A stretch of 64,000 nt of DNA, taken from Thermoanaerobaculia bacterium. GTDB lineage: Bacteria; Acidobacteriota; Thermoanaerobaculia; Multivoradales; Multivoraceae. Positions 1 through 64,000 of this stretch are shown here, one piece after another. The first letter of the stretch is position 1, and each line of letters opens with the position of its first letter. The translations under genes and the position numbers were made by a program. The notes beneath the pieces were generated by a model. That model searched no databases. It was not told where the DNA came from and was given only the letters and a program-made list of their open reading frames with translations. The DNA is taken from positions 4,032,001-4,096,000 of the forward strand of contig OY761158.1 of the NCBI GenBank assembly GCA_963664405.1. The letters run 5' to 3'.

Positions 1-2
1 TT

Positions 3-1067
3 CCAGGGGTCGACGATCCCGAGCGCGTCAAGGAGCTGATCAAGAACACCGCGTTCCTCGAGTTCCGATTCGTCGACTACCCGTCGCAGGGTGGCGCGGC
101 GGCTTCCGAGGCCGAGATCTTGGCCCAGTACGGAGGCTCCCTGCCGGAGAACATCGAGATCTTTCCGCAAGATCAGAAGGCGGAGGACGGTAGTGTCATC
201 GCTACCGGATACCTTGGCTTGGAGCGCCGACAGATCATCACCGGGCGCGACCTCAAGACCGCGCGCTCCGGCCTGGGCCAGTTCAACGAGCCGGTGGTCC
301 GCTTCTACCTGAGTCAAGAGGGTGGGCGACTTTTCGGTGAGGCGACCGGTGCCAACATCGGTCGCCGGCTTGCCATCGTTCTCGACAGCCGGGTGCAATC
401 GGCGCCGGTGGTGCAGTCGAGGATCAATGACGAGGGCGTTATCGAGGGCGGGTTCAGTCAGACCGAGGTCGAGGACCTGGTCACAGTGCTCCGCTCCGGC
501 GCTCTGCCGGCCGGAATCGTATACCTCGAGGAGAGGGCGGTCGGGCCGTCGTTGGGGCAGGACTCGATCGACCAGGGGCTGCGGGCATTTACCGTCGGCG
601 TCGCTCTGGTGGTTTTGACGATGCTGCTGGTCTATCGGCGGAGCGGAGTCAATGCGATAGTAGCCTTGGCCTTCAATGTAGTTATCGTCTTCGGCATGCT
701 CTCCTACTTCGGAGCCACGCTCACCCTCCCCGGTATTGCCGGCATCGTCCTGACGATCGGTATGGCGGTCGACGCGAACGTGCTCATCTTCGAGCGCATC
801 AAGGAAGAGCTTCGTTCGGGCAGGACGGTCAAATCGGCGGTTTCGGCCGGCTTCGCCAAGGCCTGGACCTCGATCTTCGACGCCAACCTTACGACCCTCA
901 TTGCAGCGCTCTTTCTTTTTCAATTCGGTACCGGGCCGATCCGGGGCTTCGCGGTGACTCTTTCCGTCGGCATTCTCGCGTCGGTTTTCACCGCAGTCTT
1001 CAACAGTCGATGGATCTTCGATCTCCTTCTCTCGCGCAGCGATCGCGTCGAGCGACTGTCGATCTGA
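3..1067 (+). CDS. secD: Protein translocase subunit SecD (5'-partial; frame open from window start)
   Basis: PGVDDPERVK at pos 3; LRSGALP, VGPSLGQDSI, TLTLPGIAG, GMAVDANVLIFERIKEE motifs. Confidence 0.97.
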   Translation, partial: PGVDDPERVKELIKNTAFLEFRFVDYPSQGGAAASEAEILAQYGGSLPENIEIFPQDQKAEDGSVIATGYLGLERRQIITGRDLKTARSGLGQFNEPVVRFYLSQEGGRLFGEATGANIGRRLAIVLDSRVQSAPVVQSRINDEGVIEGGFSQTEVEDLVTVLRSGALPAGIVYLEERAVGPSLGQDSIDQGLRAFTVGVALVVLTMLLVYRRSGVNAIVALAFNVVIVFGMLSYFGATLTLPGIAGIVLTIGMAVDANVLIFERIKEELRSGRTVKSAVSAGFAKAWTSIFDANLTTLIAALFLFQFGTGPIRGFAVTLSVGILASVFTAVFNSRWIFDLLLSRSDRVERLSI

Positions 1068-1079
1068 TTGGGAGTAGCG

Positions 1080-2222
1080 ATGAATTTGTTTCGCGACTCG
1101 AGCATCGACTTCATGAAGTATCGCCGTTTCATGGTGCCGCTGTCGGTGCTGTTGGTGATCGGCTCGATTGCGGCCCTTCTCCTCGGCCGTCTGAATATTG
1201 GGATCGACTTTGCCGGCGGAACCCAGCTGGTGGTCCGCTTCCAGCAGACACCGCAGGTGGACGAGCTTCGTGACCTCCTGGCCAGCAGCGGGATCGACCC
1301 GCAGATCCAACGCTTCGGCCAGGAGATCGACAATGAGGTGATCATCAAGACTCCGCTGGTCGAGGGAGCTGACGAGGGCAGCCGTGAGGCAATAGTTCGA
1401 GTCCTCGATGGCCGGTTCAACAGTGGCGCCAGCGGGCTGGACCTCAACCAGCAGGGTGGCTCGGCGATAGCGAACCTGCTCTTCGAGGCCGATCCTGATG
1501 ACCAGCGGCGACTTGGAGACGAGGCGGAGTCCTACTACGACGGCATCGCTGAGAAGGTCATGGTGGTCCGTCGCCAACATGGCCTGATCTCCGGTTGGGA
1601 GCAGATCGAGGGGCTGGAAGGCGTCAGTGGCGAAGTCGTCGCGTCGCTGAAGGGGCGAGCCCGGCTCGGTGCCTTCGCAGTTTTGAGCGCTGAGAATGTG
1701 GGCCCTCAGATCGGTTCCGAGCTGCGCCAGAAAGGCGTGCTGGCGGTGGTCTTTTCCCTGGTCGGGATGATGGCCTTCATCTGGTACCGCTTCGAGCTAC
1801 GTTTTGGTCTCGGCGCGCTGGTGGCTCTGCTGCACGATGTCATCATCGCGCTGGGCCTCTACACCGTTCTCGGGTACGAGTTCGATCTCACGACCATTGC
1901 CGCTTTTCTGACACTCGTGGGCTACTCCGTGAACGACTCGGTCGTCATCTTCGATCGGGTGCGGGAAAACCTTCGCCGGAGTCGGCGCGACAGCCTGAGC
2001 GAGATCATCAACCGTAGTCTCAACCAGACCTTATCGCGCACGATCCTCACGTCGGGGACGACACTACTGGCGGTGGGAACACTCTTCGCCTTTGGTGGAG
2101 ACGTGTTGAGAGGCTTCTCTTTCGTCCTCACCATCGGGGTTGTCGTTGGTACCTATTCCTCGATCTTCATCGCCAGCCCGGTGATGCTGCTCTGGGAACG
2201 CCTGTCCACTCGACGGCGCTAG
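1080..2222 (+). CDS. secF: Protein translocase subunit SecF with extra periplasmic insert
   Basis: GIDFAGGT, VGPQIGSEL, GYSVNDSVVIFDRVREN, QTLSRTILTSGTT; directly after secD. Confidence 0.97.
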   Translation: MNLFRDSSIDFMKYRRFMVPLSVLLVIGSIAALLLGRLNIGIDFAGGTQLVVRFQQTPQVDELRDLLASSGIDPQIQRFGQEIDNEVIIKTPLVEGADEGSREAIVRVLDGRFNSGASGLDLNQQGGSAIANLLFEADPDDQRRLGDEAESYYDGIAEKVMVVRRQHGLISGWEQIEGLEGVSGEVVASLKGRARLGAFAVLSAENVGPQIGSELRQKGVLAVVFSLVGMMAFIWYRFELRFGLGALVALLHDVIIALGLYTVLGYEFDLTTIAAFLTLVGYSVNDSVVIFDRVRENLRRSRRDSLSEIINRSLNQTLSRTILTSGTTLLAVGTLFAFGGDVLRGFSFVLTIGVVVGTYSSIFIASPVMLLWERLSTRRR

Positions 2223-2396
2223 GAGCGTGTCCGAGAATTCGGACAGGCGAGTAGTTCTCAGGCGGGGATGGGCCGGAAAACGGGCCGGAGGCGCGTTTTC
2301 TGGGGCTAGGAGCGTGTCCGAGAATTCGGACAGGCGAGTAGTTCTCAGGCGGGGATGGGCCGGAAAACGGGCCGGAGGCGCGTTTTCTGGGGCTAG
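2219..2396 (+). repeat. Two identical tandem 87-bp units (type A) separated and bounded by CTAG
   Basis: CTAG at 2219, 2306 and 2393; unit begins ctaggagcgtgtccgagaattcggacag; first CTAG contains the secF stop. Confidence 0.95.
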
Positions 2397-2495
2397 CGTC
2401 GAGGTTGTCGGTCGCGGGCTCTCGAGAGCTCCGGGGCGCCGGTCTGGCACCTTCCGCTTATAATTCCCTCCCCCCGGAGAGGGGAGCCAGACGAC

Positions 2496-4733
2496 ATGTC
2501 GCCGACGACTTTTTTCAGGGGACGAGTGCAGCCCCCAAGTGTTCCTCGCGGGAATGTGAGCCTCGACGATGTCCTGGCTCGTCTTTCTGAGGACGGTCGC
2601 GACTTCGACGAGGACTGGCTGCGCCGTGTCTTCGACTATGCCGCCAAAGCGCACGAGGGTCAGAAGCGCATGTCGGGCGAGCCCTACGTTTCACATCCTT
2701 TGCACGTGGCGTGGATTCTTGCCGACTTGAAACTCGATCCCACCTGTGTTGCCGTTGCCCTGCTCCACGACGTGCTCGAGGACACCGGCGCGACTCGAGA
2801 GAACCTTGCCGAGGCCTTTGGCAGCGAGCTCGCGGGCATGGTCGATGGCGTCTCCAAGATCGGCCGGCATGAATATGTCCGCCGCGATCAGGCCCAGGCT
2901 GAGACCTTCCGCAAACTGATCCTGGCTTCGGCCCGCGATATTCGGGTGATCCTGGTGAAGCTTGCCGATCGGTTGCACAACATGCAAACCCTCGATCATC
3001 TGGAACCGGATGCGCGGCGGCGCATTGCCCAGGAAACGCTCGAGATCTATGGCCCACTGTCTCATCGTCTCGGTATGTCCAGGGTGAGGACTGAGCTCGA
3101 AGATCTTTCTTTCTACTTTCTCTATCCCCATCAGTACAAGGAGCTGCAGTCTCGGTTGCGAGAGAAGGTCAAACTGGGACGAGGTACCACGAAACGCCTC
3201 AGTGAGCGGTTGAAGGCGGAGCTGGCAGGGGCGGAGGTCGAGGCCGAGATCAGTTCGCGAGCCAAGGGCTACTACTCCATCTACCGAAAGCTACGTGATC
3301 GAAAAATCGACCTCGACCAGCTCTACGACTATCTCGCCTTCCGAATCGTCACCGGCAACGTCCGCGATACCTATGCGGCGCTGGGTGTCGTCCATCAAGC
3401 TTGGCGGCCGATTCCAGGACGCTTCAAGGACTACATCGCTGTTCCGAAGCCCAACCTCTATCAGTCTCTGCACACCACTGTTCTGCAGCAGCGGGGCCAG
3501 CCCTTCGAGGTTCAGATTCGCACTCGAGAGATGGACGTGGTTGCGGAGGAGGGGATCGCAGCGCACTGGCGTTACAAAGAGGGACGAATTACCACCGAGG
3601 CGAATGACTCGAATATTCGCTGGCTGCGTCGGCTGCTCGAGTGGCAGCGTGCGGAGCATGAGCCGCGCGCCTTCATGGAGAATCTGCGGATCGATCTCTA
3701 CCCGGAAGAGGTCTACGTCTTCAGTCCCAAGGGCGACGTCTACTCCTTCCCCAGGGGAGCTACGCCCCTCGATTTTGCGTACAGGGTCCATACCGATCTG
3801 GGTCATCGATGTTCTGGATCGCGAGTCAACGGGCGCCTCGTTCCGTTGCGCACCGCCTTACGCAACGGTGACATCGTCGAGATCCAGACCGATGCCAAGC
3901 GGGGCCCGAGTCGGGATTGGCTGACTATGGTGAAGACTTCGCGGGCGAGGACGAAGATACGCCAGTGGCTCAACACCAGGCAGAAGCTCGAAGCGGTGGA
4001 GATCGGCAGGCGAAGCTTCGAACAAGAGATCAAGAAGCTCAAGCTCTCGCTTCGCTCCGTACTCGCTGCGCCACAGCTCGAGGCCCTGTTGGAGGTGGAG
4101 GGGTTGTCGCGAATCGAGGATCTCTACAGCCGCATCGGCTTCGGCAAGACCTCGGTAAGGCACGTTGCCCGCCGTCTCGCCTCAGGCGTGGCGGTCGACG
4201 ATGAGCGAGAGCCCGGCAGACTCCGGCGAGCCGTCGGTCGCTTGTTCACTTCTGACGATGCGGCCGTTCGCGTTCGTGGCGAGGGAGATCTGTTGGCCAC
4301 GATCGCGCGCTGTTGCAACCCGGTACCGGGGGAGGCCATTGTCGGCTATATCACTCGGGGGCGCGGGATCTCGGTTCACTCGGAAGATTGCTCGAACGTC
4401 AAGAATCTTCTCTATCACCCAGAGCGCGAGATCGATGTCGAGTGGGACGACGAGAAGGGCCGTGTTTACCCCGTTGTTCTGCGGGTCGAGACCGAGGACC
4501 AGACAGGTGCCCTAGCCCGCCTCACCGAGGTCATCGCCAAGAGGGGCAACAACATCCGCAACATCGAGGCCGAGACCACCGGTGGCGATAGCGCCATGGT
4601 CGAGATCGTGGTCGAGGTATCAGACCAGAGCCAGCTGGCCAAGCTCGAGGAGGCCATCCTAGCTCTGCCCCAAGTTGTCGAGGTCGTGCGTCTGCGCGAG
4701 AGCCAGAAGGGCCAAAGCAAGATCGGGGAATAG
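2496..4733 (+). CDS. rel: Bifunctional (p)ppGpp synthetase/hydrolase, long RSH (Rel); true start may be GTG near 2556
   Basis: SGEPYVSHP, ALLHDVLED (HD), VKLADRLHNM, GRFKDYI, YQSLHT, TGS (GATPLDFAY), CCNPVPGE, C-terminal ACT. Confidence 0.95.
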   Translation: MSPTTFFRGRVQPPSVPRGNVSLDDVLARLSEDGRDFDEDWLRRVFDYAAKAHEGQKRMSGEPYVSHPLHVAWILADLKLDPTCVAVALLHDVLEDTGATRENLAEAFGSELAGMVDGVSKIGRHEYVRRDQAQAETFRKLILASARDIRVILVKLADRLHNMQTLDHLEPDARRRIAQETLEIYGPLSHRLGMSRVRTELEDLSFYFLYPHQYKELQSRLREKVKLGRGTTKRLSERLKAELAGAEVEAEISSRAKGYYSIYRKLRDRKIDLDQLYDYLAFRIVTGNVRDTYAALGVVHQAWRPIPGRFKDYIAVPKPNLYQSLHTTVLQQRGQPFEVQIRTREMDVVAEEGIAAHWRYKEGRITTEANDSNIRWLRRLLEWQRAEHEPRAFMENLRIDLYPEEVYVFSPKGDVYSFPRGATPLDFAYRVHTDLGHRCSGSRVNGRLVPLRTALRNGDIVEIQTDAKRGPSRDWLTMVKTSRARTKIRQWLNTRQKLEAVEIGRRSFEQEIKKLKLSLRSVLAAPQLEALLEVEGLSRIEDLYSRIGFGKTSVRHVARRLASGVAVDDEREPGRLRRAVGRLFTSDDAAVRVRGEGDLLATIARCCNPVPGEAIVGYITRGRGISVHSEDCSNVKNLLYHPEREIDVEWDDEKGRVYPVVLRVETEDQTGALARLTEVIAKRGNNIRNIEAETTGGDSAMVEIVVEVSDQSQLAKLEEAILALPQVVEVVRLRESQKGQSKIGE

Positions 4734-4821
4734 GGCCCTCCGAACGGGCGCCAGGGAGTCACCGATAGCGGGGGGCTTCCCCATGGGTCAATTTATTGAT
4801 ATATTGATGTCTGTTCATGTG

Positions 4822-4851
4822 TTGACACATCTCTTTCTTTGTTGTTACCCT
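4822..4851 (+). promoter_or_regulatory. Putative sigma70-type promoter of the pil operon
   Basis: TTGACA-N18-TACCCT with a TG extension in an AT-rich intergenic patch upstream of pilM. Confidence 0.5.
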
Positions 4852-4916
4852 CGAGCAATGCTTTAAAGGCTCGTGTGTAACTAGGGATTAGCATGGGGTT
4901 TACGGGGGACTAGCAA

Positions 4917-5978
4917 TTGGCCTTTTTTTCGCGATCGAAAAGCGTAGTTGGTCTGGATATAGGCAGTTTCGCCTTGAAGCTGGTTGAATTGAGTCAGCAC
5001 AAGAGCGGCGAATTCTCGCTGCAGTGCCTCGGAGTCGAACCCCTCTCGCCTGAGGCAATCGTCGATGGATCGATCATGGACTCCTCGCTCGTGGTGGAGG
5101 CCATCGAGAAGCTGAACCAGGAAACTCGGGTCAAGAATTCGAACTTCGCCACCTCGCTCTCGGGCCACTCAGTGATCATCAAGAAGATCGAGCTTCCTCC
5201 GATGAGCCCCGAAGAGTTGGCTGAGTCGATCCAGTGGGAGGCGGAGCAATACATTCCCTTCGACATCAACGATGTGCGCATGGACTACGTTCTCCTTTCG
5301 GAGGACACCACCGGCTCCGATCAGATGGATGTTCTGTTGGTGGCAGTGAAGCGAGACAAGGTCAACGACTACGTCTCGGTGATTGGTCAAGCAGGCCGGA
5401 CGCCGTCGCTGGTTGATGTCGACGTCTTTGCCATCCAGAACGCCTATGAGCTGAACTACGATATCGATCCCACAAAGATCGTGGCGCTGGTCAACATGGG
5501 TGCTGGTGTTACCAACATCAACGTACTGGCCCGTGGACAGACAGTCTTCTGGAGAGACATCGCCTTCGGAGGGAATCAGTTCACCGAGGCGCTTCAGCGG
5601 GAGTTCAACCTCTCCTTCGAGAATGCCGAAGCGCTCAAGCGGGGTCGTGAGGTCGAAGGCTACTCAATCGCCGATGGAGCCTCCGTTCTCGAGTCCGTAG
5701 GGACCGAGTTGGCAGCTGAGATCCAGAAGACCTTCGACTTTTTCTCGACGACTGCAAGCGAAGGGAACGTCGACTCAGTCGTACTGTCAGGAGGCTGCGC
5801 TCTCACGCCAGGGCTGCAGGACACACTCGGAGCCCGGCTTGGCTGCGAACTGGAGGTAATGAACCCTCTGCGCCGAGTGCAGTACCGCGAGAGCGATTTC
5901 AACAAAGAGTGGATCCAGTCGATTGCGCCGATGATGGCGGTCTCGGTTGGACTGGCCCTTCGCCGCCAGGGAGATTGA
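4917..5978 (+). CDS. pilM: Type IV pilus assembly protein PilM
   Basis: VGLDIGS..LKLVEL, WEAEQYIPF, VLLVAVK, VVLSGG, VSVGLALR (actin-like PilM fold). Confidence 0.95.
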   Translation: MAFFSRSKSVVGLDIGSFALKLVELSQHKSGEFSLQCLGVEPLSPEAIVDGSIMDSSLVVEAIEKLNQETRVKNSNFATSLSGHSVIIKKIELPPMSPEELAESIQWEAEQYIPFDINDVRMDYVLLSEDTTGSDQMDVLLVAVKRDKVNDYVSVIGQAGRTPSLVDVDVFAIQNAYELNYDIDPTKIVALVNMGAGVTNINVLARGQTVFWRDIAFGGNQFTEALQREFNLSFENAEALKRGREVEGYSIADGASVLESVGTELAAEIQKTFDFFSTTASEGNVDSVVLSGGCALTPGLQDTLGARLGCELEVMNPLRRVQYRESDFNKEWIQSIAPMMAVSVGLALRRQGD

Positions 5979-5982
5979 GATC

Positions 5983-6612
5983 GTGCTGCGCATCAATCTC
6001 ATTTCAGAAGGCAAGAAGGTCGCTGGTGCGCGGTCCGCGCGCCTGCGCTCGCTCAACCTCGGGCCTGACAACATTGCCGTGTTCGCGCTCGTGGTGGCGT
6101 TCGCAATCGGCGCTCTGGGATACGGCATCTATTGGCTCACCGTGGACCGGCAGCTCGCCAGCCAGCGCGGCGAGATCGCCGATCTCCAAGCAACGGTGAA
6201 AGAGCTCGAGGAGATCATCCGCGAAGTCGAGTACTTCGAGGTCCGGAAGGCTGAGCTCGAGAAAAAGATCGAAGTGATCAGCGGTCTGAGAACCAGTCAA
6301 CGGGGTCCGGTCCGCATCATGGACCAGGTTTCCAAGGCGCTCCCTGAGTTTCTCTGGCTCGACAGCCTGACTATGTCGGCCGCGGCCGTGAGGCTGCAGG
6401 GGAAGGCCTACACCACCAGCTCGGTGGCGAACTTCATAGAGAACTTGGATCTCGTGGAGGAGTTCCAGGAGCCGGTGTTGCGCAACGCCACCTGGCGTTC
6501 AAACGTCTACGACTTCGAGGTGAGCTTCAACTTCACGCCGGTCCCCGTGAATCCGCCAGTAGGCGAGGGGCTTGACGAGCTGGAAGGGGCTGCCCAAGAG
6601 GCGGCTCGTTAG
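5983..6612 (+). CDS. pilN: Type IV pilus assembly protein PilN
   Basis: N-terminal RINLI motif, one TM helix, coiled coil, LPEFLWL; follows pilM. Confidence 0.9.
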   Translation: MLRINLISEGKKVAGARSARLRSLNLGPDNIAVFALVVAFAIGALGYGIYWLTVDRQLASQRGEIADLQATVKELEEIIREVEYFEVRKAELEKKIEVISGLRTSQRGPVRIMDQVSKALPEFLWLDSLTMSAAAVRLQGKAYTTSSVANFIENLDLVEEFQEPVLRNATWRSNVYDFEVSFNFTPVPVNPPVGEGLDELEGAAQEAAR

Positions 6613-6623
6613 GAGGTTGCGAC

Positions 6624-7223
6624 GTGGCTTTCGAGACTGGACTTGAAGGAAAGCCGTGGTGGGCTGGGGCCCTCCTCGGAGTCGCGCTCTCCGTCGCCGG
6701 GGTTCTCCTTGGCTTCCAACTACAGCTCAAGGAGATGCACCTGACTCGCGAGACGCAGGACGGACAGATCGCGCAGCTGCAGGCCAAGATCAGTCGGGGT
6801 CTGGCTGCCAAGGCGAAGCTACCCCAGTTCCGCGAAGACGTCGCACTGCTCGAGGTACAGCTGACGAAGTTGTTGAGAATCCTTCCGCCACGACGGGACG
6901 TGCAGGACGTGCTTCGCCGCTTCCGGGTCCTTGCCGAGCAGGAAGACTTTGTTCTCAGCGAGTTCCGACCGTCAGCGGAGATCGAGAAGGACTTCTTCAA
7001 CGAGTGGCCCATCGCGGTAAAGATCGAAGGGACTTACCACAACCTCGCGCGTTTCTTCGACAGGATGAGTCGGTTCTCGAGGATCTTCAATATCGACAAC
7101 CTTCGCATCCTCGCAAGACCAGATGGTCAGCACACGATCAACGCATCTTTCACCGCGAAGACCTTCGTCTACAAGGATGTCCCGCCGCCAGTGCCACCGA
7201 CAGAAGGTGGGGTTGCGCAGTGA
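6624..7223 (+). CDS. pilO: Type IV pilus assembly protein PilO
   Basis: TM plus coiled coil, LRILP, EGTYHNLARFFD..SRIFNI; operon position. Confidence 0.92.
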   Translation: MAFETGLEGKPWWAGALLGVALSVAGVLLGFQLQLKEMHLTRETQDGQIAQLQAKISRGLAAKAKLPQFREDVALLEVQLTKLLRILPPRRDVQDVLRRFRVLAEQEDFVLSEFRPSAEIEKDFFNEWPIAVKIEGTYHNLARFFDRMSRFSRIFNIDNLRILARPDGQHTINASFTAKTFVYKDVPPPVPPTEGGVAQ

Positions 7224-7792
7224 GATCTACGATTCTGTTTCTTCTGTTGGCTCTACTTTCTCTGCCCGCGTTGGCTGTTGCGCAGGAGCCGGAAACTAGC
7301 GGAGGGGCCGAGGCTCCTGCCGGCGAGGACGAGGCGGGTGATGAATCGGCAGCGGCGCCGCCTGAAGAAGACGGCCCTTCGCTGGACGCCATCGAGCGGA
7401 TGTTGCTGGAAGATGAGGCGGTGCTAGAGGGATCGGGTTACACCTACAACTCGGGAGACCGCCGTGATCCGTTCCGTTCGTTGCTGCGAGTTGTCGAGGA
7501 GCCGGACATACTTGGGGTTCGCCCTGACGGCGTGCCGGGGTTACTCATCGACGAGATTGAAGTTACCGGCGTTTTCGTAACGGGTGACGGTCCGGTTGCG
7601 CAGGTGCAGTCTTCGAGCAAGGACAAGAGTTACCTCGTGCACATCGGGGATGCATTCTATGACGGCGAGATCGCTGAAATTCGGTTCGAGCGCAGTTCCA
7701 CCGCCGAGGTGGTCTTTAAACAGGATGTAAGGGACCCGACGGCGACCAAGCCCTTCCGTGAGGTCGTCAAGCAGCTCAACCCCGATGACTAG
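7220..7792 (+). CDS. pilP: PilP-like pilus assembly protein
   Basis: GTG overlaps the pilO stop; signal peptide; YNSGDRRDPF motif; lies between pilO and pilQ. Confidence 0.75.
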   Translation: MRSTILFLLLALLSLPALAVAQEPETSGGAEAPAGEDEAGDESAAAPPEEDGPSLDAIERMLLEDEAVLEGSGYTYNSGDRRDPFRSLLRVVEEPDILGVRPDGVPGLLIDEIEVTGVFVTGDGPVAQVQSSSKDKSYLVHIGDAFYDGEIAEIRFERSSTAEVVFKQDVRDPTATKPFREVVKQLNPDD

Positions 7793-8449
7793 AGAAGGGG
7801 CGGAGGCGAGAGAGATATGGGGGACAAAGTGACAGCTGATAGTAGATCGGCTTGTTTTTTCGAAGGCGTTCATTGGCGGACGCTGACCTTTGTGTGCCTG
7901 CTAGCGTCGATGCTGCCATGGGCGGCATTCGCCGGTGACAGCTCGCTGTCTAGGATCCCAATAGCGACGCCTGAGGACCCCTTTGTCGCCCCCCTCCCAG
8001 CGGGGAATCGGGCAACTCGGCTCGAAGGGGTGGAGGTCGTGGACCGAGGTTCGGAAACTTTGGTACGGATCGTCGGTAACGGCGAGTTCGCGTACTCCAG
8101 TTTTCAGCTGGAGGACCCGCCGCGATTTGTAGTTGACCTCGAGGGCGCTCAAAAGACCAGCGGCGACTCGAATCTCCTGGTCGCCTCGGCGACGGTGGAA
8201 CGGGTGCGACTGGCTCAGTTCCGATCGGCTCCCGAGCCGGACTCACGAGTCGTCTTCGACCTTCATGAGTCGGCCCAACCCTGGGTGGCTCGAGACGCAG
8301 ACGGTCTGCTGGTGCTCTTCGCGGCCGGCAGTCCGGAGATTAGCGACGGCGGGCCGGCAGCATTGGAGCTTCCTTTGGACCTGCCAGAGCCGGTTGAGCT
8401 TCCTTTGGAGGCCACCGGGGAAGTGGCGATCGATCCGGAACCCTCGAGG

Positions 8450-8928
8450 TTGAGAGTGAGCACGATAATCGATGGGAATGTTGGCCATTCTGAGCACGGT
8501 AGGTGAGGGAAGGGTGTTTGGTCCCTCAAGTAGTGTGCTCAAGACTAGGTCCGTCGGCATCATCCCCGCCGAAGGCGGGCCGTCGGGGCCTGACGCGCAG
8601 TCCATACTTGTTCTTTCGCTGATCACGCTGAACGAGGGCTGACACGCAGCGATGGGATGAACGGCACGCTATCTGATGGGCGATCGAGGCGGTTCGCCGA
8701 GCTTCCATCGCGCTTGGGCCCCTGGTTGCGCCCTCAGATACCTTGAACGGAACACCCATTCCCACCAGACAACGTGATCGGGTTTCCTCGAATCGCCATC
8801 AAATACTGTGAACAAGACCGTCTGAGGCAAGTGGCAGCGAAACGCAGCTTCGGCTAAGTCCTTCAAAAGGCTACGCGACCATCACTTATCGTGATCGGAC
8901 CGCCATCGATTATCGTGCTCACTCTCAA
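8450..8928. mobile_element. Non-autonomous 479-bp MITE-like element inside pilQ
   Basis: Perfect 26-bp terminal inverted repeat TTGAGAGTGAGCACGATAATCGATGG; GG on both flanks; no recognisable ORF; removing 481 bp restores the pilQ frame. Confidence 0.9.
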
Positions 8929-9590
8929 GGGTCACAGAAGCGGAACCCGCCAGGGTTGCCAAAGACCGGGCCATCGAGGAGCCGGATGGGAATCTCTCGC
9001 CTATCCTGCCGGTGGTATCCGCTGAGCCCGACCTCGATGAGATGGTGGTGGCTCGACTGGAAGCGCCGCCCATCGTCGTAGCCGGCCCGGGGCTTATCAC
9101 TTTGCCTGAGGGCGCTGTTGTATTGCCGCAGCCGGTCGCAGCTAGAACCGAGCCGATGCGCCAGGAGGCTGTCTTTGTGAGCACGGCTGTAGTAGAGCGA
9201 GAGACTGAGCCGGCTGCACAGCCTGTCCCTGCCTTCGAAGACCGTACCGAAACGCTCCTTGCTTCGATCGGTGCCGGTACCGAGGCGGAGCAAGAGCTCC
9301 CTGACGAAGCCCCTGCCCTAGCGCCACCGCAACCGTCGCCACAGCCGCAACCGTCGGCACAGCCAGAGCCGGTGCTTGCTATCGCGGAGTTCGCACAGGC
9401 GCCTGAAGTCGAAGCCCCGGTCGCAGAGACGGCCGTGGTGCCAGAGTTTCAGGCTCCTGCTCCGGAGCCGGTGACCATCACTCAAGCCGGGCTTGGCGGT
9501 GTGCCGTTCATCGCGGTTGCGCAGCAAGAGTCCGTCGCGCCGAGCATCGAGGCGGCTGAAGAGGGTAGTGGCGGTGCCGGTTGTTACCGG

Positions 9591-9947
9591 CTACGAGAAA
9601 GCGCACTTAGTTGGCTGCGAGTCGGTTTTTTGTCCCCGCGAGGCGTGACTCAGGGTGTGGCGCAGATAGTCGAGGTACCCCTCGGGGGGTGGCGTCGTGG
9701 GGAGTTCTCGGAGGATGGGGAGAAAGTAGGCGAGGGATCGGATGGGCTGGAGCTTTGGTAGGCGCGGATCTCGGCATGCGCGTCGGGCGGAGCCGAGGAG
9801 GAGGGCGGCCTGGAGGACGGTGAGAGGCAGGTCTTGGTCGAAGAGCTGGTCGACGATGACGCGGTCGCCGTGGTGGAAGCGGTGCGGGGTGTCGGGAAGG
9901 AGTCGATAGAGGCGGAGGAGCTGGCGCCGATAGTGGCTTCGGGTCAT
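9591..9947 (-). CDS. Hypothetical 118-aa protein within the IS, downstream of istB
   Basis: ATG overlaps the istB TGA (ATGA coupling); fills the space up to the terminal IR. Confidence 0.7.
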   Translation of the reverse strand: MTRSHYRRQLLRLYRLLPDTPHRFHHGDRVIVDQLFDQDLPLTVLQAALLLGSARRACRDPRLPKLQPIRSLAYFLPILRELPTTPPPEGYLDYLRHTLSHASRGQKTDSQPTKCAFS

Positions 9948-10738
9948 GAGCGTCGTCGTGCTGCGCTCCGCCTTTTGGCGCGGTCCTTGGCCTTTTTTTC
10001 AGCAGCCTCCTTGGCCTCCTTGCGGCGATAGGAGTTAGCCTCGATCTTGACGATCTCGGCGTGGTGGGTGAGTCGATCGACGAGAGTGACGACGCAGGAG
10101 GCGTTGGGAAAGACCTCGGCCCATTCGGCGAAGGGCTTGTTGGTGGTGAGAAGAATGGGCTTGTTGCCGTATCTCCTGGAGACGACCTCGAAGAGGAGAT
10201 CCGCGTGGCGGTGGTCGTAGGAGAGATAGCCGAGCTCATCGATTGCCAAAAGCGAGGGTCGGGTGTATTTGGAGAGCCTTCTCTGGAGCGCCGAGGGGGT
10301 TTCCTGGACGGCGAGATCGTTGAGCATGTCGGAGGCGGTGACGAAGCTGGCGGTGGCCCCTCGTTGCAGCGCCTGGTAGAGGAGGTTCTTGGCAATCATG
10401 GTCTTGCCGACACCGTTGGGTCCGAGGAGGATGACGTTGGTGATGTCGTCGAGGAATTGGAGGGTGAGCAGATCCTGGATCTGCTCGCGGTCGATGCGCT
10501 GGGGCCAGGAGAAGTCGAAGTCGGCGATGCTCTTGAAGAGCCCGACGCGGCTGGTGCGGATGCGCCGTTCGAGGCTGCGCCGTTTGCGCTCGGCCTCTTC
10601 TTTGCGCAGCAGCTGTTCGAGCCAGGGCTGTTCTCGGTAGGTGCCCCAGTCGTCGACGAGGGCGTAGAAGCCGAGGGATCGGGCGAGCTCTCGTAGTGGT
10701 TCGTCAGGGATCGTTGGACTCTTCCTGGGTCGGGCCAT
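9944..10738 (-). CDS. istB: IS21 helper AAA+ ATPase IstB
   Basis: DFDFSWP, Walker A GPNGVGKT, Walker B LLAIDELGY, LVDRLTHH, SYRRKE; GGAGG upstream of the ATG. Confidence 0.95.
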   Translation of the reverse strand: MARPRKSPTIPDEPLRELARSLGFYALVDDWGTYREQPWLEQLLRKEEAERKRRSLERRIRTSRVGLFKSIADFDFSWPQRIDREQIQDLLTLQFLDDITNVILLGPNGVGKTMIAKNLLYQALQRGATASFVTASDMLNDLAVQETPSALQRRLSKYTRPSLLAIDELGYLSYDHRHADLLFEVVSRRYGNKPILLTTNKPFAEWAEVFPNASCVVTLVDRLTHHAEIVKIEANSYRRKEAKEAAEKKAKDRAKRRSAARRRS

Positions 10739-12212
10739 CGTCGTTGCCTCCAAGTTGGTCGTAGTCCTCGAGGTTGTGCGGTCTCACGGAGAGATCTCGC
10801 TGTTGGAGCTCCTGGCTGAGCGGCACCGGTAAAGCCGGGGGCTGACCGAGGCCGCGCTGGTGCCGTTCGAGTAGGAGCCGGACGGACTGGAATCGCGGTG
10901 CGTGGTTCAGGAGCGCTTCGCGCACGGCTTTGTCGAGTCGCTGGGGGCCGTACTGGCGCAGGAGTCGGAGCAGGCCGGCGGTCTGCGTTCCGAGGTTCTC
11001 GCCTCGCTCGGCGAGCTGCTGCATCAGCTCTTCGCATCGAGGCACAGCGGAAAACAGCCGATGGAAGCCCCGGTGTCGTCGGGCCCTGCGTTTGTGAGCG
11101 AGGAGCTCCTCGAGGTGTTGAGGATCGAGGATCTGCTCGCCCCGGGAGTACGAGCGAGGGTGCTCGGCGAGGAGCTCCTGGCCATCGAGGATCCGCACCC
11201 GATGCTCGCTGGCGAGGAGCGTGACGGTCCTCTGCACATGACTGTGCGGCACCGAGTAGTCGTTGAGGTCGAAGCGCACGATCGGCGTCTTTCTGACCTT
11301 GATCTCCAGTCGCAGGTCGGTTTCGAAGTCGTCTCCGGGAAGCTCAAGCAGTCGAGGTCGTTCCTGGGCCAGGGCGCTTTTCACGGTTCGCTGTCGGTCC
11401 TGCGGCCAGGGTCTGCGCTGCGACCTCTGGCACCATTCCAGGACCTGCCGATTCAGACGATCCAAATCGCTCACCGTTCGGGCGCCGAAGAACGAGCTTC
11501 GCAGGAAGCGGATTGCGCGCTCGACGCGGCCTTTCTCATTTCCCCGAGCCACCGCGGCGACGGTGGGAAGGAAGCCGTAGTGGCTGGCGAAATCGAGCAG
11601 CACGGGATGGAAGCGCACCGCGGTTCCCTGCCGCTCGATCACCGCGGTTCGCAGGTTGTCGTACAGAACGGTCCTGACGACGCCGTCGACGTAGTGGAAG
11701 GCCAGCTGGTGAGCGTGCAAGAAGGTTTCGAGACGAGTGTCGAGGGTGAAGTGCACGAAGACCGTGCGCGAGAACGACAGCACGAAGACGAAGGCATAGA
11801 GCCGACGATGTGCCCGGCCGACGCGGAGCCGACCGAAGTGGCCCCAGTCGACCTGCGCCTGCTCTCCTGGCAGCATGCGCAGCGAGAGAAACGCCTCGCG
11901 CTGGGGCTTCGGTCGCATCGAGGCCACCAGGTGGCGAAACTGATCCGGGCCTCCTGGATAGCCGCGCTCCACCACCATGGTGTAGAGACGGCTCGCCGGC
12001 AGTCGTGGGTAGGTCCCGAGCACCTGCTCGATGAACGGCAGGTAAGGATCGATCATCCTCCCTCGTCGCTGCTGGGGTAGCACGCCGGACTTCTCCAGCG
12101 CCCGGCGCACGGTTGAGGGGTGCAGCTGTAGCTGTCGAGCGATCGTGCCGACTTTCCACTTCTCGACCAGGAACAGACGACGGATCTCCCCGCGCAGCTG
12201 TGCGTCGATCAC
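10704..12212 (-). CDS. istA: IS21 DDE transposase IstA
   Basis: N-terminal HTH (IARQLQLHPSTVRRAL), PGEQAQVDWG, YDNLRTAV, KGRVER, NDYSVP. Confidence 0.95.
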   Translation of the reverse strand: MIDAQLRGEIRRLFLVEKWKVGTIARQLQLHPSTVRRALEKSGVLPQQRRGRMIDPYLPFIEQVLGTYPRLPASRLYTMVVERGYPGGPDQFRHLVASMRPKPQREAFLSLRMLPGEQAQVDWGHFGRLRVGRAHRRLYAFVFVLSFSRTVFVHFTLDTRLETFLHAHQLAFHYVDGVVRTVLYDNLRTAVIERQGTAVRFHPVLLDFASHYGFLPTVAAVARGNEKGRVERAIRFLRSSFFGARTVSDLDRLNRQVLEWCQRSQRRPWPQDRQRTVKSALAQERPRLLELPGDDFETDLRLEIKVRKTPIVRFDLNDYSVPHSHVQRTVTLLASEHRVRILDGQELLAEHPRSYSRGEQILDPQHLEELLAHKRRARRHRGFHRLFSAVPRCEELMQQLAERGENLGTQTAGLLRLLRQYGPQRLDKAVREALLNHAPRFQSVRLLLERHQRGLGQPPALPVPLSQELQQRDLSVRPHNLEDYDQLGGNDDGPTQEESNDP

Positions 12213-12216
12213 GCCC

Positions 12217-12612
12217 CTATCTCCGTCGGCAACGACGAAAGCTCGTTCGCACAAACTCTCGGCAGGCCTCTCCACACTGCATGCATCGCGGATTCCTCGG
12301 GTCGTAGCGCACTTCGCGCCTCGGAGTCTCGATCCGACACAGTGTCCTCCCCGAAGTACCGCCTGGGGTACCCTGATGCGTCACTTTCTCTGCCCGCTCG
12401 CGCTGGCGCCGACGGTAGCGGGCCTGACGGGCGGCATGACAATGCCGACCTCGGAGGCTTCGCTGGTACCGATGGCCGGCCGCCCGAGTCGATTCCCGAC
12501 GAGCCACCAGAGCACAAGCCCGGCAGTAACGCTGGCCACGGTCACAGTGCGAGCACAGCGAGATACGCCGACGGCATCGAGCACAGTCGAAGAGTCGGTA
12601 GTCCGGTCGCAT
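12217..12612 (-). CDS. Cys-rich, basic, zinc-finger-like 131-aa protein within the IS, upstream of istA
   Basis: CARC, CSHC, CRAC and CMQC pairs; Arg-rich helix; GGAGG RBS; stop 4 nt before the istA start. Confidence 0.75.
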   Translation of the reverse strand: MRPDYRLFDCARCRRRISLCSHCDRGQRYCRACALVARRESTRAAGHRYQRSLRGRHCHAARQARYRRRQRERAEKVTHQGTPGGTSGRTLCRIETPRREVRYDPRNPRCMQCGEACREFVRTSFRRCRRR

Positions 12613-14266
12613 CGTCGCCTCCCATTCGACGACGACCCCGACTCTCTGCCATACTGCAAGCGCAGCTAATGCTGCGGTTTGGGGCAGAGCCCGGGGCGTT
12701 TTCTACTTCGCTTTCCCGGGCTCTCGCCGTCTCTGGTCGGCCTGCTCTATCAGAGCAGAGCCCGCACTGCAAAGCCCTACACCGACTCACGCATCTCTTC
12801 CGACCGCAAACACGCCGCCGGGACCACGCACCCGGACCGCCGTTCCGGCGGGATGATGCCGCCCTTCCTGAAGAAGGCCTAGCTTTCCCGCGGTCGCGAA
12901 GCCCTCAGCTCACTCCATCCCGGAAACTGCGCTCGCAGCCAACGGGATGCGCTTTCTCGCAGCCATCAACACCGGTGGCGTGCCCGGTTTCGGCGTCACT
13001 AATGTGAGCGGTCAGAAGCAGTATTTCGGCGACCCCATCAGCATGAGTCTGAAGGACGCCGACATCACGGAGGTTCTCCGCTCGATCGCTCGGATCAGCG
13101 CTCTCAACATCGTTATTCAGCCAGGAGTGTCGGGCCCTGTCACTGTCGAGCTCGACAGCGTTCCATGGGATCAAGCACTTGAGCAGATCCTCAAGATCAA
13201 TCAGCTTGGAATGGAGCTCGATGGCAACATCTTGCGCATCGCGCCTGTAGCCCGGCTGGCGCAGGAGGCTGTAGAACAGCAGAGGTTGATAGCCGCGAAG
13301 GCACTTTCGATACCGCTGACAACGGTGATGCGCCGAATCAGCTACGCGACCGCCGCCGAGCTCGCCTCGATACTCCAATCGGGTGGAGGTGGCGGAGGCG
13401 GAATCCTGAGCCAGCGTGGAAGTGTGATCGTCGATGCACGCACCAACACTCTGATTATTCAGGAGCTGCCTGGCTACATGGATCAGGTGATCCAGATCAT
13501 CGAGAACCTGGATATCCCCGAGGACCAGGTGATGATCGAGGCCCGCATCGTCGAGACCACCAAGAACTGGAACCGCTCCCTGGGTTTCAATTGGAGCTAC
13601 GACTTTATTGCTGATGCCCAACACGGCAACACGACCGGCCTCGAGTTCCCCAACAACATCGATACAGATGGCGGCGTATCGCTTCTGACCGGCGGCGCGA
13701 ACGGGTTCTTGAACATCGGCCTAGGGAACGTGCTCAACACCTTCGAGCTCGACGTCATCCTTCAGGCCGCTGAGTCGGAGGGCCTGGTCAACGTGATTTC
13801 GGCTCCGAAGGTGGCAACCCTCAACAACGAACGGGCGACGATCCAAAGTGGTTTGCAGATCCCGGTTCAGACGGTCGCGAACAACACCGTAACGGTTCAG
13901 TTCGTCAACGCCACTCTGCGCCTGGACGTGACGCCGCACATTACGGCAGAGGGGACTGTTCTGCTCGAGATCAACATTCAAAAGAGAGAACCGCTGCTCG
14001 TATTCGCCGTGGTGGGTGCGACTAACGCACCGATCGCCACACGAGAAGCGCGAACCCGGGTTCTCGTAAGAGACGGAGGCACTGCAGTGATTGGAGGCAT
14101 CTACCAAGTGAGCACCGACGAGAGTGAAGATAGGGTGCCAGGGCTCTCCAACATTCCGATCTTGGGACATCTGTTTAGGAACAAGAGCCGCGCCAACACC
14201 AACGAGGAGTTGATCATATTCATTACCCCCAGGATCATTCAGCTCTAGTTGGTAGGAAGGAAGGAC

Positions 14267-14824
14267 ATGAGAAGCCTGAGCAAGAAACTGCTTCCCTTTG
14301 TACTCGCACTCTTGTTGGTTGCCTGTGACGGCCGCGTAGAGAGGACTGACGGGGGCGGCGTGCTCCTGACGGTCAGCGATTTCGATGGCGTGCCATTGCA
14401 AGTGAGCGTCGACCTCGCTCGCCTCGACGGTTTCGTAGCGATTGATTCAATCACCATCACGAGCGTCATCAAGGATCTCGACTCGCAGGGGTCGGCTTTG
14501 ATGGACGTCGAAATGAGCTCTTACGAGGTTACCTTCAGCCGTGCGGGCTCTGGCACGCTGCTGCCGCCTCCGTTGGTCGCCAATATCTTCGGAAACACGC
14601 CGGCGGGCGGTACCAATGCTTACGAGAATCTCCCTATCCTAACGCTCGATCAGATCAACTCCCGGCCCTTGTCGGATCTCTTTTTTGAGAATGGCGGTTT
14701 TGACAAAGAGACGGGCTTGATCTCGATCCCGTTGAACATCACCATCCGGTTCTTTGGCCGCACTATCGCCGGTGAGGCGGTAGACACCGCCCCGGTCTCT
14801 TTTACCGTGCAGTTCGTGGCCTAG
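14267..14824 (+). CDS. Uncharacterised beta-rich lipoprotein
   Basis: Lipobox LVA-C; RBS aaggaagga; 18 nt after pilQ. Confidence 0.8.
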   Translation: MRSLSKKLLPFVLALLLVACDGRVERTDGGGVLLTVSDFDGVPLQVSVDLARLDGFVAIDSITITSVIKDLDSQGSALMDVEMSSYEVTFSRAGSGTLLPPPLVANIFGNTPAGGTNAYENLPILTLDQINSRPLSDLFFENGGFDKETGLISIPLNITIRFFGRTIAGEAVDTAPVSFTVQFVA

Positions 14825-14840
14825 ACGAGGAGAGCTTGCG

Positions 14841-16556
14841 ATGAAGCCCAGCAATCGGACAAGAATTTTCAGCCTCGCCCTAACTCTACTGGTTGGTGGG
14901 CTCGCGTGTTCGACGGATTCGCCTACGGAACCGGTCCAGACCCCGGCTCCGGGTGCCCCGGGTGGCGGTACACCTAGTGGCACGTGGAATATAAGCATTA
15001 CTTCGAACCGTTCTCAGCTTGAGGTTGACGGTCTGAATGCACGCATTAGCATTCGCGTTACCGATGCCGAGTCGGGCGCCCTCCCGCCTAACGGCGCGAG
15101 TATTTCGCTCGGTACGAGCCTTGGCGACTTCGAATCTGAGGGCAGCGGCATCCAGTCAGGCATCCTCGAGCTCTTCACAGGCAATGTTCAGGTTGCGCTT
15201 TTCCCCGGCAGCGAGGAGGGTACTGCGAGGCTGCAGGCTCAGCTCGAGGGCAGCGTCGGACAGCTGAACTTGCCGATCACGGCCGCCGGCGGCGACGAGC
15301 CCATTCCCACGGCCCTCTTCGTAGATCGGGTGGATCCAAGCTTCGGCAGTCCCGATGGCGGCGAGACGGTGAGAATCCTCGGCCAGGCTTTCGAGGAGCC
15401 GGTGCGCGTCTTCTTTGGCGGGGCTCCTGCTCAGGTTCAGTCGGTCAACTCTGGAACTATCCGTGTGATCACGCCGCGCAACGACACCGTGGACCTGGGC
15501 GATGTCCTTTCGGTCGACGTCGAGGTCCAAGTGAATGTCAACGAGGCGGAGCAGAGCTCCGATACCCTGGTTTCTGGCTTTACCTACACTCGCGGCGCCC
15601 TCGATCTCCAACCCGTGATCTTCTCCATCACACCGAACTCCGGGCCGAACGAGGGTGGCACGCGTGTCACCATCAACGGTGATGGCTTCTTGGCTCCGGT
15701 TCAGGTGCTCTTCGAGTCTCTCGAGGCTACGGTCGAGTCCGTTAGTCGGACCCAGATCGTGGTCTTGACTCCGGCAGCGACTGGCTTCGGGCAGGCGCTC
15801 CGGAACAGTCAGGTCAACGTGGTCGTGAGGAATCTCGAAAACGGGCTCACCTCCGATCCAGGTCTGTTCACGTACGGAGTGAGTCTCCTGGTCACCGCGG
15901 TAGACCCCAATACAGGCCCCTACTTCGGCGGGACCAACGTCACCATCTTTGGCCAGGGCTTTGACGAGCCTCTGGTTGTCGACTTCGGTACCGTGCGCCA
16001 GCAGGTGATCTCGGTCACTGGCACTGAGATTCTGGTGCGCACTGTCGGGTTGCTGGGTAGCGGAAGCTGCTCCAACTCGTCGCTGGGCTCTAACGTTACG
16101 AATCTGGAGACAGGTGAGACCGCTTCCGGGCCTCCGTTTATCTACCAGGAGATCCAGCTGAGTCCGTCCATTTCCGGAGTCTCGCCCTCACCGCTGAGGC
16201 AAGCGGGCGGGGTCGTGACCATCAGTGGGCGGAACTTCTTGGAGCCGATCGAGGTTACTTTCAACGATCGACCGGTGGAGATCACCAGCCTGTCCGAGAC
16301 ATCCATCACGGCCACGCTCCCTGAGATTCCCAACAGCGATCTCGACGCCGAAGATTGCAACGACAACGGCGACTCACAGGACGGCGAACGCTACATCACG
16401 ACGCCCTTCGATCTGGTTGTGGCGAACTCAGACACGGGTTGCTCCGACACCTTCTTGGTCAACGTGACCCCGAACAACACCAGCTGTCGGGATGACGTAG
16501 CGCCTGTCGAGGACGAGCCGACTCCGGTTCCGACTCCGACGACGGAGGCGCCCTAG
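14841..16556 (+). CDS. Lipoprotein with an Ig-like domain and about four IPT/TIG repeats
   Basis: Lipobox GLA-C; repeats VDPSFGSPDGGETVRILG, ITPNSGPNEGGTRVTING, VDPNTGPYFGGTNVTIFG, VSPSPLRQAGGVVTISG. Confidence 0.85.
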   Translation: MKPSNRTRIFSLALTLLVGGLACSTDSPTEPVQTPAPGAPGGGTPSGTWNISITSNRSQLEVDGLNARISIRVTDAESGALPPNGASISLGTSLGDFESEGSGIQSGILELFTGNVQVALFPGSEEGTARLQAQLEGSVGQLNLPITAAGGDEPIPTALFVDRVDPSFGSPDGGETVRILGQAFEEPVRVFFGGAPAQVQSVNSGTIRVITPRNDTVDLGDVLSVDVEVQVNVNEAEQSSDTLVSGFTYTRGALDLQPVIFSITPNSGPNEGGTRVTINGDGFLAPVQVLFESLEATVESVSRTQIVVLTPAATGFGQALRNSQVNVVVRNLENGLTSDPGLFTYGVSLLVTAVDPNTGPYFGGTNVTIFGQGFDEPLVVDFGTVRQQVISVTGTEILVRTVGLLGSGSCSNSSLGSNVTNLETGETASGPPFIYQEIQLSPSISGVSPSPLRQAGGVVTISGRNFLEPIEVTFNDRPVEITSLSETSITATLPEIPNSDLDAEDCNDNGDSQDGERYITTPFDLVVANSDTGCSDTFLVNVTPNNTSCRDDVAPVEDEPTPVPTPTTEAP

Positions 16557-16683
16557 GCTAGGGAAGTGTTGGAATAGTGATCTCGGCGCCCCGTGCGAGG
16601 ATGACTTCTCGTCCTCGAGCGGGGCGTCTCTCTTCGAGAGCGGATGGTTCCTTTTCGAACCCGTGATACACCGCGATCTTTGC

Positions 16684-16849
16684 CTAGACCAGCGTTTCCA
16701 AAGTTCGCGTACACATCTCGGCCCCTTCTGCCCGCTGGCGGTGTTACGCCTCCTCGATATATTGCCCAATATGCCTGCGTCGGCGCGCCTAGCCAGCGAA
16801 CAGAATGACCTCGAGCTATGCAGCCCGAACTTTGGAAACGCTGGTCTAG
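16684..16849 (+). mobile_element. 166-bp CTAG-bounded palindromic element E1
   Basis: Perfect 24-bp IR ctagaccagcgtttccaaagttcg; inner IR ttctgcccgctggc/gccagcgaacagaa; core shared with E2-E4. Confidence 0.85.
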
Positions 16850-16901
16850 AGTCATCTTCCCGCTAGACGCTCGTGGCAGTCGCTGCGTATACTCCAGTTG
16901 A

Positions 16902-17816
16902 ATGCGCAAGGGACTTCTAGCGTGCCTCCTTGTGCTCGCGCTCTTTGGTTGCGACAGCACGAGTCCAGTGGCGCCCGAGGGTGCCCTCGTCGACATTTCG
17001 GTGAGCCCTGACCGCATCACCTCTGATGGCGAGGCGGCAGTTACCGTTCTTGCTCGGAAGTCCACGGGCTTTCCCGTCAACCCCGGCACTGTCGTCTTCC
17101 TGAGTACTACCCGTGGCCTCATCGCCGAGCGCGGCGAGACGGATGAGACGGGCCGGGTACGGGCGACTCTCTACGGTAATGGCGCCGTCGGTACCGCAAC
17201 GGTGAAGGCGACTACAGGCGCGGCCGAAGACGCCGAAGTCGAGGTTCAGATCGGCATCTTCGCCGGATCGGTCACATTGCAGACCACGCCGTCGACAGTG
17301 GCTGAGACCGGCGGCACTATAGATCTTCTGGCCTTGGTTCGAGACGACTTGGGCGAGCCCCTCCCAGACGTGCTGGTCAATTTCACCAGCCAGATAGGTG
17401 TTCTCGAAACCGGGGGGGATTTTGTACGGACTGATGGAGGGGGTAGGGCGACAGATGTCCTCACCGTCGAGGAGGGAGAGCTCGACACTGTAAACGGCGA
17501 CACCTTCATGGTCGGAGTGGAGGTGTCGGGGAACGACGGAGCTCTACTCATTCGTGAGCAGACCGTCACCGTCCAGCGGCGGCCGATGGCCGACTTCACC
17601 ACCAGTGTCAGCGGCCTGACGGTGGTCTTCGACGACACCTCGACGGGACGCCCGACGAGCTGGAGATGGGAGTTCGGCGACGGCAACAGCAGTACGCTGC
17701 AGAATCCTTCCCACACTTATGCCGTGCCCGGCACCTACACAGTGACTCTGACTGCGCGCAATAGCCTGGGCGAGGACACGCGCAGCAAGATCGTCGCCGT
17801 CACCGGCAATAACTAG
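16902..17816 (+). CDS. Lipoprotein with two Big-1-like Ig domains and a C-terminal PKD domain
   Basis: Lipobox LFG-C; TDETGRVRATL and TDGGGRATDVL; PKD motif SWRWEFGDGNSSTLQNPSHTY..PGTYTVTL. Confidence 0.85.
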   Translation: MRKGLLACLLVLALFGCDSTSPVAPEGALVDISVSPDRITSDGEAAVTVLARKSTGFPVNPGTVVFLSTTRGLIAERGETDETGRVRATLYGNGAVGTATVKATTGAAEDAEVEVQIGIFAGSVTLQTTPSTVAETGGTIDLLALVRDDLGEPLPDVLVNFTSQIGVLETGGDFVRTDGGGRATDVLTVEEGELDTVNGDTFMVGVEVSGNDGALLIREQTVTVQRRPMADFTTSVSGLTVVFDDTSTGRPTSWRWEFGDGNSSTLQNPSHTYAVPGTYTVTLTARNSLGEDTRSKIVAVTGNN

Positions 17817-17979
17817 TACACGCGGCCATAAATACGGACACGTTTGGAGCGACGCTGCATCCTCTCCAGCAGCGTTGCGCTCCCTGCGGCGTACTGCCAG
17901 GTACGCCTCAGTCACGCGCCTTGCTGGCGAGGCGCTTCGTCGCTCGAAACGTACCCGTACTTATGGCCGCATGTACTAG
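17813..17979 (+). mobile_element. 167-bp CTAG-bounded palindromic element E2
   Basis: ~42-bp imperfect IR (ctagtacacgcggccataa.../...ttatggccgcatgtactag); left CTAG contains the stop of the PKD gene. Confidence 0.85.
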
Positions 17980-18053
17980 CCTTTCCGGACTCTCTCCTCG
18001 GGCGGGGGAGAGGTGGTGCAAACACGCCTGCTATAGTGAGCGGCCCCTTGCGG

Positions 18054-18713
18054 ATGGACAGCTCAGAAGAGGCGCTCGCCCACCTTCGTCGCCAGGTGCA
18101 GCGGCGTCCGGAGTCACCGGCAATGTTGCGGCTCGCAGAGCTGCTGCTGCGTCGTGGCGAGGCTGAGGACGCTCTCGCAACCTTGACGCGGGGTCTCGAG
18201 AATCGCCCGGGCCACGTTGCGGCGCTGGTTCTCAGGGGCAGATGCCTGCTGGCGCTCGAGCGACTCGACGAAGCCGGCGCCGAGCTCGAGTCTGTGCTCG
18301 CCGTGGATCCTACTCAACTCGTTGCCGCCAAACTTCTGGCGCAAGTCTGGCTTCGAGCGTCTGCAGTGGAGCGGGCGGGTGTGGCGGTCTCGAGATACGC
18401 TCACTTGCAGCCACTGGATCCGGACTTAGCGGCGTTCCAGCGGCAGCTAACGGCTTTGCGCAGGGATGCTCCTCCGAGCTCTGAGGAGGATCTCGGCGAC
18501 GGCCGTGCCGAAGAGCAAGGCGGCAGCAATGAACCGGGCTCGGCTTCCGGCGCGGGGCTGAAGACGGTGACGCTTGCGGAGCTCTATCTGCAGCAGGGCC
18601 ATGCCCGAGATGCCGCAGCCATGCTTCTCGAGATCCTGGACTCGGACCCGGCCAATGCCGCGGCCCAGGAGGCACTGATGCGCGCCCGAGGTGCACGACC
18701 CTACGCCGGCTGA
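18054..18713 (+). CDS. TPR protein
   Basis: Helical TPR pattern; C-terminal TVTLAELYLQQGH; ATG at 18054 preferred over the TTG inside element E2. Confidence 0.8.
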   Translation: MDSSEEALAHLRRQVQRRPESPAMLRLAELLLRRGEAEDALATLTRGLENRPGHVAALVLRGRCLLALERLDEAGAELESVLAVDPTQLVAAKLLAQVWLRASAVERAGVAVSRYAHLQPLDPDLAAFQRQLTALRRDAPPSSEEDLGDGRAEEQGGSNEPGSASGAGLKTVTLAELYLQQGHARDAAAMLLEILDSDPANAAAQEALMRARGARPYAG

Positions 18714-18859
18714 CACTCGCCGCGATATAGTCCTGAGGTTCGCGCGCGCGCCGTTCTTGGCCGCTCTCCCAGCGGGAGTCGTCGCGGACAATACGAACCA
18801 GAACCCATCGCCGAGAGGCGTATTCAGAAGTTCCCGGAGACTTTGGAGGTAGCGACGTC

Positions 18860-19321
18860 GTGTTGACATTCGACCAGATGAAAGAGCTGATTCAGCTAGT
18901 AGGCGGGAACAAACTCGGTGGGGTGGAGGTACGCCAAGGCGACTTTCACTTTCGAGTCAGCGCACGCGGTGAGGGTGCTGCGCCGCTGGCAGGGACTGTC
19001 GCCTCAGAGGGTGCTGCGCCGCCAGTGACGACGGACGATGCCGCGATCGCGGCCGAAACTCCGGTCGATCAAGAGGAAACGGGGCATGTGCTGAAGTCCC
19101 CGATCGTCGGCACTTTCTATTCCTCCCCCAGCCCAGACGCTGAGCCCTACGTTCGGGTTGGAGATCGGGTGGAGAAGGGCCAGGTTGTTTGCATTGTCGA
19201 GGCGATGAAGCTCATGAACGAGATTGAAGCGGACGCGAGCGGGGTCGTATCGAGAATACTTCCCGAGAACGCACAGCCCGTGGAGTTTGGCGCGCCTCTG
19301 TTCAGGATCGAGACCGACTGA
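18860..19321 (+). CDS. accB: Biotin carboxyl carrier protein
   Basis: [19 protein letters not shown]. Confidence 0.97.
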
Positions 19322-19339
19322 TTCCGCCTCGTCCAAACT

Positions 19340-20674
19340 ATGTTCGACAAGATCCTGATCGCGAATCGCGGTGAGATCGCTCTCCGGATCATACTGGCGT
19401 GTCGGGAGCTCGGCATTCACACCGTGGCCGTCCACAGCACGGCTGACGAGAATAGTCTGCACGTTACTTTCGCCGACGAGGACGTCTGCATCGGCCCCCC
19501 GCCAGCTCAGGAGAGTTATCTCAACATTTCTTCTTTGATCTCGGCGGCGGAGATAACGGGAGTAGAAGCGGTTCATCCGGGCTACGGCTTCCTCGCGGAG
19601 AATGCTCACTTCGCCGAGGTGCTCGAAGAGTGCCGACTCACCTGGATCGGTCCTCGGCCTGAGACCATCCGGCAGATGGGAGACAAGGCTCGCGCGAGGC
19701 GGACGGCGGCGGCCGCAGGTGTCCCGATCCTGCCCGGCTCAGCGGAGCCACTCACCGGTCCCGAGGAGGCGCGAGCCGTAGCAGAAGAGATCGGATACCC
19801 GGTCATTCTCAAAGCTTCAGCGGGTGGAGGTGGACGCGGCATGCGCATCGTCACCTCTGCCGTGCAGTTGGAGGCGCAATTTGGGACCGCCCAGGTCGAG
19901 GCGGCGAGGGCTTTCGGCGACGGCTCTCTGTATATGGAGAAGTACCTTGTCGAGCCGCGACACATCGAGGTGCAGGTCCTCGCCGATCAGCATGGAAACC
20001 AGATTCATCTCGGAGAGCGCGAATGCTCGATTCAGCGCCGCCATCAGAAGCTGATCGAGGAGTCTCCCGCACCTCGACTCGATCCTGCTGTTCGCTCTCA
20101 AATCACCGAGGCGGCCCTTCGCCTGGTCTCGGAGGTCGACTATCAGAACGCGGGCACGGTCGAGTTCCTTCTGGATGTCGACGGCAAGTTCTATTTCATG
20201 GAGATGAACACGCGAATTCAGGTGGAGCATCCGGTAACCGAGATGGTCACGGGTATCGACCTGGTGAAGGAGCAGATTCGCATTGCCGCCGGTGAGAAGC
20301 TGAGCATGACCTCGAGCCCTGAGCTACGCGGTCATGCGATCGAGTGCCGGATCAACGCCGAGCATCCTCGTACTTTCGTTCCCAGCGCGGGTCGTCTAGA
20401 GACCTTCCACACGCCTGGCGGCCCCGGTATACGGGTGGACACCCACAGCTACGAGGGCTATGACTTCCCTCCCTACTACGATTCCCTGATCGCCAAGGTC
20501 ATCGCTTTTGGTGGCGATAGGGCCGAGGCCATCGCGCGGATGAGCCGGGCGCTCGAATTCTTCGAGATCCAGGGTGTGCACACATCGCTGCCGCTGCATC
20601 GCACCGTTCTCGACAATCCGGACTTCGTCGCCGGGGCGTTGTCGACTCGTCTCATGGAGCGCATCCTAGGGTGA
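19340..20674 (+). CDS. accC: Biotin carboxylase
   Basis: [50 protein letters not shown]. Confidence 0.98.
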
Positions 20675-21846
20675 GTAGGGCGGCGGCGCGCCTCGATCGG
20701 GCGCAGGTCCCCGATCTCTACGCGATCGCGGACGCGGGGGTGCTTGGTGTCCCAGGCTTGCCCTCGGCGGTGGGCACGATGGCGGACTCCGGAGTCCGCT
20801 GGATCCAGTTGCGCGCCAAGGAAGCCGGCGACGCTGACCTATGCGTCGCGATCGAGGGCTGCCTCGAGCGAGCCGAGGCAAGCGGCGCCACCATCTGGCT
20901 CAACGACCGTCCAGACCTGGCGGCTCTCTATTCGGTCCAAGGAGTGCATCTCGGTCAAGATGACCTACCTCCCGAGGCGGCGCGGAAGGTTGTTGGTGAG
21001 TCGACCTGGATCGGGCTCTCGACTCACGATCTCGATCAGGTGAGAGCTGCCGATGCCGACCCGGCCGTGGATCTGGTTGCTCTCGGACCGATCTTTGCCA
21101 CCACCAGCAAGGCGAATCCGGACCCTGTGGTCGGGCTGGAGGCGCTGTCAGCGGCGCGTGAGCTCACGGAGAAGCCTCTGGTCGCAATCGGGGGTGTCGA
21201 GCTCGGTAATCTGTGCCTGACGTTGGCCTCAGGAGCCGATTCTGCAGTCGTGCTCGGTGCGATATGCAAGGGCGATATCGCGAGCAATTCCCGACGGCTG
21301 CTGCGGGCCCTTGGCAGCACACACTTCCGCTCCGACCGGCTGATCTACCTTACCGGCTTCATGGGCGCCGGCAAGAGCTCTGTAGGGCGTTCTCTGAGCG
21401 ATCGGCTCGGTGTTCCGCTGCTGGATCTCGACGACGAGATCGAGCAGCGTGGAGGAGCCTCGATCTCGGCTCTTTTTCGTCGTCTTGGCGAAGACGGGTT
21501 TCGGGAGCTTGAGGCGGCGGTACTGGAGTCCTGCAGCGCTCTCGAGGTCTGTGTCGTCGCCACCGGCGGCGGCATCGTCGAGCGCGCGCCAAACATCGAC
21601 CTGATGCTGAGATCCGGGACTGTCGTCTGGCTCGATCCCGACTTCTCGACCCTGGTGGGACGCCTCCTAGCTGCACCCGAGGGCCGACCCCTATTCGTCA
21701 GTACGGAACAGGCGCTCTCGCTTTACGAGTCGCGCCTGGCGGGCTATCGACGCTGTCACCTGCGAGTCTCCGTGGGGGCGGACGACACCGCCGAGGACGT
21801 TAGCGATCGTCTCGTGGACCGCCTGGAGACCTCGTGCGCTACTTGA
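20671..21846 (+). CDS. thiE-aroK: Fusion of thiamine-phosphate synthase (ThiE) and shikimate kinase (AroK)
   Basis: [37 protein letters not shown], then [23 protein letters not shown] in a single frame. Confidence 0.9.
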
Positions 21847-22574
21847 TCCTTTCGGATATCCACGGCAACCTGGACGCGCTTCTTGCCGTGCTTCGGCGGG
21901 TTCGAAGAAAGCGATTCGATTCGATCGTCCTGCTCGGGGACCTCGTTGGCTACGGAGCCGCGCCGAACCAAGTTCTCGACACCGTGCGGGAGCTCAAAGG
22001 AGAAGTTCACGTCTTGCGAGGCAACCACGACAAGGTAGCTGCGGGGCTCGAGGAGGGTCTCGGCTTCAACGTCATCGCGCTGACCTCGGCTCGTTGGACC
22101 CAAGAACATTTGAGCGCGACGAATCGCCGCTTTCTCGAGCGGCTTCCTGTCGGGCCGCTCCACTTCGACGGCTTCCTCGCGTGTCACGGCTCTCCACAGA
22201 ACGAGGACACCTATGTATTCACCGAGAGAGAGGCGGTCGACGTTTTCCGCGGTTCCGATTTCCCGCTTTGCTTCTTTGGACACACCCACATCGCCTGTTG
22301 CTTCAGCTACGAGGGAGCTCACGTAGAAGCCAGGCTGCTGCAGGGTAAGCAAGGAGTCCTTGATCTCGTTCCTGGAGTGCGCTACTTCATCAACCCTGGA
22401 GCGATCGGCCAACCTAGAGATCGAGATCCACGAGCGGCTTTTGCGATCTATGACAGTGACAAAAGGCAGGTGAGCTGGGCTCGTACCTCTTACCCCATAA
22501 CTAAGGCACAGAAGAGAATTGTGCGTGCCGGTCTGCCAGTTGTCCTGGCCGAGCGGCTGGCACTCGGCAGGTAA
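21834..22574 (+). CDS. Calcineurin-like metallophosphoesterase
   Basis: SDIHGN, LGDLVGYG, RGNHD, CHGSP, FGHTH, NPGAIGQPRD. Confidence 0.93.
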   Translation: MRYLILSDIHGNLDALLAVLRRVRRKRFDSIVLLGDLVGYGAAPNQVLDTVRELKGEVHVLRGNHDKVAAGLEEGLGFNVIALTSARWTQEHLSATNRRFLERLPVGPLHFDGFLACHGSPQNEDTYVFTEREAVDVFRGSDFPLCFFGHTHIACCFSYEGAHVEARLLQGKQGVLDLVPGVRYFINPGAIGQPRDRDPRAAFAIYDSDKRQVSWARTSYPITKAQKRIVRAGLPVVLAERLALGR

Positions 22575-22600
22575 GAGGCGCCCGGCGCCTTTCGGGCCCC

Positions 22601-23908
22601 CTATCCGCCGGGTGCTAGAAGCAGCGAGACGGAGTCGCCGTCCGAGACTTCTGCCTCGGCAGCGAGGTCCTCGACGTCTGTAGTGGAGGCGCTGCCATCG
22701 CTATCGAGTCGCGCCGAGAGCAGACCGCTGGTCGGCAGCGGTCTGCCCAACATTGAGTCGCGCTGGTCCAGGTGCACATCGAGCGGAAAAGCTGGCGAAT
22801 CGATTCTCCTTACCGCCGCGGGTGGGCCTGGTTCGGGGGTGCGCAGGAAGACGAAGAGCACGGCTCCGGAGGGGATCGCCGCCGCCGAGGGGACTTCGAT
22901 CCGAGCACTGAACTCGGGGCCGCTAACGGCCGCGGTGCTCAACTGCGGCGGCGGAGAAGACAGAATCTCGTCGGCGTCTGCCCCGGCCTCCGCCATCGAC
23001 ACGAGCTGCTGCAAGCCGGGGTGGGCGCCCCCGGAGGCTTCGAGACCCACTCGCCAATCCTCGATGGCGGCTTCTCTGTCCCCCTCACGCATCTTGGCTA
23101 TGCCGCGCACCAGACGCGCGCTGATGAAGCGAGGCTCCTGGGCGAGAGCTTGGTCGAGTAACTCGATAGCTTGTTCCATATCCCCCATCGTCAGGCGGAC
23201 CAGACCCTGAAAGTAGAGACCGTCGACATCGCCGGGACGCTGCTCGAGAAGAATCTCGCTCTGGGTGTACGCTTCAAAGAAGAGGCCTTCGAGAACATAG
23301 ACCTCGGTAAGCGCCTTGCGAGCGTCGATGTCGCCGGGATTCTGCTCCAGCCGCGCCAGGAGCGAGGTTGCCCTCGCCCGAGCCTGAAGAGAGAGCTGTT
23401 CGATGGCCGGGTGATTAGTCTCTCCGAGGTTGCTATTTCCGGCCATTGGCGGGGTCTCGACGGGTGCCGGTGTCGCGTCGCGACCGGCCCAGAAGACGAG
23501 AGCGCCGATGAGAGCGGCACTAGCGACACCCATGGCGAATCCGAGGAGCGCCGACTTCCTGCCTGCTGGCCGAGGCTCGTCGGTGCTCGGTTTGTGCTTG
23601 CTCTCTCGTGACCCCGTCAGTGGAGATTTGACCCCGATCTCGTCCAACTGTTTGAGGACCCGCGCGGCGGCGAGCTCCAACTCGCCCCTGTCGACGTCGT
23701 CGAGCTCTTCATCGCTCGCTCCCTGCAGCCGCTTGTAGATGTCGTCTCGGCGAAGCTCGAGGTCGGTCGCGAGCAGGCGAAGATCTGCAGAGCCTTTCCC
23801 CTCTGAGCGTTTGCGGCTCGCCGCGCTGCGAAGTCTCAGCGCGGCGATGGCACCGACGGCGAGACCGATGGCGAGGATGACGATCCCGGGAAGAAAGGAT
23901 GTGCCCAC
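22601..23908 (-). CDS. ccmI: CcmI/CycH-like TPR protein of cytochrome c maturation
   Basis: Two TM segments, TPR region, C-terminal VLFVFLR..GPPAAV..FPL..DSML..SARLD domain; last gene of the ccm operon. Confidence 0.7.
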   Translation of the reverse strand: MGTSFLPGIVILAIGLAVGAIAALRLRSAASRKRSEGKGSADLRLLATDLELRRDDIYKRLQGASDEELDDVDRGELELAAARVLKQLDEIGVKSPLTGSRESKHKPSTDEPRPAGRKSALLGFAMGVASAALIGALVFWAGRDATPAPVETPPMAGNSNLGETNHPAIEQLSLQARARATSLLARLEQNPGDIDARKALTEVYVLEGLFFEAYTQSEILLEQRPGDVDGLYFQGLVRLTMGDMEQAIELLDQALAQEPRFISARLVRGIAKMREGDREAAIEDWRVGLEASGGAHPGLQQLVSMAEAGADADEILSSPPPQLSTAAVSGPEFSARIEVPSAAAIPSGAVLFVFLRTPEPGPPAAVRRIDSPAFPLDVHLDQRDSMLGRPLPTSGLLSARLDSDGSASTTDVEDLAAEAEVSDGDSVSLLLAPGG

Positions 23909-24075
23909 TAGTGGACCGTAACACTCGAACGTTTAGTGGCTGAGTGAGTCATTCGTGGTCGAGATCAAGGCGCGCTGACGCAGGCATATCGGGGACTATG
24001 TCGAGGAAGCGTAACGCAGAGATCGGCCGCGAGGGCCGCTCAGGCGCTAAACGTTTGGGTGTTACGGTCCACTAG
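23908..24075 (-). mobile_element. 168-bp CTAG-bounded palindromic element E3 between ccmH and ccmI
   Basis: IR ctagtggaccgtaacac..aacgtttag; reverse complement carries the core gttacgcttcctcgacata..tatgcctgcgtcagcgcgccttg. Confidence 0.88.
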
Positions 24076-24587
24076 GAGTCCACCTCCGAGCGAACTCGCT
24101 GCAAGTACTCATCGAGGTCCGGGTCGTGGCTCGGCGATGAGTCGGATGCCACTGCCAGACGTCTACGGATCAGGTAGAGACCGAGTGCAACGACCAGCAC
24201 CGGGGCAAGCCAGACCAGCAGGTTGAAGCCCTTCGCCTTGGGTTGCAGAAGCACGAACTCACCGTAGGAGCGCTCGAAGTAGTCGAGAATCTGGCTCTGT
24301 GTGTAGCCTTCGGCCAGGAGATCCCGCACCTGCGAGAGCATGGTGATGGCCGACGCACTAGGCGAGTCGGAAATCGGGAGTCCTTGACACACCGGGCAGC
24401 GCATGAGGCTTCCGACCTCGAGAGTTCGGCGAGTGAGCTCCTCGCCCTCGACAGGAGATCCGGCGGGCTGGCCCAGCAGCGCGGCGACATCAATGCTCGG
24501 TGTCTCTTCCTGGGCCACAGCCGTGGTCGGCGTCGACAGGAGCTCCAGAATCAGCAGAGCCAGCGCCACCGATGCCTTCGGAGTCAC
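24072..24587 (-). CDS. ccmH: Cytochrome c maturation protein CcmH
   Basis: MRCPVCQ, YGEFVLLQP, LLVWLAP. Confidence 0.93.
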   Translation of the reverse strand: MTPKASVALALLILELLSTPTTAVAQEETPSIDVAALLGQPAGSPVEGEELTRRTLEVGSLMRCPVCQGLPISDSPSASAITMLSQVRDLLAEGYTQSQILDYFERSYGEFVLLQPKAKGFNLLVWLAPVLVVALGLYLIRRRLAVASDSSPSHDPDLDEYLQRVRSEVDS

Positions 24588-25099
24588 AGCAGCCCTTCCA
24601 GGGTCTCGCTGATCGTTACCGGATCGAGCGGCCCGGCGTGCTTGTATCGGATCGTTCCCTCGGCGTCGATGAAGTAGGTCTCTGGGAGCTTGAAGACGCC
24701 GTAGGCAATGGATACCTTCCCATCACTGTCGTGGTAGGCCGGGCCCCACGAGCCGAAGCGCGAGTAGAACTGGTTCACCGCTTCTTCGCGGTCCTCGGAA
24801 GGCACCACTCCGATGAAGCTCACTTTTCCTTCGTACTGCTTCGCGGCACGAAGGAGATAAGGGTGCTCGATGACGCAGGGCTGACACCAGCTTGCCCAGA
24901 AGTTGAGGACCACGGGCTTGCCGAGCATCGCGGCCAGCTCGAGCGGGTTTCCGTCGAAATCCCTGAGCGCGAAGGCGGGGGCCTCCTTACCGATCAAGGG
25001 TGAGGCGATGACGTTGGGGTCGTGGCCGAAGCCGAGGCCGAGAAAGACGAGAAGTGGGATGGCGATGATTCCGCCGACGACCAGGGCAACTCGGTTCAA
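24584..25099 (-). CDS. ccmG: Thiol:disulfide oxidoreductase CcmG/DsbE
   Basis: SPLIGKEAP, NFWASWCQPC, YGVFKLPETYFID. Confidence 0.92.
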   Translation of the reverse strand: MNRVALVVGGIIAIPLLVFLGLGFGHDPNVIASPLIGKEAPAFALRDFDGNPLELAAMLGKPVVLNFWASWCQPCVIEHPYLLRAAKQYEGKVSFIGVVPSEDREEAVNQFYSRFGSWGPAYHDSDGKVSIAYGVFKLPETYFIDAEGTIRYKHAGPLDPVTISETLEGLL

Positions 25100-25110
25100 G
25101 CCAGGTACCC

Positions 25111-27090
25111 CTAGGCGGCCGGCGCTGGGCGGAGGGTCGCTGCCGCTGCGATTGTTCGCGGAGGAAGGACACAGAGAAGAGTGCCGACGACCATGATCGA
25201 GACGCCTATCCAGATCCAGACCACCGCCGGTGTGACGATCGCTCGCAGGCCGATAGTCCCGTCGGTTCCGACGTTCATCAGCGTCAGATAAAGATCGTGG
25301 GTCGCGCTGGTTTTCACCGCCGGTGTCGCCAGCGGCTGCATCTGGGTTGGGTAAGTGTTGATGGCGGGCTCCAGGAGGCCTCTCTCGCGATCGCCCTTGA
25401 GCACGCGTATGGTCGCTCGCTGCTGGAAGAGGTGAGGCTGCTGCTCCCCTTCGGCTCCTTCGAAAACGAGCTTGTAATCGCCCACGCTAAGGGCCTCACC
25501 GGGTGCAAGAGTGGCTTCCTTCTCTACCTGGAACGACGACGACACGGCGATAGCCACGAAAGTCATGATCACACCGAAGTGAACGATGTAGGCGCCTGCG
25601 CGGCGCGGGGAGCGCAGCAGCGACATCTTCAGCGCTTGCGGTGACGATTCCCCTTTCTTGGCCCTCTGTCGCGCCGGCCGTAGCCCCTGGTCCAGGGTCA
25701 CCCACAGTGCGTATCCGGCGAAGGCGGCAGTTGCGAGCAGTCCCCCGGCGCGGGCGCCGAGCAAGAGCGCAAGCCCGACGCCGACCGCCGCCGCCGGCAG
25801 TGGACGCAGCAGCGCCCTTCTGGCGAGACGGGAGTCGCCGCGACCCCAGGGGAGGGCCGGGCCGACACCCATCAGGAGGAGCAAGGAGAGGAAGATGGGT
25901 ATTGCCATTCGGTTGAAGTAGGGCTCACCCACGCTCACCTTCACGCCTCGAACGGACTCAGCGAAGATAGGGAAAACGGTGCCGATCAGGACGGTGAACA
26001 TCAAAGCAACGAAGAGAAGATTATTGAGGAGGAAGGCTCCTTCCCGGGCGAGCAGACGGTCGCGTCCGGGCTCGCCGACCAGGGTATCGATGCGCAAGGT
26101 CAAAAGAGCAATGACGAAGACGAGAAGGCAGCCGAGAAATACGAGAAAAGCGGGTCCGATTGGGCTCTGGGTGAAGGAGTGGACCGAGTTGACGACTCCG
26201 GAACGGGTCAAGAAGGTGCCGAGGATGGTGAGTATGAAGCTCATCAGAACGAGCACAACGGTCCATGCCTTGAGCGTTCCGCGTCGCTGAAGAACGATGG
26301 CCGAGTGGAGTGCTGCGATCGCCGTGAGCCACGGCAGGAAGGATGCATTCTCGACGGGGTCCCAGGCCCAGTAGCCTCCCCAGCCGAGAACTTCGTAGGA
26401 CCACCATCCGCCCAGCATGACACCTGCCGAAAGAAAGGCTGTTGGGATCAGGAGCCAGTTGCGAAGCGGCACTAGCCAGGTCGGTCCGAGTTGACCACGC
26501 AGCAGCGCTGCAACCGCCATCGCAAAGGGCACGGTCATTCCCACGTAGCCTAGATAGAGCATGGGCGGATGAATGATCATCAAGAGGTGGTTCTGGAGCA
26601 GGGGGTTGGGCCCCGGACCGTCCAAGGGGATTTGCCCAATGGTGGGAGCGAAGGGGTTGGCGGGCCCGGCGATGAGGAAGGTGAAGAAAGCCCCCACCGC
26701 CAGCATGGTGGCTAGGGTGTAGGCCAGATAGTCTTCGTGGCCGCGCCGCTGCAGCACGCTGACGCCGATCGTGTAGAGCCCGAGGATGAGACCCCAGAAG
26801 AGGATGGATCCTTCCAAGGAGGACCACAGGGAGACGATGGTGATGACCGTCGGAGTGCTCCGAGAACCTACATTGGCGACGTAGGAGACGGAGAAGTCGT
26901 GGCGGAGCAAAGCGACTTCCATCACCAAATTGGCGAGGATCATCGAAGCCGCGAAGGCCAGGCTCAGTCGCCGTGTCCAGCGTAATCCGACCTCGGACCG
27001 TTGGGCGCCGGCGACAAAGCCGATGGGTGAGCCCACGGCACACAGGAGAAGAGCCAGGAGCACCAGCCCCTGCCCCAAGTAGGAGATCAT
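25111..27090 (-). CDS. ccmF: Heme lyase CcmF
   Basis: EGSILFW, NPLLQN..IHPPMLYLGY, WGGYWAWDPVENAS, TRSG..SVHSF. Confidence 0.97.
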   Translation of the reverse strand: MISYLGQGLVLLALLLCAVGSPIGFVAGAQRSEVGLRWTRRLSLAFAASMILANLVMEVALLRHDFSVSYVANVGSRSTPTVITIVSLWSSLEGSILFWGLILGLYTIGVSVLQRRGHEDYLAYTLATMLAVGAFFTFLIAGPANPFAPTIGQIPLDGPGPNPLLQNHLLMIIHPPMLYLGYVGMTVPFAMAVAALLRGQLGPTWLVPLRNWLLIPTAFLSAGVMLGGWWSYEVLGWGGYWAWDPVENASFLPWLTAIAALHSAIVLQRRGTLKAWTVVLVLMSFILTILGTFLTRSGVVNSVHSFTQSPIGPAFLVFLGCLLVFVIALLTLRIDTLVGEPGRDRLLAREGAFLLNNLLFVALMFTVLIGTVFPIFAESVRGVKVSVGEPYFNRMAIPIFLSLLLLMGVGPALPWGRGDSRLARRALLRPLPAAAVGVGLALLLGARAGGLLATAAFAGYALWVTLDQGLRPARQRAKKGESSPQALKMSLLRSPRRAGAYIVHFGVIMTFVAIAVSSSFQVEKEATLAPGEALSVGDYKLVFEGAEGEQQPHLFQQRATIRVLKGDRERGLLEPAINTYPTQMQPLATPAVKTSATHDLYLTLMNVGTDGTIGLRAIVTPAVVWIWIGVSIMVVGTLLCVLPPRTIAAAATLRPAPAA

Positions 27091-27569
27091 CTTCCGGTAG
27101 CCTCGAACTGCAGGCTCTTCATGAGCTCACGCATGTCCTTCGGCTCGTCCTCGCCTGGCGCTTGGTATTCGTTGTCGTGCTTGACCATGAGGCGCTGTGA
27201 GTGAAAGACACCGTCGGCTCCGGCCGTACCTTCGATCACCACGCCGATGCCGGCTCGGAACATCGCCGGCGGAACTGTGCTTGCGTGCACTGGCACCTGG
27301 ATCTCACCATCCGTAACCTCGAAGCTGAGCTCGAGGCCGTCCATGCCGCGCTCGATAGACCCCGGCACCACGAGCCCGCCGAGGCGGATTGTTGCCCCAA
27401 TAGCCTCGTCCCCGGCCTCACGAAGCTCGGAGGGGCTCCAGTAGTACACCAGGTTGCCGCCGATGTTCCCGTAGGCGACCAAGCCCAGAATCACCACCAC
27501 GACAGCGATGGCAGCCGCCGTAAACATCCGCCGCTTGGCAAGGTCGCTACTCGGTGCGCTCGTCATCAT
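27087..27569 (-). CDS. ccmE: Heme chaperone CcmE
   Basis: YYWSPSE, IRLGGLV, PAMFRAG, KHDNEY (HxxxY). Confidence 0.93.
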   Translation of the reverse strand: MMTSAPSSDLAKRRMFTAAAIAVVVVILGLVAYGNIGGNLVYYWSPSELREAGDEAIGATIRLGGLVVPGSIERGMDGLELSFEVTDGEIQVPVHASTVPPAMFRAGIGVVIEGTAGADGVFHSQRLMVKHDNEYQAPGEDEPKDMRELMKSLQFEATGR

Positions 27570-27696
27570 TTTTGTCTTCTGCCTTCTTCAGGCGCGATCG
27601 TAGGCTCCATGCATAGAGTAGGAACATCGCGCTGGTGATCGCATAGGCGGCTATCACGAAGTTCCAACCGCCAACTATAACGCCTTCTGGGGCCAT
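27547..27696 (-). CDS. ccmD: CcmD-like 49-aa membrane protein (not in ORF track)
   Basis: MAPEGVIVGGWNFVIAAYAITSAMFLLYAWSLRSRLKK...; one TM plus charged tail, between ccmC and ccmE. Confidence 0.8.
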   Translation of the reverse strand: MAPEGVIVGGWNFVIAAYAITSAMFLLYAWSLRSRLKKAEDKNDDERTE

Positions 27697-28395
27697 TTAG
27701 GTTCCCTCCTGCATGGCGAGGAGTGGAGGCTCCGCTACGTCAATCGCCGTGCGGCGCCGCCTCTCTACGGCGGCCCGGGCGGCGATGAACCAGACGCTGA
27801 GGAAGAGGACCGCAAAGGCGTTGATGCGCATCGGTAGAGCCATACTCGAGGCGACGGTCTCTGGAGTCGATTGGATCTGATGAAGGCTGCGCCACCAGCG
27901 CACACAGAAATAGACCAAAGGTACATCGACCCAGGCCACGATGGTAGCGATGGCGGTCCAGGTCGCTCGCCGGGTCGGATCGTCGGAGAAAGAGCGCAAC
28001 GCCAAGACCCCGGCGAAGAGGAGGAGCATGACGAACGAAAAGATGAGGCGCACATCGCCCCAGGTCCACCAGATTCCCCAGGTTGGTTTCGCCCAGAGCA
28101 TGCCAAGCCCTAGCAGGAGGCTATTGAGCATGACTCCAGTCTCGACCGCCCCGATCGTGTAGTTGTCCCAACGCGAGCGACCGGTCCAAAGCGAGGCGAC
28201 GGCGAAGACGAAGGCGGCGCAGAAGCAGACCAGCGAGTTCCAGGCGGCGGGAACATGGACGTAGAGCATGCGCTGCACGTCTCCCATATGCTTTTCGGCC
28301 GGAGCCACGAAGAGGCCGATATAGCTACCGACGATGAAGAGCACCGCGCCGGCGAGACCGGCCGCAGTAGCCACACGGGGTATACCCTTCATCAC
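27697..28395 (-). CDS. ccmC: Heme exporter CcmC
   Basis: YVHVPAAW, WAKPTWGIWWTWGD (WWD domain), WWRSLHQ. Confidence 0.95.
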   Translation of the reverse strand: MMKGIPRVATAAGLAGAVLFIVGSYIGLFVAPAEKHMGDVQRMLYVHVPAAWNSLVCFCAAFVFAVASLWTGRSRWDNYTIGAVETGVMLNSLLLGLGMLWAKPTWGIWWTWGDVRLIFSFVMLLLFAGVLALRSFSDDPTRRATWTAIATIVAWVDVPLVYFCVRWWRSLHQIQSTPETVASSMALPMRINAFAVLFLSVWFIAARAAVERRRRTAIDVAEPPLLAMQEGT

Positions 28396-29076
28396 CTACT
28401 CCTCGATTGCGTATGGAAAGAGGACACCGCACAGGCACCAGTAGATTGCCGCGAACGCGGCAAGTAAAGTCGTCCAAGAGCCGAGTTGGCCCATCGGGTC
28501 GCCGCTGAGGATGAGGTCGATGGCCTTGACCGAGGCGAGGAGCACTGGAATAACCAGAGGGTAGTGAACGAGTGGGAGTAGTACATCCTGGCTGCGCACT
28601 TGAGAAGTCATGGCCGCGTAGAGGGTGCCGGGGGCTGCCAGTCCGGCCGCCGCCAGCGTCCAAAGGAGCACAAACTTTGCGAGTGCTCCTGGGCTGAGAT
28701 CCACAGCATAGAACACCACGGAGGCGACAGCCAGCACGGGTCCGAGGAGCGCCAGGAAGAGGGTGTTTCCGATCGCCTTCCCGTAGAAGAGGGCAACCGG
28801 TGAGACCGGCAGCAAGAGCAGGCCTTCCATTGCGCGGTCTTGGTTCTCCACCCGAAAGCTTTCGGTCAGAGCGAGCGTCGAGCTGAGTAAGAGAGCGAGA
28901 ACGAGAAAGCCGGCGGCGGTGGTCCGAAGCACGGTACTGTCGGCGCCGGCGGCGAACGAGAAGAGAGTCAGAGCGACGATGCCGAAGAGGAACACCGCGA
29001 GCATTCGCGCGCGACCCCGCCACTCGAGCAGGAGATCTTTGGCGAGGACAGCGAGAATCTCTTCCAGGATCCTCAT
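28396..29076 (-). CDS. ccmB: ABC permease CcmB
   Basis: KDLLLEWR, LLPLVHYPLVIPVLL; ATG overlaps the ccmA stop. Confidence 0.92.
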   Translation of the reverse strand: MRILEEILAVLAKDLLLEWRGRARMLAVFLFGIVALTLFSFAAGADSTVLRTTAAGFLVLALLLSSTLALTESFRVENQDRAMEGLLLLPVSPVALFYGKAIGNTLFLALLGPVLAVASVVFYAVDLSPGALAKFVLLWTLAAAGLAAPGTLYAAMTSQVRSQDVLLPLVHYPLVIPVLLASVKAIDLILSGDPMGQLGSWTTLLAAFAAIYWCLCGVLFPYAIEE

Positions 29077-29771
29077 TGGGAGCTCTCGATTACGGCCGGT
29101 AAGTCCGCGGCCTCGCCGTTCCAGAGGCGTTGGCCGCTGGTGAGGAGGACGGCCCGGCGGCACAACGACGCCGCGCGCTCGATCTGGTGCGAAGCGAGGA
29201 CTACCGTGACTCCTTTGGCGCGGCTCTGCCGGATCCAGTTCTCGATCAGCGCCTGGCCGTCGACGTCCAGGGCAGCGAAGGGCTCGTCGAGGAGCAGTAG
29301 ATCAGGCTCTTCGAGTCGACTACGGGCGAGGGACAGCCGCTTGCGCATGCCGGCCGAGAAAGCCGAGACGACGCTGTTGCCACGGGCGCCCAGACCCGCC
29401 TCTTCGAGAAGAGAGGCGAGGCGGGAGTCGTCTGCCCCGTTGCGGAGGATCTTGGCCCACAGCCGCATAGACTCCTTGGCGGTGAGCTGGTCGTAGAGGA
29501 AGCTGTTGTGGGAGACGAGAGAAAGCCGACGACGGCACGCCATCCGCGCCCTTCCGGGATCGTGCCCGAGTACTTCGAGACTTCCAGTCGTCGGTTTCAG
29601 GATACCGGCGATAAGCTGGAGCAGAGTCGTCTTGCCGCAGCCGTTGGGTCCGGCGATGAGAAGCGAGTCGCCGTTGGCGACAGCGAGATCGAGATGAGCG
29701 AGGGCCCATTGTCTACCGAATCGGCGACCCAGGCGCTTGGCCTCGATCGCCAGTCCTTCGCTAGCGGCCAT
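29073..29771 (-). CDS. ccmA: ABC ATPase CcmA
   Basis: GPNGCGKT, FSAGMRKR, LLLLDEPF. Confidence 0.92.
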   Translation of the reverse strand: MAASEGLAIEAKRLGRRFGRQWALAHLDLAVANGDSLLIAGPNGCGKTTLLQLIAGILKPTTGSLEVLGHDPGRARMACRRRLSLVSHNSFLYDQLTAKESMRLWAKILRNGADDSRLASLLEEAGLGARGNSVVSAFSAGMRKRLSLARSRLEEPDLLLLDEPFAALDVDGQALIENWIRQSRAKGVTVVLASHQIERAASLCRRAVLLTSGQRLWNGEAADLPAVIESSQ

Positions 29772-29803
29772 GACGTTGGGGCAAGTTAGCACAGAGGCCC
29801 TCG

Positions 29804-31933
29804 ATGCCCAAGATCAGCTCATGTTTTGGTGACACGCCGAGGCGCCGTTGTCGTCCTTCGTCGGCTCCCCAGCGTCCCTCGCCTTGCTCAGCCGCTAAAC
29901 GCTCGGTTGGCTTCATCGTCACAACCCTCTTGGTACTGGCGGGCTGCACTCTGTCTCGGGCGCCGGACCTGAGCGGTGGCGAAGCCGCTCCGGATCCGGA
30001 CCTGACGGTGCCCAATTTCACCGAGATGGCTCTGCTTCTACTCCTCGCTGATCGACTGACCTACGAGCCCTTCTCCCTCGATCGAGCAGCAGCGGGGGGT
30101 CCAGAGGCTCGGCGCTTACTCGCCGATACGCTAGCGCGACTGGGCGACCCGCGAGCGGTCCCGCTCCTCGAAGCCCTTCTGCTCGACGAGGATGCCGAGG
30201 TTCGGCGTCGAGCCGTTTTCGCCCTCGGGAGGGTTGACGGCGACGCTGCCGCCCTCCTCCTCCTTCGGCAGCAGGCACTAGGGGAGAGTAGCGCCCGGGC
30301 AACGTTGGCCGTACAAGGACTAGCGATACAGGGCCTCGATGCCGCCGCCGTCGAGTCGGCGCTGCGCGGGCTCCCGGCGCAAGAGCTTTGGGTGCGACTG
30401 TTGCCCGATCTTCATCTTTTCCCCGCCGATCGGACTCGAGAGCTGCTTGCGATCGGGGGTCTTGCCGCCGAAGAAGGCTGGCTGCGGCGCCGTGCGGCCT
30501 TTGTTCTGGGTCGGACCGCGCAGCCTCGGCATCGGCAGATCCTGTTATCTCTTCTCGACGATGAGGATCCAGGAGTAAGAGTCCTGGCGACGGCGGCCCT
30601 GAGTGAGGTCGGCATCGCCTCCGATCTCGATCGTCTGCTGCAGCTCTGTGCTGAGAGTGACACTTCGCTGGTAGCCGAGTCTCTACGCACTGCGGCGCGA
30701 ATCATCCGCTCGGGCCGGGCCGCTGCGCCTCCAAGCTGGAGAGCTCTTCTCCTCCAACTGTTGGAGGATCCGCGCCCCGCCGTGGGTGTTGCAGCCCTCG
30801 AGGCGGCCTCCGCCTGGCTGCTCGACGATGAGATCGGGGCCGAGCTCGCTCGGTTGGCCGTTTCGGGGAGTGTGCTCGAGCGCCGTCTTGCTTTACGAGG
30901 GCTCGCCCGTGCGCGGGACCCTCGTGCTGCCGATCTCATGGTGGCGGCTTTCAAGAGTGGTGATCCGGACCTCCGAGCAGAAGCCGCCCGGGCAGCGGGC
31001 GCTCTGGGAGGCGAAGAGATCCTTGTGCGCTTGGTAGGGGACGAGGCTGCTTCGGTTCGGCAGGCTGCATTTCTCGCTCGGCTCGCATCGGGGGGGCCAC
31101 GACAGCCCATCCTCTCCGCGTTCCTTGCGGATGCTGACGCCGGGGTTCGGGCTGCCGCTCTCCGCGAGCTTGTTTCGACGCCGGTACTTCCTTACGAGGA
31201 AATCGTTCATGCGGTCGTCAGAATGGACCCCCAGGTTCCAGCGCCTCTGCTGGAGGGGGTTGGCGCTCTCGAGGCTCGAGCTCTGGCGGCGATCTCTGAG
31301 CGAGGCGCCATCGTCGGAGCGCTCGAGACTCTCGCGCAGGTTTCAACCCATCCGACTCGTGTTGCCGCAGCGACGGTCCTCGCCGAGCTTGGGCGAGCGC
31401 AGCCGCCCCCCGGGCCCGCGACGACGGCGCGGTCGCCGGGTGACTACCGAAGTATCCTCACTCGAACGCGTGCGGTGCGCTGGCTCAAGATGGAGACAGA
31501 GCGCGGCGATGTTGTCTTCAAGGTCGACTGTCCTGACGTTCCCTTGAGCTGCCTGAGCTTTATGCAGCTGGCGAATCAGGGCTTCTTCGACGGTACACGC
31601 TTTCATCACGCTGTTCCTGGACGACTCCTCGAGGGCGGAGATCCGAGAGGAGACGGCTGGGGGGGGCCTGGCTTCACTCTTCGCGACGAGATCGGCGCCC
31701 ACCGGCTGGCCAGTGGCTCTCTGATTCTGGCCAAGTCCGCGCCGCACTCGAGTGGCAGTCGCTTTCTCATTCTTCTCGCCGACGCTCCCGCTCTCGAGGT
31801 CACTCATACTCGGCTCGGCGAAGCGGTGAGCGGCGCCGCGCTGCTCACCGACCTGATCGAGGACGATCTGATACTTCGGCTGCGAGAGACAGGCGAGCCT
31901 GGCCGTCCTCGGGCGGCGCACGATCGGCCCTAG
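29804..31933 (+). CDS. HEAT-repeat lipoprotein with C-terminal cyclophilin-like domain (start uncertain)
   Basis: LAG-C lipobox; repeated D.D..VR..A..AL; FFDGTRFHH, GGDPRGDGWGGPGF. Confidence 0.85.
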   Translation: MPKISSCFGDTPRRRCRPSSAPQRPSPCSAAKRSVGFIVTTLLVLAGCTLSRAPDLSGGEAAPDPDLTVPNFTEMALLLLLADRLTYEPFSLDRAAAGGPEARRLLADTLARLGDPRAVPLLEALLLDEDAEVRRRAVFALGRVDGDAAALLLLRQQALGESSARATLAVQGLAIQGLDAAAVESALRGLPAQELWVRLLPDLHLFPADRTRELLAIGGLAAEEGWLRRRAAFVLGRTAQPRHRQILLSLLDDEDPGVRVLATAALSEVGIASDLDRLLQLCAESDTSLVAESLRTAARIIRSGRAAAPPSWRALLLQLLEDPRPAVGVAALEAASAWLLDDEIGAELARLAVSGSVLERRLALRGLARARDPRAADLMVAAFKSGDPDLRAEAARAAGALGGEEILVRLVGDEAASVRQAAFLARLASGGPRQPILSAFLADADAGVRAAALRELVSTPVLPYEEIVHAVVRMDPQVPAPLLEGVGALEARALAAISERGAIVGALETLAQVSTHPTRVAAATVLAELGRAQPPPGPATTARSPGDYRSILTRTRAVRWLKMETERGDVVFKVDCPDVPLSCLSFMQLANQGFFDGTRFHHAVPGRLLEGGDPRGDGWGGPGFTLRDEIGAHRLASGSLILAKSAPHSSGSRFLILLADAPALEVTHTRLGEAVSGAALLTDLIEDDLILRLRETGEPGRPRAAHDRP

Positions 31934-31956
31934 GGTAGACTCGACTCGGCTCCGTA

Positions 31957-32130
31957 ATGATGATGCAGAATCTTGCATGGACCCTCCAGGTACTGGCGTT
32001 GGTCATTGTCGGGACTTCGCTCCTGGTGGGCCTCGTCTATGGCCAGATTCGTACAGAGCTCGCCATGATGGCGGTAGGCGGGGCTCTCTTCCTCTTCGCC
32101 CGCTGGCTCGCCGGTGAACAGGGCGGGTAG
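31957..32130 (+). CDS. Small 57-aa two-TM membrane protein (not in ORF track)
   Basis: MMMQNLAWTLQVLALVIVGTSLLVGLVYGQIRTELAMMAVGGALFLFARWLAGEQGG; fills the gap between genes. Confidence 0.65.
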   Translation: MMMQNLAWTLQVLALVIVGTSLLVGLVYGQIRTELAMMAVGGALFLFARWLAGEQGG

Positions 32131-32158
32131 GTTTGGCTCCAGGTCGCCCGAGACCGCT

Positions 32159-32184
32159 TGCAACCTTTCCTCAGCCCCCTCGTA
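32159..32184 (+). promoter_or_regulatory. Putative ECF-sigma autoregulatory promoter
   Basis: TGCAAC-N16-CGTA just upstream of the ECF sigma gene. Confidence 0.55.
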
Positions 32185-32203
32185 CCTACCCGTGATTCGC
32201 GGA

Positions 32204-32779
32204 ATGGCGCAACTAAGAGACGAAGAGCTTGTTGCAGCCGTTCTCGAAGGGGAAGTGGAGAAGTATGAGGAGCTCGTCTCGAGGTACCAAGGTCGTGTTG
32301 TCAACTACCTCTATCGCCTGTTGCGCTCGTTGGACGATGCTCACGACCTCGCCCAAGACGTATTTCTCCGGGTCTATCGCGCCCTGGACCGTTTCGACCC
32401 TCAGTACAAGTTCTCTACGTGGTTGTTCAGAGTGGCGAAGAACGCGGCCATCGACTCTGTCCGCAAACGGCGAATCCGCACGGTGTCGATGGAGCGACCC
32501 CAGAATGAAGAAGGCGATAGCTCCAGCTTCGACTTTCCTAGCCCTGACCCCGATCCCTATGGCGATGCCCGCAATCTCGAGCGCAGACAGGCGATCGGTT
32601 CTGCGATCGAGGAGCTTCCCGCCGAATATCGGGAGCTCGTTCAATTGCGGCACTTCGCCGAGCTGTCCTACGGAGAGATCGCGGAGCTAAAAGAGATGCC
32701 TCTCGGTACCGTAAAGAACAAATTGTTCCGAGGGCGTCAGATGTTGAAAGAGAAGTTGGCGGACTTCCTCACCGACTGA
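32204..32779 (+). CDS. ECF RNA polymerase sigma factor (SigW/RpoE-like); alternative start GTG 32192
   Basis: DEELV, AHDLAQDVFL, FSTWLFRVAKN, LSYGEIA..PLGTVKNKLFRGR. Confidence 0.95.
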   Translation: MAQLRDEELVAAVLEGEVEKYEELVSRYQGRVVNYLYRLLRSLDDAHDLAQDVFLRVYRALDRFDPQYKFSTWLFRVAKNAAIDSVRKRRIRTVSMERPQNEEGDSSSFDFPSPDPDPYGDARNLERRQAIGSAIEELPAEYRELVQLRHFAELSYGEIAELKEMPLGTVKNKLFRGRQMLKEKLADFLTD

Positions 32780-32792
32780 GGCACTGAACAAA

Positions 32793-33266
32793 ATGAGCCA
32801 CGACCGCAAGCTGGAATCTAGCGCTGTGACCCCAAGAGACGAGGATGTCGACAGCCTCGGTCTTCTTCTCGCTGAGCTCAGGGTGCCGGTCAGAGAGGGC
32901 TTCGCGTCGCGCGTCATGTCGAGCCTTCCTGCTCCGGCTTGGAAGAAGAGTAGTCGGGCTCAGTGGTTGTGGGCGGCGGCGGCAGTACTCCTTCTCTTTT
33001 CCGGATCAGCGATCCTGCTCGGCCTCGGAGACTCCGCTCTCGGTGGAAGCGCCGCCGCCGTCGCCGAGCTTCTAGCTGCCACCTTGTCGGCCGGCGCCGG
33101 GTTCGCGGCGGCCAGTTGGAGTGGTTTGGGCCATGCGGTTGACGCTGCTCTCGACGGATCGATCTCCGCCCTGATCGGACTGGGCTTGGCTGCGGTTGGT
33201 GCGAACCTCTTGTTGCTGCGTCTGGTGCGTCGCCGCGCTCACGCCAGGAACCGGTCTGCCGAGTAA
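32793..33266 (+). CDS. Putative membrane anti-sigma factor
   Basis: Follows the ECF sigma gene; GFASRVM motif followed by hydrophobic segments. Confidence 0.6.
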   Translation: MSHDRKLESSAVTPRDEDVDSLGLLLAELRVPVREGFASRVMSSLPAPAWKKSSRAQWLWAAAAVLLLFSGSAILLGLGDSALGGSAAAVAELLAATLSAGAGFAAASWSGLGHAVDAALDGSISALIGLGLAAVGANLLLLRLVRRRAHARNRSAE

Positions 33267-33331
33267 AAACCGGGACGCTGAGAGCGGGAGAGCCTAGCAG
33301 CGGTTCATCCGCTGGCGCGCGCCCTCCTGGG

Positions 33332-33731
33332 CTTGGAGCGTGTCAGAGTATTCGGCCAGAGCCGTTTCCCGGAGTGAATAGGAAGCAACGCCTGAGTGCG
33401 CCGTCCTCGGCGCCAAAAGACAACTAGGTGGGGCGCGCCTAGCGGAGGAAATGATAGCCATCATTTCTGGAGCCTGGGAGCGTGTCCGAGTATTCGTTCT
33501 GAGCCGTTTCCCGAAGCGAATAGGAAGCAAAGCCTGAGTGCGCCGTCCTCGGCGCCAAAAGAACTAGGCGGAGCAAATGATATTCATCATTTCTGGAGCC
33601 TGGGAGCGTGTCCGAGTATTCGTTCTGAGCCGTTTCCCGGAGCGAATAGGAAGCAACGCCTGAGTGCGCCGTCCTCGGCGCCAAAAGACAACTAGGCGGA
33701 GGAAATGATAGCCATCATTTCTGGAGCCTAG
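33332..33731 (+). repeat. Three tandem type-B units (142, 126 and 128 bp) between convergent genes
   Basis: Units start at 33332, 33474 and 33600: ggagcgtgtccgagtattcg...gcgccgtcctcggcgcc...gaaatgatagccatcatttc; ends at a CTAG that is the stop of the minus-strand gene. Confidence 0.95.
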
Positions 33732-34663
33732 CTCGTCTCGAACCACCTCTGCCCGCTGCCGAACTTCGTATTCAGGGTGGCTCCGACTCCAACCAGGGTG
33801 GCGGCAGTCCACGCCCATCCCCCCAGCCAGGGAGCGAACTTGACGAGCCCCAGAACGAGCACGCCAAGGCACGGCGGCCCTAGGAGGTTCCCGCTCCGGC
33901 TGGAGTAGTGCCGCCAGATCGAATCGCCTAAGGCCATGAAGACTGCCGCCATGCCCCAGAGTTTGAGCACGAGGGCGGCTAGTACGACAAGGGCGAGCAG
34001 CGGGATCCCTACCAACACGCCGACGAAAGTGCTGAAGAAGAGGACGGTGAGGAGCAGTGCGAGCACAGCCACCAGGCCGGTCGTGAAGTTGTGCAGCGGC
34101 TCTTGCGAAACGCTCAGTGCGGTGGTTCTCGCCGCCGGTGCGGCTGCTGCCAGGATCACCAAGAGGGTCAGCACCCAGGCCGCGAGTAAGGCCAGCTTGG
34201 CGCCGATGACGGTAGGGGACCATGGCGAGAAGCCCAGCGCCGGACCCTCCGCCAACACCAGTAGCGTGCTCGGCGCCGTCGGATAGGCAACGCTGCGACC
34301 TCGGAGTGTCGCTCCTGCCGCGACTTCGATTCTGCCTCCGAGAACGAAGACGTCGCCACCAACCGTGGCCGAAGAGGTCAGGCTGACGTTCCCGCCGATC
34401 ACGACAAGGTCCCCCTCGGCGACGCCGGAAACCACGATCGACCCTCCGACTGCAGTCACCCCGGCAATGGCCCTGCCTTCGACTTTGACATTGCGGCCAA
34501 GCGCAACTACCTGACTCTCGGCGACGCTACCTTCTTCGATGAGGATCGCAGTGAGCTCGGCAGCGTCACTGGCGCCGGCCGCGACGGAGCCGATCAGGAT
34601 TAGCCACGCGACCAGGCCGACCCGCGCAGCAGCTGTCAGCAGGTGAGGCACTGTTGGAATCAT
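33728..34663 (-). CDS. Membrane protein with N-terminal beta-helix (polymer-forming cytoskeletal-like) repeats
   Basis: V.A.GG.V.V.G repeats (VVALGRNV, VTAVGGSI, VVIGGNV, VFVLGGRI) followed by several TM helices. Confidence 0.75.
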   Translation of the reverse strand: MIPTVPHLLTAAARVGLVAWLILIGSVAAGASDAAELTAILIEEGSVAESQVVALGRNVKVEGRAIAGVTAVGGSIVVSGVAEGDLVVIGGNVSLTSSATVGGDVFVLGGRIEVAAGATLRGRSVAYPTAPSTLLVLAEGPALGFSPWSPTVIGAKLALLAAWVLTLLVILAAAAPAARTTALSVSQEPLHNFTTGLVAVLALLLTVLFFSTFVGVLVGIPLLALVVLAALVLKLWGMAAVFMALGDSIWRHYSSRSGNLLGPPCLGVLVLGLVKFAPWLGGWAWTAATLVGVGATLNTKFGSGQRWFETS

Positions 34664-34813
34664 AGCTCGGAGAAAGTGATCTTGCCTTGACCCTCACCCT
34701 GGGATGCCGTTACGCTGCCGGCCCCTGGCCCACGCGCGGGTTACGGCTGTCGGTGCCGAATCGCGACCGCCTCGACTTGGGTAGACTTTGAGGGCGGACT
34801 CAAGCTGGGGAGG

Positions 34814-36664
34814 ATGAGCCACATGTTCTGTCAGGTTTGCGGGACACTCCAGAGCGACGAGTCCGAGTACTGCGATCGCTGCAATCAGAAGCTCTTGGTT
34901 CTCTCAGGACCGGGGGCGGAAGAGATTCCCGTTGAAGAGAACCCAGAGGAGAACTTCTCTTTCGACGAGCACCTGCTCGAGCGGATCTCGATTCTCGAAG
35001 AGGTGATGAAGCGTACGGCGGAAGCCGTGCGGGAGATGCTCACCACCTTGCAGAAGCAAGAGAAGAACATTCTCATCAATCACACCGGTCTGTCTGCGCT
35101 GGCGGAGACGCTCGACACTCGCGGTGCCTTGTCTCAGGAAGTCTGGAATGATCTTTGGGAAGAGAGAGCTCAGCGACAGCTGCTGGCCTTGGAGAAGCGG
35201 GAGCGCTACGACGCATGCCGGGACCGCATCGCGGCCTTGTATCGCGGGAAGCAGCGCGAGCGATTTCTACTCCACCTCCAGCGGGCCGAGATTCGCTTCC
35301 TCGAGTTCGAGTTGGGGGAGGCCATTCAAGAGCTCGAAGCGGCCTTTACTCTCGACAAAAACAACTATGCACTCGCCCACTTTCTCGGCGAGACCCGTTT
35401 CAACGAAGGCGATGCCGAGGCAGCGCTCGGCTACTTTGTTCGAGCGCTCGAGGTCAAAGAAGACCACTATGACTGCCTGGTCTACAGCGGCGTCATCCTC
35501 TATGAGCAGGGTGATCTGGAGGCGGCCGAAGCGCTTCTCGTCCGTGGCGCGAGTATTTACCCCGATGCCTTTCTTCCGATCTTCTGCCTGGGGGTGATTC
35601 AAGCCCGTCGTGGCGAGATGCGCGAGGCCTCGGTCTTTTTAAACCGCGCACTCGAGATCGATGCCGTTCCCCAGGCCTACTACCTTCTGGGTAGCTGCCA
35701 TCAAGAGCTTGGAGAAGCCGGGCGAGCGATTCGTGCACTCAAGCAAGCGGTGAAGCTCGATCCTTCCTTCGAAGAGGCACACCATCTACTGGGCCTGGCC
35801 TATCTCGATCGCAACTGGAATCGCAAGGCGCTCGAGGCGTTCAGACAGGCTCAGCAGCTGAACCCGAAGCGAATGCGCTACCAAGACGTTGTCGTCTATC
35901 TCTCAGGAGGCTCCGAGGTACCGCTACCGTCGGTGGAGGGCGAGGCCGGCGAATGGCTTGCGCGTGCCGATCGAGGTATGGCCAAAGAGGATTGGCGGGA
36001 GGCGCTGCAGTGCTATCGACGGGCGCTTCACCTAGAGCCCGAGAATCCGACGGTGCTGATGACTCATGCTCTGGCCTGTCTGCAGATGAGCCGTCATCAA
36101 GAGAGCGCCGCAATCACTCGCAAGGTCCTCGAGATGGACCCGGGGGAGATGCTCAAGGCGACGGCCTGCGCGACTCTGATCGAGGCGCTACGAGGCGAGG
36201 GTCGGTATCGCGAAGGCAACCGGGTGGGCACGCGCCTCCTCGACGAAGGGGACTCGAATTTCGCCAAGACCATCGCCTACTATGAGATGGCCTATAACCT
36301 CGCGGAGCTCGAAGAGGACCTCGATCAGGCGCTCGACTATGCGCACCGGTCCGTCGAGTTGGCCCCAGACGAGCTCAGAGAGTTCTCACTGGCCGCGCTG
36401 GGGTGGGTTCATTACAAGCGCCGCGAGTTCGACCAGGCGATCGATTTCTTGTCGCGCTCGACCGAGATCGGGCGCTCGTCGACCACACTCACCCATCTGG
36501 GTATGGCGCTGCTCGCCTCCGGCGAGGACGACCAAGCTAAGAATGTGCTCTCCGAGGCCCGCAGCCTCGGCGAGCCGGACGTTGCGCTGCACGAGAAGAT
36601 GATGGACTTTCTGCGCGACAGTACAAGCTTCTTCGAATCGCTAGAGTACAGCCAGGGAGAGTGA
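34814..36664 (+). CDS. Multi-TPR protein with N-terminal zinc ribbon
   Basis: CQVC-x10-CDRC, coiled coil, many TPR motifs. Confidence 0.85.
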   Translation: MSHMFCQVCGTLQSDESEYCDRCNQKLLVLSGPGAEEIPVEENPEENFSFDEHLLERISILEEVMKRTAEAVREMLTTLQKQEKNILINHTGLSALAETLDTRGALSQEVWNDLWEERAQRQLLALEKRERYDACRDRIAALYRGKQRERFLLHLQRAEIRFLEFELGEAIQELEAAFTLDKNNYALAHFLGETRFNEGDAEAALGYFVRALEVKEDHYDCLVYSGVILYEQGDLEAAEALLVRGASIYPDAFLPIFCLGVIQARRGEMREASVFLNRALEIDAVPQAYYLLGSCHQELGEAGRAIRALKQAVKLDPSFEEAHHLLGLAYLDRNWNRKALEAFRQAQQLNPKRMRYQDVVVYLSGGSEVPLPSVEGEAGEWLARADRGMAKEDWREALQCYRRALHLEPENPTVLMTHALACLQMSRHQESAAITRKVLEMDPGEMLKATACATLIEALRGEGRYREGNRVGTRLLDEGDSNFAKTIAYYEMAYNLAELEEDLDQALDYAHRSVELAPDELREFSLAALGWVHYKRREFDQAIDFLSRSTEIGRSSTTLTHLGMALLASGEDDQAKNVLSEARSLGEPDVALHEKMMDFLRDSTSFFESLEYSQGE

Positions 36665-38385
36665 TGCGCTGGACCCGTTACTACCTTCACACCAGTCGAG
36701 AGGTACCGAGTGACGCCGAAGTGGTGAGCCATCGGCTGATGTTGCGCAGCGGCATGCTCAAGAAGCTCGCGGCCGGCATCTACACTTACCAGCCCTTCGG
36801 CTGGCGCAGCATGAGCAAGATGATGAGCATCGTACGACGAGAGATGGACCGTGCCGGCGTTTTGGAGCTGTCGATGCCGGCGGTCCAGCCCGCCGCGTTG
36901 TGGCACGAGTCGGGTCGGTGGGATGAGTACGGCAAGGAGCTGCTGCGGATTCAGGACCGGCACGGCCGAGACTTCTGCTTCGGCCCCACTCACGAGGAGG
37001 TGGTGACCGACCTGATTCGGGGTGACGTCAAGAGCTATCGTCAACTTCCGCTCAGCTTGTACCAGATTCAGACCAAGTTCCGCGACGAGATTCGGCCACG
37101 CTTCGGGCTGATGCGAGGGCGCGAGTTCCTGATGAAGGATGCGTACTCTTTCCACACCGGCCCAGAGAGCTTGGCCGAGACCTACGCCGAGATGGGGCAG
37201 GCCTACCGTCGCATTTTCGAGGAGTGTCAGCTCGACTACACCGTGGTCGAGGCGGATACCGGGAGCATCGGGGGGTCTTCTTCTCACGAGTTCATGGTCC
37301 TGGCCGAAACCGGCGAGAGCGCGGTCGTTTCTTGTCGATCTTGTGGCTATTCCGCCAACGTCGAGAAGGCGGAGGCTGCTGCGGTCGAGGGAGTCGCAGC
37401 TCCAGAGGGCGAGCTGCCCGCGCTCGAGGAGGTGGCAACACCGGGTGCCACTTCGATCGCCGATGTCAGCGGAGTCCTGAGTTTGCCGGCGGAGCGATTG
37501 GTCAAGACCCTCATCTACGAAGCGGATGGCGAGCTCGTGGCGGCGGTAGTGCGAGGAGACCACGAGCTCAATGAGATCAAGTTGCAGAACCTGCTTGGCG
37601 CAACCCAGGTCCACCTCGCGAGCGAGGAGCGGGTGAAGGAAGCGACCGGTGCTCCCACCGGCTTCGCCGGGCCTGTCGGGCTCGCTTCGGGAGTCCGGCT
37701 CGTAGTGGATCTTGCAGCCCGCGGCCTCGCAGGATTCGGCTGCGGCGCCAACCGTGAGGACGCCCACTTCGTGTCGGTGCACTGGGGGCGCGACGCCGAG
37801 CCGTTGCAGTGGGCTGATTTGCGATTGGTGGTTGGGGGTGATGGATGCCCTCGTTGTGGCACCCCGCTCGAAGAATCCCGCGGCATCGAAGTGGGCCACA
37901 CCTTCATGCTCGGGACCAAATACTCGACCGCTCTCGGCTGCCTCTACACTGACGAGAACGGAGCCGAGCACCCCATGACCATGGGTTGTTACGGCTTGGG
38001 CATTGGGCGCACAGTTGCGGCAGCGATCGAACAGAACCACGACGAAAACGGCATCATTTGGCCGTTGCCCTTGGCGCCCTTCCAAGTGCTTCTGGTGGCG
38101 CTCAACCCCAACGATGAAGCCGTTCTCGAGGCCAGTGAGAAGCTTTATGCCGCCTTGCTCGAAGAGGGCGTCGAGGTCCTCTTCGACGATCGCGACGATC
38201 GCCCGGGGGTCAAGTTCAAGGACGCTGACCTGCTCGGGATCCCGCTACGCGTGGTCATCGGCGCTCGGGGACTGGCGAATGGCGAGCTCGAGTTTTCCCA
38301 CCGTCGTGACGGTGAGAAGCATCTGGTTGCGCCGGAGGATGTCTTAGCCCGGGTTCTCGGGGCTCTCGGCCCCCACCTCGGCTGA
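36661..38385 (+). CDS. proS: Proline--tRNA ligase (bacterial type with INS editing domain)
   Basis: GPTHEE, QTKFRDEIRPRFGLMRGREF, GIEVGHTF, GFAGPVG. Confidence 0.98.
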   Translation: MMRWTRYYLHTSREVPSDAEVVSHRLMLRSGMLKKLAAGIYTYQPFGWRSMSKMMSIVRREMDRAGVLELSMPAVQPAALWHESGRWDEYGKELLRIQDRHGRDFCFGPTHEEVVTDLIRGDVKSYRQLPLSLYQIQTKFRDEIRPRFGLMRGREFLMKDAYSFHTGPESLAETYAEMGQAYRRIFEECQLDYTVVEADTGSIGGSSSHEFMVLAETGESAVVSCRSCGYSANVEKAEAAAVEGVAAPEGELPALEEVATPGATSIADVSGVLSLPAERLVKTLIYEADGELVAAVVRGDHELNEIKLQNLLGATQVHLASEERVKEATGAPTGFAGPVGLASGVRLVVDLAARGLAGFGCGANREDAHFVSVHWGRDAEPLQWADLRLVVGGDGCPRCGTPLEESRGIEVGHTFMLGTKYSTALGCLYTDENGAEHPMTMGCYGLGIGRTVAAAIEQNHDENGIIWPLPLAPFQVLLVALNPNDEAVLEASEKLYAALLEEGVEVLFDDRDDRPGVKFKDADLLGIPLRVVIGARGLANGELEFSHRRDGEKHLVAPEDVLARVLGALGPHLG

Positions 38386-39726
38386 GGACTCGGGCGGCGG
38401 CTCGACACTGAGGCGGACAACTCGGATGCGGTTGCCGTCGATCTCTCGTACCAGCAGCCCCATCGACGCCAGGCTCACCTTGTCGCCGACTTTCGCCGGG
38501 CGTCCGAGCTCGGAGAGAACGATCCCGGCGATCGTGTCTTCGTCTCGGTCGTCGAGCTCGAGGCCCAGCTCGTCTTCGAGATCTGCGATCAACATCGAGC
38601 CTGAGACTTGGTAGACGCCCTCGCCGACGGCGACCAGCTCGGGTACTTCGAAGTCGAATTCGTCCTGGATCTCGCCGACGATCTCCTCGATCACATTCTC
38701 CAGGGTGACGATTCCGCTCACACCGCCGAACTCGTCGAGCACCGCAGCCATGTGGACCTTTTCAGCTCGCATGCGGCGTAGCAGCCGGTCGGCGGTAGCG
38801 GTTTCCGGGACGAAGGAGATCGGGCGCCGAACTTCGTTCAGGGATGCGGGAGTCTGGGTGGCGCGAAACAAGTCCTTGATGTGCACCAAGCCGAGAGTGT
38901 GGTCGAGATCCTCCTCGCAGAGGGGAAAGCGGGTGTGTCCGGAGCTGCGGGCGATGTTCATGTTCTCTTCCATCGGCGCTGCGGTCGAAAGGAAGACGAC
39001 GTCCGAACGCGGAATCATCATCTGTCTGGCATTGCGATCGGAGAGCTCGAAAATGTTGTCGAGCAGCTCTCTCTTGTGCTCGGTCAACTCGCTCTGCTCA
39101 TCGGAGGCTAGGAGTCGGCGAATCTCTTCCTCGCTATGCGCCAGCTCGCCCTCGGCCAAGGGCTGAATGCCGAAGATTCGAAGAAATGCATTCGCGGCAT
39201 GGTTGAGCACCCAAATGACCGGGAAGGTTGCCTTGTAGAAGAGAAATAGCGGGGCGGCGACCCAAAGCGACGTCGCCTCCGGCTTGCGAATCGCCAAGGA
39301 CTTCGGCGCGAGCTCGCCGAGAACGATATGGAGGACTGTGATGGTCGTGAAGGCGACCGCGAGGCTCACTGTGTGAAGCAATGCCGGAGAGGCGAAAGGA
39401 AGACGTTCGAGAGCCGGTTCGAGCAGACGCGCGAATGCAGGCTCGCCAATCCAGCCGAGCGCCAGGCTGGCGAGGGTGATACCGAGCTGAGTGGCAGACA
39501 GATAGGCGTCGAGATGACTGACCATATGGCGGGCCAGGCGCCCACTGCGCTCTCCTCGGTCGGCGTGAGGCTCGATCTGGGTTGGCCGAACCTTGACGAG
39601 GGCGAACTCGGCGGCTACAAAGAAGCCGTTGAGAGCGACAAAGAGGAGGGCGAGTGGGATGGCCAAGCCGGGGCTGAGGGTGAACCCGATCACAGCCGTC
39701 CCCTCGGCGAGGAGCGGCGCGCTCAT
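38344..39726 (-). CDS. Hemolysin-family CNNM/CBS/CorC membrane protein
   Basis: NGFFVAAEFAL, QLGIT, GELAPKS, two CBS domains, GEIQDEFD. Confidence 0.93.
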   Translation of the reverse strand: MSAPLLAEGTAVIGFTLSPGLAIPLALLFVALNGFFVAAEFALVKVRPTQIEPHADRGERSGRLARHMVSHLDAYLSATQLGITLASLALGWIGEPAFARLLEPALERLPFASPALLHTVSLAVAFTTITVLHIVLGELAPKSLAIRKPEATSLWVAAPLFLFYKATFPVIWVLNHAANAFLRIFGIQPLAEGELAHSEEEIRRLLASDEQSELTEHKRELLDNIFELSDRNARQMMIPRSDVVFLSTAAPMEENMNIARSSGHTRFPLCEEDLDHTLGLVHIKDLFRATQTPASLNEVRRPISFVPETATADRLLRRMRAEKVHMAAVLDEFGGVSGIVTLENVIEEIVGEIQDEFDFEVPELVAVGEGVYQVSGSMLIADLEDELGLELDDRDEDTIAGIVLSELGRPAKVGDKVSLASMGLLVREIDGNRIRVVRLSVEPPPESSAEVGAESPENPG

Positions 39727-39837
39727 CCGTGCGTTACGTCACGGCAATACGCCGTGGCCTTCGAGGAGTCCAGGAGAGAGCGCCGATCGGCGATGGTATG
39801 GGAAGGCGGAGGTTCGTCAGACACCGAGATAGATATC

Positions 39838-40953
39838 CTAACATGAGGCTTTGCCGCGGCCGGTGGCCAAGATATAGCCGGCGATCGCTACTGGAGCTAT
39901 GACCGCCGGCAATAGCGCGGCAGCGACCGCTAGCGAGGGACCCTTGCCGACGCCTCCGACACCGTTGCTGAACTGAATGGCGAGAACAGCAACCGCAACG
40001 CCTGCAAGCTCGTAGATGCGCCGGCGGGAGTAGATGCCTCTTTCGCCGCTCTCCGGGCGCAGCCTGGACAGGGCGAGGCAGATGGCGAGAATCTGCATCG
40101 GCAGAGTGAGGAGGAGCGTATGGGTCCACAGAGTAGGGGTGGAGAGGCAGATCGTCGCGACCGCCAAGAGCGCAAGCTGGTCCGGGCGCCATGGCTTCAG
40201 CCGCGCAACGATAGTGGCGATGGCGGCAATAGCGAGCAGGACGTAGAGGCGTTGGGTGTCGAATCCCAGGTTGAAGAGAAGTCGGTGGAGCGAAACGGTA
40301 CGCTCGAAAGGAAAGTCCTCGCTCGAGAGGGATGATCCGAGTCGGAGAAACTCCGGTAGGTGCTCTCTTCCCAGAAGAAGAACAGAGGCGCTGATCGTTG
40401 CGATCGAGGCGGTGAGCAGATGTTTGTGTTCGCGACTCCGAGGCCGATGCGTCGCGATCAAGAGAATTGCCACGGGCGCCAAGGGTTTGATCCCGAGGCT
40501 GCCACCGAGAAGGCATCCCGCTGCCATGGGGTGCCGAGGCCAGACTCCGAGAGAGACGAGAACGAGGCCGCTCACCACGAGTGAGGTGTTCCCCGAGGCC
40601 AGGCCGAGATTGACGCCGGGGGTGAGGGTGAGGCCGGCGGCAAGGGCAATTCGCCAGGTTCTCTGGCCCGCCAAGGGGGCGCTTGCCAGCCACACGATGG
40701 CGACAACCCCGGCCACCGCCGCTATTCGCAGCAGCGCGACCAAGATCGGCTGTCCGAGGATGGTGAGTGCCGTCGCCCCAAGGACCGCAAACGACGGGAG
40801 GTAGAGATATCCCGAGACCTGGTAGGGGGAAGCGCCGGCGGAGACGATGCGGAACGCGTCCAGGTAGTAGGCCTCATCCACCAGCAGAGCCTTGGAAGTG
40901 AGTGCCGGCCAGTGACAGAGCGCTGTGAAGAGGGCTACTGAAAGCAGAGGCAA
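39838..40953 (-). CDS. Polytopic membrane glycosyltransferase, GT87/DUF2029-like
   Basis: D..YY, SPY..YLYLP, GN.S, IKP motifs in a multi-TM protein. Confidence 0.65.
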   Translation of the reverse strand: MPLLSVALFTALCHWPALTSKALLVDEAYYLDAFRIVSAGASPYQVSGYLYLPSFAVLGATALTILGQPILVALLRIAAVAGVVAIVWLASAPLAGQRTWRIALAAGLTLTPGVNLGLASGNTSLVVSGLVLVSLGVWPRHPMAAGCLLGGSLGIKPLAPVAILLIATHRPRSREHKHLLTASIATISASVLLLGREHLPEFLRLGSSLSSEDFPFERTVSLHRLLFNLGFDTQRLYVLLAIAAIATIVARLKPWRPDQLALLAVATICLSTPTLWTHTLLLTLPMQILAICLALSRLRPESGERGIYSRRRIYELAGVAVAVLAIQFSNGVGGVGKGPSLAVAAALLPAVIAPVAIAGYILATGRGKASC

Positions 40954-41035
40954 GCTGAGCGAACGCCAGCTGGCACCGCCGCTTTCTTGCCACCGAAGGC
41001 GCTCTCTGGGGCTGCTTCGATGGGCTCTTTCACGA

Positions 41036-41065
41036 TTGACACTTCCTCGGAGCCTCTGCTAGGGT
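41036..41065 (+). promoter_or_regulatory. Putative sigma70 promoter for the tRNA-Val/thrS operon
   Basis: TTGACA-N18-TAGGGT with a TG extension, about 30 nt before the first tRNA. Confidence 0.55.
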
Positions 41066-41096
41066 GCCGCTCTTGCGGTCTTCCGCACGAGCTTAC

Positions 41097-41174
41097 AGGC
41101 CCGTAGCTCAGCTTGGTTAGAGCGCTACGTTGACATCGTAGAGGTCAGCGGTTCAAGTCCGCTCGGGCCTACCA
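41097..41174 (+). tRNA. tRNA-Val(GAC)
   Basis: Acceptor aggcccg/cgggcct plus ACCA; anticodon arm ctacg-ttGACat-cgtag; GGTTCAA T-loop. Confidence 0.97.
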
Positions 41175-41233
41175 ATGAAGTAGGGTCAGGAGAAAGGGGA
41201 TTTCTCCGACTGCATGTGGCGAGATTTCAATAG

Positions 41234-41310
41234 AGGCGCTTAGCTCAGCTGGTTAGAGCGCTACCTTCACACGGTAGAGGTCAGCGGTTCGAGTCCGCTA
41301 GCGCCTACCA
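41234..41310 (+). tRNA. tRNA-Val(CAC)
   Basis: Acceptor aggcgct/agcgcct plus ACCA; anticodon arm ctacc-ttCACac-ggtag; GGTTCGA T-loop. Confidence 0.97.
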
Positions 41311-41353
41311 GCCGTCCACTACGGCCGGAGCTCCGGCCGAACCTGAAAAGATC

Positions 41354-43291
41354 ATGTCCGAGAGTGCAAAGCAGGTAGAGCTGGTTCTACCCGACGGCAA
41401 GGCCCTTGGTTTCCCTGAAGGGGTCACGCCTCTGGAGGTGGCGAGCGCCATCGGGCCTGGGCTCGCGCGCGCCGCGGTCGGTGCCGAGCTCGACGGGCAA
41501 GACGTCGATCTGCGCCAGCCCTTGGTCGCGGGCGGTTCTTTCCGCATCTTTACCCTGAAGAATCCGGAGGCTGGACGATTCATTCGCCACAGCGCCGAGC
41601 ACGTGATGGCCGACGCGGTGAAGCGGCTATGGCCGGACGTCGAGATCGACGTTGGTCGACAGGATCACGCCGAGAAATTTCAGTACGATTTTCGACGCGA
41701 CCAGCCGTTTACCCCCGAAGACCTCGAAGCCATCGAAGAAAAGATGGCCGAGATCCTCACCGAGGGCTCGAGCTTCGAGCGCATCGAGATCAGTCGAGAG
41801 GAGGCGGCGACTTTCTTTAGCGAGCGCAGCGAGAGCTTGAAAGTCGAGCGGCTCAAGGATATCCCGGAAGGCGACACCATCACTCTTTACCGTCACGGCG
41901 ATTTCTACGACCTTTGTCGAGGACCCCATGTCCAGGGTCTGGATCAGATTGGAGCCGTGAAACTCCTCGAGGCCTCTGGCGTCTACTGGCGAGGCGACGA
42001 AGCCAATGAGAGGTTGCAGCGTGTCTATGGCACGGCCTTCTCCACCCAAGGGGATCTCGAGGCCTACGAAGAGCAGTTGGAGCAGGCTGCGGCTCGGGAT
42101 CACCGTCGTCTGGGCCCGCAGCTCGATCTTTGGAGCTTCCACCCCAGCGCCCCCGCGAGCCCGTTCTTTCACCCGCGGGGAGCACAGATCTACAACCTGC
42201 TGGTGGACTACATTCGGGAGATCTACGATCGTGACGGCTATGGCGAGGTTCTCACCCCGCAGATTCTCGATGTCGATCTCTGGCATACCTCGGGGCACTA
42301 CGACAATTACCGCGATGTGATGTTCTTTACCGAGCTCGAAGATCGCCAGTTCGCGGTGAAACCGATGAACTGTCCTGGTGCCTGTCTGATCTACGGCACC
42401 CGCATACGCTCGTACCGCGATCTACCGATTCGCTACAGCGACTTTGGCAGACTGCATCGCGCCGAGCGCAGTGGTGTGATCACCGGCCTGACGCGGGTTC
42501 GCAGCTTCTGCCAGGACGACGCTCACATCTTCTGCACCGAAGCCGATGTAGAAGTCGAGGTGCTGGCTGTAGTTCGCACGATTCTCGAGATTTACGAGGT
42601 TTTCGGCTTCGGGGAAGTGACGATCGAGATCTCGACCCGACCGGAGAAGTCGATTGGTACGGAAGAGATGTGGGAGCGCGCCGAGGGCTCGCTCAAGGCC
42701 GCGCTGGAGCACAGCGGCATCGACTACCTGCTGAGCGAGGGAGACGGCGCTTTCTACGGTCCCAAGATCGATTTCCAGGTTAGGGATGCAGTGGGACGGT
42801 CGTGGCAGCTCGGTACTGTCCAGCTCGACTATCAGATGCCGGAGCGATTCGGGCTCGCCTACACCGACGCGGATGGTCAAGAGAAGCGCCCGGTATTGAT
42901 TCACCGAGCGATGCTCGGCTCACTCGAGCGATTCATCGGCATTCTCGTCGAGCACACCGGGGGAGCCTTGCCGGTATGGGTAGCGCCTCGCCAGGCCGTT
43001 GTGCTTCCGGTGTCGGAGAAGTTTGTCGATTACGGTGAAGAAGTCAGCCGCGAGCTTCGGGGTCTCGGACTCCGTGTCGAGGTGGATCGCCGTGATGAAA
43101 AGCTCGGATACAAGATCCGAGCAGCCCAGTTGCAAAAGGTCCCGTATATGTTGGTGGTCGGCGCAAGAGAGCAGGATGCGAGAACCGTTGCGCTACGGCT
43201 ACGCTCAGGAGAGGATCTGGGGTCGGTCGCGATCGCCGAAGTCGGCGAGAGGGTTGGCCGCATCGTTGCGAGTCGGAGCTTAGAATTGTGA
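41354..43291 (+). CDS. thrS: Threonine--tRNA ligase
   Basis: TGS domain, HSAEH, DLCRGPH, RDHRRLG, KPMNCP, GAFYGPKID. Confidence 0.98.
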   Translation: MSESAKQVELVLPDGKALGFPEGVTPLEVASAIGPGLARAAVGAELDGQDVDLRQPLVAGGSFRIFTLKNPEAGRFIRHSAEHVMADAVKRLWPDVEIDVGRQDHAEKFQYDFRRDQPFTPEDLEAIEEKMAEILTEGSSFERIEISREEAATFFSERSESLKVERLKDIPEGDTITLYRHGDFYDLCRGPHVQGLDQIGAVKLLEASGVYWRGDEANERLQRVYGTAFSTQGDLEAYEEQLEQAAARDHRRLGPQLDLWSFHPSAPASPFFHPRGAQIYNLLVDYIREIYDRDGYGEVLTPQILDVDLWHTSGHYDNYRDVMFFTELEDRQFAVKPMNCPGACLIYGTRIRSYRDLPIRYSDFGRLHRAERSGVITGLTRVRSFCQDDAHIFCTEADVEVEVLAVVRTILEIYEVFGFGEVTIEISTRPEKSIGTEEMWERAEGSLKAALEHSGIDYLLSEGDGAFYGPKIDFQVRDAVGRSWQLGTVQLDYQMPERFGLAYTDADGQEKRPVLIHRAMLGSLERFIGILVEHTGGALPVWVAPRQAVVLPVSEKFVDYGEEVSRELRGLGLRVEVDRRDEKLGYKIRAAQLQKVPYMLVVGAREQDARTVALRLRSGEDLGSVAIAEVGERVGRIVASRSLEL

Positions 43292-43350
43292 CAGCGATCA
43301 TTTCCTCAGCCTCGGTAGGCTAGGGTAGGATTGATTGAAAGGAGACTTTG

Positions 43351-43545
43351 GTGCCGAAGATCAAGACCCATCGGGGAGCCGCCAAGCGCTTCCGAAAGAC
43401 CGCTACGGGCAAGCTCCGCCGGGGGCACACCGGGGCCAGCCACATGTTCACCAAGAAGACGACGAAGAGGAAGAGGAATCTGCGCAAGCAGACACTGGTG
43501 GCAAAGGGCTTCGCTAAAGTCCTGAAGCAGTTCCTGCCTTCCTGA
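43351..43545 (+). CDS. rpmI: 50S ribosomal protein L35
   Basis: [13 protein letters not shown]; RBS aaggag. Confidence 0.97.
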
Positions 43546-43645
43546 AGGCCGGCCCGTTCACGGAGCTCGAGGGGGAGAGAGCCTGTCCTCCTCAGCCTAG
43601 AAATCAAACAGGATCCCCGCGAGGGGAGAAAACGAGGTTCTTAGA

Positions 43646-44026
43646 ATGGCACGAGTAAAGCGCGGCCCACGCCGAGCGCAGCGGCGTAAGAAGATTCTCA
43701 AGCAGGCCAAGGGTTACTACCTGGCCAAGTCCAAGGCGCACAGGGTCGCCAAACTGGCGGTCCAGAAGTCCCTTTCCTACGCCTATCGCGATCGCCGGCA
43801 AAAGAAGCGGCAGTTCCGGCGTCTGTGGATCGTACGCATCAACGCCGGCGCCCGCCTGCACGGGCTCAGTTACAACCGTCTCATCTCGGGCCTCCGGCAG
43901 GCCGGCTGTGACCTCAATCGCAAGATGCTCGCAGACCTTGCGGTGCACGACGCTGCCGCATTCGGCGAGCTTGCGACCCTAGCCCAGCAGGCCCTCGAGG
44001 CAGGAGCAGCTTCGGCGGACTCCTGA
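43646..44026 (+). CDS. rplT: 50S ribosomal protein L20
   Basis: [34 protein letters not shown]. Confidence 0.98.
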
Positions 44027-45075
44027 TGAGTGCAGCAGCGGAAGAGCTCGCGGGTCTGCTGGAGCGCTTCCGGAGTGAGGTGGAGAGCGTGCGCTCTCGT
44101 CCTGCCTGGGAAGATCTGCGGATCCAGTGGTTAGGCCGCAAGCAGGGTATCGTGCGGGACCTGGAGGGCAAGCTTCGTGAGCTCCCTGGGCCTGAGAAGC
44201 GAGACTTCGGCAAAGGTCTGCACGACCTCCGTGGCGCCGTTGAAAAGACTCTCGAAGCCCTCGACCGGCGATTCACCGCCGAGGAGCGTGCCGCCGAGTT
44301 GGAGAGCGCTGGGGTAGACGTCACCCTTCCCGGACGGCGGGCTCCGATCGGCACACTGCACCCGATTACCATTGTGTACCGCGAGATCGAGCAGATCTTT
44401 CGACAGATGGGCTACAGCGTCGCCGAAGGACCCGAGATCGAAGACGACTTCCACAACTTCGAAGCATTGAACTTTCCCCTCGATCATCCCGCCCGCGACG
44501 AGCAGGACACTCTGTTTCTCAAGGACGGCAGGCTGTTGCGTACGCATACGTCCCCGATTCAGATTCGTACCCTACTCGCACGGAAACCGCCCATCCGTAT
44601 TCTCGGCTTCGGCCGCGTATACCGAAACGACAACACGCTGCGCCACTCGCCGATGTTTCACCAGGTCGAGGCCTTGGTCGTCGATAGAGGGATTACCTTC
44701 GCCCATCTCAAGGGTGCAATCGAGGCCTTCTTCCAACGGCTCTTCGACGCGGAAACCAGTGTTCGCTTGCGGCCGAGCTACTTCCCTTTTACCGAGCCCT
44801 CGGCCGAGGTCGACATCACCTGCCCCTTCTGCCGACCGCCCGACGGGGACCAGGAGAGCTGTGGCACCTGTTCAGGCACCGGCTGGATGGAGATCATGGG
44901 CTCGGGTATGGTTGACCCCAGAGTGCTGCGCAACTGCGGCGTGGATCCTGATGAGTACAGCGGATTCGCTTTCGGTGGGGGTATCGATCGGGTGGCGATG
45001 GCCCGCTACGGGCTGCCGAATATTCGAATGCTTTTCGAGAACGACGAGCGCCTGTTGCGCCAGATCCACCGCTGA
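44026..45075 (+). CDS. pheS: Phenylalanine--tRNA ligase alpha subunit
   Basis: GTLHP, HPARDEQDT, LRTHTS, FPFTEPSAE; CPFC..CGTC insert. Confidence 0.98.
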   Translation: MSAAAEELAGLLERFRSEVESVRSRPAWEDLRIQWLGRKQGIVRDLEGKLRELPGPEKRDFGKGLHDLRGAVEKTLEALDRRFTAEERAAELESAGVDVTLPGRRAPIGTLHPITIVYREIEQIFRQMGYSVAEGPEIEDDFHNFEALNFPLDHPARDEQDTLFLKDGRLLRTHTSPIQIRTLLARKPPIRILGFGRVYRNDNTLRHSPMFHQVEALVVDRGITFAHLKGAIEAFFQRLFDAETSVRLRPSYFPFTEPSAEVDITCPFCRPPDGDQESCGTCSGTGWMEIMGSGMVDPRVLRNCGVDPDEYSGFAFGGGIDRVAMARYGLPNIRMLFENDERLLRQIHR

Positions 45076-47084
45076 TGCAGTTCTCCCGCGATTGGCTCGC
45101 CGAGTACGTCGACCTGCCGTCACAGCTCGAGGAGCTGACGACGAGGCTCACCTTTGCCGGCTTGAGCGTCGAGTACGCCGCCCCTTCGGGCGACGATGTT
45201 CTTCTGGAGATTGAAGTAACGCCGAACCGCCCCGACTGCATGAATCACTTCGGTCTCGCCCGCGAGATCGCTGTCCTCTTCGATACCGAGCTGCGGGCAC
45301 CGCGGGTGGAATGGAATGAGCGCGCGACCGAGGTCGAAAGCGTAGCGAGTGTAGTTGTCGAAGAGCCGTCACTGTGCCCTCGCTACTCGCTGGCGGTGAT
45401 CGATGGGGTCAGCGCCTCGCTCAGCCCCGATTGGTTGCAGCTTCGCCTCGAGGCGGTGGGCGTGCGCCCGATCAACAATGTCGTCGACGTCACAAATTTT
45501 GTGCTCTGGGAGCTGGGTCAGCCCCTACATGCCTTCGATCTCGACAAGCTTCGTGGACCTATCGTGGTCCGTCGCGCTCGAAAGGGTGAGCCGCTTCACA
45601 CTATCGATGGCGCCGAGCGTGAGCTCAGCGACAGGGATCTCGTGATTGCGGACGGGGAGCAAAGCATCGCGCTTGCCGGTGTGATGGGTGGCTTGGACAC
45701 CGAGGTAGGTCCCGAATGCACGCGCGTTCTGCTCGAGAGTGCCCACTTCGACCGCACCTCGGTGCGAAAGAGCTCGAAGCGCTATGGTCTTCACACCGAT
45801 GCCAGCCATCGCTTCGAACGCGGAACCGACCCCGGCGTATGCGTCGATGCGCTCGGACGAGCGGCGGCGATGATCGCCGAGATCGCCGGTGGTCGGGTGC
45901 TCGAAGGAGCTCTCGATGTCTTGGATAGTAGCTGCCTCGAGCGAACTGAGATCGCCTTCGAGCCTGCCCGGTTAGATGCCTTTTCCGGCACACCGATCGA
46001 CCGCCGCCGTGTGAAGCGTTGGTTCGGCGGCCTCGGAATCGAGATCGAGGAGGAGACCCCCGAGGTCTGGCGAGCCCGAGTCCCGAGCTGGCGACGTTTC
46101 GATCTCCAGCTGCCCGCCGATCTCTACGAAGAGGCGATGCGTATTTTCGGCTTTGACAATATCCCCGCGGCACTTCCGCTGTCGTTGGGCTCTGACGGTC
46201 CCGAGACCGCCGAGCAGCGCCGTCGCCGGCGGGTCCAGGATCACCTCGTGGGCCAGGGGTTTGCAGAAGCCATACAGCTGGTCTTCATCACCCCCGAGGA
46301 GGACCTGACTTTCCCCGTCTTGCGTCCCGAGATCGCGGCCGCAGAGCTCCAGAACCCGCTCTCCGAGCGCTACGCCGTACTTCGCCGCTCGATGGCACCC
46401 GGTCTCGTGCAGAGTGCGCGCTCGAATCAACGTCGGGGTGTCGGAGCGGTACGCCAATTCGAGATCGGCCATGTCTTTCTGGAACACGAGGAGGAGCATC
46501 TCGGAGTTGTCATCGGGGGTCGGGCGGGGAGTCCCTGGGACGGCGGCAGGGCGACCGACTTCTTCGATTTGAAGGGCGTCTTCGAGGGCCTGTTCGAAGT
46601 TTTCTCCATACGCCTCGAAGCGAGCGCGGCCGAGCTGCCTGGGATTCTCTCGGGAACCGGCGCCGAGCTGCGCACTTCGAGTGGCGAGTGGGTCGGCTAT
46701 TTCGGCCGCGTGCTCGGGGAGGACCCCTTTCCACTCTTCGTCGGCGAGCTCTCGTGTGCGGTGTTAGATGGCGCGCTTGGCGTGGCGACAGTAGAGGTTC
46801 CTTCGCGTTTCCCTGGTGTCAGCGCCGACCTGACGCTGACCCACTCGATCTCGGTGCCTTTCGTCGAACTCGCTGAGACGGTCGATGCTGCCGCACCGCC
46901 AGACTTGGTGGAATTCCATCTCAAGGACCGCTATTTGGGCCAAGGCGTACCTGAGGGCGCCGTCAACACGACGATCTCATTCCACTACAATGCCCCTGAG
47001 CGCTCACTCTCCCAGGAGGAGATCAACCACCGGCAGACGAAATTGGCTGAGCTGCTCGAGAGCCGCCATGGTTGGCCGGGTTAG
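45075..47084 (+). CDS. pheT: Phenylalanine--tRNA ligase beta subunit (short form lacking the B2 OB-fold)
   Basis: TPNRPDC at about residue 49, INNVVDVTN, GQPLHAFD, RFERG, C-terminal FDX-ACB. Confidence 0.96.
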   Translation: MQFSRDWLAEYVDLPSQLEELTTRLTFAGLSVEYAAPSGDDVLLEIEVTPNRPDCMNHFGLAREIAVLFDTELRAPRVEWNERATEVESVASVVVEEPSLCPRYSLAVIDGVSASLSPDWLQLRLEAVGVRPINNVVDVTNFVLWELGQPLHAFDLDKLRGPIVVRRARKGEPLHTIDGAERELSDRDLVIADGEQSIALAGVMGGLDTEVGPECTRVLLESAHFDRTSVRKSSKRYGLHTDASHRFERGTDPGVCVDALGRAAAMIAEIAGGRVLEGALDVLDSSCLERTEIAFEPARLDAFSGTPIDRRRVKRWFGGLGIEIEEETPEVWRARVPSWRRFDLQLPADLYEEAMRIFGFDNIPAALPLSLGSDGPETAEQRRRRRVQDHLVGQGFAEAIQLVFITPEEDLTFPVLRPEIAAAELQNPLSERYAVLRRSMAPGLVQSARSNQRRGVGAVRQFEIGHVFLEHEEEHLGVVIGGRAGSPWDGGRATDFFDLKGVFEGLFEVFSIRLEASAAELPGILSGTGAELRTSSGEWVGYFGRVLGEDPFPLFVGELSCAVLDGALGVATVEVPSRFPGVSADLTLTHSISVPFVELAETVDAAAPPDLVEFHLKDRYLGQGVPEGAVNTTISFHYNAPERSLSQEEINHRQTKLAELLESRHGWPG

Positions 47085-47094
47085 AGGAGGGAAG

Positions 47095-47325
47095 ATGTCG
47101 GACGTTCCCGACTGGTCCGGTCTCGAAAAGGCGGCGAAGGCGGTTCGTGAGCGAGCCGAGAAGCTCGCAAAAGAGAATCGTGCGCTACGACGTAGTCTCA
47201 AGAAGGCCGAAAAGGAGCTCGAGAGGGCGCGGACGGCTCGGGCTCCGGACGCCGAGCGCGCCGGCGAGGTTGAAGCGCGCCTGGAGCGCCTCGCCGGGGA
47301 AGTAGAGAGGCTCCTAGAGGCCTAG
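47095..47325 (+). CDS. Small coiled-coil protein, ZapB-like
   Basis: Heptad pattern; RBS ggagg; between pheT and zapA. Confidence 0.65.
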   Translation: MSDVPDWSGLEKAAKAVRERAEKLAKENRALRRSLKKAEKELERARTARAPDAERAGEVEARLERLAGEVERLLEA

Positions 47326-47414
47326 GAGGTCGTCCCTGGGCGACCTGCGGGTCCCGAGCCCTATGCTATAGTCGACTCCGTTTCGAGCCCCATGAGGGGC
47401 TGGAAATGTTTGTG

Positions 47415-47705
47415 ATGGCACGAAAGAGTACGACCACGGTGGAGGTAGAAATCTTCGGAGCTACCTACCACGTGAGAGGCGACAACGACGGAACGTATCT
47501 CGAAGAGCTGGCGTCCCTCGTGGACGGAAAGATGCAAGAGATAGCAGCGCATCTGGGCACCTCGGATCGGACCAAGATTGCCATTCTTGCCGCTCTGAAC
47601 ATTGCCGATGAACTGGTTCAGTCAGGATCTGATCTATCGGCAGAGAGGGAGACGGCAGTCACGAAGGTAGCGGAACTTACCGGCGAATTAAGCCAGGCCT
47701 TGTGA
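47415..47705 (+). CDS. zapA: Cell division protein ZapA
   Basis: VEVEIFGATY, VDGKMQEI, AILAALNIADEL. Confidence 0.93.
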   Translation: MARKSTTTVEVEIFGATYHVRGDNDGTYLEELASLVDGKMQEIAAHLGTSDRTKIAILAALNIADELVQSGSDLSAERETAVTKVAELTGELSQAL

Positions 47706-47753
47706 GGTCGAACGCGGTGCTCTGAGCTCCGCCGACCACGGAAACGGTAGTTT

Positions 47754-47942
47754 GCATTCCCTGTGCGGTTGGTGATGAATCAGCCTTTTTGTAGAACCAA
47801 CATTATTACTAAGGGAGTTCTTCACCCGCGCGGTCCGTGCCAGCCCCGCTTGAACGGGGACGCTAACGACTCGTGGAGAGGACACCCACCTACTGCGCGT
47901 TCGGTTCTAACGCGGGGGTTCACACGGCCCCGCGGGGAATGC
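47754..47942 (+). ncRNA. ssrS: 6S RNA
   Basis: About 189 nt; closing stem gcattccc/gggaatgc; A/T-rich bubble (gaaccaacattattactaaggg); canonical position between zapA and rny. Confidence 0.85.
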
Positions 47943-48049
47943 GGCTTTTTCGCCTCGGGTTCCTGCCTCAGCTACTCGATCGTGCCCTCTACCTGACACG
48001 GTGAGCTCGTCCCGATTCTGGGACGGGCGGTCGTGAGCGAGGTGAGGGA

Positions 48050-49609
48050 GTGAATCAGATCATTGCAGGAGCGATCTTGGGCGCAGGGGTCCTCGCGCCG
48101 TTGGTGTGGCTGGTCTTCGCTCGGCGTGCAGCCGCGAGGACAGTCGTCGACGCCGACCGGCACGCCGCTCGTCGTTTGGAGGAGGCGGATCGTCAGGTGA
48201 CGGCCAAATTGCGCGAGGCGGAGCTTGCGGCCAAAGAGAAGCTGCTAGAGGCTCGCAGCGAGTTCGAGAAAGTTGCCGGCAAGCAACGTGGTGAGCTCGA
48301 CAAGCAGGAGCGCAAGATCGCGCAGAGAGACGACGACCAGTCCCGCCGGCAGAGCTCACTCGATCGGCGAGAGTCGGAGCTGCAGAAGAATGAGTCACGG
48401 GTCGCCGACGCCGAGGAGCGGGTTCGCAAACAAGATCAGGAGCTCGAGGCTCTGCTCGGGGAGGAGCAAGTGCGTCTCGAGCAGGTAGGTGGCTTGACCG
48501 CGCAGCAGGCCAAGGAAGAGTTGATGCGGGTGATGGAGAGAGATGCCCGAGTCGAAGCCGCGCACCTGGTGAAGAGGATCGAGGACGAGGCTCGGGAGCA
48601 TGGTCAGCGCGAGGCACAGCGAGTGATCGCGATGGCAATCGAACGTTCCGCAGCAGACTATGTCAACGAGACAACGGTGTCGGTCGTCAATCTGCCCTCG
48701 GACGAGATGAAGGGTCGGATCATCGGTCGCGAGGGACGCAACATTCGTGCTCTGGAGATGGCCACCGGTGTCGACCTCATCGTCGACGACACTCCCGAGG
48801 CGGTCATCCTTTCCGGTTTCGATCCCTTTCGCCGAGAGATTGCGAGGGTCTCGTTGGAGCGTCTGATCAGCGATGGTCGGATCCACCCCGCTCGCATCGA
48901 GTCGGTGGTCGAGAAGGTCAAGGACGAGTTCGAAGGAATCATTCAGGAGGAGGGAAAGAAAGTACTTCTGACTCTGGATCTCGCGAACGTTCATCCCGAG
49001 TTGGTCAGGCTCCTCGGGCGGTTGCGCTATCGCACCTCCTACGGTCAGAACGTGTTGAGGCACAGCGAAGAGGTCGCATTTCTCGCTTCGTTGATGGCGG
49101 CCGAGCTCAAGGTCAACGCTCACGTTGCGAAGCGCGCTGGGCTGTTTCACGACATCGGTAAGGCGATGGATCGCGAGATGGATGGAACGCATCTTCACAT
49201 CGGTATCGATCTCTTGCGCAAATACGGCGAGACGGAAGAGGTCATTCATGCGATGGCCTGTCATCACGGCGATTTCGACCCCGAGACTGTCGAAGCCATT
49301 CTGGTCACGGCTTCCGATGCACTTTCCGCTGCTCGTCCCGGCGCTCGCCGCGAGATCCTAGAGACCTATGTCAAGCGGTTGAAGCAGCTGGAAGAGATCG
49401 CCTCAGACTTCAAGGGGGTCCAGAAGACCTTCGCGATTCAGGCCGGGAGAGAGGTACGTATCATCGTGGACGCAGCGAAGCTGAGTGACGAGGAGTCGAT
49501 CTGGCTGGCCAGGGATGTCGCACGGCGGGTCGAGGCGGAGCTGACCTATCCGGGCCAGATCAAAGTTACTGTGATCCGCGAGAAGCGGTCCATCGAGTAC
49601 GCCAGGTGA
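48050..49609 (+). CDS. rny: Ribonuclease Y
   Basis: TM plus coiled coil, KH domain (KGRIIGREGRNIR), HD (FHDIGK), SAARPGAR. Confidence 0.98.
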   Translation: MNQIIAGAILGAGVLAPLVWLVFARRAAARTVVDADRHAARRLEEADRQVTAKLREAELAAKEKLLEARSEFEKVAGKQRGELDKQERKIAQRDDDQSRRQSSLDRRESELQKNESRVADAEERVRKQDQELEALLGEEQVRLEQVGGLTAQQAKEELMRVMERDARVEAAHLVKRIEDEAREHGQREAQRVIAMAIERSAADYVNETTVSVVNLPSDEMKGRIIGREGRNIRALEMATGVDLIVDDTPEAVILSGFDPFRREIARVSLERLISDGRIHPARIESVVEKVKDEFEGIIQEEGKKVLLTLDLANVHPELVRLLGRLRYRTSYGQNVLRHSEEVAFLASLMAAELKVNAHVAKRAGLFHDIGKAMDREMDGTHLHIGIDLLRKYGETEEVIHAMACHHGDFDPETVEAILVTASDALSAARPGARREILETYVKRLKQLEEIASDFKGVQKTFAIQAGREVRIIVDAAKLSDEESIWLARDVARRVEAELTYPGQIKVTVIREKRSIEYAR

Positions 49610-50388
49610 AGCTGCTCTTCGTCGGCGATGTGGTTGGCAAGCCAGGCCGACGGGCACTCCGGCACTTTCTGCCCGAGGTCGTCGATCGTCATCTGGTGGA
49701 CTATGTCGTAGTGAATATCGAGAATGCCGCCGGCGGTTTCGGTGTCACTCCTGACATCCTCACGGAGCTCGGTGAGCTGCCGGTGGATTGCTTCACCAGC
49801 GGCAATCACATCTGGGATAACAAGGCCGGTTTAGCTCTGCTGGACGAGAGGCCGGATCTCCTACGACCCGCCAACTACCCTTCGGCGAATCCAGGGCGAG
49901 GTCTCCACGTCGGTGAGACCGCGGCCGGGGTGGCGGTGGCTACGATCAATTTGGAGGGCCAGGTCTTTATGAAGTCCCTGCCCTCTCCTTTCGAGGCGGC
50001 GGATGAGCTGCTCGCCGAGATTGGCAAGGTCAAAGTGGTTCTCGTCGACTTCCATGCCGAAGCGACGAGCGAAAAGCAGGCGATGGCCTTCTATCTCGAC
50101 GGCCGGGTGTCGGCCGTCCTCGGCACTCATACCCACGTGCCGACGGCAGACGCTCGGGTACTTCCCGGCGGCACCGCTCTCATTACCGACGTTGGAATGA
50201 CGGGTCCCTACGAGTCGATCATCGGCATGCGCGCCGAGAAGGTGTTGCGCCGTTTTCTGCTACAGACTCCGGCTCCTTTCGAAGTCGCCAAGCGAGACGT
50301 ACGTCTCGCCGCCGCCCTGGTCACTATCGACGTGACAACGGGCCACGCGATGGCCGTCGAGCATCTCTTGTTGGAGATGCCGAGCTAA
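49606..50388 (+). CDS. ymdB: YmdB-like metallophosphoesterase
   Basis: GDVVGKPGR, ENAAGG, SGNHIWD, DFHAEATSEK, GTHTHVPT. Confidence 0.93.
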   Translation: MKLLFVGDVVGKPGRRALRHFLPEVVDRHLVDYVVVNIENAAGGFGVTPDILTELGELPVDCFTSGNHIWDNKAGLALLDERPDLLRPANYPSANPGRGLHVGETAAGVAVATINLEGQVFMKSLPSPFEAADELLAEIGKVKVVLVDFHAEATSEKQAMAFYLDGRVSAVLGTHTHVPTADARVLPGGTALITDVGMTGPYESIIGMRAEKVLRRFLLQTPAPFEVAKRDVRLAAALVTIDVTTGHAMAVEHLLLEMPS

Positions 50389-50390
50389 GT

Positions 50391-50570
50391 CGTCCTCGGC
50401 GCCAATGTGCCGCAGCCGTAGGAAATGATAGCCATCATTTCCGTAGACGCGCCGTCCTCGGCGCCAATGTGCCACAGCCGTAGGAAATGATAGCCATCAT
50501 TTCCGTAGACGCGCCGTCCTCGGCGCCAATGTGCCACAGCCGTAGGAAATGATAGCCATCATTTCCGTAG
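50391..50570 (+). repeat. Three tandem 62-bp units (type C) with a GTAG-flanked hairpin
   Basis: cgtcctcggcgcc at 50391, 50453 and 50515; gtag-gaaatgat-agcc-atcatttc-cgtag in each unit. Confidence 0.95.
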
Positions 50571-50604
50571 GCTGGTGTAGGGTAGGTGGCGCAGGAGATC
50601 TCTA

Positions 50605-50859
50605 GTGCCCGTTGACCCCGATCTACTCGCCATCCTGGTGTGCCCGAAGACGAAGGCCAGTCTGGAGGTCGTCGAGCTTCCAGAAGACTGTCGGCAGAAG
50701 TTGATCGAGAAGTACCGGGAGCACTTTCCGGATGAGGAGCCGGTAGTGGCGGAGGGGCTGTACTGCGCCGAATCCCAGCTCGTCTATCCGATCGTTTCCG
50801 ACATCCCGATCATGCTGATCGACGAAGCCCTGCCCGCGGCGTCGGTCAGCTTGGGCTGA
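50605..50859 (+). CDS. Trm112-like protein
   Basis: LLAILVCPKTK...LYC...VYPIVSDIPIMLIDEA. Confidence 0.88.
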   Translation: MPVDPDLLAILVCPKTKASLEVVELPEDCRQKLIEKYREHFPDEEPVVAEGLYCAESQLVYPIVSDIPIMLIDEALPAASVSLG

Positions 50860-50885
50860 TCCCGGCGCTCACGCCGGAGGGAACG

Positions 50886-52076
50886 GTGTGGAGGCAGGAG
50901 ACCCGAGACCGTCGCCCCCGCTTGGAGGGGTTCGGACGAGGCTGTTACGCACTGCACCTCTGGTGCGTTGGTGCGATTGCGGCTTCCAATATTCTCCTCG
51001 GCCTGGCGGGGTTGGCAGCGTTGGCGTCCAGAGACGGAAAGACTGGCTTTTGGCGTCGACACTCACTCTTGCTTCAACCCTTCGCATGGTTCGTGGCTCT
51101 CTTCTGTCTATCGATCGGGTACTCGTATCTGCCGGCTGTGAGTCTTCCTGATCTCGACGATCTCTACTCGCTGCTTCCCTTGCTATTGACCCTCTTCTTC
51201 CTGCGCGGAGAGAGGGACGCCCGACGTGTGGTCAACGGGCTGGTGATCATGGGAGCCGCCCTGGCGGCGATGGGGTTGATCCAGCTCGGAGTAGGCGCCG
51301 CGGGTCTCGACCTCGAGCGCCGCCTGATCGGTCCTTTCTCGCACTACCAGACCTTTGCCGGGGTCCTGCTTCTCTGTGACATGTTGATCCTCGGGCGCGT
51401 TCTCACACGTGGAGTAAGTCGTAGCCCGTGGTCTACAGCGGCCGCCGTCATGCTGACTGCGGCGCTCCTCGCCAATCTCACCCGGGGGCCGTGGGTCGCA
51501 CTTGTCGTCACAGGCCTCGGGCTACTTGCTTTCACTTCGCCCCGCCGCTTGCTCCTGGTGCTGCCAGGCCTCGTTGTTGTCGGGTTGCTCTTGCCGACGG
51601 CGGTTCTCGACCGGGCGAAGAGCATAGTGGATCTGCAGGATGAGTCGAACTACGACCGCCTCTGTATGCTCGAGGCGGGCATCCGCATGATCTCGGAGCG
51701 ACCCCTTTTCGGTCTCGGCCCCAGTGTGGTGGAGGAGCGCTATTCTCTGTACCGGCATCCCACCGCGGTCAACGATCGGCGTCCCCATCTCCATAGTGCA
51801 TACTTGCAGCTTGCGGCGGAGCGCGGTTTGCCATCGGCGGTTCTCTTCGTTGCCATCCTCGCTTTGAGCCTGACGCAGTCATTGCGCAACTACAGGCGCG
51901 ATGGAGGCGCCAGCGGATCTCGTGCAGACCTTCATCTTGGGGCGGCGGCCGCTATAGTGGCATATACTCTGGCGGCACTTTTTGAAGACAGCTGGACCGA
52001 TACCGAGGTTCAGCGCGTCGCGCTCTTCGTCATTGCCCTCCCCTTCAGTCTCAAGCGCCCTGCGGATATCGCGTGA
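50886..52076 (+). CDS. O-antigen ligase / Wzy_C family membrane protein
   Basis: Multi-TM; TRGPW, PLFGLG, HLHSAYLQLAAERG. Confidence 0.85.
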   Translation: MWRQETRDRRPRLEGFGRGCYALHLWCVGAIAASNILLGLAGLAALASRDGKTGFWRRHSLLLQPFAWFVALFCLSIGYSYLPAVSLPDLDDLYSLLPLLLTLFFLRGERDARRVVNGLVIMGAALAAMGLIQLGVGAAGLDLERRLIGPFSHYQTFAGVLLLCDMLILGRVLTRGVSRSPWSTAAAVMLTAALLANLTRGPWVALVVTGLGLLAFTSPRRLLLVLPGLVVVGLLLPTAVLDRAKSIVDLQDESNYDRLCMLEAGIRMISERPLFGLGPSVVEERYSLYRHPTAVNDRRPHLHSAYLQLAAERGLPSAVLFVAILALSLTQSLRNYRRDGGASGSRADLHLGAAAAIVAYTLAALFEDSWTDTEVQRVALFVIALPFSLKRPADIA

Positions 52077-52966
52077 GCCGTTTCTCCAGTTTCATCGCTG
52101 AACTGCGTCCCGAAGTGGACGCAGCCTTGGATCGCCTGCTACCGCCGGTGGAGGCGGAGCCTGCGCGCCTACACGATGCTATGCGCTACTGCATCTTTGC
52201 AGGGGGCAAGCGCTTTCGACCGGCAATGCTGACGCTCGGCGGCGAGATCTACCATGCTCCTCGAGAACTCTTGCTCGGGCCCGCCGCCGCCATGGAGATG
52301 ATCCACACCTTCAGTCTGGTTCACGACGACCTGCCCGCGCTCGATGACGACCGACTTCGTCGTGGTAAGCAGACTGTGCACTTGCGTTTCGACGAGGCCA
52401 CGGCGATTCTGGCCGGCGACGCTCTTTTGAACCAAGCCATTTACTGCCTGTCTCGCGAGCCCGCTGATGCCGATGCCGCCGTGCGCTGTCGTGGGATCGA
52501 GATGGCGGCAGAGGCAGTTGGCAGCTTCGGCATGATCGGGGGCCAGGCGGCGGATATGGAAGCAGAGCGGGAGTGGCCTGCTGATCCGGTCTCGGCGCTC
52601 GAAACGGTTCATCGCCGCAAGACGGGCCAGCTCCTAGTGCTCAGTCTGTGTCTCGGAGGCCTCTACGCAGGCGCCGGCGAGCCGGAGCTGGCATTGCTCA
52701 GAGAGTTGGGGAAACGTATCGGCGTTCTTTTTCAGATTGGCGATGACATTCTCGACGTAGAAGGAGAGAGCGCGGAGCTCGGTAAGACCGCAGGCAAGGA
52801 TCAAGCTGCCGGAAAGTTGACCTACCCGGCACTTTTCGGCCTCGAAGAGAGCCGGCGCAGGCTCTCGCTGCAGGCCGAGGAGACTCTAGCTCTGATCGAG
52901 TCATTTCCTAGCCGCCAAGAGGTCCTCCTGGATCTGGTGCGCTACCTTTTAGAGCGCGATCACTGA
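52073..52966 (+). CDS. ispA: Short-chain polyprenyl (farnesyl) diphosphate synthase
   Basis: GGKRFRP, SLVHDDLPALDDDRLRRG, FQIGDDILD, GKTAGKD. Confidence 0.93.
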   Translation: MSRFSSFIAELRPEVDAALDRLLPPVEAEPARLHDAMRYCIFAGGKRFRPAMLTLGGEIYHAPRELLLGPAAAMEMIHTFSLVHDDLPALDDDRLRRGKQTVHLRFDEATAILAGDALLNQAIYCLSREPADADAAVRCRGIEMAAEAVGSFGMIGGQAADMEAEREWPADPVSALETVHRRKTGQLLVLSLCLGGLYAGAGEPELALLRELGKRIGVLFQIGDDILDVEGESAELGKTAGKDQAAGKLTYPALFGLEESRRRLSLQAEETLALIESFPSRQEVLLDLVRYLLERDH

Positions 52967-52980
52967 ACGGAAGATCGTCG

Positions 52981-53733
52981 ATGAAGGCTTGTTCCAAATC
53001 GGTACGTCTGGACCAGCTGCTGGTCGACCGAGCCGAGTACAGCTCACGTGAGAAAGCGAAGAGAGCAGTGATGGCGGGGTGTGTCGAGGTCGGCGGCCGT
53101 CTTGTCGACAAGCCGGGAACCGGAGTGCCTGTAGGGGCGGATGTTCGTGTATTGAGGCGTAGCGAGCCTTTCGTGTCTAGGGCCGGGCGAAAGCTCGATG
53201 CGGCGCTGGATCGTTTTTGTCTGGATCCTACCGACGCGATTTGTATCGACATTGGGGCGAGTACCGGAGGCTTCACGGACTGCCTGCTCCAGCGCGGTGC
53301 CAAGCGAGTCTACGCCGTCGATGTCGGGCGTGGGCAGCTGGATTTCGCTCTCTACAAAGACTCTCGTGTGGTGGTCATGGATCGAGTGAATGCACGCTAT
53401 CTCGACGCCGACGCCTTTCCCGAAGAGCCGCGGCTGATCACGGTCGATGTCTCTTTCATCTCGCTTCTCAAGGTGGTGCCTGCGCTTCTTCCTCTTCTTG
53501 CGCCGGGGGCAGATCTCGTCACCTTGATCAAGCCTCAGTTCGAAGCTCCGCGAGGAGCACTAGCCAAAGGTGGCATCCTTCGGGATGAGGCGCTCCGGGA
53601 GCAGGTGGTCGACGAGCGCAGCCGGCAGATTGCCGAGCTCGGGTTGGACCTGCTCGGTCTCATGGAGTCGCCGGTGGCGGGCCGCGGAGGCAACAGGGAA
53701 GCCCTCGCACACTTCCGACGAGGAGCACTATGA
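52981..53733 (+). CDS. tlyA: TlyA rRNA methyltransferase
   Basis: RLDQLL, FVSRAG, DIGASTGGFTD, DVSFIS, LIKPQFE. Confidence 0.96.
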   Translation: MKACSKSVRLDQLLVDRAEYSSREKAKRAVMAGCVEVGGRLVDKPGTGVPVGADVRVLRRSEPFVSRAGRKLDAALDRFCLDPTDAICIDIGASTGGFTDCLLQRGAKRVYAVDVGRGQLDFALYKDSRVVVMDRVNARYLDADAFPEEPRLITVDVSFISLLKVVPALLPLLAPGADLVTLIKPQFEAPRGALAKGGILRDEALREQVVDERSRQIAELGLDLLGLMESPVAGRGGNREALAHFRRGAL

Positions 53734-54593
53734 GCCAAGAGTCGCCAATCGAGCGAGTGGCGATTGCCACCAAAGCCGGAAGTCGCGAGGCGATGCGGGT
53801 TGCGGAGGAGCTCTGCGAGTGGCTCGGCCGTCGGGGTCTCGAAGTCGCACTCGACGAGCGAAGCCATCGCGCCCTCGAGCGAGAGAGCGCGGGCGTTTAC
53901 GACCCGGAGCGCGAGTACGATCTTGTACTGGTCCTGGGTGGTGATGGCACCTTGATGTCCGTGGCTCGTGCCCAGACCAAGGGCGTCCCGATCTTAGGAG
54001 TGAACCTTGGAAGTCTTGGCTTCCTGACCGAGATCAACCGAGGAGAGCTCTACCCGTGCATGGTGGAGATCCTGGCTGGCCGTTTCGAGACCGAGTCTCG
54101 ATCTCTGCTCGACATTGAGCTGGAGAGAGCGGGGGGTGGCTCTCTTCGCTATCGGGCGCTCAACGATGTAGTCGTGACCAAGAGCGCACTGGCCCGCATC
54201 CTCGACATCCGGGTCGAGGTGGACCAGCGACTCCTCGCACGCTATCGCTCGGATGGGCTGATTCTGTCGACACCGACCGGATCCACCGCCTACAACTTGT
54301 CGGCTGGAGGACCTATCGTGTTTCCCTCTCTTCCGGTGATCGTGGTGACACCGATCTGCCCCCACACTCTGAATCACCGGCCGCTGGTGATTCCTGAGAC
54401 GAGCCAGGTCGAAGTGAAGCTGGAAACCCAGGACGAGGAGGTTCATCTGACCATCGATGGGCAGGAAGGCACGACCCTGGGGCCCTCAGATCGGGTTCGC
54501 GTTCAGTCGAGCGAGTTCCACGCCAGACTTATCCGCATCAGCGGTCGCACTTTCTACGACGGACTGCGCAGCAAGCTACGCTGGGGAAGCTAG
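53730..54593 (+). CDS. nadK: NAD kinase
   Basis: GGDGT, LGFL, ALNDVV, STPTGSTAYNLSAGG. Confidence 0.97.
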   Translation: MSQESPIERVAIATKAGSREAMRVAEELCEWLGRRGLEVALDERSHRALERESAGVYDPEREYDLVLVLGGDGTLMSVARAQTKGVPILGVNLGSLGFLTEINRGELYPCMVEILAGRFETESRSLLDIELERAGGGSLRYRALNDVVVTKSALARILDIRVEVDQRLLARYRSDGLILSTPTGSTAYNLSAGGPIVFPSLPVIVVTPICPHTLNHRPLVIPETSQVEVKLETQDEEVHLTIDGQEGTTLGPSDRVRVQSSEFHARLIRISGRTFYDGLRSKLRWGS

Positions 54594-54618
54594 TGCCATG
54601 TCGGAGACACGACACTAG
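54590..54618. repeat. 29-bp CTAG-bounded mini-palindrome at the nadK stop
   Basis: ctagtgccatgtc-gga-gacacgacactag; arm resembles the end of E4 (ctagtgtcctgt). Confidence 0.55.
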
Positions 54619-54640
54619 GACCCCGACAACAAAGAAAGTG

Positions 54641-54680
54641 AAGAGGCCCGGGCCCAGGACCTGGCAGCGGACCTCTTTTT
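54641..54680 (+). terminator. Possible intrinsic terminator after nadK
   Basis: aagagg...cctctt stem with inner ccagg/cctgg pairing, followed by a T run. Confidence 0.4.
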
Positions 54681-54733
54681 CGGTCGTCAAGGTAGACGAC
54701 CACTGAAACACCAGAAAGGAACAGGCAACGAAT

Positions 54734-56461
54734 ATGAGTCATCTGATCGATCCCCACGGTGGGGAACTGACCGAACTGTTGGCACCACCGGCGAGACAGG
54801 AGGAGCTGAACGAGCTCTCCCGTGATTGGCCTTCATGGGACCTCACCCCTCGTCAAGTGTGCGACCTAGAACTTCTGATGGTCGGAGGTTTCGCTCCGCT
54901 CACCGGATTCATGACTCGGGAGGAGTCGGAGTCGGTATGCGCTTCGATGCGGCTCCCCGATGGCACCCTCTGGCCGATCCCGATCACTTTGGATCTGACC
55001 GAGGAGGCGGCCGAGGGCCTCGAGATTGGGGGTCAGCTTGCCCTGCGCGATGAGGAGGGGGTGATGCTCGCGGTACTGCACATCGAAGAGATGTGGCACC
55101 ACGATCGCGAGGCTGAGGCGCTCGCCGTGTACGGCACGGAGGACCAGGTACACCCCGGAGTTGCTCACCTCTTCCAGCGCACGAACAACGTCGCCGTGGG
55201 CGGTCGGATAGAGGGCGTGCAGCTGGCTTCACATTACGACTTTCCCGCGCTTCGGCGGACGCCCGCTCAACTTCGTCGTGATTTCGCGACTCTCGGCTGG
55301 CGCCGAGTAGTGGCCTTCCAGACTCGGAATCCGATGCACCGCGCCCACTATGAGCTGACTCTGCGAGCGGCGAAGGAGATCGAGGCCAGTCTTCTGATCC
55401 ATCCGGCGGTAGGCATGACCAAGCCTGGGGACCTGGACCACTACACCCGAGTTCGTTGCTACCAGGAGATTCTTCGCTACTACCCGCGCCAGACTGCGCA
55501 CCTGTCGCTGCTTCCCCTTGCGATGCGGATGGCGGGGCCGCGCGAAGCGCTGTGGCACGCGATCATTCGCAAGAACTATGGTTGCACCCACTTCATCATC
55601 GGTCGAGACCATGCCGGTCCTGGAGACGACTCCGCCGGCAAGCCCTTCTACGGGCCTTATGATGCCCAAGACCTTGTTCGGCTCCATCAAGACGAGCTCG
55701 GGATCGAGATGGTGCCCTTCAGAATGATGGTCTTCGTGGAGGAGCAGGACCAATACGTCCCCATCGACGAAGTGGCCGAGGGAACACGAACTCTCAACAT
55801 CTCCGGCACAGACTTGCGCAAACGCCTGGCGGGCGGTCGCGAGATTCCCAGCTGGTTCACCTTTCCGGAGGTGGTCACAGAGCTACGCCGCACCCATCCG
55901 CCGCGCCACAAGCAGGGGTTCACAGTGTTCTTTACCGGGCTGTCGGGGGCCGGCAAGTCTACGGTGGCTCAAGCGCTGCTTGTGAAGCTGTTGGAAATGG
56001 GTGGCAGACCCGTGACCCTCCTCGACGGCGACGTCGTGCGCAAGAACCTGTCCTCGGAGTTGGGCTTTTCCAAGGAGCACAGAGACATCAATATCCGCCG
56101 CATCGGTTTCGTGGCTTCCGAGATCACGAAGAATGGCGGCATCGCCATCTGTGCTCCGATTGCCCCTTACGAGAAAGTCCGGCAAGAGGTCAAGGAAATG
56201 ATCGTGCCCGCCGGCGGTTTTATTCTGGTCCACGTCTCCACGCCCCTGGATGTGTGCGAGTCTCGGGATCGCAAGGGGCTCTACGCCAAAGCGAGGGCGG
56301 GACTGATCGAGTCTTTCACTGGCATCTCCGATCCTTATGAGGAGCCTACGGATGCAGAGGTTGTTCTGGATACGAGTGACCTGAGTCCGGAGGAGGCCGC
56401 GCAGCAGATCGTGCTTCATATCGAGAAAGATGGCTATATCGGAGGAGGGGACGAGTCGTAG
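54734..56461 (+). CDS. sat-cysC: Bifunctional ATP sulfurylase / APS kinase
   Basis: AFQTRNPMHRAH, GRDHAG, then FTGLSGAGKST, LDGDVVR, KGLYAKAR. Confidence 0.96.
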   Translation: MSHLIDPHGGELTELLAPPARQEELNELSRDWPSWDLTPRQVCDLELLMVGGFAPLTGFMTREESESVCASMRLPDGTLWPIPITLDLTEEAAEGLEIGGQLALRDEEGVMLAVLHIEEMWHHDREAEALAVYGTEDQVHPGVAHLFQRTNNVAVGGRIEGVQLASHYDFPALRRTPAQLRRDFATLGWRRVVAFQTRNPMHRAHYELTLRAAKEIEASLLIHPAVGMTKPGDLDHYTRVRCYQEILRYYPRQTAHLSLLPLAMRMAGPREALWHAIIRKNYGCTHFIIGRDHAGPGDDSAGKPFYGPYDAQDLVRLHQDELGIEMVPFRMMVFVEEQDQYVPIDEVAEGTRTLNISGTDLRKRLAGGREIPSWFTFPEVVTELRRTHPPRHKQGFTVFFTGLSGAGKSTVAQALLVKLLEMGGRPVTLLDGDVVRKNLSSELGFSKEHRDINIRRIGFVASEITKNGGIAICAPIAPYEKVRQEVKEMIVPAGGFILVHVSTPLDVCESRDRKGLYAKARAGLIESFTGISDPYEEPTDAEVVLDTSDLSPEEAAQQIVLHIEKDGYIGGGDES

Positions 56462-56521
56462 GTGAGTGGGTCGACTGGGCAGAGGGAACAGGCCTGAGGC
56501 GGGAGCCTGCGAAGTAGCGCG

Positions 56522-56872
56522 ATGGGCAAGAGAGATTTGGCGCTGGGGTTGTGGTGCTTCCTGGTTGCGGTGGCTCTGCTGATCCCGGGCGACGTGGCCT
56601 CTGCGGACTGGCTGGCTGACGGCGCGAGGTTGGACAAGATCGCGCACTTTGTGCTCTTCCTGGTTCTCGGCATCTTTGCGTTTCGAGCACTTACCGGCCG
56701 TTTCGAGCATGCGCTTCTTCTCGCGGTGGCGCTGAGCGTCGTTTACGGTGCCCTCCTCGAGGTCGCGCAGGGAGCGCTAGGGACTCGTAGCGCTGAGCTC
56801 GGAGATCTTGCGGCCGATGCTCTCGGTAGTGTGTGCTCTGTCTTCTTGGGGCATGCTCCGCGAAGATCATGA
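56522..56872 (+). CDS. VanZ-family membrane protein
   Basis: DKIAHF, EVAQ, RSAELGDLAADALG. Confidence 0.85.
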   Translation: MGKRDLALGLWCFLVAVALLIPGDVASADWLADGARLDKIAHFVLFLVLGIFAFRALTGRFEHALLLAVALSVVYGALLEVAQGALGTRSAELGDLAADALGSVCSVFLGHAPRRS

Positions 56873-58638
56873 AGGAGAAGAAACCCGTTGTGGGCCTCGC
56901 TGAGAGACTTGGACTCGCTGTGGTTTGGGCTCTTGTCTGGGTCCCTCCACTGGTCGTACTTCCAACCGCTCAAGATCCCTTCCGCCTGCCCAAGCTTTTC
57001 GCCGTCGAGCTTCTGGCCCTGCTCTCGCTGGTGCTTCTCTGCCTGCCGCTGCTCTCTCGTAGGTCGCTTTCGGTCCGCCGGTTAATGGCGGTGCCGACCT
57101 TCCTGCCCGCGCTGCTCCTGCTGATATCCGCCACCGTCAGTGGCCTTGGGGCCTACCACCCCGCGCATTGGAGGAGTGCCCTGTTCAGTTTCGGTCTCGG
57201 TCTGACCTGTCTGGTCTGGTGGGGCGTTCAGATTCCAAGATCTTCCCTACGGCGTCTGCTGTCCGCCACCGTGGGCCCGGCCCTCGTGCTCTCCACCCTC
57301 GCTGTGGCTCAATGGCATGGCCTCTATCAGCCCTTTGGCTTTCTCGAAGGTGAGGGGCGGGGCAGGTATGGACTCACTTCATTGGCGGGGAATGTGGGTG
57401 ATCTAGCCTCCTTTTTGGTCCTCCCTCTGGTCATCTGCCAGGCGCAGCTATGGCGTCGGCGGGGAGCGCGGCATAGAGCTCCCTGGCTAAGCGCCGTTCT
57501 CATTTTGAGCTACGCCCTCATCCTCACTCAAACCATGTCCGCCCTCATCGCTGTCGCGGTCGGCAGCTTGGTCTTCTGGTGGCTGGCTCTCGAGCGCCAG
57601 CGCTGGCGCATCGTTCTCCTGCTCCTGATCGGTGTGATTTTGGTGTTGGGGGTTCGCCCCTTGCGCCAGCGCGTTCAGCGCAAGCTCTCTGAGCTCGAGC
57701 GAGGGCAGATATCGGTTGTCTTGAGTGGCCGGACCGAAGCCTGGATGGCGTCGCTGGCCATGGTCGGAGAGAGCCCAGGACTTGGCGTCGGCCACGGCGG
57801 TTTCAGACCGCATTTCGGTGCGGCGAAGCTACGCCTGATCGAGAGCGGGAAAACGTTCCGTTCCGTCGGCGATACCGCGTCCTTTGCCAATGCCCACAAT
57901 GAGTACCTCGAGCTGCTGGCGGAGTGGGGGTTGGTGGGGGCGGTGGGCTTCGTAGTGGCAATGGTGCTTCTGTGTCTACGACTTCGAGAACGGGCCGCTA
58001 AGTCCGAGCGGCTGGACAAGGCGCTTGCCTTCGGCGGGCTCTCGGCCGTTGCCGTGCTCAGTCTTGCCGCTTTTCCGTTACGTCTCGGACCCTCGGGGTA
58101 TCTGGTGGTGCTCTTTGTCGCCTGGATCTTCTCCACAGAGCAGGGGAGGGAGCCAGCAGAAGGATCCGCGCGCATACGCTCCTGGCAGCTGGGTGTGCCT
58201 CTGATCGCTCTCCTCCTGATCGCCCTCGGTGCTCACTTTGGTAGTGCGGGCGACCGGCTCGAGGCTGCGCGCATCTTGCGTACCACGAGCTTGGTTGCGC
58301 AACGTTCAGCACAGCAGGGAGGCCAGGTCCCGGCGATCCTGCGCGCGAATCTTCGACCGCTTCGGCGAGCTCGCGAGCTCGACACCTTGGAAGTTGGCGT
58401 GCCGATGGCTCTCGGGAGTCATTACCTGCTTCTGGGTAATGCCGCCGCCGCCATCGAGTGGTACGAGAAGGCGATTGATCTGGAGCCGCGGCCCAATCTC
58501 TACTTCAATCTTGCGAGGGCCCTTCTGATGGCGGAACGGAGCTCGGAGGCCTTCGAGCACTTGGATTCGGCGGTCAGGCTCGACCCGGCCCTCCGCGAAC
58601 CGTCACGAGCCCTGGGTTGGACACCCGAGCGCATCTAG
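56869..58638 (+). CDS. O-antigen ligase-like protein with C-terminal TPR (possible oligosaccharyltransferase)
   Basis: Multi-TM; DPFRLPK, GVGHGGF, AHNEYLELLAEWG; TPR tail; ATG overlaps the VanZ stop. Confidence 0.82.
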   Translation: MKEKKPVVGLAERLGLAVVWALVWVPPLVVLPTAQDPFRLPKLFAVELLALLSLVLLCLPLLSRRSLSVRRLMAVPTFLPALLLLISATVSGLGAYHPAHWRSALFSFGLGLTCLVWWGVQIPRSSLRRLLSATVGPALVLSTLAVAQWHGLYQPFGFLEGEGRGRYGLTSLAGNVGDLASFLVLPLVICQAQLWRRRGARHRAPWLSAVLILSYALILTQTMSALIAVAVGSLVFWWLALERQRWRIVLLLLIGVILVLGVRPLRQRVQRKLSELERGQISVVLSGRTEAWMASLAMVGESPGLGVGHGGFRPHFGAAKLRLIESGKTFRSVGDTASFANAHNEYLELLAEWGLVGAVGFVVAMVLLCLRLRERAAKSERLDKALAFGGLSAVAVLSLAAFPLRLGPSGYLVVLFVAWIFSTEQGREPAEGSARIRSWQLGVPLIALLLIALGAHFGSAGDRLEAARILRTTSLVAQRSAQQGGQVPAILRANLRPLRRARELDTLEVGVPMALGSHYLLLGNAAAAIEWYEKAIDLEPRPNLYFNLARALLMAERSSEAFEHLDSAVRLDPALREPSRALGWTPERI

Positions 58639-58693
58639 GCCGGGCGCCTAGGGCACTTGATTCGTGCGTCCCGAATGGAGCCATGAGAGAAGG

Positions 58694-58910
58694 CTAGGCT
58701 CCAGAAATGATGGCTATCATTTCCCGCCTAGTTGTCTCTTGGCGCCGAGGACGGCGCACTTGGGCGTAGCTTCCTATTCGCTCACGGAAACGGCTCAGGA
58801 CGAATACTCGGACACGCTCCTAGCCCCGGAAAGCGGGCCTCCGGCCCGTTCTCCGGCCCATCCCCCCCTAAGAACTACTCGCGTGTCCGAATACTCGGAC
58901 ACGCTCCTAG
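58694..58910 (-). repeat. One type-A unit joined to one type-B unit, reverse orientation, CTAG-bounded
   Basis: CTAG at 58694, 58820 and 58907; 58820-58910 matches the 87-bp unit at 2219; 58694-58823 matches the unit at 33600. Confidence 0.93.
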
Positions 58911-60307
58911 ATGCCGCTGGAGGTCAGCACGCTCCTGATCGTGCGCAGGAGGATGTAGAAATCGAGCCAGATGCTCCAGTTGGCGATGTAGGCGAGGTCG
59001 TAGCGGACCTTGGTCTGCGGGGTCGAGAGATAGTCGCCGTGCACTTGTGCTAGGCCGGTGACTCCCGGCGTGACGCCGAAGCGTTTGGCGTAGCCGGGTA
59101 CCGAGTTCTCGAACTCGTCGGCGAAGCCTGGGCGCTCCGGCCTTGGCCCGACCAGACTCATCGTCCCTGCCAATACATTGAAGAGTTGAGGTATCTCGTC
59201 GATCCGGTAGCGGCGAAAGATGCGGCCGATGGGGGTCACACGGGGATCGTCCGGAAGAGCCATTGCCTCCCCGGTCCCCTGCTCGGCCCCAGTGCGCATG
59301 GTTCGAAGCTTGTGGATCGTGAAAGGAGCACGACTCCTACCCAGTCGAGTCTGCTGGTAGAAGATCGGGCGACCCGAAGTGATCAGCGCGGTCGCTGCGG
59401 CGAGAAGCAGAACCGGGCCGAGGAGGGCCAGGAGTCCGGTTGCGCAAACGAGGTCCATGCCTCTCTTCAGAGGCCGATTGATTCTCCACTCTGCTTCTCG
59501 CGCAACCTCGATCAGCGGGTTATCCCCGACCCAGTAGTATCGCGTTCCCGCGAGCAGGCTCTCGAAGGCACCAGGGAGGAGCCAGACGTTGCCTTTGGCC
59601 GGCGCGATGCGAGCCACTCGGTCGATGAGTCGGGTCTGCCATGGGTAGCTCTCACTGGCCAGGATGACGTCATCGATGATCCCGTCTGCGATCAGGCCGG
59701 GCGCGTCTTCCGTAGTTCCGAGTACGGGCTCGAGCTCCGACTCACCAGTCCCCTCGGACGAACCGGGTGCCCGGATGAACCCAGCTAGCTCGAGGCCGTG
59801 GTGATGATGGCTGCGAAGACTTTCCGCCATCGCCAGCGCTGTGCTTCCGCCGCCCACGATAGCGACGCGTCGGACCCGCGGTGGGTGGAGGCGGCGAAAG
59901 AGCAGGCGCCACGCAAAGAGAAGGGCGCAATTCAAGGGCACGAAGAGGACCAGGATGGAGCGGGGAAAAACCGCTTCGCGCAAGAAGTAGTAGCCCATCA
60001 GCATCAGCCCCTGGAGGCAGACGGCGGCGACCAGACGCTGGAGTAGCTCGATGCGGGCTGAAACACGGGGAGGTTCGTAAAGCGCGAAGAAGTAGAGAGC
60101 CACGACCTGCGTAGCGAGCACGAGAGTCCAGTTGTCGAGGAAGAAGCCCAGCCGATCCCCCGGAAGAAGGTGATCGGTCAGTGGGATCGGGATGTAGAGC
60201 CGGATCAGAAAGGCGAGGAGGAAAGCGCAAGGCCCGACAACGAGATCGCCGGCGACTCGTAGTCGTCTCCAACCGCGCGGGAAGAAGCCCTCTTGCGTCA
60301 TCGGCAC
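58907..60307 (-). CDS. Polyprenyl-phosphate glycosylphosphotransferase (WcaJ/WbaP-like sugar transferase)
   Basis: KRGMD, KLRTM, DDPRVT, DEIPQLFNV, SLVGPRPE, PGVTGLAQV. Confidence 0.95.
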   Translation of the reverse strand: MPMTQEGFFPRGWRRLRVAGDLVVGPCAFLLAFLIRLYIPIPLTDHLLPGDRLGFFLDNWTLVLATQVVALYFFALYEPPRVSARIELLQRLVAAVCLQGLMLMGYYFLREAVFPRSILVLFVPLNCALLFAWRLLFRRLHPPRVRRVAIVGGGSTALAMAESLRSHHHHGLELAGFIRAPGSSEGTGESELEPVLGTTEDAPGLIADGIIDDVILASESYPWQTRLIDRVARIAPAKGNVWLLPGAFESLLAGTRYYWVGDNPLIEVAREAEWRINRPLKRGMDLVCATGLLALLGPVLLLAAATALITSGRPIFYQQTRLGRSRAPFTIHKLRTMRTGAEQGTGEAMALPDDPRVTPIGRIFRRYRIDEIPQLFNVLAGTMSLVGPRPERPGFADEFENSVPGYAKRFGVTPGVTGLAQVHGDYLSTPQTKVRYDLAYIANWSIWLDFYILLRTIRSVLTSSGI

Positions 60308-60474
60308 CTAGTGTCCTGTATCAGTAGTTCCTCACACAACTCGCTGGCCCTTTTGCGCGCTGCCGTCGTTTCTCCTCCTCGCAATATTGCTCAATATACC
60401 TTCGTCGTAGCGCCTTGGCAGCACCCAAAATGACTGCGCGATTTATGCAACGAACCACTGATACAGGACACTAG
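60308..60474 (+). mobile_element. 167-bp CTAG-bounded palindromic element E4
   Basis: IR ctagtgtcctgtatcagt(a/g)gttc; inner IR ttttgcgcgctgcc/ggcagcacccaaaa; shared core. Confidence 0.87.
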
Positions 60475-60588
60475 CGTGGTTGGACTATAATTGCGGACCA
60501 ATCTGAGGCGGTGGGTGACGTCTCTCGCCAAAGGGTGTCGCTGCGTTCTCGAGTCGGTGCCCGCCGCTGCAGACCCTCAAGGCATGTC

Positions 60589-61542
60589 ATGAAAGTCATC
60601 GAGCGCTTGGCCGCAGCGAGCCGTCCACTGATCTCGTACGAGATCATTCCACCGGTGCGTGGCGGGACGCTGGGTAAGCTGCTGTCGCTGATCGAAGATC
60701 TGGTGAAGTACGAGCCGCCTTTCATCGATATCACGAGCCATGCTGCGGAGGTCAGCTACGACCAGTCGCAGGGCGCGATCCAGCGCCGGGTGAAGCGGAA
60801 GCGGCCGGGAACTCTCGGCGTCTGTGCCCTGATCCAGAACAAATATCACATCGATGCGGTCCCTCATATTCTGTGCAACGGTTTTACGCGCGAAGAGACG
60901 GAAGATGCGCTCATCGAGCTCAAGTACCTTGGCATAGAGAACGTCCTCGCGGTACGAGGCGACGATCACGGTTATCAGAAGCCGTTGCTGAACGGGCGGA
61001 CGGCCAACCGTTACGCGATCGACCTGGTTAACCAGATCGTCGATATGAACGCGGGACGCTATGTCGAGAGCAACCTCGTTGATGCCGAGCCCTCTGATTT
61101 CTGCGTTGGCATATCGGGGTATCCGGAGAAGCACTTCGAGTCGCCGAACCTCGAGAGTGACGTTGCTTGGACGAAGAAGAAGGTAGATGCCGGTGCTCAC
61201 TACATCGTCAGCCAGATGTTTTTCGAAAACCGTCACTTTTTCGAATATCTCGACGCATGTCGTGGCCTGGGGGTCGATGTGCCGATTATTCCCGGGCTCA
61301 AGATTGTGACCTCCCAGGCGCACGTCAGCTCGCTGCCCAAGACCTTTCATGTCGATCTTCCCCCTGCTCTCAGCGACGCGGTCAGCGCGGCAGAAGACAA
61401 CCGGGAGGTGCGTGAGATCGGAGTCGAGTGGGCCTTCCGGCAGGCGGAGGGTCTACTGAACCACGGCGTACCTTCGATCCACTTCTACATCCTTCAAAGC
61501 TCCGCGGCAATAAAACAGCTGATGGAGCGGTTGTCGATCTAG
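60589..61542 (+). CDS. metF: 5,10-methylenetetrahydrofolate reductase
   Basis: SYEIIPP, FIDITSH, VPHILC, LAVRGD, GYPEKH, SQMFF, IHFY. Confidence 0.93.
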   Translation: MKVIERLAAASRPLISYEIIPPVRGGTLGKLLSLIEDLVKYEPPFIDITSHAAEVSYDQSQGAIQRRVKRKRPGTLGVCALIQNKYHIDAVPHILCNGFTREETEDALIELKYLGIENVLAVRGDDHGYQKPLLNGRTANRYAIDLVNQIVDMNAGRYVESNLVDAEPSDFCVGISGYPEKHFESPNLESDVAWTKKKVDAGAHYIVSQMFFENRHFFEYLDACRGLGVDVPIIPGLKIVTSQAHVSSLPKTFHVDLPPALSDAVSAAEDNREVREIGVEWAFRQAEGLLNHGVPSIHFYILQSSAAIKQLMERLSI

Positions 61543-61791
61543 CCTACGGGAATGATTGGTATCATTCCCTCCGGCTAGAGAACATGGCGCCGAGGACGGC
61601 GCATTTTCGGGAGTTCGGGAGAAGATTAGGGATCACGTCCTCCGGGTAGAGAACATCGCGCCCCTACGGGAATGATGTGTATCACTCGCTTTGGGTAGAG
61701 AACATGGCGCCGAGGACGGCACTTTCTTGGGAGTTCGGGAGAGATTAGAGATCACGTCCTCCGGGTAGAGAATGTGGCACCGAGGACGGCG
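61543..61791 (-). repeat. About two degenerate 120-bp units (type D) sharing hairpin modules with types B and C
   Basis: ctacgggaatgat..atca at 61544 and 61664; ggcgccgaggacggc module three times; starts right after the metF CTAG. Confidence 0.88.
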
Positions 61792-61877
61792 TGTGAGAAT
61801 CCCTTAGTCACCCCTGCATCTGTCGCCTCACTTCCTCGACAACCTCGACCGGCGACGGCGAGGTAGGTAGAATAGCC

Positions 61878-64000
61878 TTGAAAGAGAGCTCCAAGTTCAG
61901 CTGCGAGATCACCAGCACCCCTCCTCACCCGGACACTGAAGAGCGTAGCGCCGCGCTGGAGTCGGCGTTCGACGAGCGCATTCTGGTGATGGACGGTGCC
62001 ACGGGTACCGCGCTCCAGGATGTCTCGCTCGGCGCCGAGGACTTTGGAGGAGCAGACCTGGAGGGCTGCAATGAGAATCTCAATGCGACTCGTCCAGACG
62101 TAGTTCTGGACGTCCATGCGCGCTATTTGAGCGCAGGCGCCGATATCGTCGAGACCAACACCTTCGGCGGCACGCCGCTCGTGCTCGATGAGTATGGGCT
62201 GGCCGACGATGCATTCGAGCTCAACCGCGTTGCATCACAGCTCGCTCGGCAGGCCTGTGTGGAGTGGGACGAGCCGGGTCGACTCCGCTTTGTGTGTGGC
62301 TCGATGGGGCCGACGACCAAGGCCATCTCGGTCACCGGAGGGGTGACCTTCGAAGAGCTTCGGGAGAACTACCGGGTTCAAGCTCTTGGGTTGATGGCCG
62401 GAGGCGCCGACTATCTCTTGCTCGAGACCTGTCAGGACACTCGCAATGTGAAGGCGGGTCTGCTCGCGATCGGCGATGCTTTCGGGGCCAGCGGGTGGAG
62501 ACTTCCGGTGGCGGTATCGGTGACGATCGAGACGATGGGCACGATGCTCGCGGGTCAGGACGCCGAGGCCCTCGCCGTTTCCCTGCTGCACGAGGATCTG
62601 CTCTATCTCGGGCTCAACTGTGCCACCGGACCCGAGCTCATGGGCGACCATCTCCGCACTTTCGCGAATCTTGCTCGAACGAGGGTCGGCTGCGTTCCGA
62701 ACGCGGGACTTCCCGACGAAGATGGCCTCTATCACGAAGGGCCAGCGGAGTTTCGTAAGGTATTCAGCCGCTTTCTCGAGGCGGGCTGGCTCAATCTGGT
62801 CGGCGGCTGCTGCGGCACGACCTCCGACCATGTGCAGATGCTAGTGGAGCTGGTGCAGGACTTTGCGCCGAGGCGTTTCGTGGAGCATCAGCGAGCCCTG
62901 ATCTCGGGTCTCGAAGCCGTCGAGCTCACCGAGGAGAACCGTCCGCTCCTGATTGGCGAGCGCACCAATGTTCTGGGTAGCCGCAAGTTTCGGGAGCTGA
63001 TTGCGGCGGGCGCCTTCGAATCTGCCGCAGAAGTCGGTCGCGCTCAGGTGCGGGGCGGAGCGCAGGTCATCGATGTCTGCCTTCAGGATCCTGATCGAGA
63101 CGAGATCGTCGACGTCGACGCTTTCTTCGAAAAGGTCACTCGACTCGTCCGAGTGCCGCTGATGATCGATTCGACGGATGACGCGGTGATGGAGCGAGCG
63201 CTGGAGTGGTGCCAGGGCAAGGCAGTCCTCAATTCGATAAACCTCGAGGATGGGCTCGAGCGCTTCGAGAAGGTCGTGCCGCTGGCACGTCGTTACGGCG
63301 CTGCGATGGTGGTCGGTCTCATCGATGAAGAAGGAATGGCCGTCACCACCGAGAGGAAGCTCGAGGTGGCTCGGCGGAGCCTGCAGATTCTGAGCGGCGA
63401 CATGGGTGTTCCACCGGAGGACATCTGGTGGGATGCGCTTGTTTTCCCCTGCGGCACCGGAGATAAGACCTACATCGGCTCGGCGGCCCGCACTATCGAG
63501 GCGGTGCGCCAGATCCGTAGCGAGATGCCGGAGACTCGGAGCATTCTGGGGGTCAGTAACGTCAGCTTCGGCCTGCCTACCGCAGGTCGTGAGGTACTGA
63601 ACTCGGTCTTTCTCTATCATTGCACCCAGGCGGGACTCGATGCTGCGATCGTCAACACGCAGAAGTTGGCGCGCTATGCCGAGATTCCCGCCGAAGAGCG
63701 TGCCTTGTCCGAGCGGCTCCTCTATCTCGAGCATGGCGACGTGGCAGGGAGCACCGAGGCGGTGGACGCGTTCGCCGCTCACTTTCGCGGACGCAAGAGC
63801 ACGGCCGTCGGCAAGCCGAGGGCGGAGCTGCCACTCGAAGAGCGACTGTCGCGCGCCATCGTCGAAGGCTCGAAGGAGGGTTTGCAAGAAGATCTGGATG
63901 GTGCTCTTGCCGACTCACGCTGGCCCGAGCCGCTTGACATCATCAACGGACCGCTGATGGTGGGGATGGCGGAGGTTGGGCGCCTTTTCAACGACAACGA
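61878..64000 (+). CDS. metH: Cobalamin-dependent methionine synthase (3'-partial; not in ORF track; start uncertain)
   Basis: RILVMDGATGT, ETNTFG, GLNCATGP, PNAGLP, GGCCGT, IGERTN, IINGPLM; frame open to window end. Confidence 0.96.
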   Translation, partial: MKESSKFSCEITSTPPHPDTEERSAALESAFDERILVMDGATGTALQDVSLGAEDFGGADLEGCNENLNATRPDVVLDVHARYLSAGADIVETNTFGGTPLVLDEYGLADDAFELNRVASQLARQACVEWDEPGRLRFVCGSMGPTTKAISVTGGVTFEELRENYRVQALGLMAGGADYLLLETCQDTRNVKAGLLAIGDAFGASGWRLPVAVSVTIETMGTMLAGQDAEALAVSLLHEDLLYLGLNCATGPELMGDHLRTFANLARTRVGCVPNAGLPDEDGLYHEGPAEFRKVFSRFLEAGWLNLVGGCCGTTSDHVQMLVELVQDFAPRRFVEHQRALISGLEAVELTEENRPLLIGERTNVLGSRKFRELIAAGAFESAAEVGRAQVRGGAQVIDVCLQDPDRDEIVDVDAFFEKVTRLVRVPLMIDSTDDAVMERALEWCQGKAVLNSINLEDGLERFEKVVPLARRYGAAMVVGLIDEEGMAVTTERKLEVARRSLQILSGDMGVPPEDIWWDALVFPCGTGDKTYIGSAARTIEAVRQIRSEMPETRSILGVSNVSFGLPTAGREVLNSVFLYHCTQAGLDAAIVNTQKLARYAEIPAEERALSERLLYLEHGDVAGSTEAVDAFAAHFRGRKSTAVGKPRAELPLEERLSRAIVEGSKEGLQEDLDGALADSRWPEPLDIINGPLMVGMAEVGRLFNDN

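Follow-up and report, generated by a model that had tools for sequence, protein, structure and literature searches.

IS21-family insertion sequences usually carry two genes within about 2-2.6 kb, and the family is the structural model for transposases under the control of a dedicated AAA+ ATPase. In the window (the whole 64,000-nt stretch of DNA analysed here), an earlier note had described a four-gene IS21-like transposon at 9582..12971, which raises the question of what the two extra genes, here called Zn and O118, contribute. Every part of the described element was found in place, as follows.

9582..12971, minus strand: whole element, 3,390 bp, IS21 family, defined by inverted repeats and exact copies elsewhere
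12972..12976, no strand: target-site duplication CCGGT at the Zn-proximal end, read from the letters of the sequence
12932..12971, minus strand: left terminal inverted repeat, starting TGTTGATGG on the gene strand, with the sub-repeat CTCGCAGCCA present twice, 24 bp apart
12613..12931, minus strand: leader without a long conserved ORF, 319 nt from the repeat to the Zn start, 359 nt including the repeat
12217..12612, minus strand: Zn gene, encoding 131 aa with a pI of 11.5 and four conserved CxxC pairs
10704..12212, minus strand: istA transposase gene, 502 aa from GTG 12212 in a frame open to 12275; NF033546, Pfam rve and Mu-transpos_C_2
9944..10738, minus strand: istB gene for the helper AAA+ ATPase of 264 aa, starting at ATG 10738 (frame 9944..10753); PF01695 and NF038214
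9591..9947, minus strand: O118 gene, 118 aa, predicted five helices and a flexible tail; its ATG overlaps the istB stop
9582..9621, plus strand: right terminal inverted repeat, reading inward TGTTACCGG...
9577..9581, no strand: target-site duplication CCGGT at the O118-proximal end, read from the letters of the sequence

All four genes lie on the minus strand in the order Zn (131 aa), IstA, IstB and O118 (118 aa). The terminal repeats are 40 nt long, imperfect and 80% complementary, form the longest inverted pair within 9300-13300 and, together with the CCGGT duplication, enclose both extra co-oriented genes. An identical 3,390 bp was present at three other sites on one Acidobacteriota MAG contig, each with its own 5- or 6-bp duplication, and since these copies agree letter for letter, the element boundaries are real and not a chance pairing. 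In total, the 3,390-bp element was present four times and a 3,306-bp Zn-IstA-IstB-O118 element six times, every copy flanked by a duplication of its own, so the four-gene unit transposes as a whole. Related elements were 3,306 and about 3,503 bp long. Of 12 insertions of related elements, 11 had a 5-bp duplication and one a 6-bp duplication, and no target consensus was found among the 12 insertion sites compared, which makes a TnsD-type sequence-specific selector unlikely.

The two core proteins were readily recognised. IstA scored 244.8 bits against NF033546 (cut-off 160) and has an N-terminal helix-turn-helix with weak Pfam HTH matches, while IstB scored 211 bits against PF01695 and 210.6 bits against NF038214 (cut-off 200). 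The istB start overlaps the istA end by 35 nt. These results identify the element as an active insertion sequence that belongs to a distinct and widespread subgroup of the IS21 family, with an operon layout of leader, Zn, istA, istB and a fourth gene.

The extra genes are tightly coupled to their neighbours. The Zn stop codon TAG (12219-12217) lies 4 nt ahead of the istA GTG at 12212, and the O118 ATG (9947-9945) overlaps the IstB TGA (9946-9944) as ATGA, so both junctions are as had been proposed. The cysteine pairs of Zn (C10/13, C20/23, C30/33 and C110/113) were invariant or nearly so in alignments of 29 and 94 relatives. An Arg-rich helix had also been suggested for Zn; the check reached its composition, which is indeed very basic (38 Arg and Lys in 131 residues). 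O118 contains PDTP, AALLLGSARR and PIRSLAYFLP, and its GC content by codon position (0.71/0.46/0.78) is similar to that of istA and istB. Both ORFs, which sit inside the mobile unit, belong to conserved protein families: at least 232 clusters matched Zn, none of them annotated, and the O118 family has 1,592 cluster representatives, with genomic context seen for 4 distinct loci. The Zn gene is often missed by annotation pipelines, as most plasmid matches were unannotated and the annotated ones read 'hypothetical protein'.

Neither protein matched a Pfam, NCBIfam or PHROG family, a protein atlas search returned unnamed clusters only, and PDB profile searches gave nothing useful (best E 0.5 and 0.068). 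The same was true of protein P0282 against PDB, and of O118 and a fused Zn-O118 form in the plasmid search. The predicted O118 structure is confident (five helices, pLDDT 92). Structure searches gave no significant match in either PDB or BFVD (none in PDB at E <= 0.001; best E 0.97, TM 0.19), and structures of TniQ, TnsD, TnsE or RepB were not matched. Among 110 O118 members, weak Pfam matches included PF22448 (the RepB primase C-terminal helical domain) in 10 and RecX_HTH2 in 9, all below cut-off; the best member reached 19.7 bits against PF22448, for which the cut-off is 26.1, and the O118 of the window had no match. These sub-threshold similarities could be due to chance. A QLx[LFM]..[WFL] pattern, which we take to be a clamp-binding-like (QL[SD]LF-like) peptide, occurred in the last 16 residues of 8 of 178 O118-family proteins, compared with 0.8 expected from shuffled tails, and is absent from the tail of O118 in the window (…SQPTKCAFS).

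Reference genomes contained 344 loci with a Zn relative, 80 of which were inspected. Of the 75 inspected loci in which 600 nt or more followed Zn, 71 had Zn immediately upstream of istA-istB on the same strand, and Zn was never seen apart from istA in the loci inspected, except where a gene was interposed or the contig ended. At all 71 loci, the codon aligned with the IstA start had an offset of -26 to +75 nt relative to the Zn stop (mode -14, n=40), with all three reading frames represented. The divergence of Zn tracks that of IstA (Spearman 0.72, Mantel p 0.001; 0.90 for IstA versus IstB). IstA proteins from Zn-bearing elements grouped together, separate from the two other IS21 transposases compared (support 99/95). 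In plasmids, there was a sharp drop in IstA identity, from 45-54% to no more than 34%, the latter level being that of the bulk of plasmid IS21 transposases. This IS21 branch occurs in Acidobacteriota, Planctomycetota, Myxococcota, Verrucomicrobiota and many Pseudomonadota, and the four-gene layout is common to hundreds of relatives in several phyla. The earlier note had proposed that both extra genes define a distinct IS21 subgroup. This is supported for Zn by its linkage, its co-divergence with IstA and the IstA grouping, but not for O118, which was present at only 10 of 52 loci.

What occupies the fourth position in the other elements? Among these 52 loci, the 10 with O118 represent 3 distinct elements, 40 carried a different protein that we call S70, and 2 had neither. 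S70 is an acidic protein of ∼70 aa (pI 4.1-5.2) that fills the ATGA-coupled slot of O118 in the proteobacterial branch. The istB stop was overlapped as ATGA or GTGA at 10/10 O118 loci and 30/33 evaluated S70 loci. As distant homologues, O118 and S70 were rejected (hhalign probability 0.2%), as was a relationship between O118 and the second upstream ORF of locus L088 (probability 0.2%). Two loci, L076 and L080, seemingly have no fourth gene, and this apparent absence indicates that it may be dispensable. The S70 C-terminus is PF in 31 of 36 distinct proteins, 28 of which have at least two acidic residues just before it; the SSB C-terminal hexapeptide is given as DDDIPF in the relevant passage of PMC5872125.

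Two further observations bear on how Zn and O118 might work. In at least nine clusters (eight full-length proteins plus P0206), Zn and O118 are fused as the N- and C-terminal parts of one protein; in the fused protein P0165, for example, the Zn match had an E value of 2e-14 and the O118 match 1e-20. Moreover, next to the element copy at locus L001 an O118-like ORF starts at GTG 10171 and overlaps the stop codon (10176-78) of an AAA_22 ATPase gene, which itself follows an unrelated rve transposase gene.

The best explanation, to which we give a probability of roughly 40%, is that Zn and O118 together act as an adaptor that binds DNA and serves target capture or a link to the replisome. We infer that they would be element-dedicated accessory proteins acting as one unit, which in some relatives is a single polypeptide. 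Zn, being very basic and with at least two predicted zinc sites, would be the nucleic-acid-binding part, and O118, whose compact domain of five helices has a basic loop that is conserved and is followed by a flexible tail, would engage the helper AAA+ ATPase, host replication proteins or both. Jointly, they may bias or license the place and time of capture of IstB-bound target DNA or, alternatively, bring in host replication and repair to complete insertion. Such a role would equal that of TniQ, TnsD and TnsE in Tn7-like elements. In the proteobacterial branch, the slot of O118 would be taken by the unrelated S70, whose SSB-tip-like tail points to the same host machinery. In favour of the adaptor reading are the linkage of Zn to istA and its co-divergence with IstA, the overlap of the fourth gene with the istB stop, the movement of the four genes as a unit, the Zn-O118 fusions, the O118-like ORF behind a second ATPase gene, the SSB-tip-like and clamp-binding-like tails and the weak PF22448 and RecX_HTH2 matches. 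Against it stand the lack of a target consensus, the O118 tail in the window, the missing sequence and structure matches to TniQ-type proteins and the two elements that seem to have no fourth gene.

In the main rival reading, Zn and its partner could be copy-number or expression regulators, with Zn binding the terminal repeats, the leader DNA or the leader mRNA to repress expression or transposition, and O118 or S70 modulating its effect. Small upstream DNA-binding proteins regulate in this way in other IS families (IS1 InsA and IS3-family OrfA). Zn would suit the part as a small, very basic, cysteine-rich protein encoded by the first gene of the operon, and the acidic S70 could neutralise a basic partner. 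The consensus-free insertion sites also fit an absence of steered targeting. Upstream of Zn, the non-coding DNA that had been put at ∼350 bp was confirmed (319 nt, or 359 nt with the repeat), and its predicted RNA fold was more stable than that of all 100 shuffled sequences (z -3.1). However, among three related elements this leader was not conserved beyond the terminal repeat, and it had no Rfam match and no sigma-70-like promoter site. The Zn-istA spacing also seems too variable for a programmed frameshift of the IS1/IS3 type. Finally, regulation would leave unexplained both the SSB-tip-like tails and the fact that two unrelated transposons have O118 coupled to their AAA+ ATPase gene, and we consider it possible but on balance unlikely.

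A poorer candidate still is a part in transpososome assembly, in which Zn would help IstA to recognise or pair the multipartite ends and O118 would load IstB or modulate its ATPase cycle, with no effect on target choice or host factors. The pairing of Zn with istA and of O118 with istB suggests matched stoichiometry, and the Zn-O118 fusions would mirror the contact between IstA and IstB in the transpososome. The co-divergence of Zn with IstA would fit this role as well. In contrast, replacement of the fourth gene by an unrelated protein, or its loss in L076 and L080, would be odd for a core factor, and IstA and IstB suffice for canonical IS21 according to the relevant part of PMC11208146; we regard this role as improbable. 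Least probable of all is that Zn and O118 are passengers riding in the element for counter-defence, addiction or host benefit, since such genes are rarely kept over at least five phyla in a fixed, overlapping position within a transposase operon and Zn was not found away from istA beyond the exceptions given above, even though the lack of a known family, function or fold and the exchangeable fourth slot would suit them.

To return to the adaptor that we favour, a large IS21 branch with two more coupled genes points to control or targeting at an additional level, and the natural Zn-O118 fusions and the SSB-tip-like tails of S70 make this directly testable. A bolder version, about which we are doubtful, is that Zn with O118 (or, in Proteobacteria, S70) gives IS21 its first accessory module for target capture or for contact with the replisome, with a fold that has no solved relative, that the O118 domain is a general partner of transposon AAA+ proteins, and that the role is analogous to that of TniQ/TnsE without sequence relationship. 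If true, IS21, known as a two-protein system, would gain its first module of this kind. Whatever their role, context has been gained for two sizeable unannotated families.

The element shares with canonical IS21 members (IS21, IS5376) an IstA DDE transposase and an IstB AAA+ helper, both above NCBIfam cut-offs, as well as overlapping istA-istB genes, multipartite terminal repeats beginning with TG and a short target duplication. It differs from them in its length of 3,390 bp, its four genes and an IstA that shares no more than 34% identity with the bulk of those transposases in plasmids. The relevant passages of PMC11208146 and PMC4608216 describe IS21 elements with two proteins, and those of PMC10293859 state that no target selector has been reported for IS21. 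Full-text literature searches, which covered the main texts of papers, turned up no account of IS21 elements with additional genes.

Each of the other known systems resembles the element in part. S70, though not the O118 of the window, ends like the SSB C-terminal tip in an acidic stretch followed by [LIMP]-P-F (31/36 distinct proteins), but it has no OB fold or similarity to SSB, and the tip likeness is one of sequence only. InsA of IS1 and OrfA of the IS3 family are likewise short basic proteins (zinc-binding in IS1) whose genes lie directly ahead of the transposase gene and overlap it. Unlike these, Zn and IstA seem to have no consistent frameshift geometry, IstA has its own N-terminal HTH (weak matches) and a second accessory gene follows the ATPase gene. 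IS66-type elements carry accessory genes, which are also small and share one operon with the transposase gene, but their transposase and accessory proteins are unrelated to those described here. An annotated IS66 TnpB accessory protein is present at locus L083.

In Tn7-like and Tn5053-like elements, TniQ/TnsD and TnsE are likewise encoded by small accessory genes right behind the gene for an AAA+ regulator, which is an analogy of position only. TnsE links to the clamp, and a possible link to replication proteins is a further likeness of the present system. In contrast to TniQ/TnsD, there was no Pfam TniQ sequence match, no PDB structural match for O118 and no attachment-site-like consensus over 12 insertions. 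The Pfam TniQ family matched neither Zn nor O118 at E <= 1, and it was absent from all 24 Pfam families matched by the 110 O118 members and from the first 25 of 39 matched by 94 Zn members. The TniQ core is described in part of PMC10293859 as a zinc finger plus a helical domain, a combination that Zn and O118 also make, with the fused forms, unlike TniQ, placing the zinc finger first and the helical domain second.

The element at window positions 9582-12971 carries four co-oriented genes on the minus strand (ORF listing), and its core is a member of the IS21 family by every criterion we tested other than gene number and size. IstA scored 244.8 bits against the NCBIfam IS21 transposase model (cut-off 160) and IstB 210.6 bits against the IstB helper model (cut-off 200), with Pfam matches to rve, Mu-transpos_C_2 and IstB_IS21. 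The element ends are 40-nt repeats that are 80% complementary and both begin with TGTT, the sub-repeat CTCGCAGCCA occurs twice in the left end, 24 bp apart, and CCGGT flanks the element on either side. The genes, in order of transcription, are:

12612-12217, minus strand: Zn, ORF for a 131-aa cysteine-rich protein
12212 (likely GTG start; frame open from 12275), minus strand: istA, 502 aa
10738 (likely ATG start), minus strand: istB, 264 aa, sharing 35 nt with the istA end
9947-9591, minus strand: O118, ORF for a 118-aa protein

A 4-nt gap separates the Zn stop from the istA GTG, and the istB TGA is overlapped by the O118 ATG as ATGA. Repeats, CCGGT, ORFs, gap and overlap had all been described in the earlier note, which was right in every detail checked.

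The identical 3,390 bp recurs, letter for letter, at three other sites in one Acidobacteriota MAG contig, found by scanning reference genomes with the Zn alignment. Flanks differ among these copies, with duplications CAGAAG, CTCTG and CCCCG compared with ACCGG in the window (gene strand). A 'Candidatus Multivoradales' genome contains six copies of a related 3,306-bp element with the same four genes, and a separate 5-bp duplication flanks each copy. Since copies of both elements have separately duplicated flanks, both extra genes lie inside the mobile unit. The window element is real and active, and in these recently active elements Zn and O118 are part of what moves. A shared target consensus was sought among 12 insertion sites and none was found, which argues against a sequence-specific selector.

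The window element sits in the region of a PilQ-like secretin gene; with the element and one copy of the duplication removed, the frame of 9012-9581 runs on in phase from 12977. Two features mark this host locus:

7817-8506: AMIN-domain ORF
12977-14248: STN, N0, Secretin_N and Secretin domains

Between the end of the AMIN ORF at 8506 and position 9012 lie ∼500 nt, and the secretin gene may therefore have been broken a second time, besides the insertion. Elsewhere, two copies on one Mesorhizobium plasmid (L019 and L023, NZ_CP159951.1) have swapped flanks (TACGG/CCAGG and CCAGG/TACGG), as expected for recombination between copies or for a composite unit. A Hydrogenophaga plasmid almost identical to it in length (72,339 versus 72,341 bp) carries the same copies.

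A word-indexed protein search returned 232 Zn relatives at E ≤ 0.001, and Zn matched no family in Pfam, NCBIfam or PHROG. Within the alignment, conservation is complete or almost complete at eight cysteines, at H79 and in the motif CDRG..YC; weak Pfam matches among 94 members (Rhodanese_C in 31, NinG in 7) mostly reflect cysteine spacing. Of 364 reference-genome stretches that fitted the search pattern, 344 encode a Zn relative, and the best 80 of these were analysed as loci. Linkage to the transposase gene, which the earlier note had proposed to test, was found for Zn homologues: among these best 80 of 344, 75 loci had 600 nt or more downstream of Zn, and IstA adjoined Zn on the same strand in 71 of them. 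Three exceptions (L065, L074 and L075) have other large ORFs directly after Zn, which look like unrelated transposases, and the fourth (L072) has 939 nt downstream only. Relative to the Zn stop, the codon aligned with the IstA start fell at -26 to +75 nt in each of the 71, with -14 the commonest offset (40 loci). In one locus (L028:1970-3289), a single open frame spans Zn and the IstA N-terminal part, with istA split further on, and in seven others (L008, L029, L044, L048, L069, L076 and L080) Zn and IstA are in the same frame with one stop codon between them. Among the 18 plasmid matches of the Zn search (H1-H18), the Zn ORF had no annotated feature, or the record had no features, in 14 and was labelled 'hypothetical protein' in four; therefore, gene callers often miss Zn.

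Zn and IstA have diverged together, with a Spearman correlation of 0.72 between their pairwise distances (Mantel p 0.001; 38 distinct elements), compared with 0.90 for IstA and IstB. Maximum-likelihood analysis of 52 distinct IstA proteins split the 50 of the Zn architecture from two other IS21 transposases with support 99/95, in a tree that has only these two outgroups and flagged long branches. Across the plasmid collection, 32 records have IstA identities of 45-54%, after which identity drops to at most 34% (more than 4,960 further records). Nine plasmid loci were inspected. Zn was present in all three that came from the Zn search (L081-L083). Four in-clade loci came from IstA: three have an unannotated Zn ORF, and in the fourth (L087) another gene lies over the left end. 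No Zn ORF was found in a Klebsiella element (L089). An element on a Caballeronia plasmid (L088, IstA identity 34%) has two other ORFs before istA (638-1508): the first, cysteine-rich and 166 aa, was borderline against the Zn profile (hhalign probability 48%, E 1.8e-4), and no family was found for the other, of 132 aa. From this borderline match, accessory zinc proteins may be older and wider in IS21.

The fourth gene was examined in the 52 loci where IstB is followed by 220 nt or more of sequence. O118 filled the slot in 10 loci, representing three distinct elements (Acidobacteriota MAG, Planctomycetota MAG and 'Multivoradales'), S70, an acidic protein of ∼64-75 aa, in 40, and neither in two (L076 and L080). 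Examples of S70 among these loci are:

L019:7663-7893
L081:7148-7360
L082:7254-7445
L083:7190-7405
(36 more loci)

S70, carried by proteobacterial relatives, has a conserved core, W[TS]PEQA.AV.ELLDDLR, and is labelled hypothetical protein in RefSeq. No kinship of O118 and S70 was detectable (hhalign probability 0.2%). Both are coupled to istB, the stop of which is overlapped as ATGA/GTGA by the start of O118 in 10/10 loci and of S70 in 30 of the 33 evaluated. The S70 elements, most of them from Pseudomonadota, were grouped to one side of a branch by 86% of the IstA bootstrap trees; support for this branch was weak (63/4). The O118 elements formed a basal grade with those of Myxococcota. The distinct subgroup proposed in the earlier note is supported when defined by Zn and not when defined by O118 (10/52 loci): in this IS21 subgroup the zinc-finger gene is fixed and the fourth gene can be exchanged.

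By its profile, O118 is assigned to a large unnamed family, with 1,592 proteins at E ≤ 0.001 among 1.84 billion representatives (879 at 1e-10 and 53 at 1e-30). The AlphaFold2 model, a confident one (110 sequences; pLDDT 92, pTM 0.81), has five helices at 3-15, 26-37, 42-57, 72-81 and 91-108 and a less ordered tail. Near-invariant residues (R55, R56, R59, L66, R70, S71, L72, Y74, F75 and P77) map to the end of helix 3, the long loop and helix 4. Foldseek returned nothing at E ≤ 0.001 for this model from the PDB (best E 0.97, TM 0.19) or BFVD (best E 0.17), and Pfam matches were weak and sub-threshold (RepB_primase_C in 10/110 members, RecX_HTH2 in 9/110). One 878-aa family protein (P0282) has two O118 repeats at its C-terminus, behind an N-terminal part whose 750 residues had no match in Pfam, NCBIfam, PHROG or PDB.

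Several relatives are fusions, single proteins of 246-283 aa with an N-terminal Zn domain and a C-terminal O118 domain. One of these, P0165, matched Zn (E 2e-14, 44% identity, 105 columns) and O118 (E 1e-20, 42%, 109 columns), and a search with it found eight full-length fused clusters (as proteins alone). An O118-like gene is also coupled to an ATPase gene in a second transposon, 37 bp beyond the element copy in L001 (L001:8068-10393). This neighbour encodes a 422-aa rve transposase, below every NCBIfam cut-off and nearest IS481, a 281-aa AAA_22 ATPase and an O118-like ORF (profile E 2.4e-16) cut by the locus end, whose sole candidate start (GTG 10171) overlaps the ATPase stop at 10176-78.

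We infer dedicated accessory roles for Zn and O118, which would form one unit with IstA and IstB. From sequence, the function as dedicated transposition factors suggested in the earlier note is plausible, and our leading, still tentative reading (probability about 0.4) is that the two would act as adaptors. Zn, a basic zinc protein (pI 11.5; O118 10.2, S70 4.1-5.2), would bind DNA, O118 would contact the ATPase and perhaps also host replication proteins, and together they could bias target capture or bring host machinery to complete insertion. O118-family tails are of several conserved types (QKxTF..DDR in 22/178, K.DVSS-like in 9/178). The pattern QLx[LFM]..[WFL], which we take to be clamp-binding-like, occurs in the last 16 residues of 8/178 proteins, compared with 0.8 expected from shuffles, and elsewhere in the sequence of five more. 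The window O118 tail (…SQPTKCAFS) is nearest the K.DVSS type and lacks this motif. A PF terminus is found in 31 of 36 distinct S70 proteins, preceded in 28 of the 31 by at least two acidic residues (e.g. DQDLPF, NDEIPF and DDDMPF). These ends resemble the SSB C-terminal hexapeptide DDDIPF, in the available text of PMC5872125 a dock for many replication and repair proteins, and this SSB-like tail points the same way as the adaptor model.

The main rival, somewhat less probable, is that the extra genes instead regulate expression or activity. The leader RNA (window 12600-12931, minus strand) folds more stably than 100/100 shuffles (z -3.1), and its conservation, looked for in two related elements, was absent. 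A role as cofactors of transpososome assembly is improbable, and that the genes are unrelated cargo is very improbable.

IS21 is described as encoding two proteins in the available text of PMC11208146 and PMC4608216, and that of PMC12486865 held nothing relevant on IS21 gene content. In full-text searches of the literature we came across no account of the four-gene architecture. According to the available text of PMC10293859, IS21 is not known from any report with a target selector, and the TniQ core consists of a helical domain, a zinc finger and a helical domain. Sequence comparisons, and for O118 also fold comparison, did not place Zn or O118 within TniQ. The window element differs from canonical IS21 by gene number and size, and its two extra proteins are like TniQ, as described there, in ingredients and gene position only.

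Follow-up and report, generated by a model that had tools for sequence, protein, structure and literature searches.

Four hairpin elements in a 64,000-nucleotide stretch of a Thermoanaerobaculia bacterium genome (GCA_963664405.1, contig OY761158.1, positions 4,032,001 to 4,096,000; hereafter "the window") are best explained as non-autonomous, MITE-like DNA transposons, which represent four subfamilies of one old, multi-phylum superfamily and are mobilized in trans. We put the probability of this reading at about 65%. The elements (E1 to E4) have a trait that is unusual among gene-less mobile elements, namely, a conserved folded center that is stable on one strand only.

RESULTS

Four palindromic elements occupy intergenic CTAG sites

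The initial annotation had described four end-to-end palindromes of 166 to 168 bp with CTAG at both ends, and our analysis confirms all four at 16684..16849 (E1), 17813..17979 (E2), 23908..24075 (E3), and 60308..60474 (E4). Their inverted-repeat arms rank first to fourth in length among the inverted repeats (within 400 nt) of the window, with lengths and complementarities of 24 nt and 100% for E1, 42 nt and 88% for E2, 37 nt and 89% for E3, and 37 nt and 84% for E4. The window has fewer CTAG sites than expected (97 vs 156); therefore, the presence of CTAG at all eight element ends is not due to chance.

All four elements are intergenic with respect to the 54 ORFs called in the window. E1 (166 bp) lies between a TIG-domain gene (14841-16556, plus strand) and a PKD/Big_1 gene (16902-17816, plus strand), with putative TA duplications at 16685-16686 and 16847-16848; it carries the central motif on the plus strand, and its better-folding strand is the minus strand, on which the apical conserved domain (16743..16792) forms two internal loops and a variable hairpin. 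E2 (167 bp) has a diverged core, folds better on the minus strand (diverged apical domain at 17874..17923, minus strand), and abuts the PKD/Big_1 gene so closely that the stop codon of the gene is the TAG of the left CTAG (17814-17816). E3 (168 bp) carries the motif on the minus strand and folds better on the plus strand (apical domain at 23966..24015, plus strand). It lies within the ccm operon, between a TPR/CycH-like gene (22601-23908, minus strand) and ccmH (24072-24587, minus strand), whose stop codon, the complement of 24072-24074, falls inside the end of E3. Finally, E4 (167 bp; better-folding strand minus; apical domain at 60368..60417, minus strand) separates two divergent genes, encoding a sugar transferase (58907-60307, minus strand) and MTHFR (60511-61542, plus strand). 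The earlier suggestion that E1 and E2 bracket the PKD gene like a cassette is not supported: the two elements belong to different subfamilies, each with its own CTAG pair, and their sole tie to this gene is a shared landing in intergenic CTAG sites.

The structured interior is shared across many phyla

E1, E3 (on the minus strand), and E4 carry exact copies of the shared central motif noted previously, and E2 holds a diverged version of it. Within the window, the downstream part of this motif occurs with no mismatches only in E1, E3, and E4; two further matches require three mismatches, which is at chance level. The GGCCC...ATGAC feature is likewise present in E1, E3, and E4, as proposed, and recurs in many relatives. 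Using a profile HMM and a covariance model, we found exactly four copies in the window, with scores of 141.4 (E3), 136.3 (E1), 133.2 (E4), and 100.3 bits (E2), E1 to E4 themselves being in the training set. The interior consists of a mid-helix motif and the apical domain (two internal loops and a variable hairpin), and it is conserved as structure. We rejected coding potential of the core, since the hairpin loop varies in both length and sequence and no frame is conserved.

A scan with the core pattern matched at least 110 loci which, among the matches listed, come from about 70 assemblies labeled as more than 10 phyla. The profile HMM matched 109 of the 110 listed loci and the covariance model 97 of the 99 searched with it; conservation of the core letters among pattern-found loci is partly forced by the search pattern and is unforced only in secondarily found copies. 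By their labels, the carriers among the matches listed include Acidobacteriota, Thermoanaerobaculia, Gemmatimonadota, Planctomycetota, Desulfuromonadales/Geobacteraceae, Myxococcota, Omnitrophota, Chlamydiota, Bdellovibrionaceae, Binatia, and Acidimicrobiales. Altogether, E1 to E4 form one homologous family that is not peculiar to the source genome.

BLAST searches of E4 and a typical copy (L017) against a plasmid collection, and of L017 against a phage collection, returned no match. No Rfam family matched the elements at gathering thresholds or at relaxed ones, where E2 alone scored against two plant microRNA-precursor models, at 53 and 52 bits (cut-offs 168 and 268 bits). We found no description of this family in the literature searched, which is not proof of absence, and the available portion of a preprint census of prokaryotic MITEs contains none; Geobacter genome papers, in the portions available, mention many unnamed multicopy sequences.

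Terminal arms define subfamilies

The initial annotation had regarded the arms as unrelated among copies, the reverse of ordinary MITEs. This view is not supported in that form: the arms in the window look unrelated because E1 to E4 each come from a separate subfamily, and members of one subfamily keep similar arms from genome to genome. Arm identity to a relative is 90% for E1 (L072), 80% for E3 (L009), and 72% for E4 (L022). Over the whole element, the closest listed relative of E1 (L072:2812-2977) is 88% identical over 172 nt with unrelated flanks, E3 resembles L009, L019, and L066 (81%, 80%, and 75%), and E4 resembles L014 and L022 (76% and 74%); E2 shares its core variant with L071:6007-6173 and L107:297-459. 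In addition, the arm tips follow a pattern common to the subfamilies (TA, then G-T/G-G-N-C-C-Y-G-T), and the terminal repeats thus behave as in ordinary MITE subfamilies.

Near-identical copies and target duplications indicate mobility

In six assemblies, near-identical copies (96-100%) occur at unrelated sites, with the identity confined to the element and the similarity ending at its boundaries. Specifically, three loci of one assembly are 97-99% identical over 274-296 bp, and other within-genome pairs share 98% over 163 bp, 96% over 168 bp, or 99-100% at contig ends. Synteny and empty-site comparison between the listed loci yielded only pairs too distant to be informative. We also observed that several copies sit at contig ends.

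The flanks are consistent with target duplication. In the subfamilies with GGGCC tips, the same trinucleotide flanks the element left and right in 8 of 10 copies, and this trinucleotide is copy-specific even within one genome (TTA in L047, TAA in L064 and L083). By our reading, 24 of the 44 full-length copies have CTAG at both ends. Such copies are compatible with a TA duplication inside CTAG, a 2-bp and a 4-bp duplication being indistinguishable here because CTAG is palindromic; these CTAG-type copies fit the strict TA duplication of IS630/Tc1-mariner MITEs (PMC2170065, in part), but their sister subfamilies with TAA/TTA do not. The family combines the features of MITEs (166-168 bp, noncoding, terminal inverted repeats of 24-42 nt with 84-100% complementarity, duplications, and near-identical copies) with a feature of IS5/PHIS elements, the 2-3-bp A/T-rich duplication in a short palindromic target.

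One strand of the element folds better and its helices covary

As written, E1 folds at -80.1 kcal/mol (z -8.1) and E4 at -60.8 kcal/mol (z -6.6), and none of 200 shuffles folds as well as either. The proposed covariation of the inner helices is borne out: in 47 full-length family members, compensatory changes occur in 31 of 35 predicted pairs, and 87.5% of cells are paired, compared with 60.1% in shuffles (0 of 500 reach 87.5%) and at most 40.9% when the partners are slid. Covariation is seen in all helices, and that of the outer arms alone could also come from terminal repeats co-evolving with a transposase.

The two strands are not equivalent. In the outer 36-nt arms, the motif strand holds 112 A·C vs 36 G·T mispairs (three to one), with more A·C in 31 elements and more G·T in 7, and with more A·C in 10 of 11 arm-sequence clusters and more G·T in none (p = 0.002). 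With RNA parameters, all 44 full-length copies fold more stably as the complement of the motif strand (mean 17.7 kcal/mol), and DNA energy parameters give the same result for 43 of the 44. For the window, the energies of the motif strand and its complement are -80.1 and -100.1 kcal/mol (E1), -106.7 and -118.4 (E2), -72.9 and -110.2 (E3), and -60.8 and -85.8 (E4). Subfamilies that differ in sequence have wobbles at recurring arm positions (17-20, 26-27, and 47-51), the unpaired positions of the better-folding strand are purine-rich, and the motif strand contains more C than G (2532 vs 1946) and more T than A (1624 vs 1240).

Taken together, the covarying helices, the A·C excess, and the better fold of the complement point to selection on a single-stranded form, either RNA or ssDNA. 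We infer that this form would be a transcript of the well-folding strand or a single-stranded DNA stage, and that the near-symmetric, purine-rich apical bubble is probably a protein-binding site. The initial proposal that mobility or function depends on a folded ssDNA or RNA shape is supported to the extent that the fold of a single strand appears to be important.

These data bear directly on a different reading, in which the family is foremost a structured RNA gene or module, a ~167-nt RNA made from the better-folding strand, with a conserved apical domain for binding a protein or a second RNA and with mobile arms that would merely spread it. The greater stability of the complement in every full-length copy, the three-to-one preference for G·U-compatible changes, the recurrence of wobble positions across subfamilies of different sequence, the purine-rich unpaired positions, and the covariation of all helices speak for such an RNA. 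However, no Rfam family matches, the elements contain no conserved promoter or terminator (the sole sigma-70-like site inside an element, in E4, has 9/12 matches and its second hexamer in the variable hairpin), and the well-folding strand of E1, E2, and E3 is antisense to the surrounding operons. Furthermore, orientation relative to flanking genes is unbiased (15 co-oriented, 17 anti-oriented, 13 divergent, 9 convergent; n = 109). A mobile copy thus has no guarantee that the right strand is transcribed, and we consider the RNA-first explanation unlikely.

Gene neighborhoods and candidate enzymes

The initial annotation had placed the mobilizing enzyme outside the window. This holds for the elements themselves, none of which encodes an enzyme, and for the 28 of 54 window ORFs scanned with Pfam, which include every gene flanking E1 to E4 and among which there is no transposase. 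In the window and the 110 listed loci (up to 8 kb each), no matching terminal-repeat pairs lie 600-3000 bp apart, as an autonomous element would have. An all-against-all comparison of 1960 ORFs from the listed loci revealed no conserved neighbor gene; the recurrent neighbors were abundant families only (sigma-54 activators, ABC ATPases, ECF sigma factors, and kinases).

If, like REPIN hairpins, the element moved as folded ssDNA with the help of an HUH tyrosine transposase (IS200/IS605-like, RAYT, or TIRYT), this would suit both the strand-specific fold, which holds with DNA parameters in 43 of 44 copies, and the layout of the whole element as one end-to-end hairpin. In CTAG-type copies, moreover, the first flank letter varies on the left only (GTAG twice and TTAG twice, small numbers), and by our reading the right side is always CTAG when intact. 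Acidobacteria are also described as having RAYT-like genes flanked by long inverted repeats, together with repeat families (PMC3733652, in the sections available). Yet, even inside a single genome, copies from one subfamily have different matched trinucleotides, which therefore appear to be genuine target duplications, and no tyrosine transposase adjoins any copy in the window or listed loci. This class of enzymes is not known to leave target duplications. Nor is orientation biased relative to local GC skew (52 vs 38 of 90, p = 0.57), a low-power test. Overall, we regard the HUH route as quite improbable.

Integron attC sites have conserved boxes at the hairpin base and stand in arrays at cassette boundaries with fixed orientation. 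That the elements are attC-like recombination sites marking gene-cassette boundaries is very improbable, for even though they keep structure more than sequence, fold better on one strand, and in E1 and E2 flank a single gene, the copies are single, scattered among housekeeping genes in either orientation, flanked by duplicated TA or TWA, and 96-100% identical within genomes, with the conserved letters central instead of at the hairpin base and no integrase nearby any copy in the window or listed loci.

DISCUSSION

Proposed mobilization and the role of the fold

For the MITE-like reading, an IS5/PIF-Harbinger-type DDE transposase that acts in trans is the most likely mobilizing enzyme. Such an enzyme, of the PHIS kind and encoded elsewhere in the genome, would bind the terminal inverted repeats, excise the element, and paste it into a TA or TWA target through 2-3-nt staggered cuts. 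Because CTAG holds TAG on both strands, an insertion at a gene end would regenerate the stop codon and hence be tolerated, which would account for the position of E2 and E3 right at stop codons.

Double-stranded cut-and-paste, on the other hand, leaves both the conserved interior and the strand-specific folding unexplained. A more speculative possibility, to which we give low odds, is that the conserved center works as a single-stranded module, that a defined strand has to fold into a rod whose bubble is bound by a dimeric protein, and that propagation proceeds via the folded transcript or ssDNA despite the TA/TWA duplications. If true, the family would be a mobile structured nucleic acid in more than 10 phyla, and its way of transposing or replicating would be one that has not been described for bacterial MITEs.

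If the transposon reading holds, few bacterial MITE superfamilies would be as widespread as this one, which is concentrated in environmental phyla that have been little studied. Elements are located within operons and directly on stop codons, so they are relevant to annotation and may be relevant to expression; they also break assemblies, as seen in the copies at contig ends. The covariance model from the present analysis can be used to annotate the family in other genomes, and the strand-specific, covarying fold offers a testable handle on a single-stranded function or intermediate in some MITEs.

Comparison with known systems

The likeness to Rickettsia palindromic elements suggested by the initial annotation is not supported when judged by position, as opposed to sequence: many of those elements sit in frame inside ORFs, according to the available sections of PMC3733652, whereas E1 to E4 are intergenic. 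We also rejected identity with Chunjie, a MITE from Geobacter uraniireducens, a host whose lineage, taken broadly, is also that of the Geobacteraceae copies of our family. As described in the available parts of PMC3184786 and PMC10969869, Chunjie is 178-235 bp long, rich in A+T, and has terminal repeats of 21 bp and direct repeats of 9 bp. Correia/NEMIS, ERIC, and RUP elements are intergenic, 100-200 bp long, co-transcribed with their neighbors, and form stable hairpins (PMC3733652, in part). They are confined to a genus or family and have constant terminal repeats, whereas the hairpin family has many arm subfamilies and one apical domain across phyla; we set them apart by distribution and repeat structure.

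REP/REPIN sequences are hairpin-forming extragenic repeats whose single-stranded form is recognized by an enzyme, and their defining feature is a short stem-loop that bears a conserved tag, GTAG or CGTC, at one of its ends (PMC3733652, in part). Our elements resemble them in being extragenic, hairpin-forming, and strand-asymmetric. In contrast to the 20-40-bp REP units, however, they are about 167 bp long, have symmetric CTAG or TWA flanks with no one-end GTAG/CGTC tag, and show copy-specific target duplications, with no tyrosine transposase linked to the copies examined.

Among DNA transposons, TA-duplicating IS630/Tc1-mariner chemistry is documented for ISY100 (PMC2170065, in part). PIF/Harbinger duplicates TWA, ISL2EU a 2-bp site, and NuwaII targets C|TNA|G, all being IS5-related according to the available text of PMC4482050. 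Unlike Tourist-like MITEs and the PIF/Harbinger-ISL2EU-NuwaII (PHIS) group, the hairpin family spans multiple phyla, conserves its interior above its arms, and folds in a strand-specific manner, and a cognate transposase was not found in the window or listed loci. Like Tourist-like MITEs and PHIS/IS5 elements, its members are short, non-coding, and hairpin-forming, with terminal inverted repeats; also as in those elements, they duplicate TWA (3 bp) or, inside short palindromic targets, 2 bp, and some subfamilies sit in the very C|TNA|G context that the same source describes for NuwaII.

The four window elements belong to one widespread family

The initial annotation had described four elements in the window, E1 (16684-16849), E2 (17813-17979), E3 (23908-24075, with the central motif on the minus strand) and E4 (60308-60474), and direct reading of the sequence confirmed their positions and appearance, with CTAG at all eight ends. 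Their arms (i.e., the outer self-complementary halves) are the four longest inverted repeats that a repeat finder detected within 400 nt in the window, with lengths of 42, 37, 37 and 24 nt and complementarities of 88, 89, 84 and 100%, respectively. When the elements were aligned, with E3 reverse-complemented, the proposed shared central motif was exact in E1, E3 and E4, while E2 carries a diverged form. The central block runs from GTT through a pyrimidine-rich hexamer, a short hairpin that varies in sequence among copies and keeps its pairing, and a second pyrimidine-rich octamer to a GC-rich run. A profile HMM and a covariance model gave four matches in 64 kb, namely E1-E4; as these four were included in the training alignment of both models, the informative part of this result is that the window holds no further match. 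CTAG itself is rarer than expected in the window (97 sites versus 156 expected).

We scanned a genome collection once, using a pattern built from the core (the shared centre) of E1, E3 and E4, and found at least 110 loci. A whole-element profile match is present in 109 of the 110 listed loci, and the remaining one, a Jiangella contig with the pattern in a non-palindromic setting, corresponds to about the one chance match expected. The titles of the listed loci, which represent about 70 assemblies (hand count of accession prefixes), name Acidobacteriota (Terriglobia, Vicinamibacterales and Thermoanaerobaculia among them), Gemmatimonadota, Planctomycetota (Brocadiaceae among them), Desulfuromonadales/Geobacteraceae, Thermodesulfobacteriota, Myxococcota, Bdellovibrionaceae, Binatia, Omnitrophota, Chlamydiota, Acidimicrobiales and unclassified Proteobacteria. 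Nearly all carrier assemblies are metagenome bins, so single taxon labels may be wrong; the wide taxonomic breadth of the family is not in doubt. By construction, the listed loci do not vary at the letters of the search pattern; 20-odd secondary copies, which were found by the models and are thus unforced, mainly keep the GTTGC block, the CGCGCCTTG block and the paired hairpin.

Among the four window copies, identity is 45-60% over the outer 40 nt and 61-80% in the core, so that the outer arms do diverge, as had been noted. Among the listed loci, the closest relative of E1 is L072 (88% over 172 nt, arms 90%), those of E3 are L009 and L019 (81% and 80%), those of E4 are L014 and L022 (76% and 74%), and that of E2 is part of L071 (77%), all labelled as other classes and phyla. 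Since each window copy has closer relatives elsewhere, the window holds four subfamilies of one superfamily, which is why the arms look unrelated. The tips (the outermost arm ends) are related across subfamilies, with flanking TA or TWA followed by G, T/G, G, N, C, C, Y, G, T. A further shared feature is a patch rich in A and T at about positions 17-24. In a second architecture, only the inner domain (~95 nt, model positions ~48-143) is present, within other or longer arms. Some Acidobacteria carry a Y-shaped version of ~275-295 bp with two oppositely oriented cores; three copies of ~272 bp from one assembly (L064:4502-4773, L047:4610-4881 and L083:4429-4699) have outer arms in common, and their two apical domains point in opposite directions. 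A planctomycete subfamily (L035:5806-5969) has CATG rather than CTAG at both ends, which suggests that this variant has another 2-bp target.

The window also contains a second repeat family, unrelated to the 167-bp elements, in intergenic tandem or mosaic arrays at 2218-2396, 33317-33732, 50391-50570, 58693-58910 and 61541-61772. Its units (87, 126 and 62 bp, 93-100% identity) start with CTAG and are assembled from modules that contain short hairpins; a module of 17 nt occurs 8 times versus 0.05 expected. This family is REP/BIME-like, and the foot of one of its hairpins is similar to the tip of a 167-bp element.

The elements are mobile and duplicate their target

Mobility and target duplication are both well supported. 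Within single assemblies, high similarity between loci ends at the element boundaries: the three Y-shaped copies are 97-99% identical over 274-296 bp, further pairs reach 98% over 163 bp and 96% over 168 bp, and three copies truncated by contig ends are 99-100% identical. The flanks of E1 and of its 88% relative in L072 are unrelated at a cut-off of E <= 1e-10. In an all-against-all comparison of the loci, no protein family recurs beside the elements except abundant regulators and transporters. Insertion orientation is even relative to flanking called genes (n = 109: 15 co-oriented, 17 anti-oriented, 13 divergent and 9 convergent, the remainder lacking a gene within 400 nt on at least one side). 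Copies in L032, L068, L091 and other loci sit at contig extremities, as expected of a repeat that breaks short-read assemblies.

In the GGGCC-tipped subfamilies, the flanking trinucleotide is identical on both sides in 8 of 10 copies and one letter apart in the other two, and it varies by copy within one genome (TTA/TTA in L047, TAA/TAA in L064 and L083); it is a true TWA target duplication. Sister subfamilies end in CTTAG...CTTAG, CTAAG...CTAAG or CTGAG...CTGAG. Window-type copies, read by eye, have CTAG at both ends in 24 of 44 full-length cases, which fits a TA duplication within CTAG, a 4-bp duplication being a possible alternative. According to a passage in PMC4482050, PIF/Harbinger elements duplicate TWA, ISL2EU duplicates a 2-bp site inside a 4-bp palindrome, NuwaII has the target C|TNA|G (3 versus 5 bp being undecidable), and all three are related to bacterial IS5 (PHIS superfamily); TA duplication of the IS630/Tc1-mariner kind is documented, in a passage on ISY100, in PMC2170065. 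From the likeness of the TA/TWA duplications to these, we infer that a trans-acting DDE transposase, most likely of the IS5/PHIS kind, would mobilise the elements. Consistent with the initial annotation, which had placed the enzyme outside the window, no transposase occurs among the 28 window proteins scanned (of 54 called ORFs), and no matching tip pairs 600-3000 bp apart, as in a full-length element, were found in the window or the 110 listed loci.

The genes clustered around E1 and E2 encode secretin, TIG-domain, PKD/Big_1 and TPR proteins. E3 is flanked, within a cytochrome c maturation operon, by ccmH and a TPR/CycH-like gene, and E4 by divergent sugar-transferase and MTHFR genes. The idea that E1 and E2 form a cassette around the PKD gene found no support, as nothing links the two, which belong to different subfamilies and have their own flanks. 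The PKD gene stops at the TAG within the left CTAG of E2, and ccmH stops at the TAG within one CTAG of E3. The terminal stop triplet serves a called gene at one end in 9 of 44 full-length copies and at both ends in none; under a looser criterion, open frames of at least 100 codons run to 15 and 8 element ends, some of which are probably antisense artefacts of GC-rich DNA. Insertion into a stop-bearing CTAG would restore the stop codon, and such sites would therefore be tolerated. TAG is commonly used in the window (62% G+C; 20 TAG, 27 TGA and 6 TAA in 53 called ORFs). Elsewhere in the window, a 6S RNA (Rfam RF00013, 80 bits) lies at 47755-47942 (+), directly downstream of zapA (47406-47705), and a pair of tRNA genes occupies 41097-41171 and 41234-41307.

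Selection appears to act on the fold of one strand

RNAalifold, applied to 47 full-length members, gives a rod that spans the element from end to end, with compensatory changes in 31 of its 35 predicted pairs, and 87.5% of cells are paired, compared with 60.1% in column shuffles (0 of 500 reach 87.5%) and 33-41% when partners are slid by 1-3 columns. The covariation score is 0.609, versus 0.158 for shuffles and at most 0.148 for slid partners, so that the covarying inner inverted repeat seen earlier is borne out. Covariation of the outer arms could instead reflect co-evolving transposase-binding ends, an argument with less force where the inner helices and apical hairpin are concerned. In the complement of the motif strand, which is the strand that folds well, the predicted apical domain comprises a small internal loop rich in A, a GC helix and, below the variable hairpin, a bubble whose two purine-rich strands resemble each other; in E3, GGCCC...ATGAC is predicted to form a helix that contains two wobble pairs and one bulged A.

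After orienting the elements by their core, we counted 112 A·C and 36 G·T mismatches in the outer 36-nt arms, besides 1272 Watson-Crick and 142 other positions. An A·C on one strand is a G·T (G·U) on the opposite strand. A·C is in excess in 31 elements and G·T in 7; when 44 copies are grouped into 11 arm-sequence clusters, A·C is in excess in 10 and the reverse holds in none (p = 0.002). The A·C sites recur at about arm positions 17-20, 26-27 and 47-51 across subfamilies of differing sequence, with the A on either arm. Folding energy (RNA parameters) is lower for the complement of the motif strand in all 44 full-length copies, by a mean of 17.7 kcal/mol; for E1, E2, E3 and E4, it is -80.1, -106.7, -72.9 and -60.8 kcal/mol as written and -100.1, -118.4, -110.2 and -85.8 kcal/mol for the complement. 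With DNA parameters, the complement is lower in 43 of 44 full-length copies, by a mean of 7.8 kcal/mol, and likewise in 22 of the 25 inner-domain copies. We read this asymmetry as selection on the single-stranded form of one defined strand, in agreement with the initial suggestion that a folded ssDNA or RNA shape matters.

The selected form may be RNA or DNA. Unpaired positions rich in purines and wobble pairs that are conserved look RNA-like, although no conserved promoter was found in the elements and, at E1, E2 and E3, the strand that folds well runs antisense to the operons around it. Single-stranded DNA acted on by a tyrosine (HUH) transposase would explain the strand specificity, and a passage of PMC3733652 reports RAYT-like genes accompanied by long inverted repeats in Acidobacteria, but the copy-specific duplications favour staggered double-strand insertion. 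Genome-wide mutational bias cannot yield the asymmetry, since insertion orientation is random relative to genes and to local GC skew (52 versus 38 of 90, p = 0.57, no bias at low power). The conserved strand-specific fold is a real extra feature, beyond what cut-and-paste transposition of double-stranded DNA would explain.

Comparison with known systems

No Rfam family matches the elements. E2 alone (17803-17988) reaches 53 and 52 bits, below the cut-offs of 168 and 268, against two plant microRNA-precursor families, most likely through long-hairpin shape only; those two families are MITE-derived. BLAST retrieved no matching record from plasmid (E4 and L017 as queries) or phage (L017) collections, and a full-text literature search, outside which lay Geobacter genome supplements listing unnamed multicopy sequences, found no description of the family. 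Chunjie is a different element, and REP/REPIN and attC each have a defining feature that is absent here. The likeness to Rickettsia palindromic elements, which we compared by description only, fails in the same way, a defining feature being absent. The family is a MITE-like superfamily, with a transposase that we infer.
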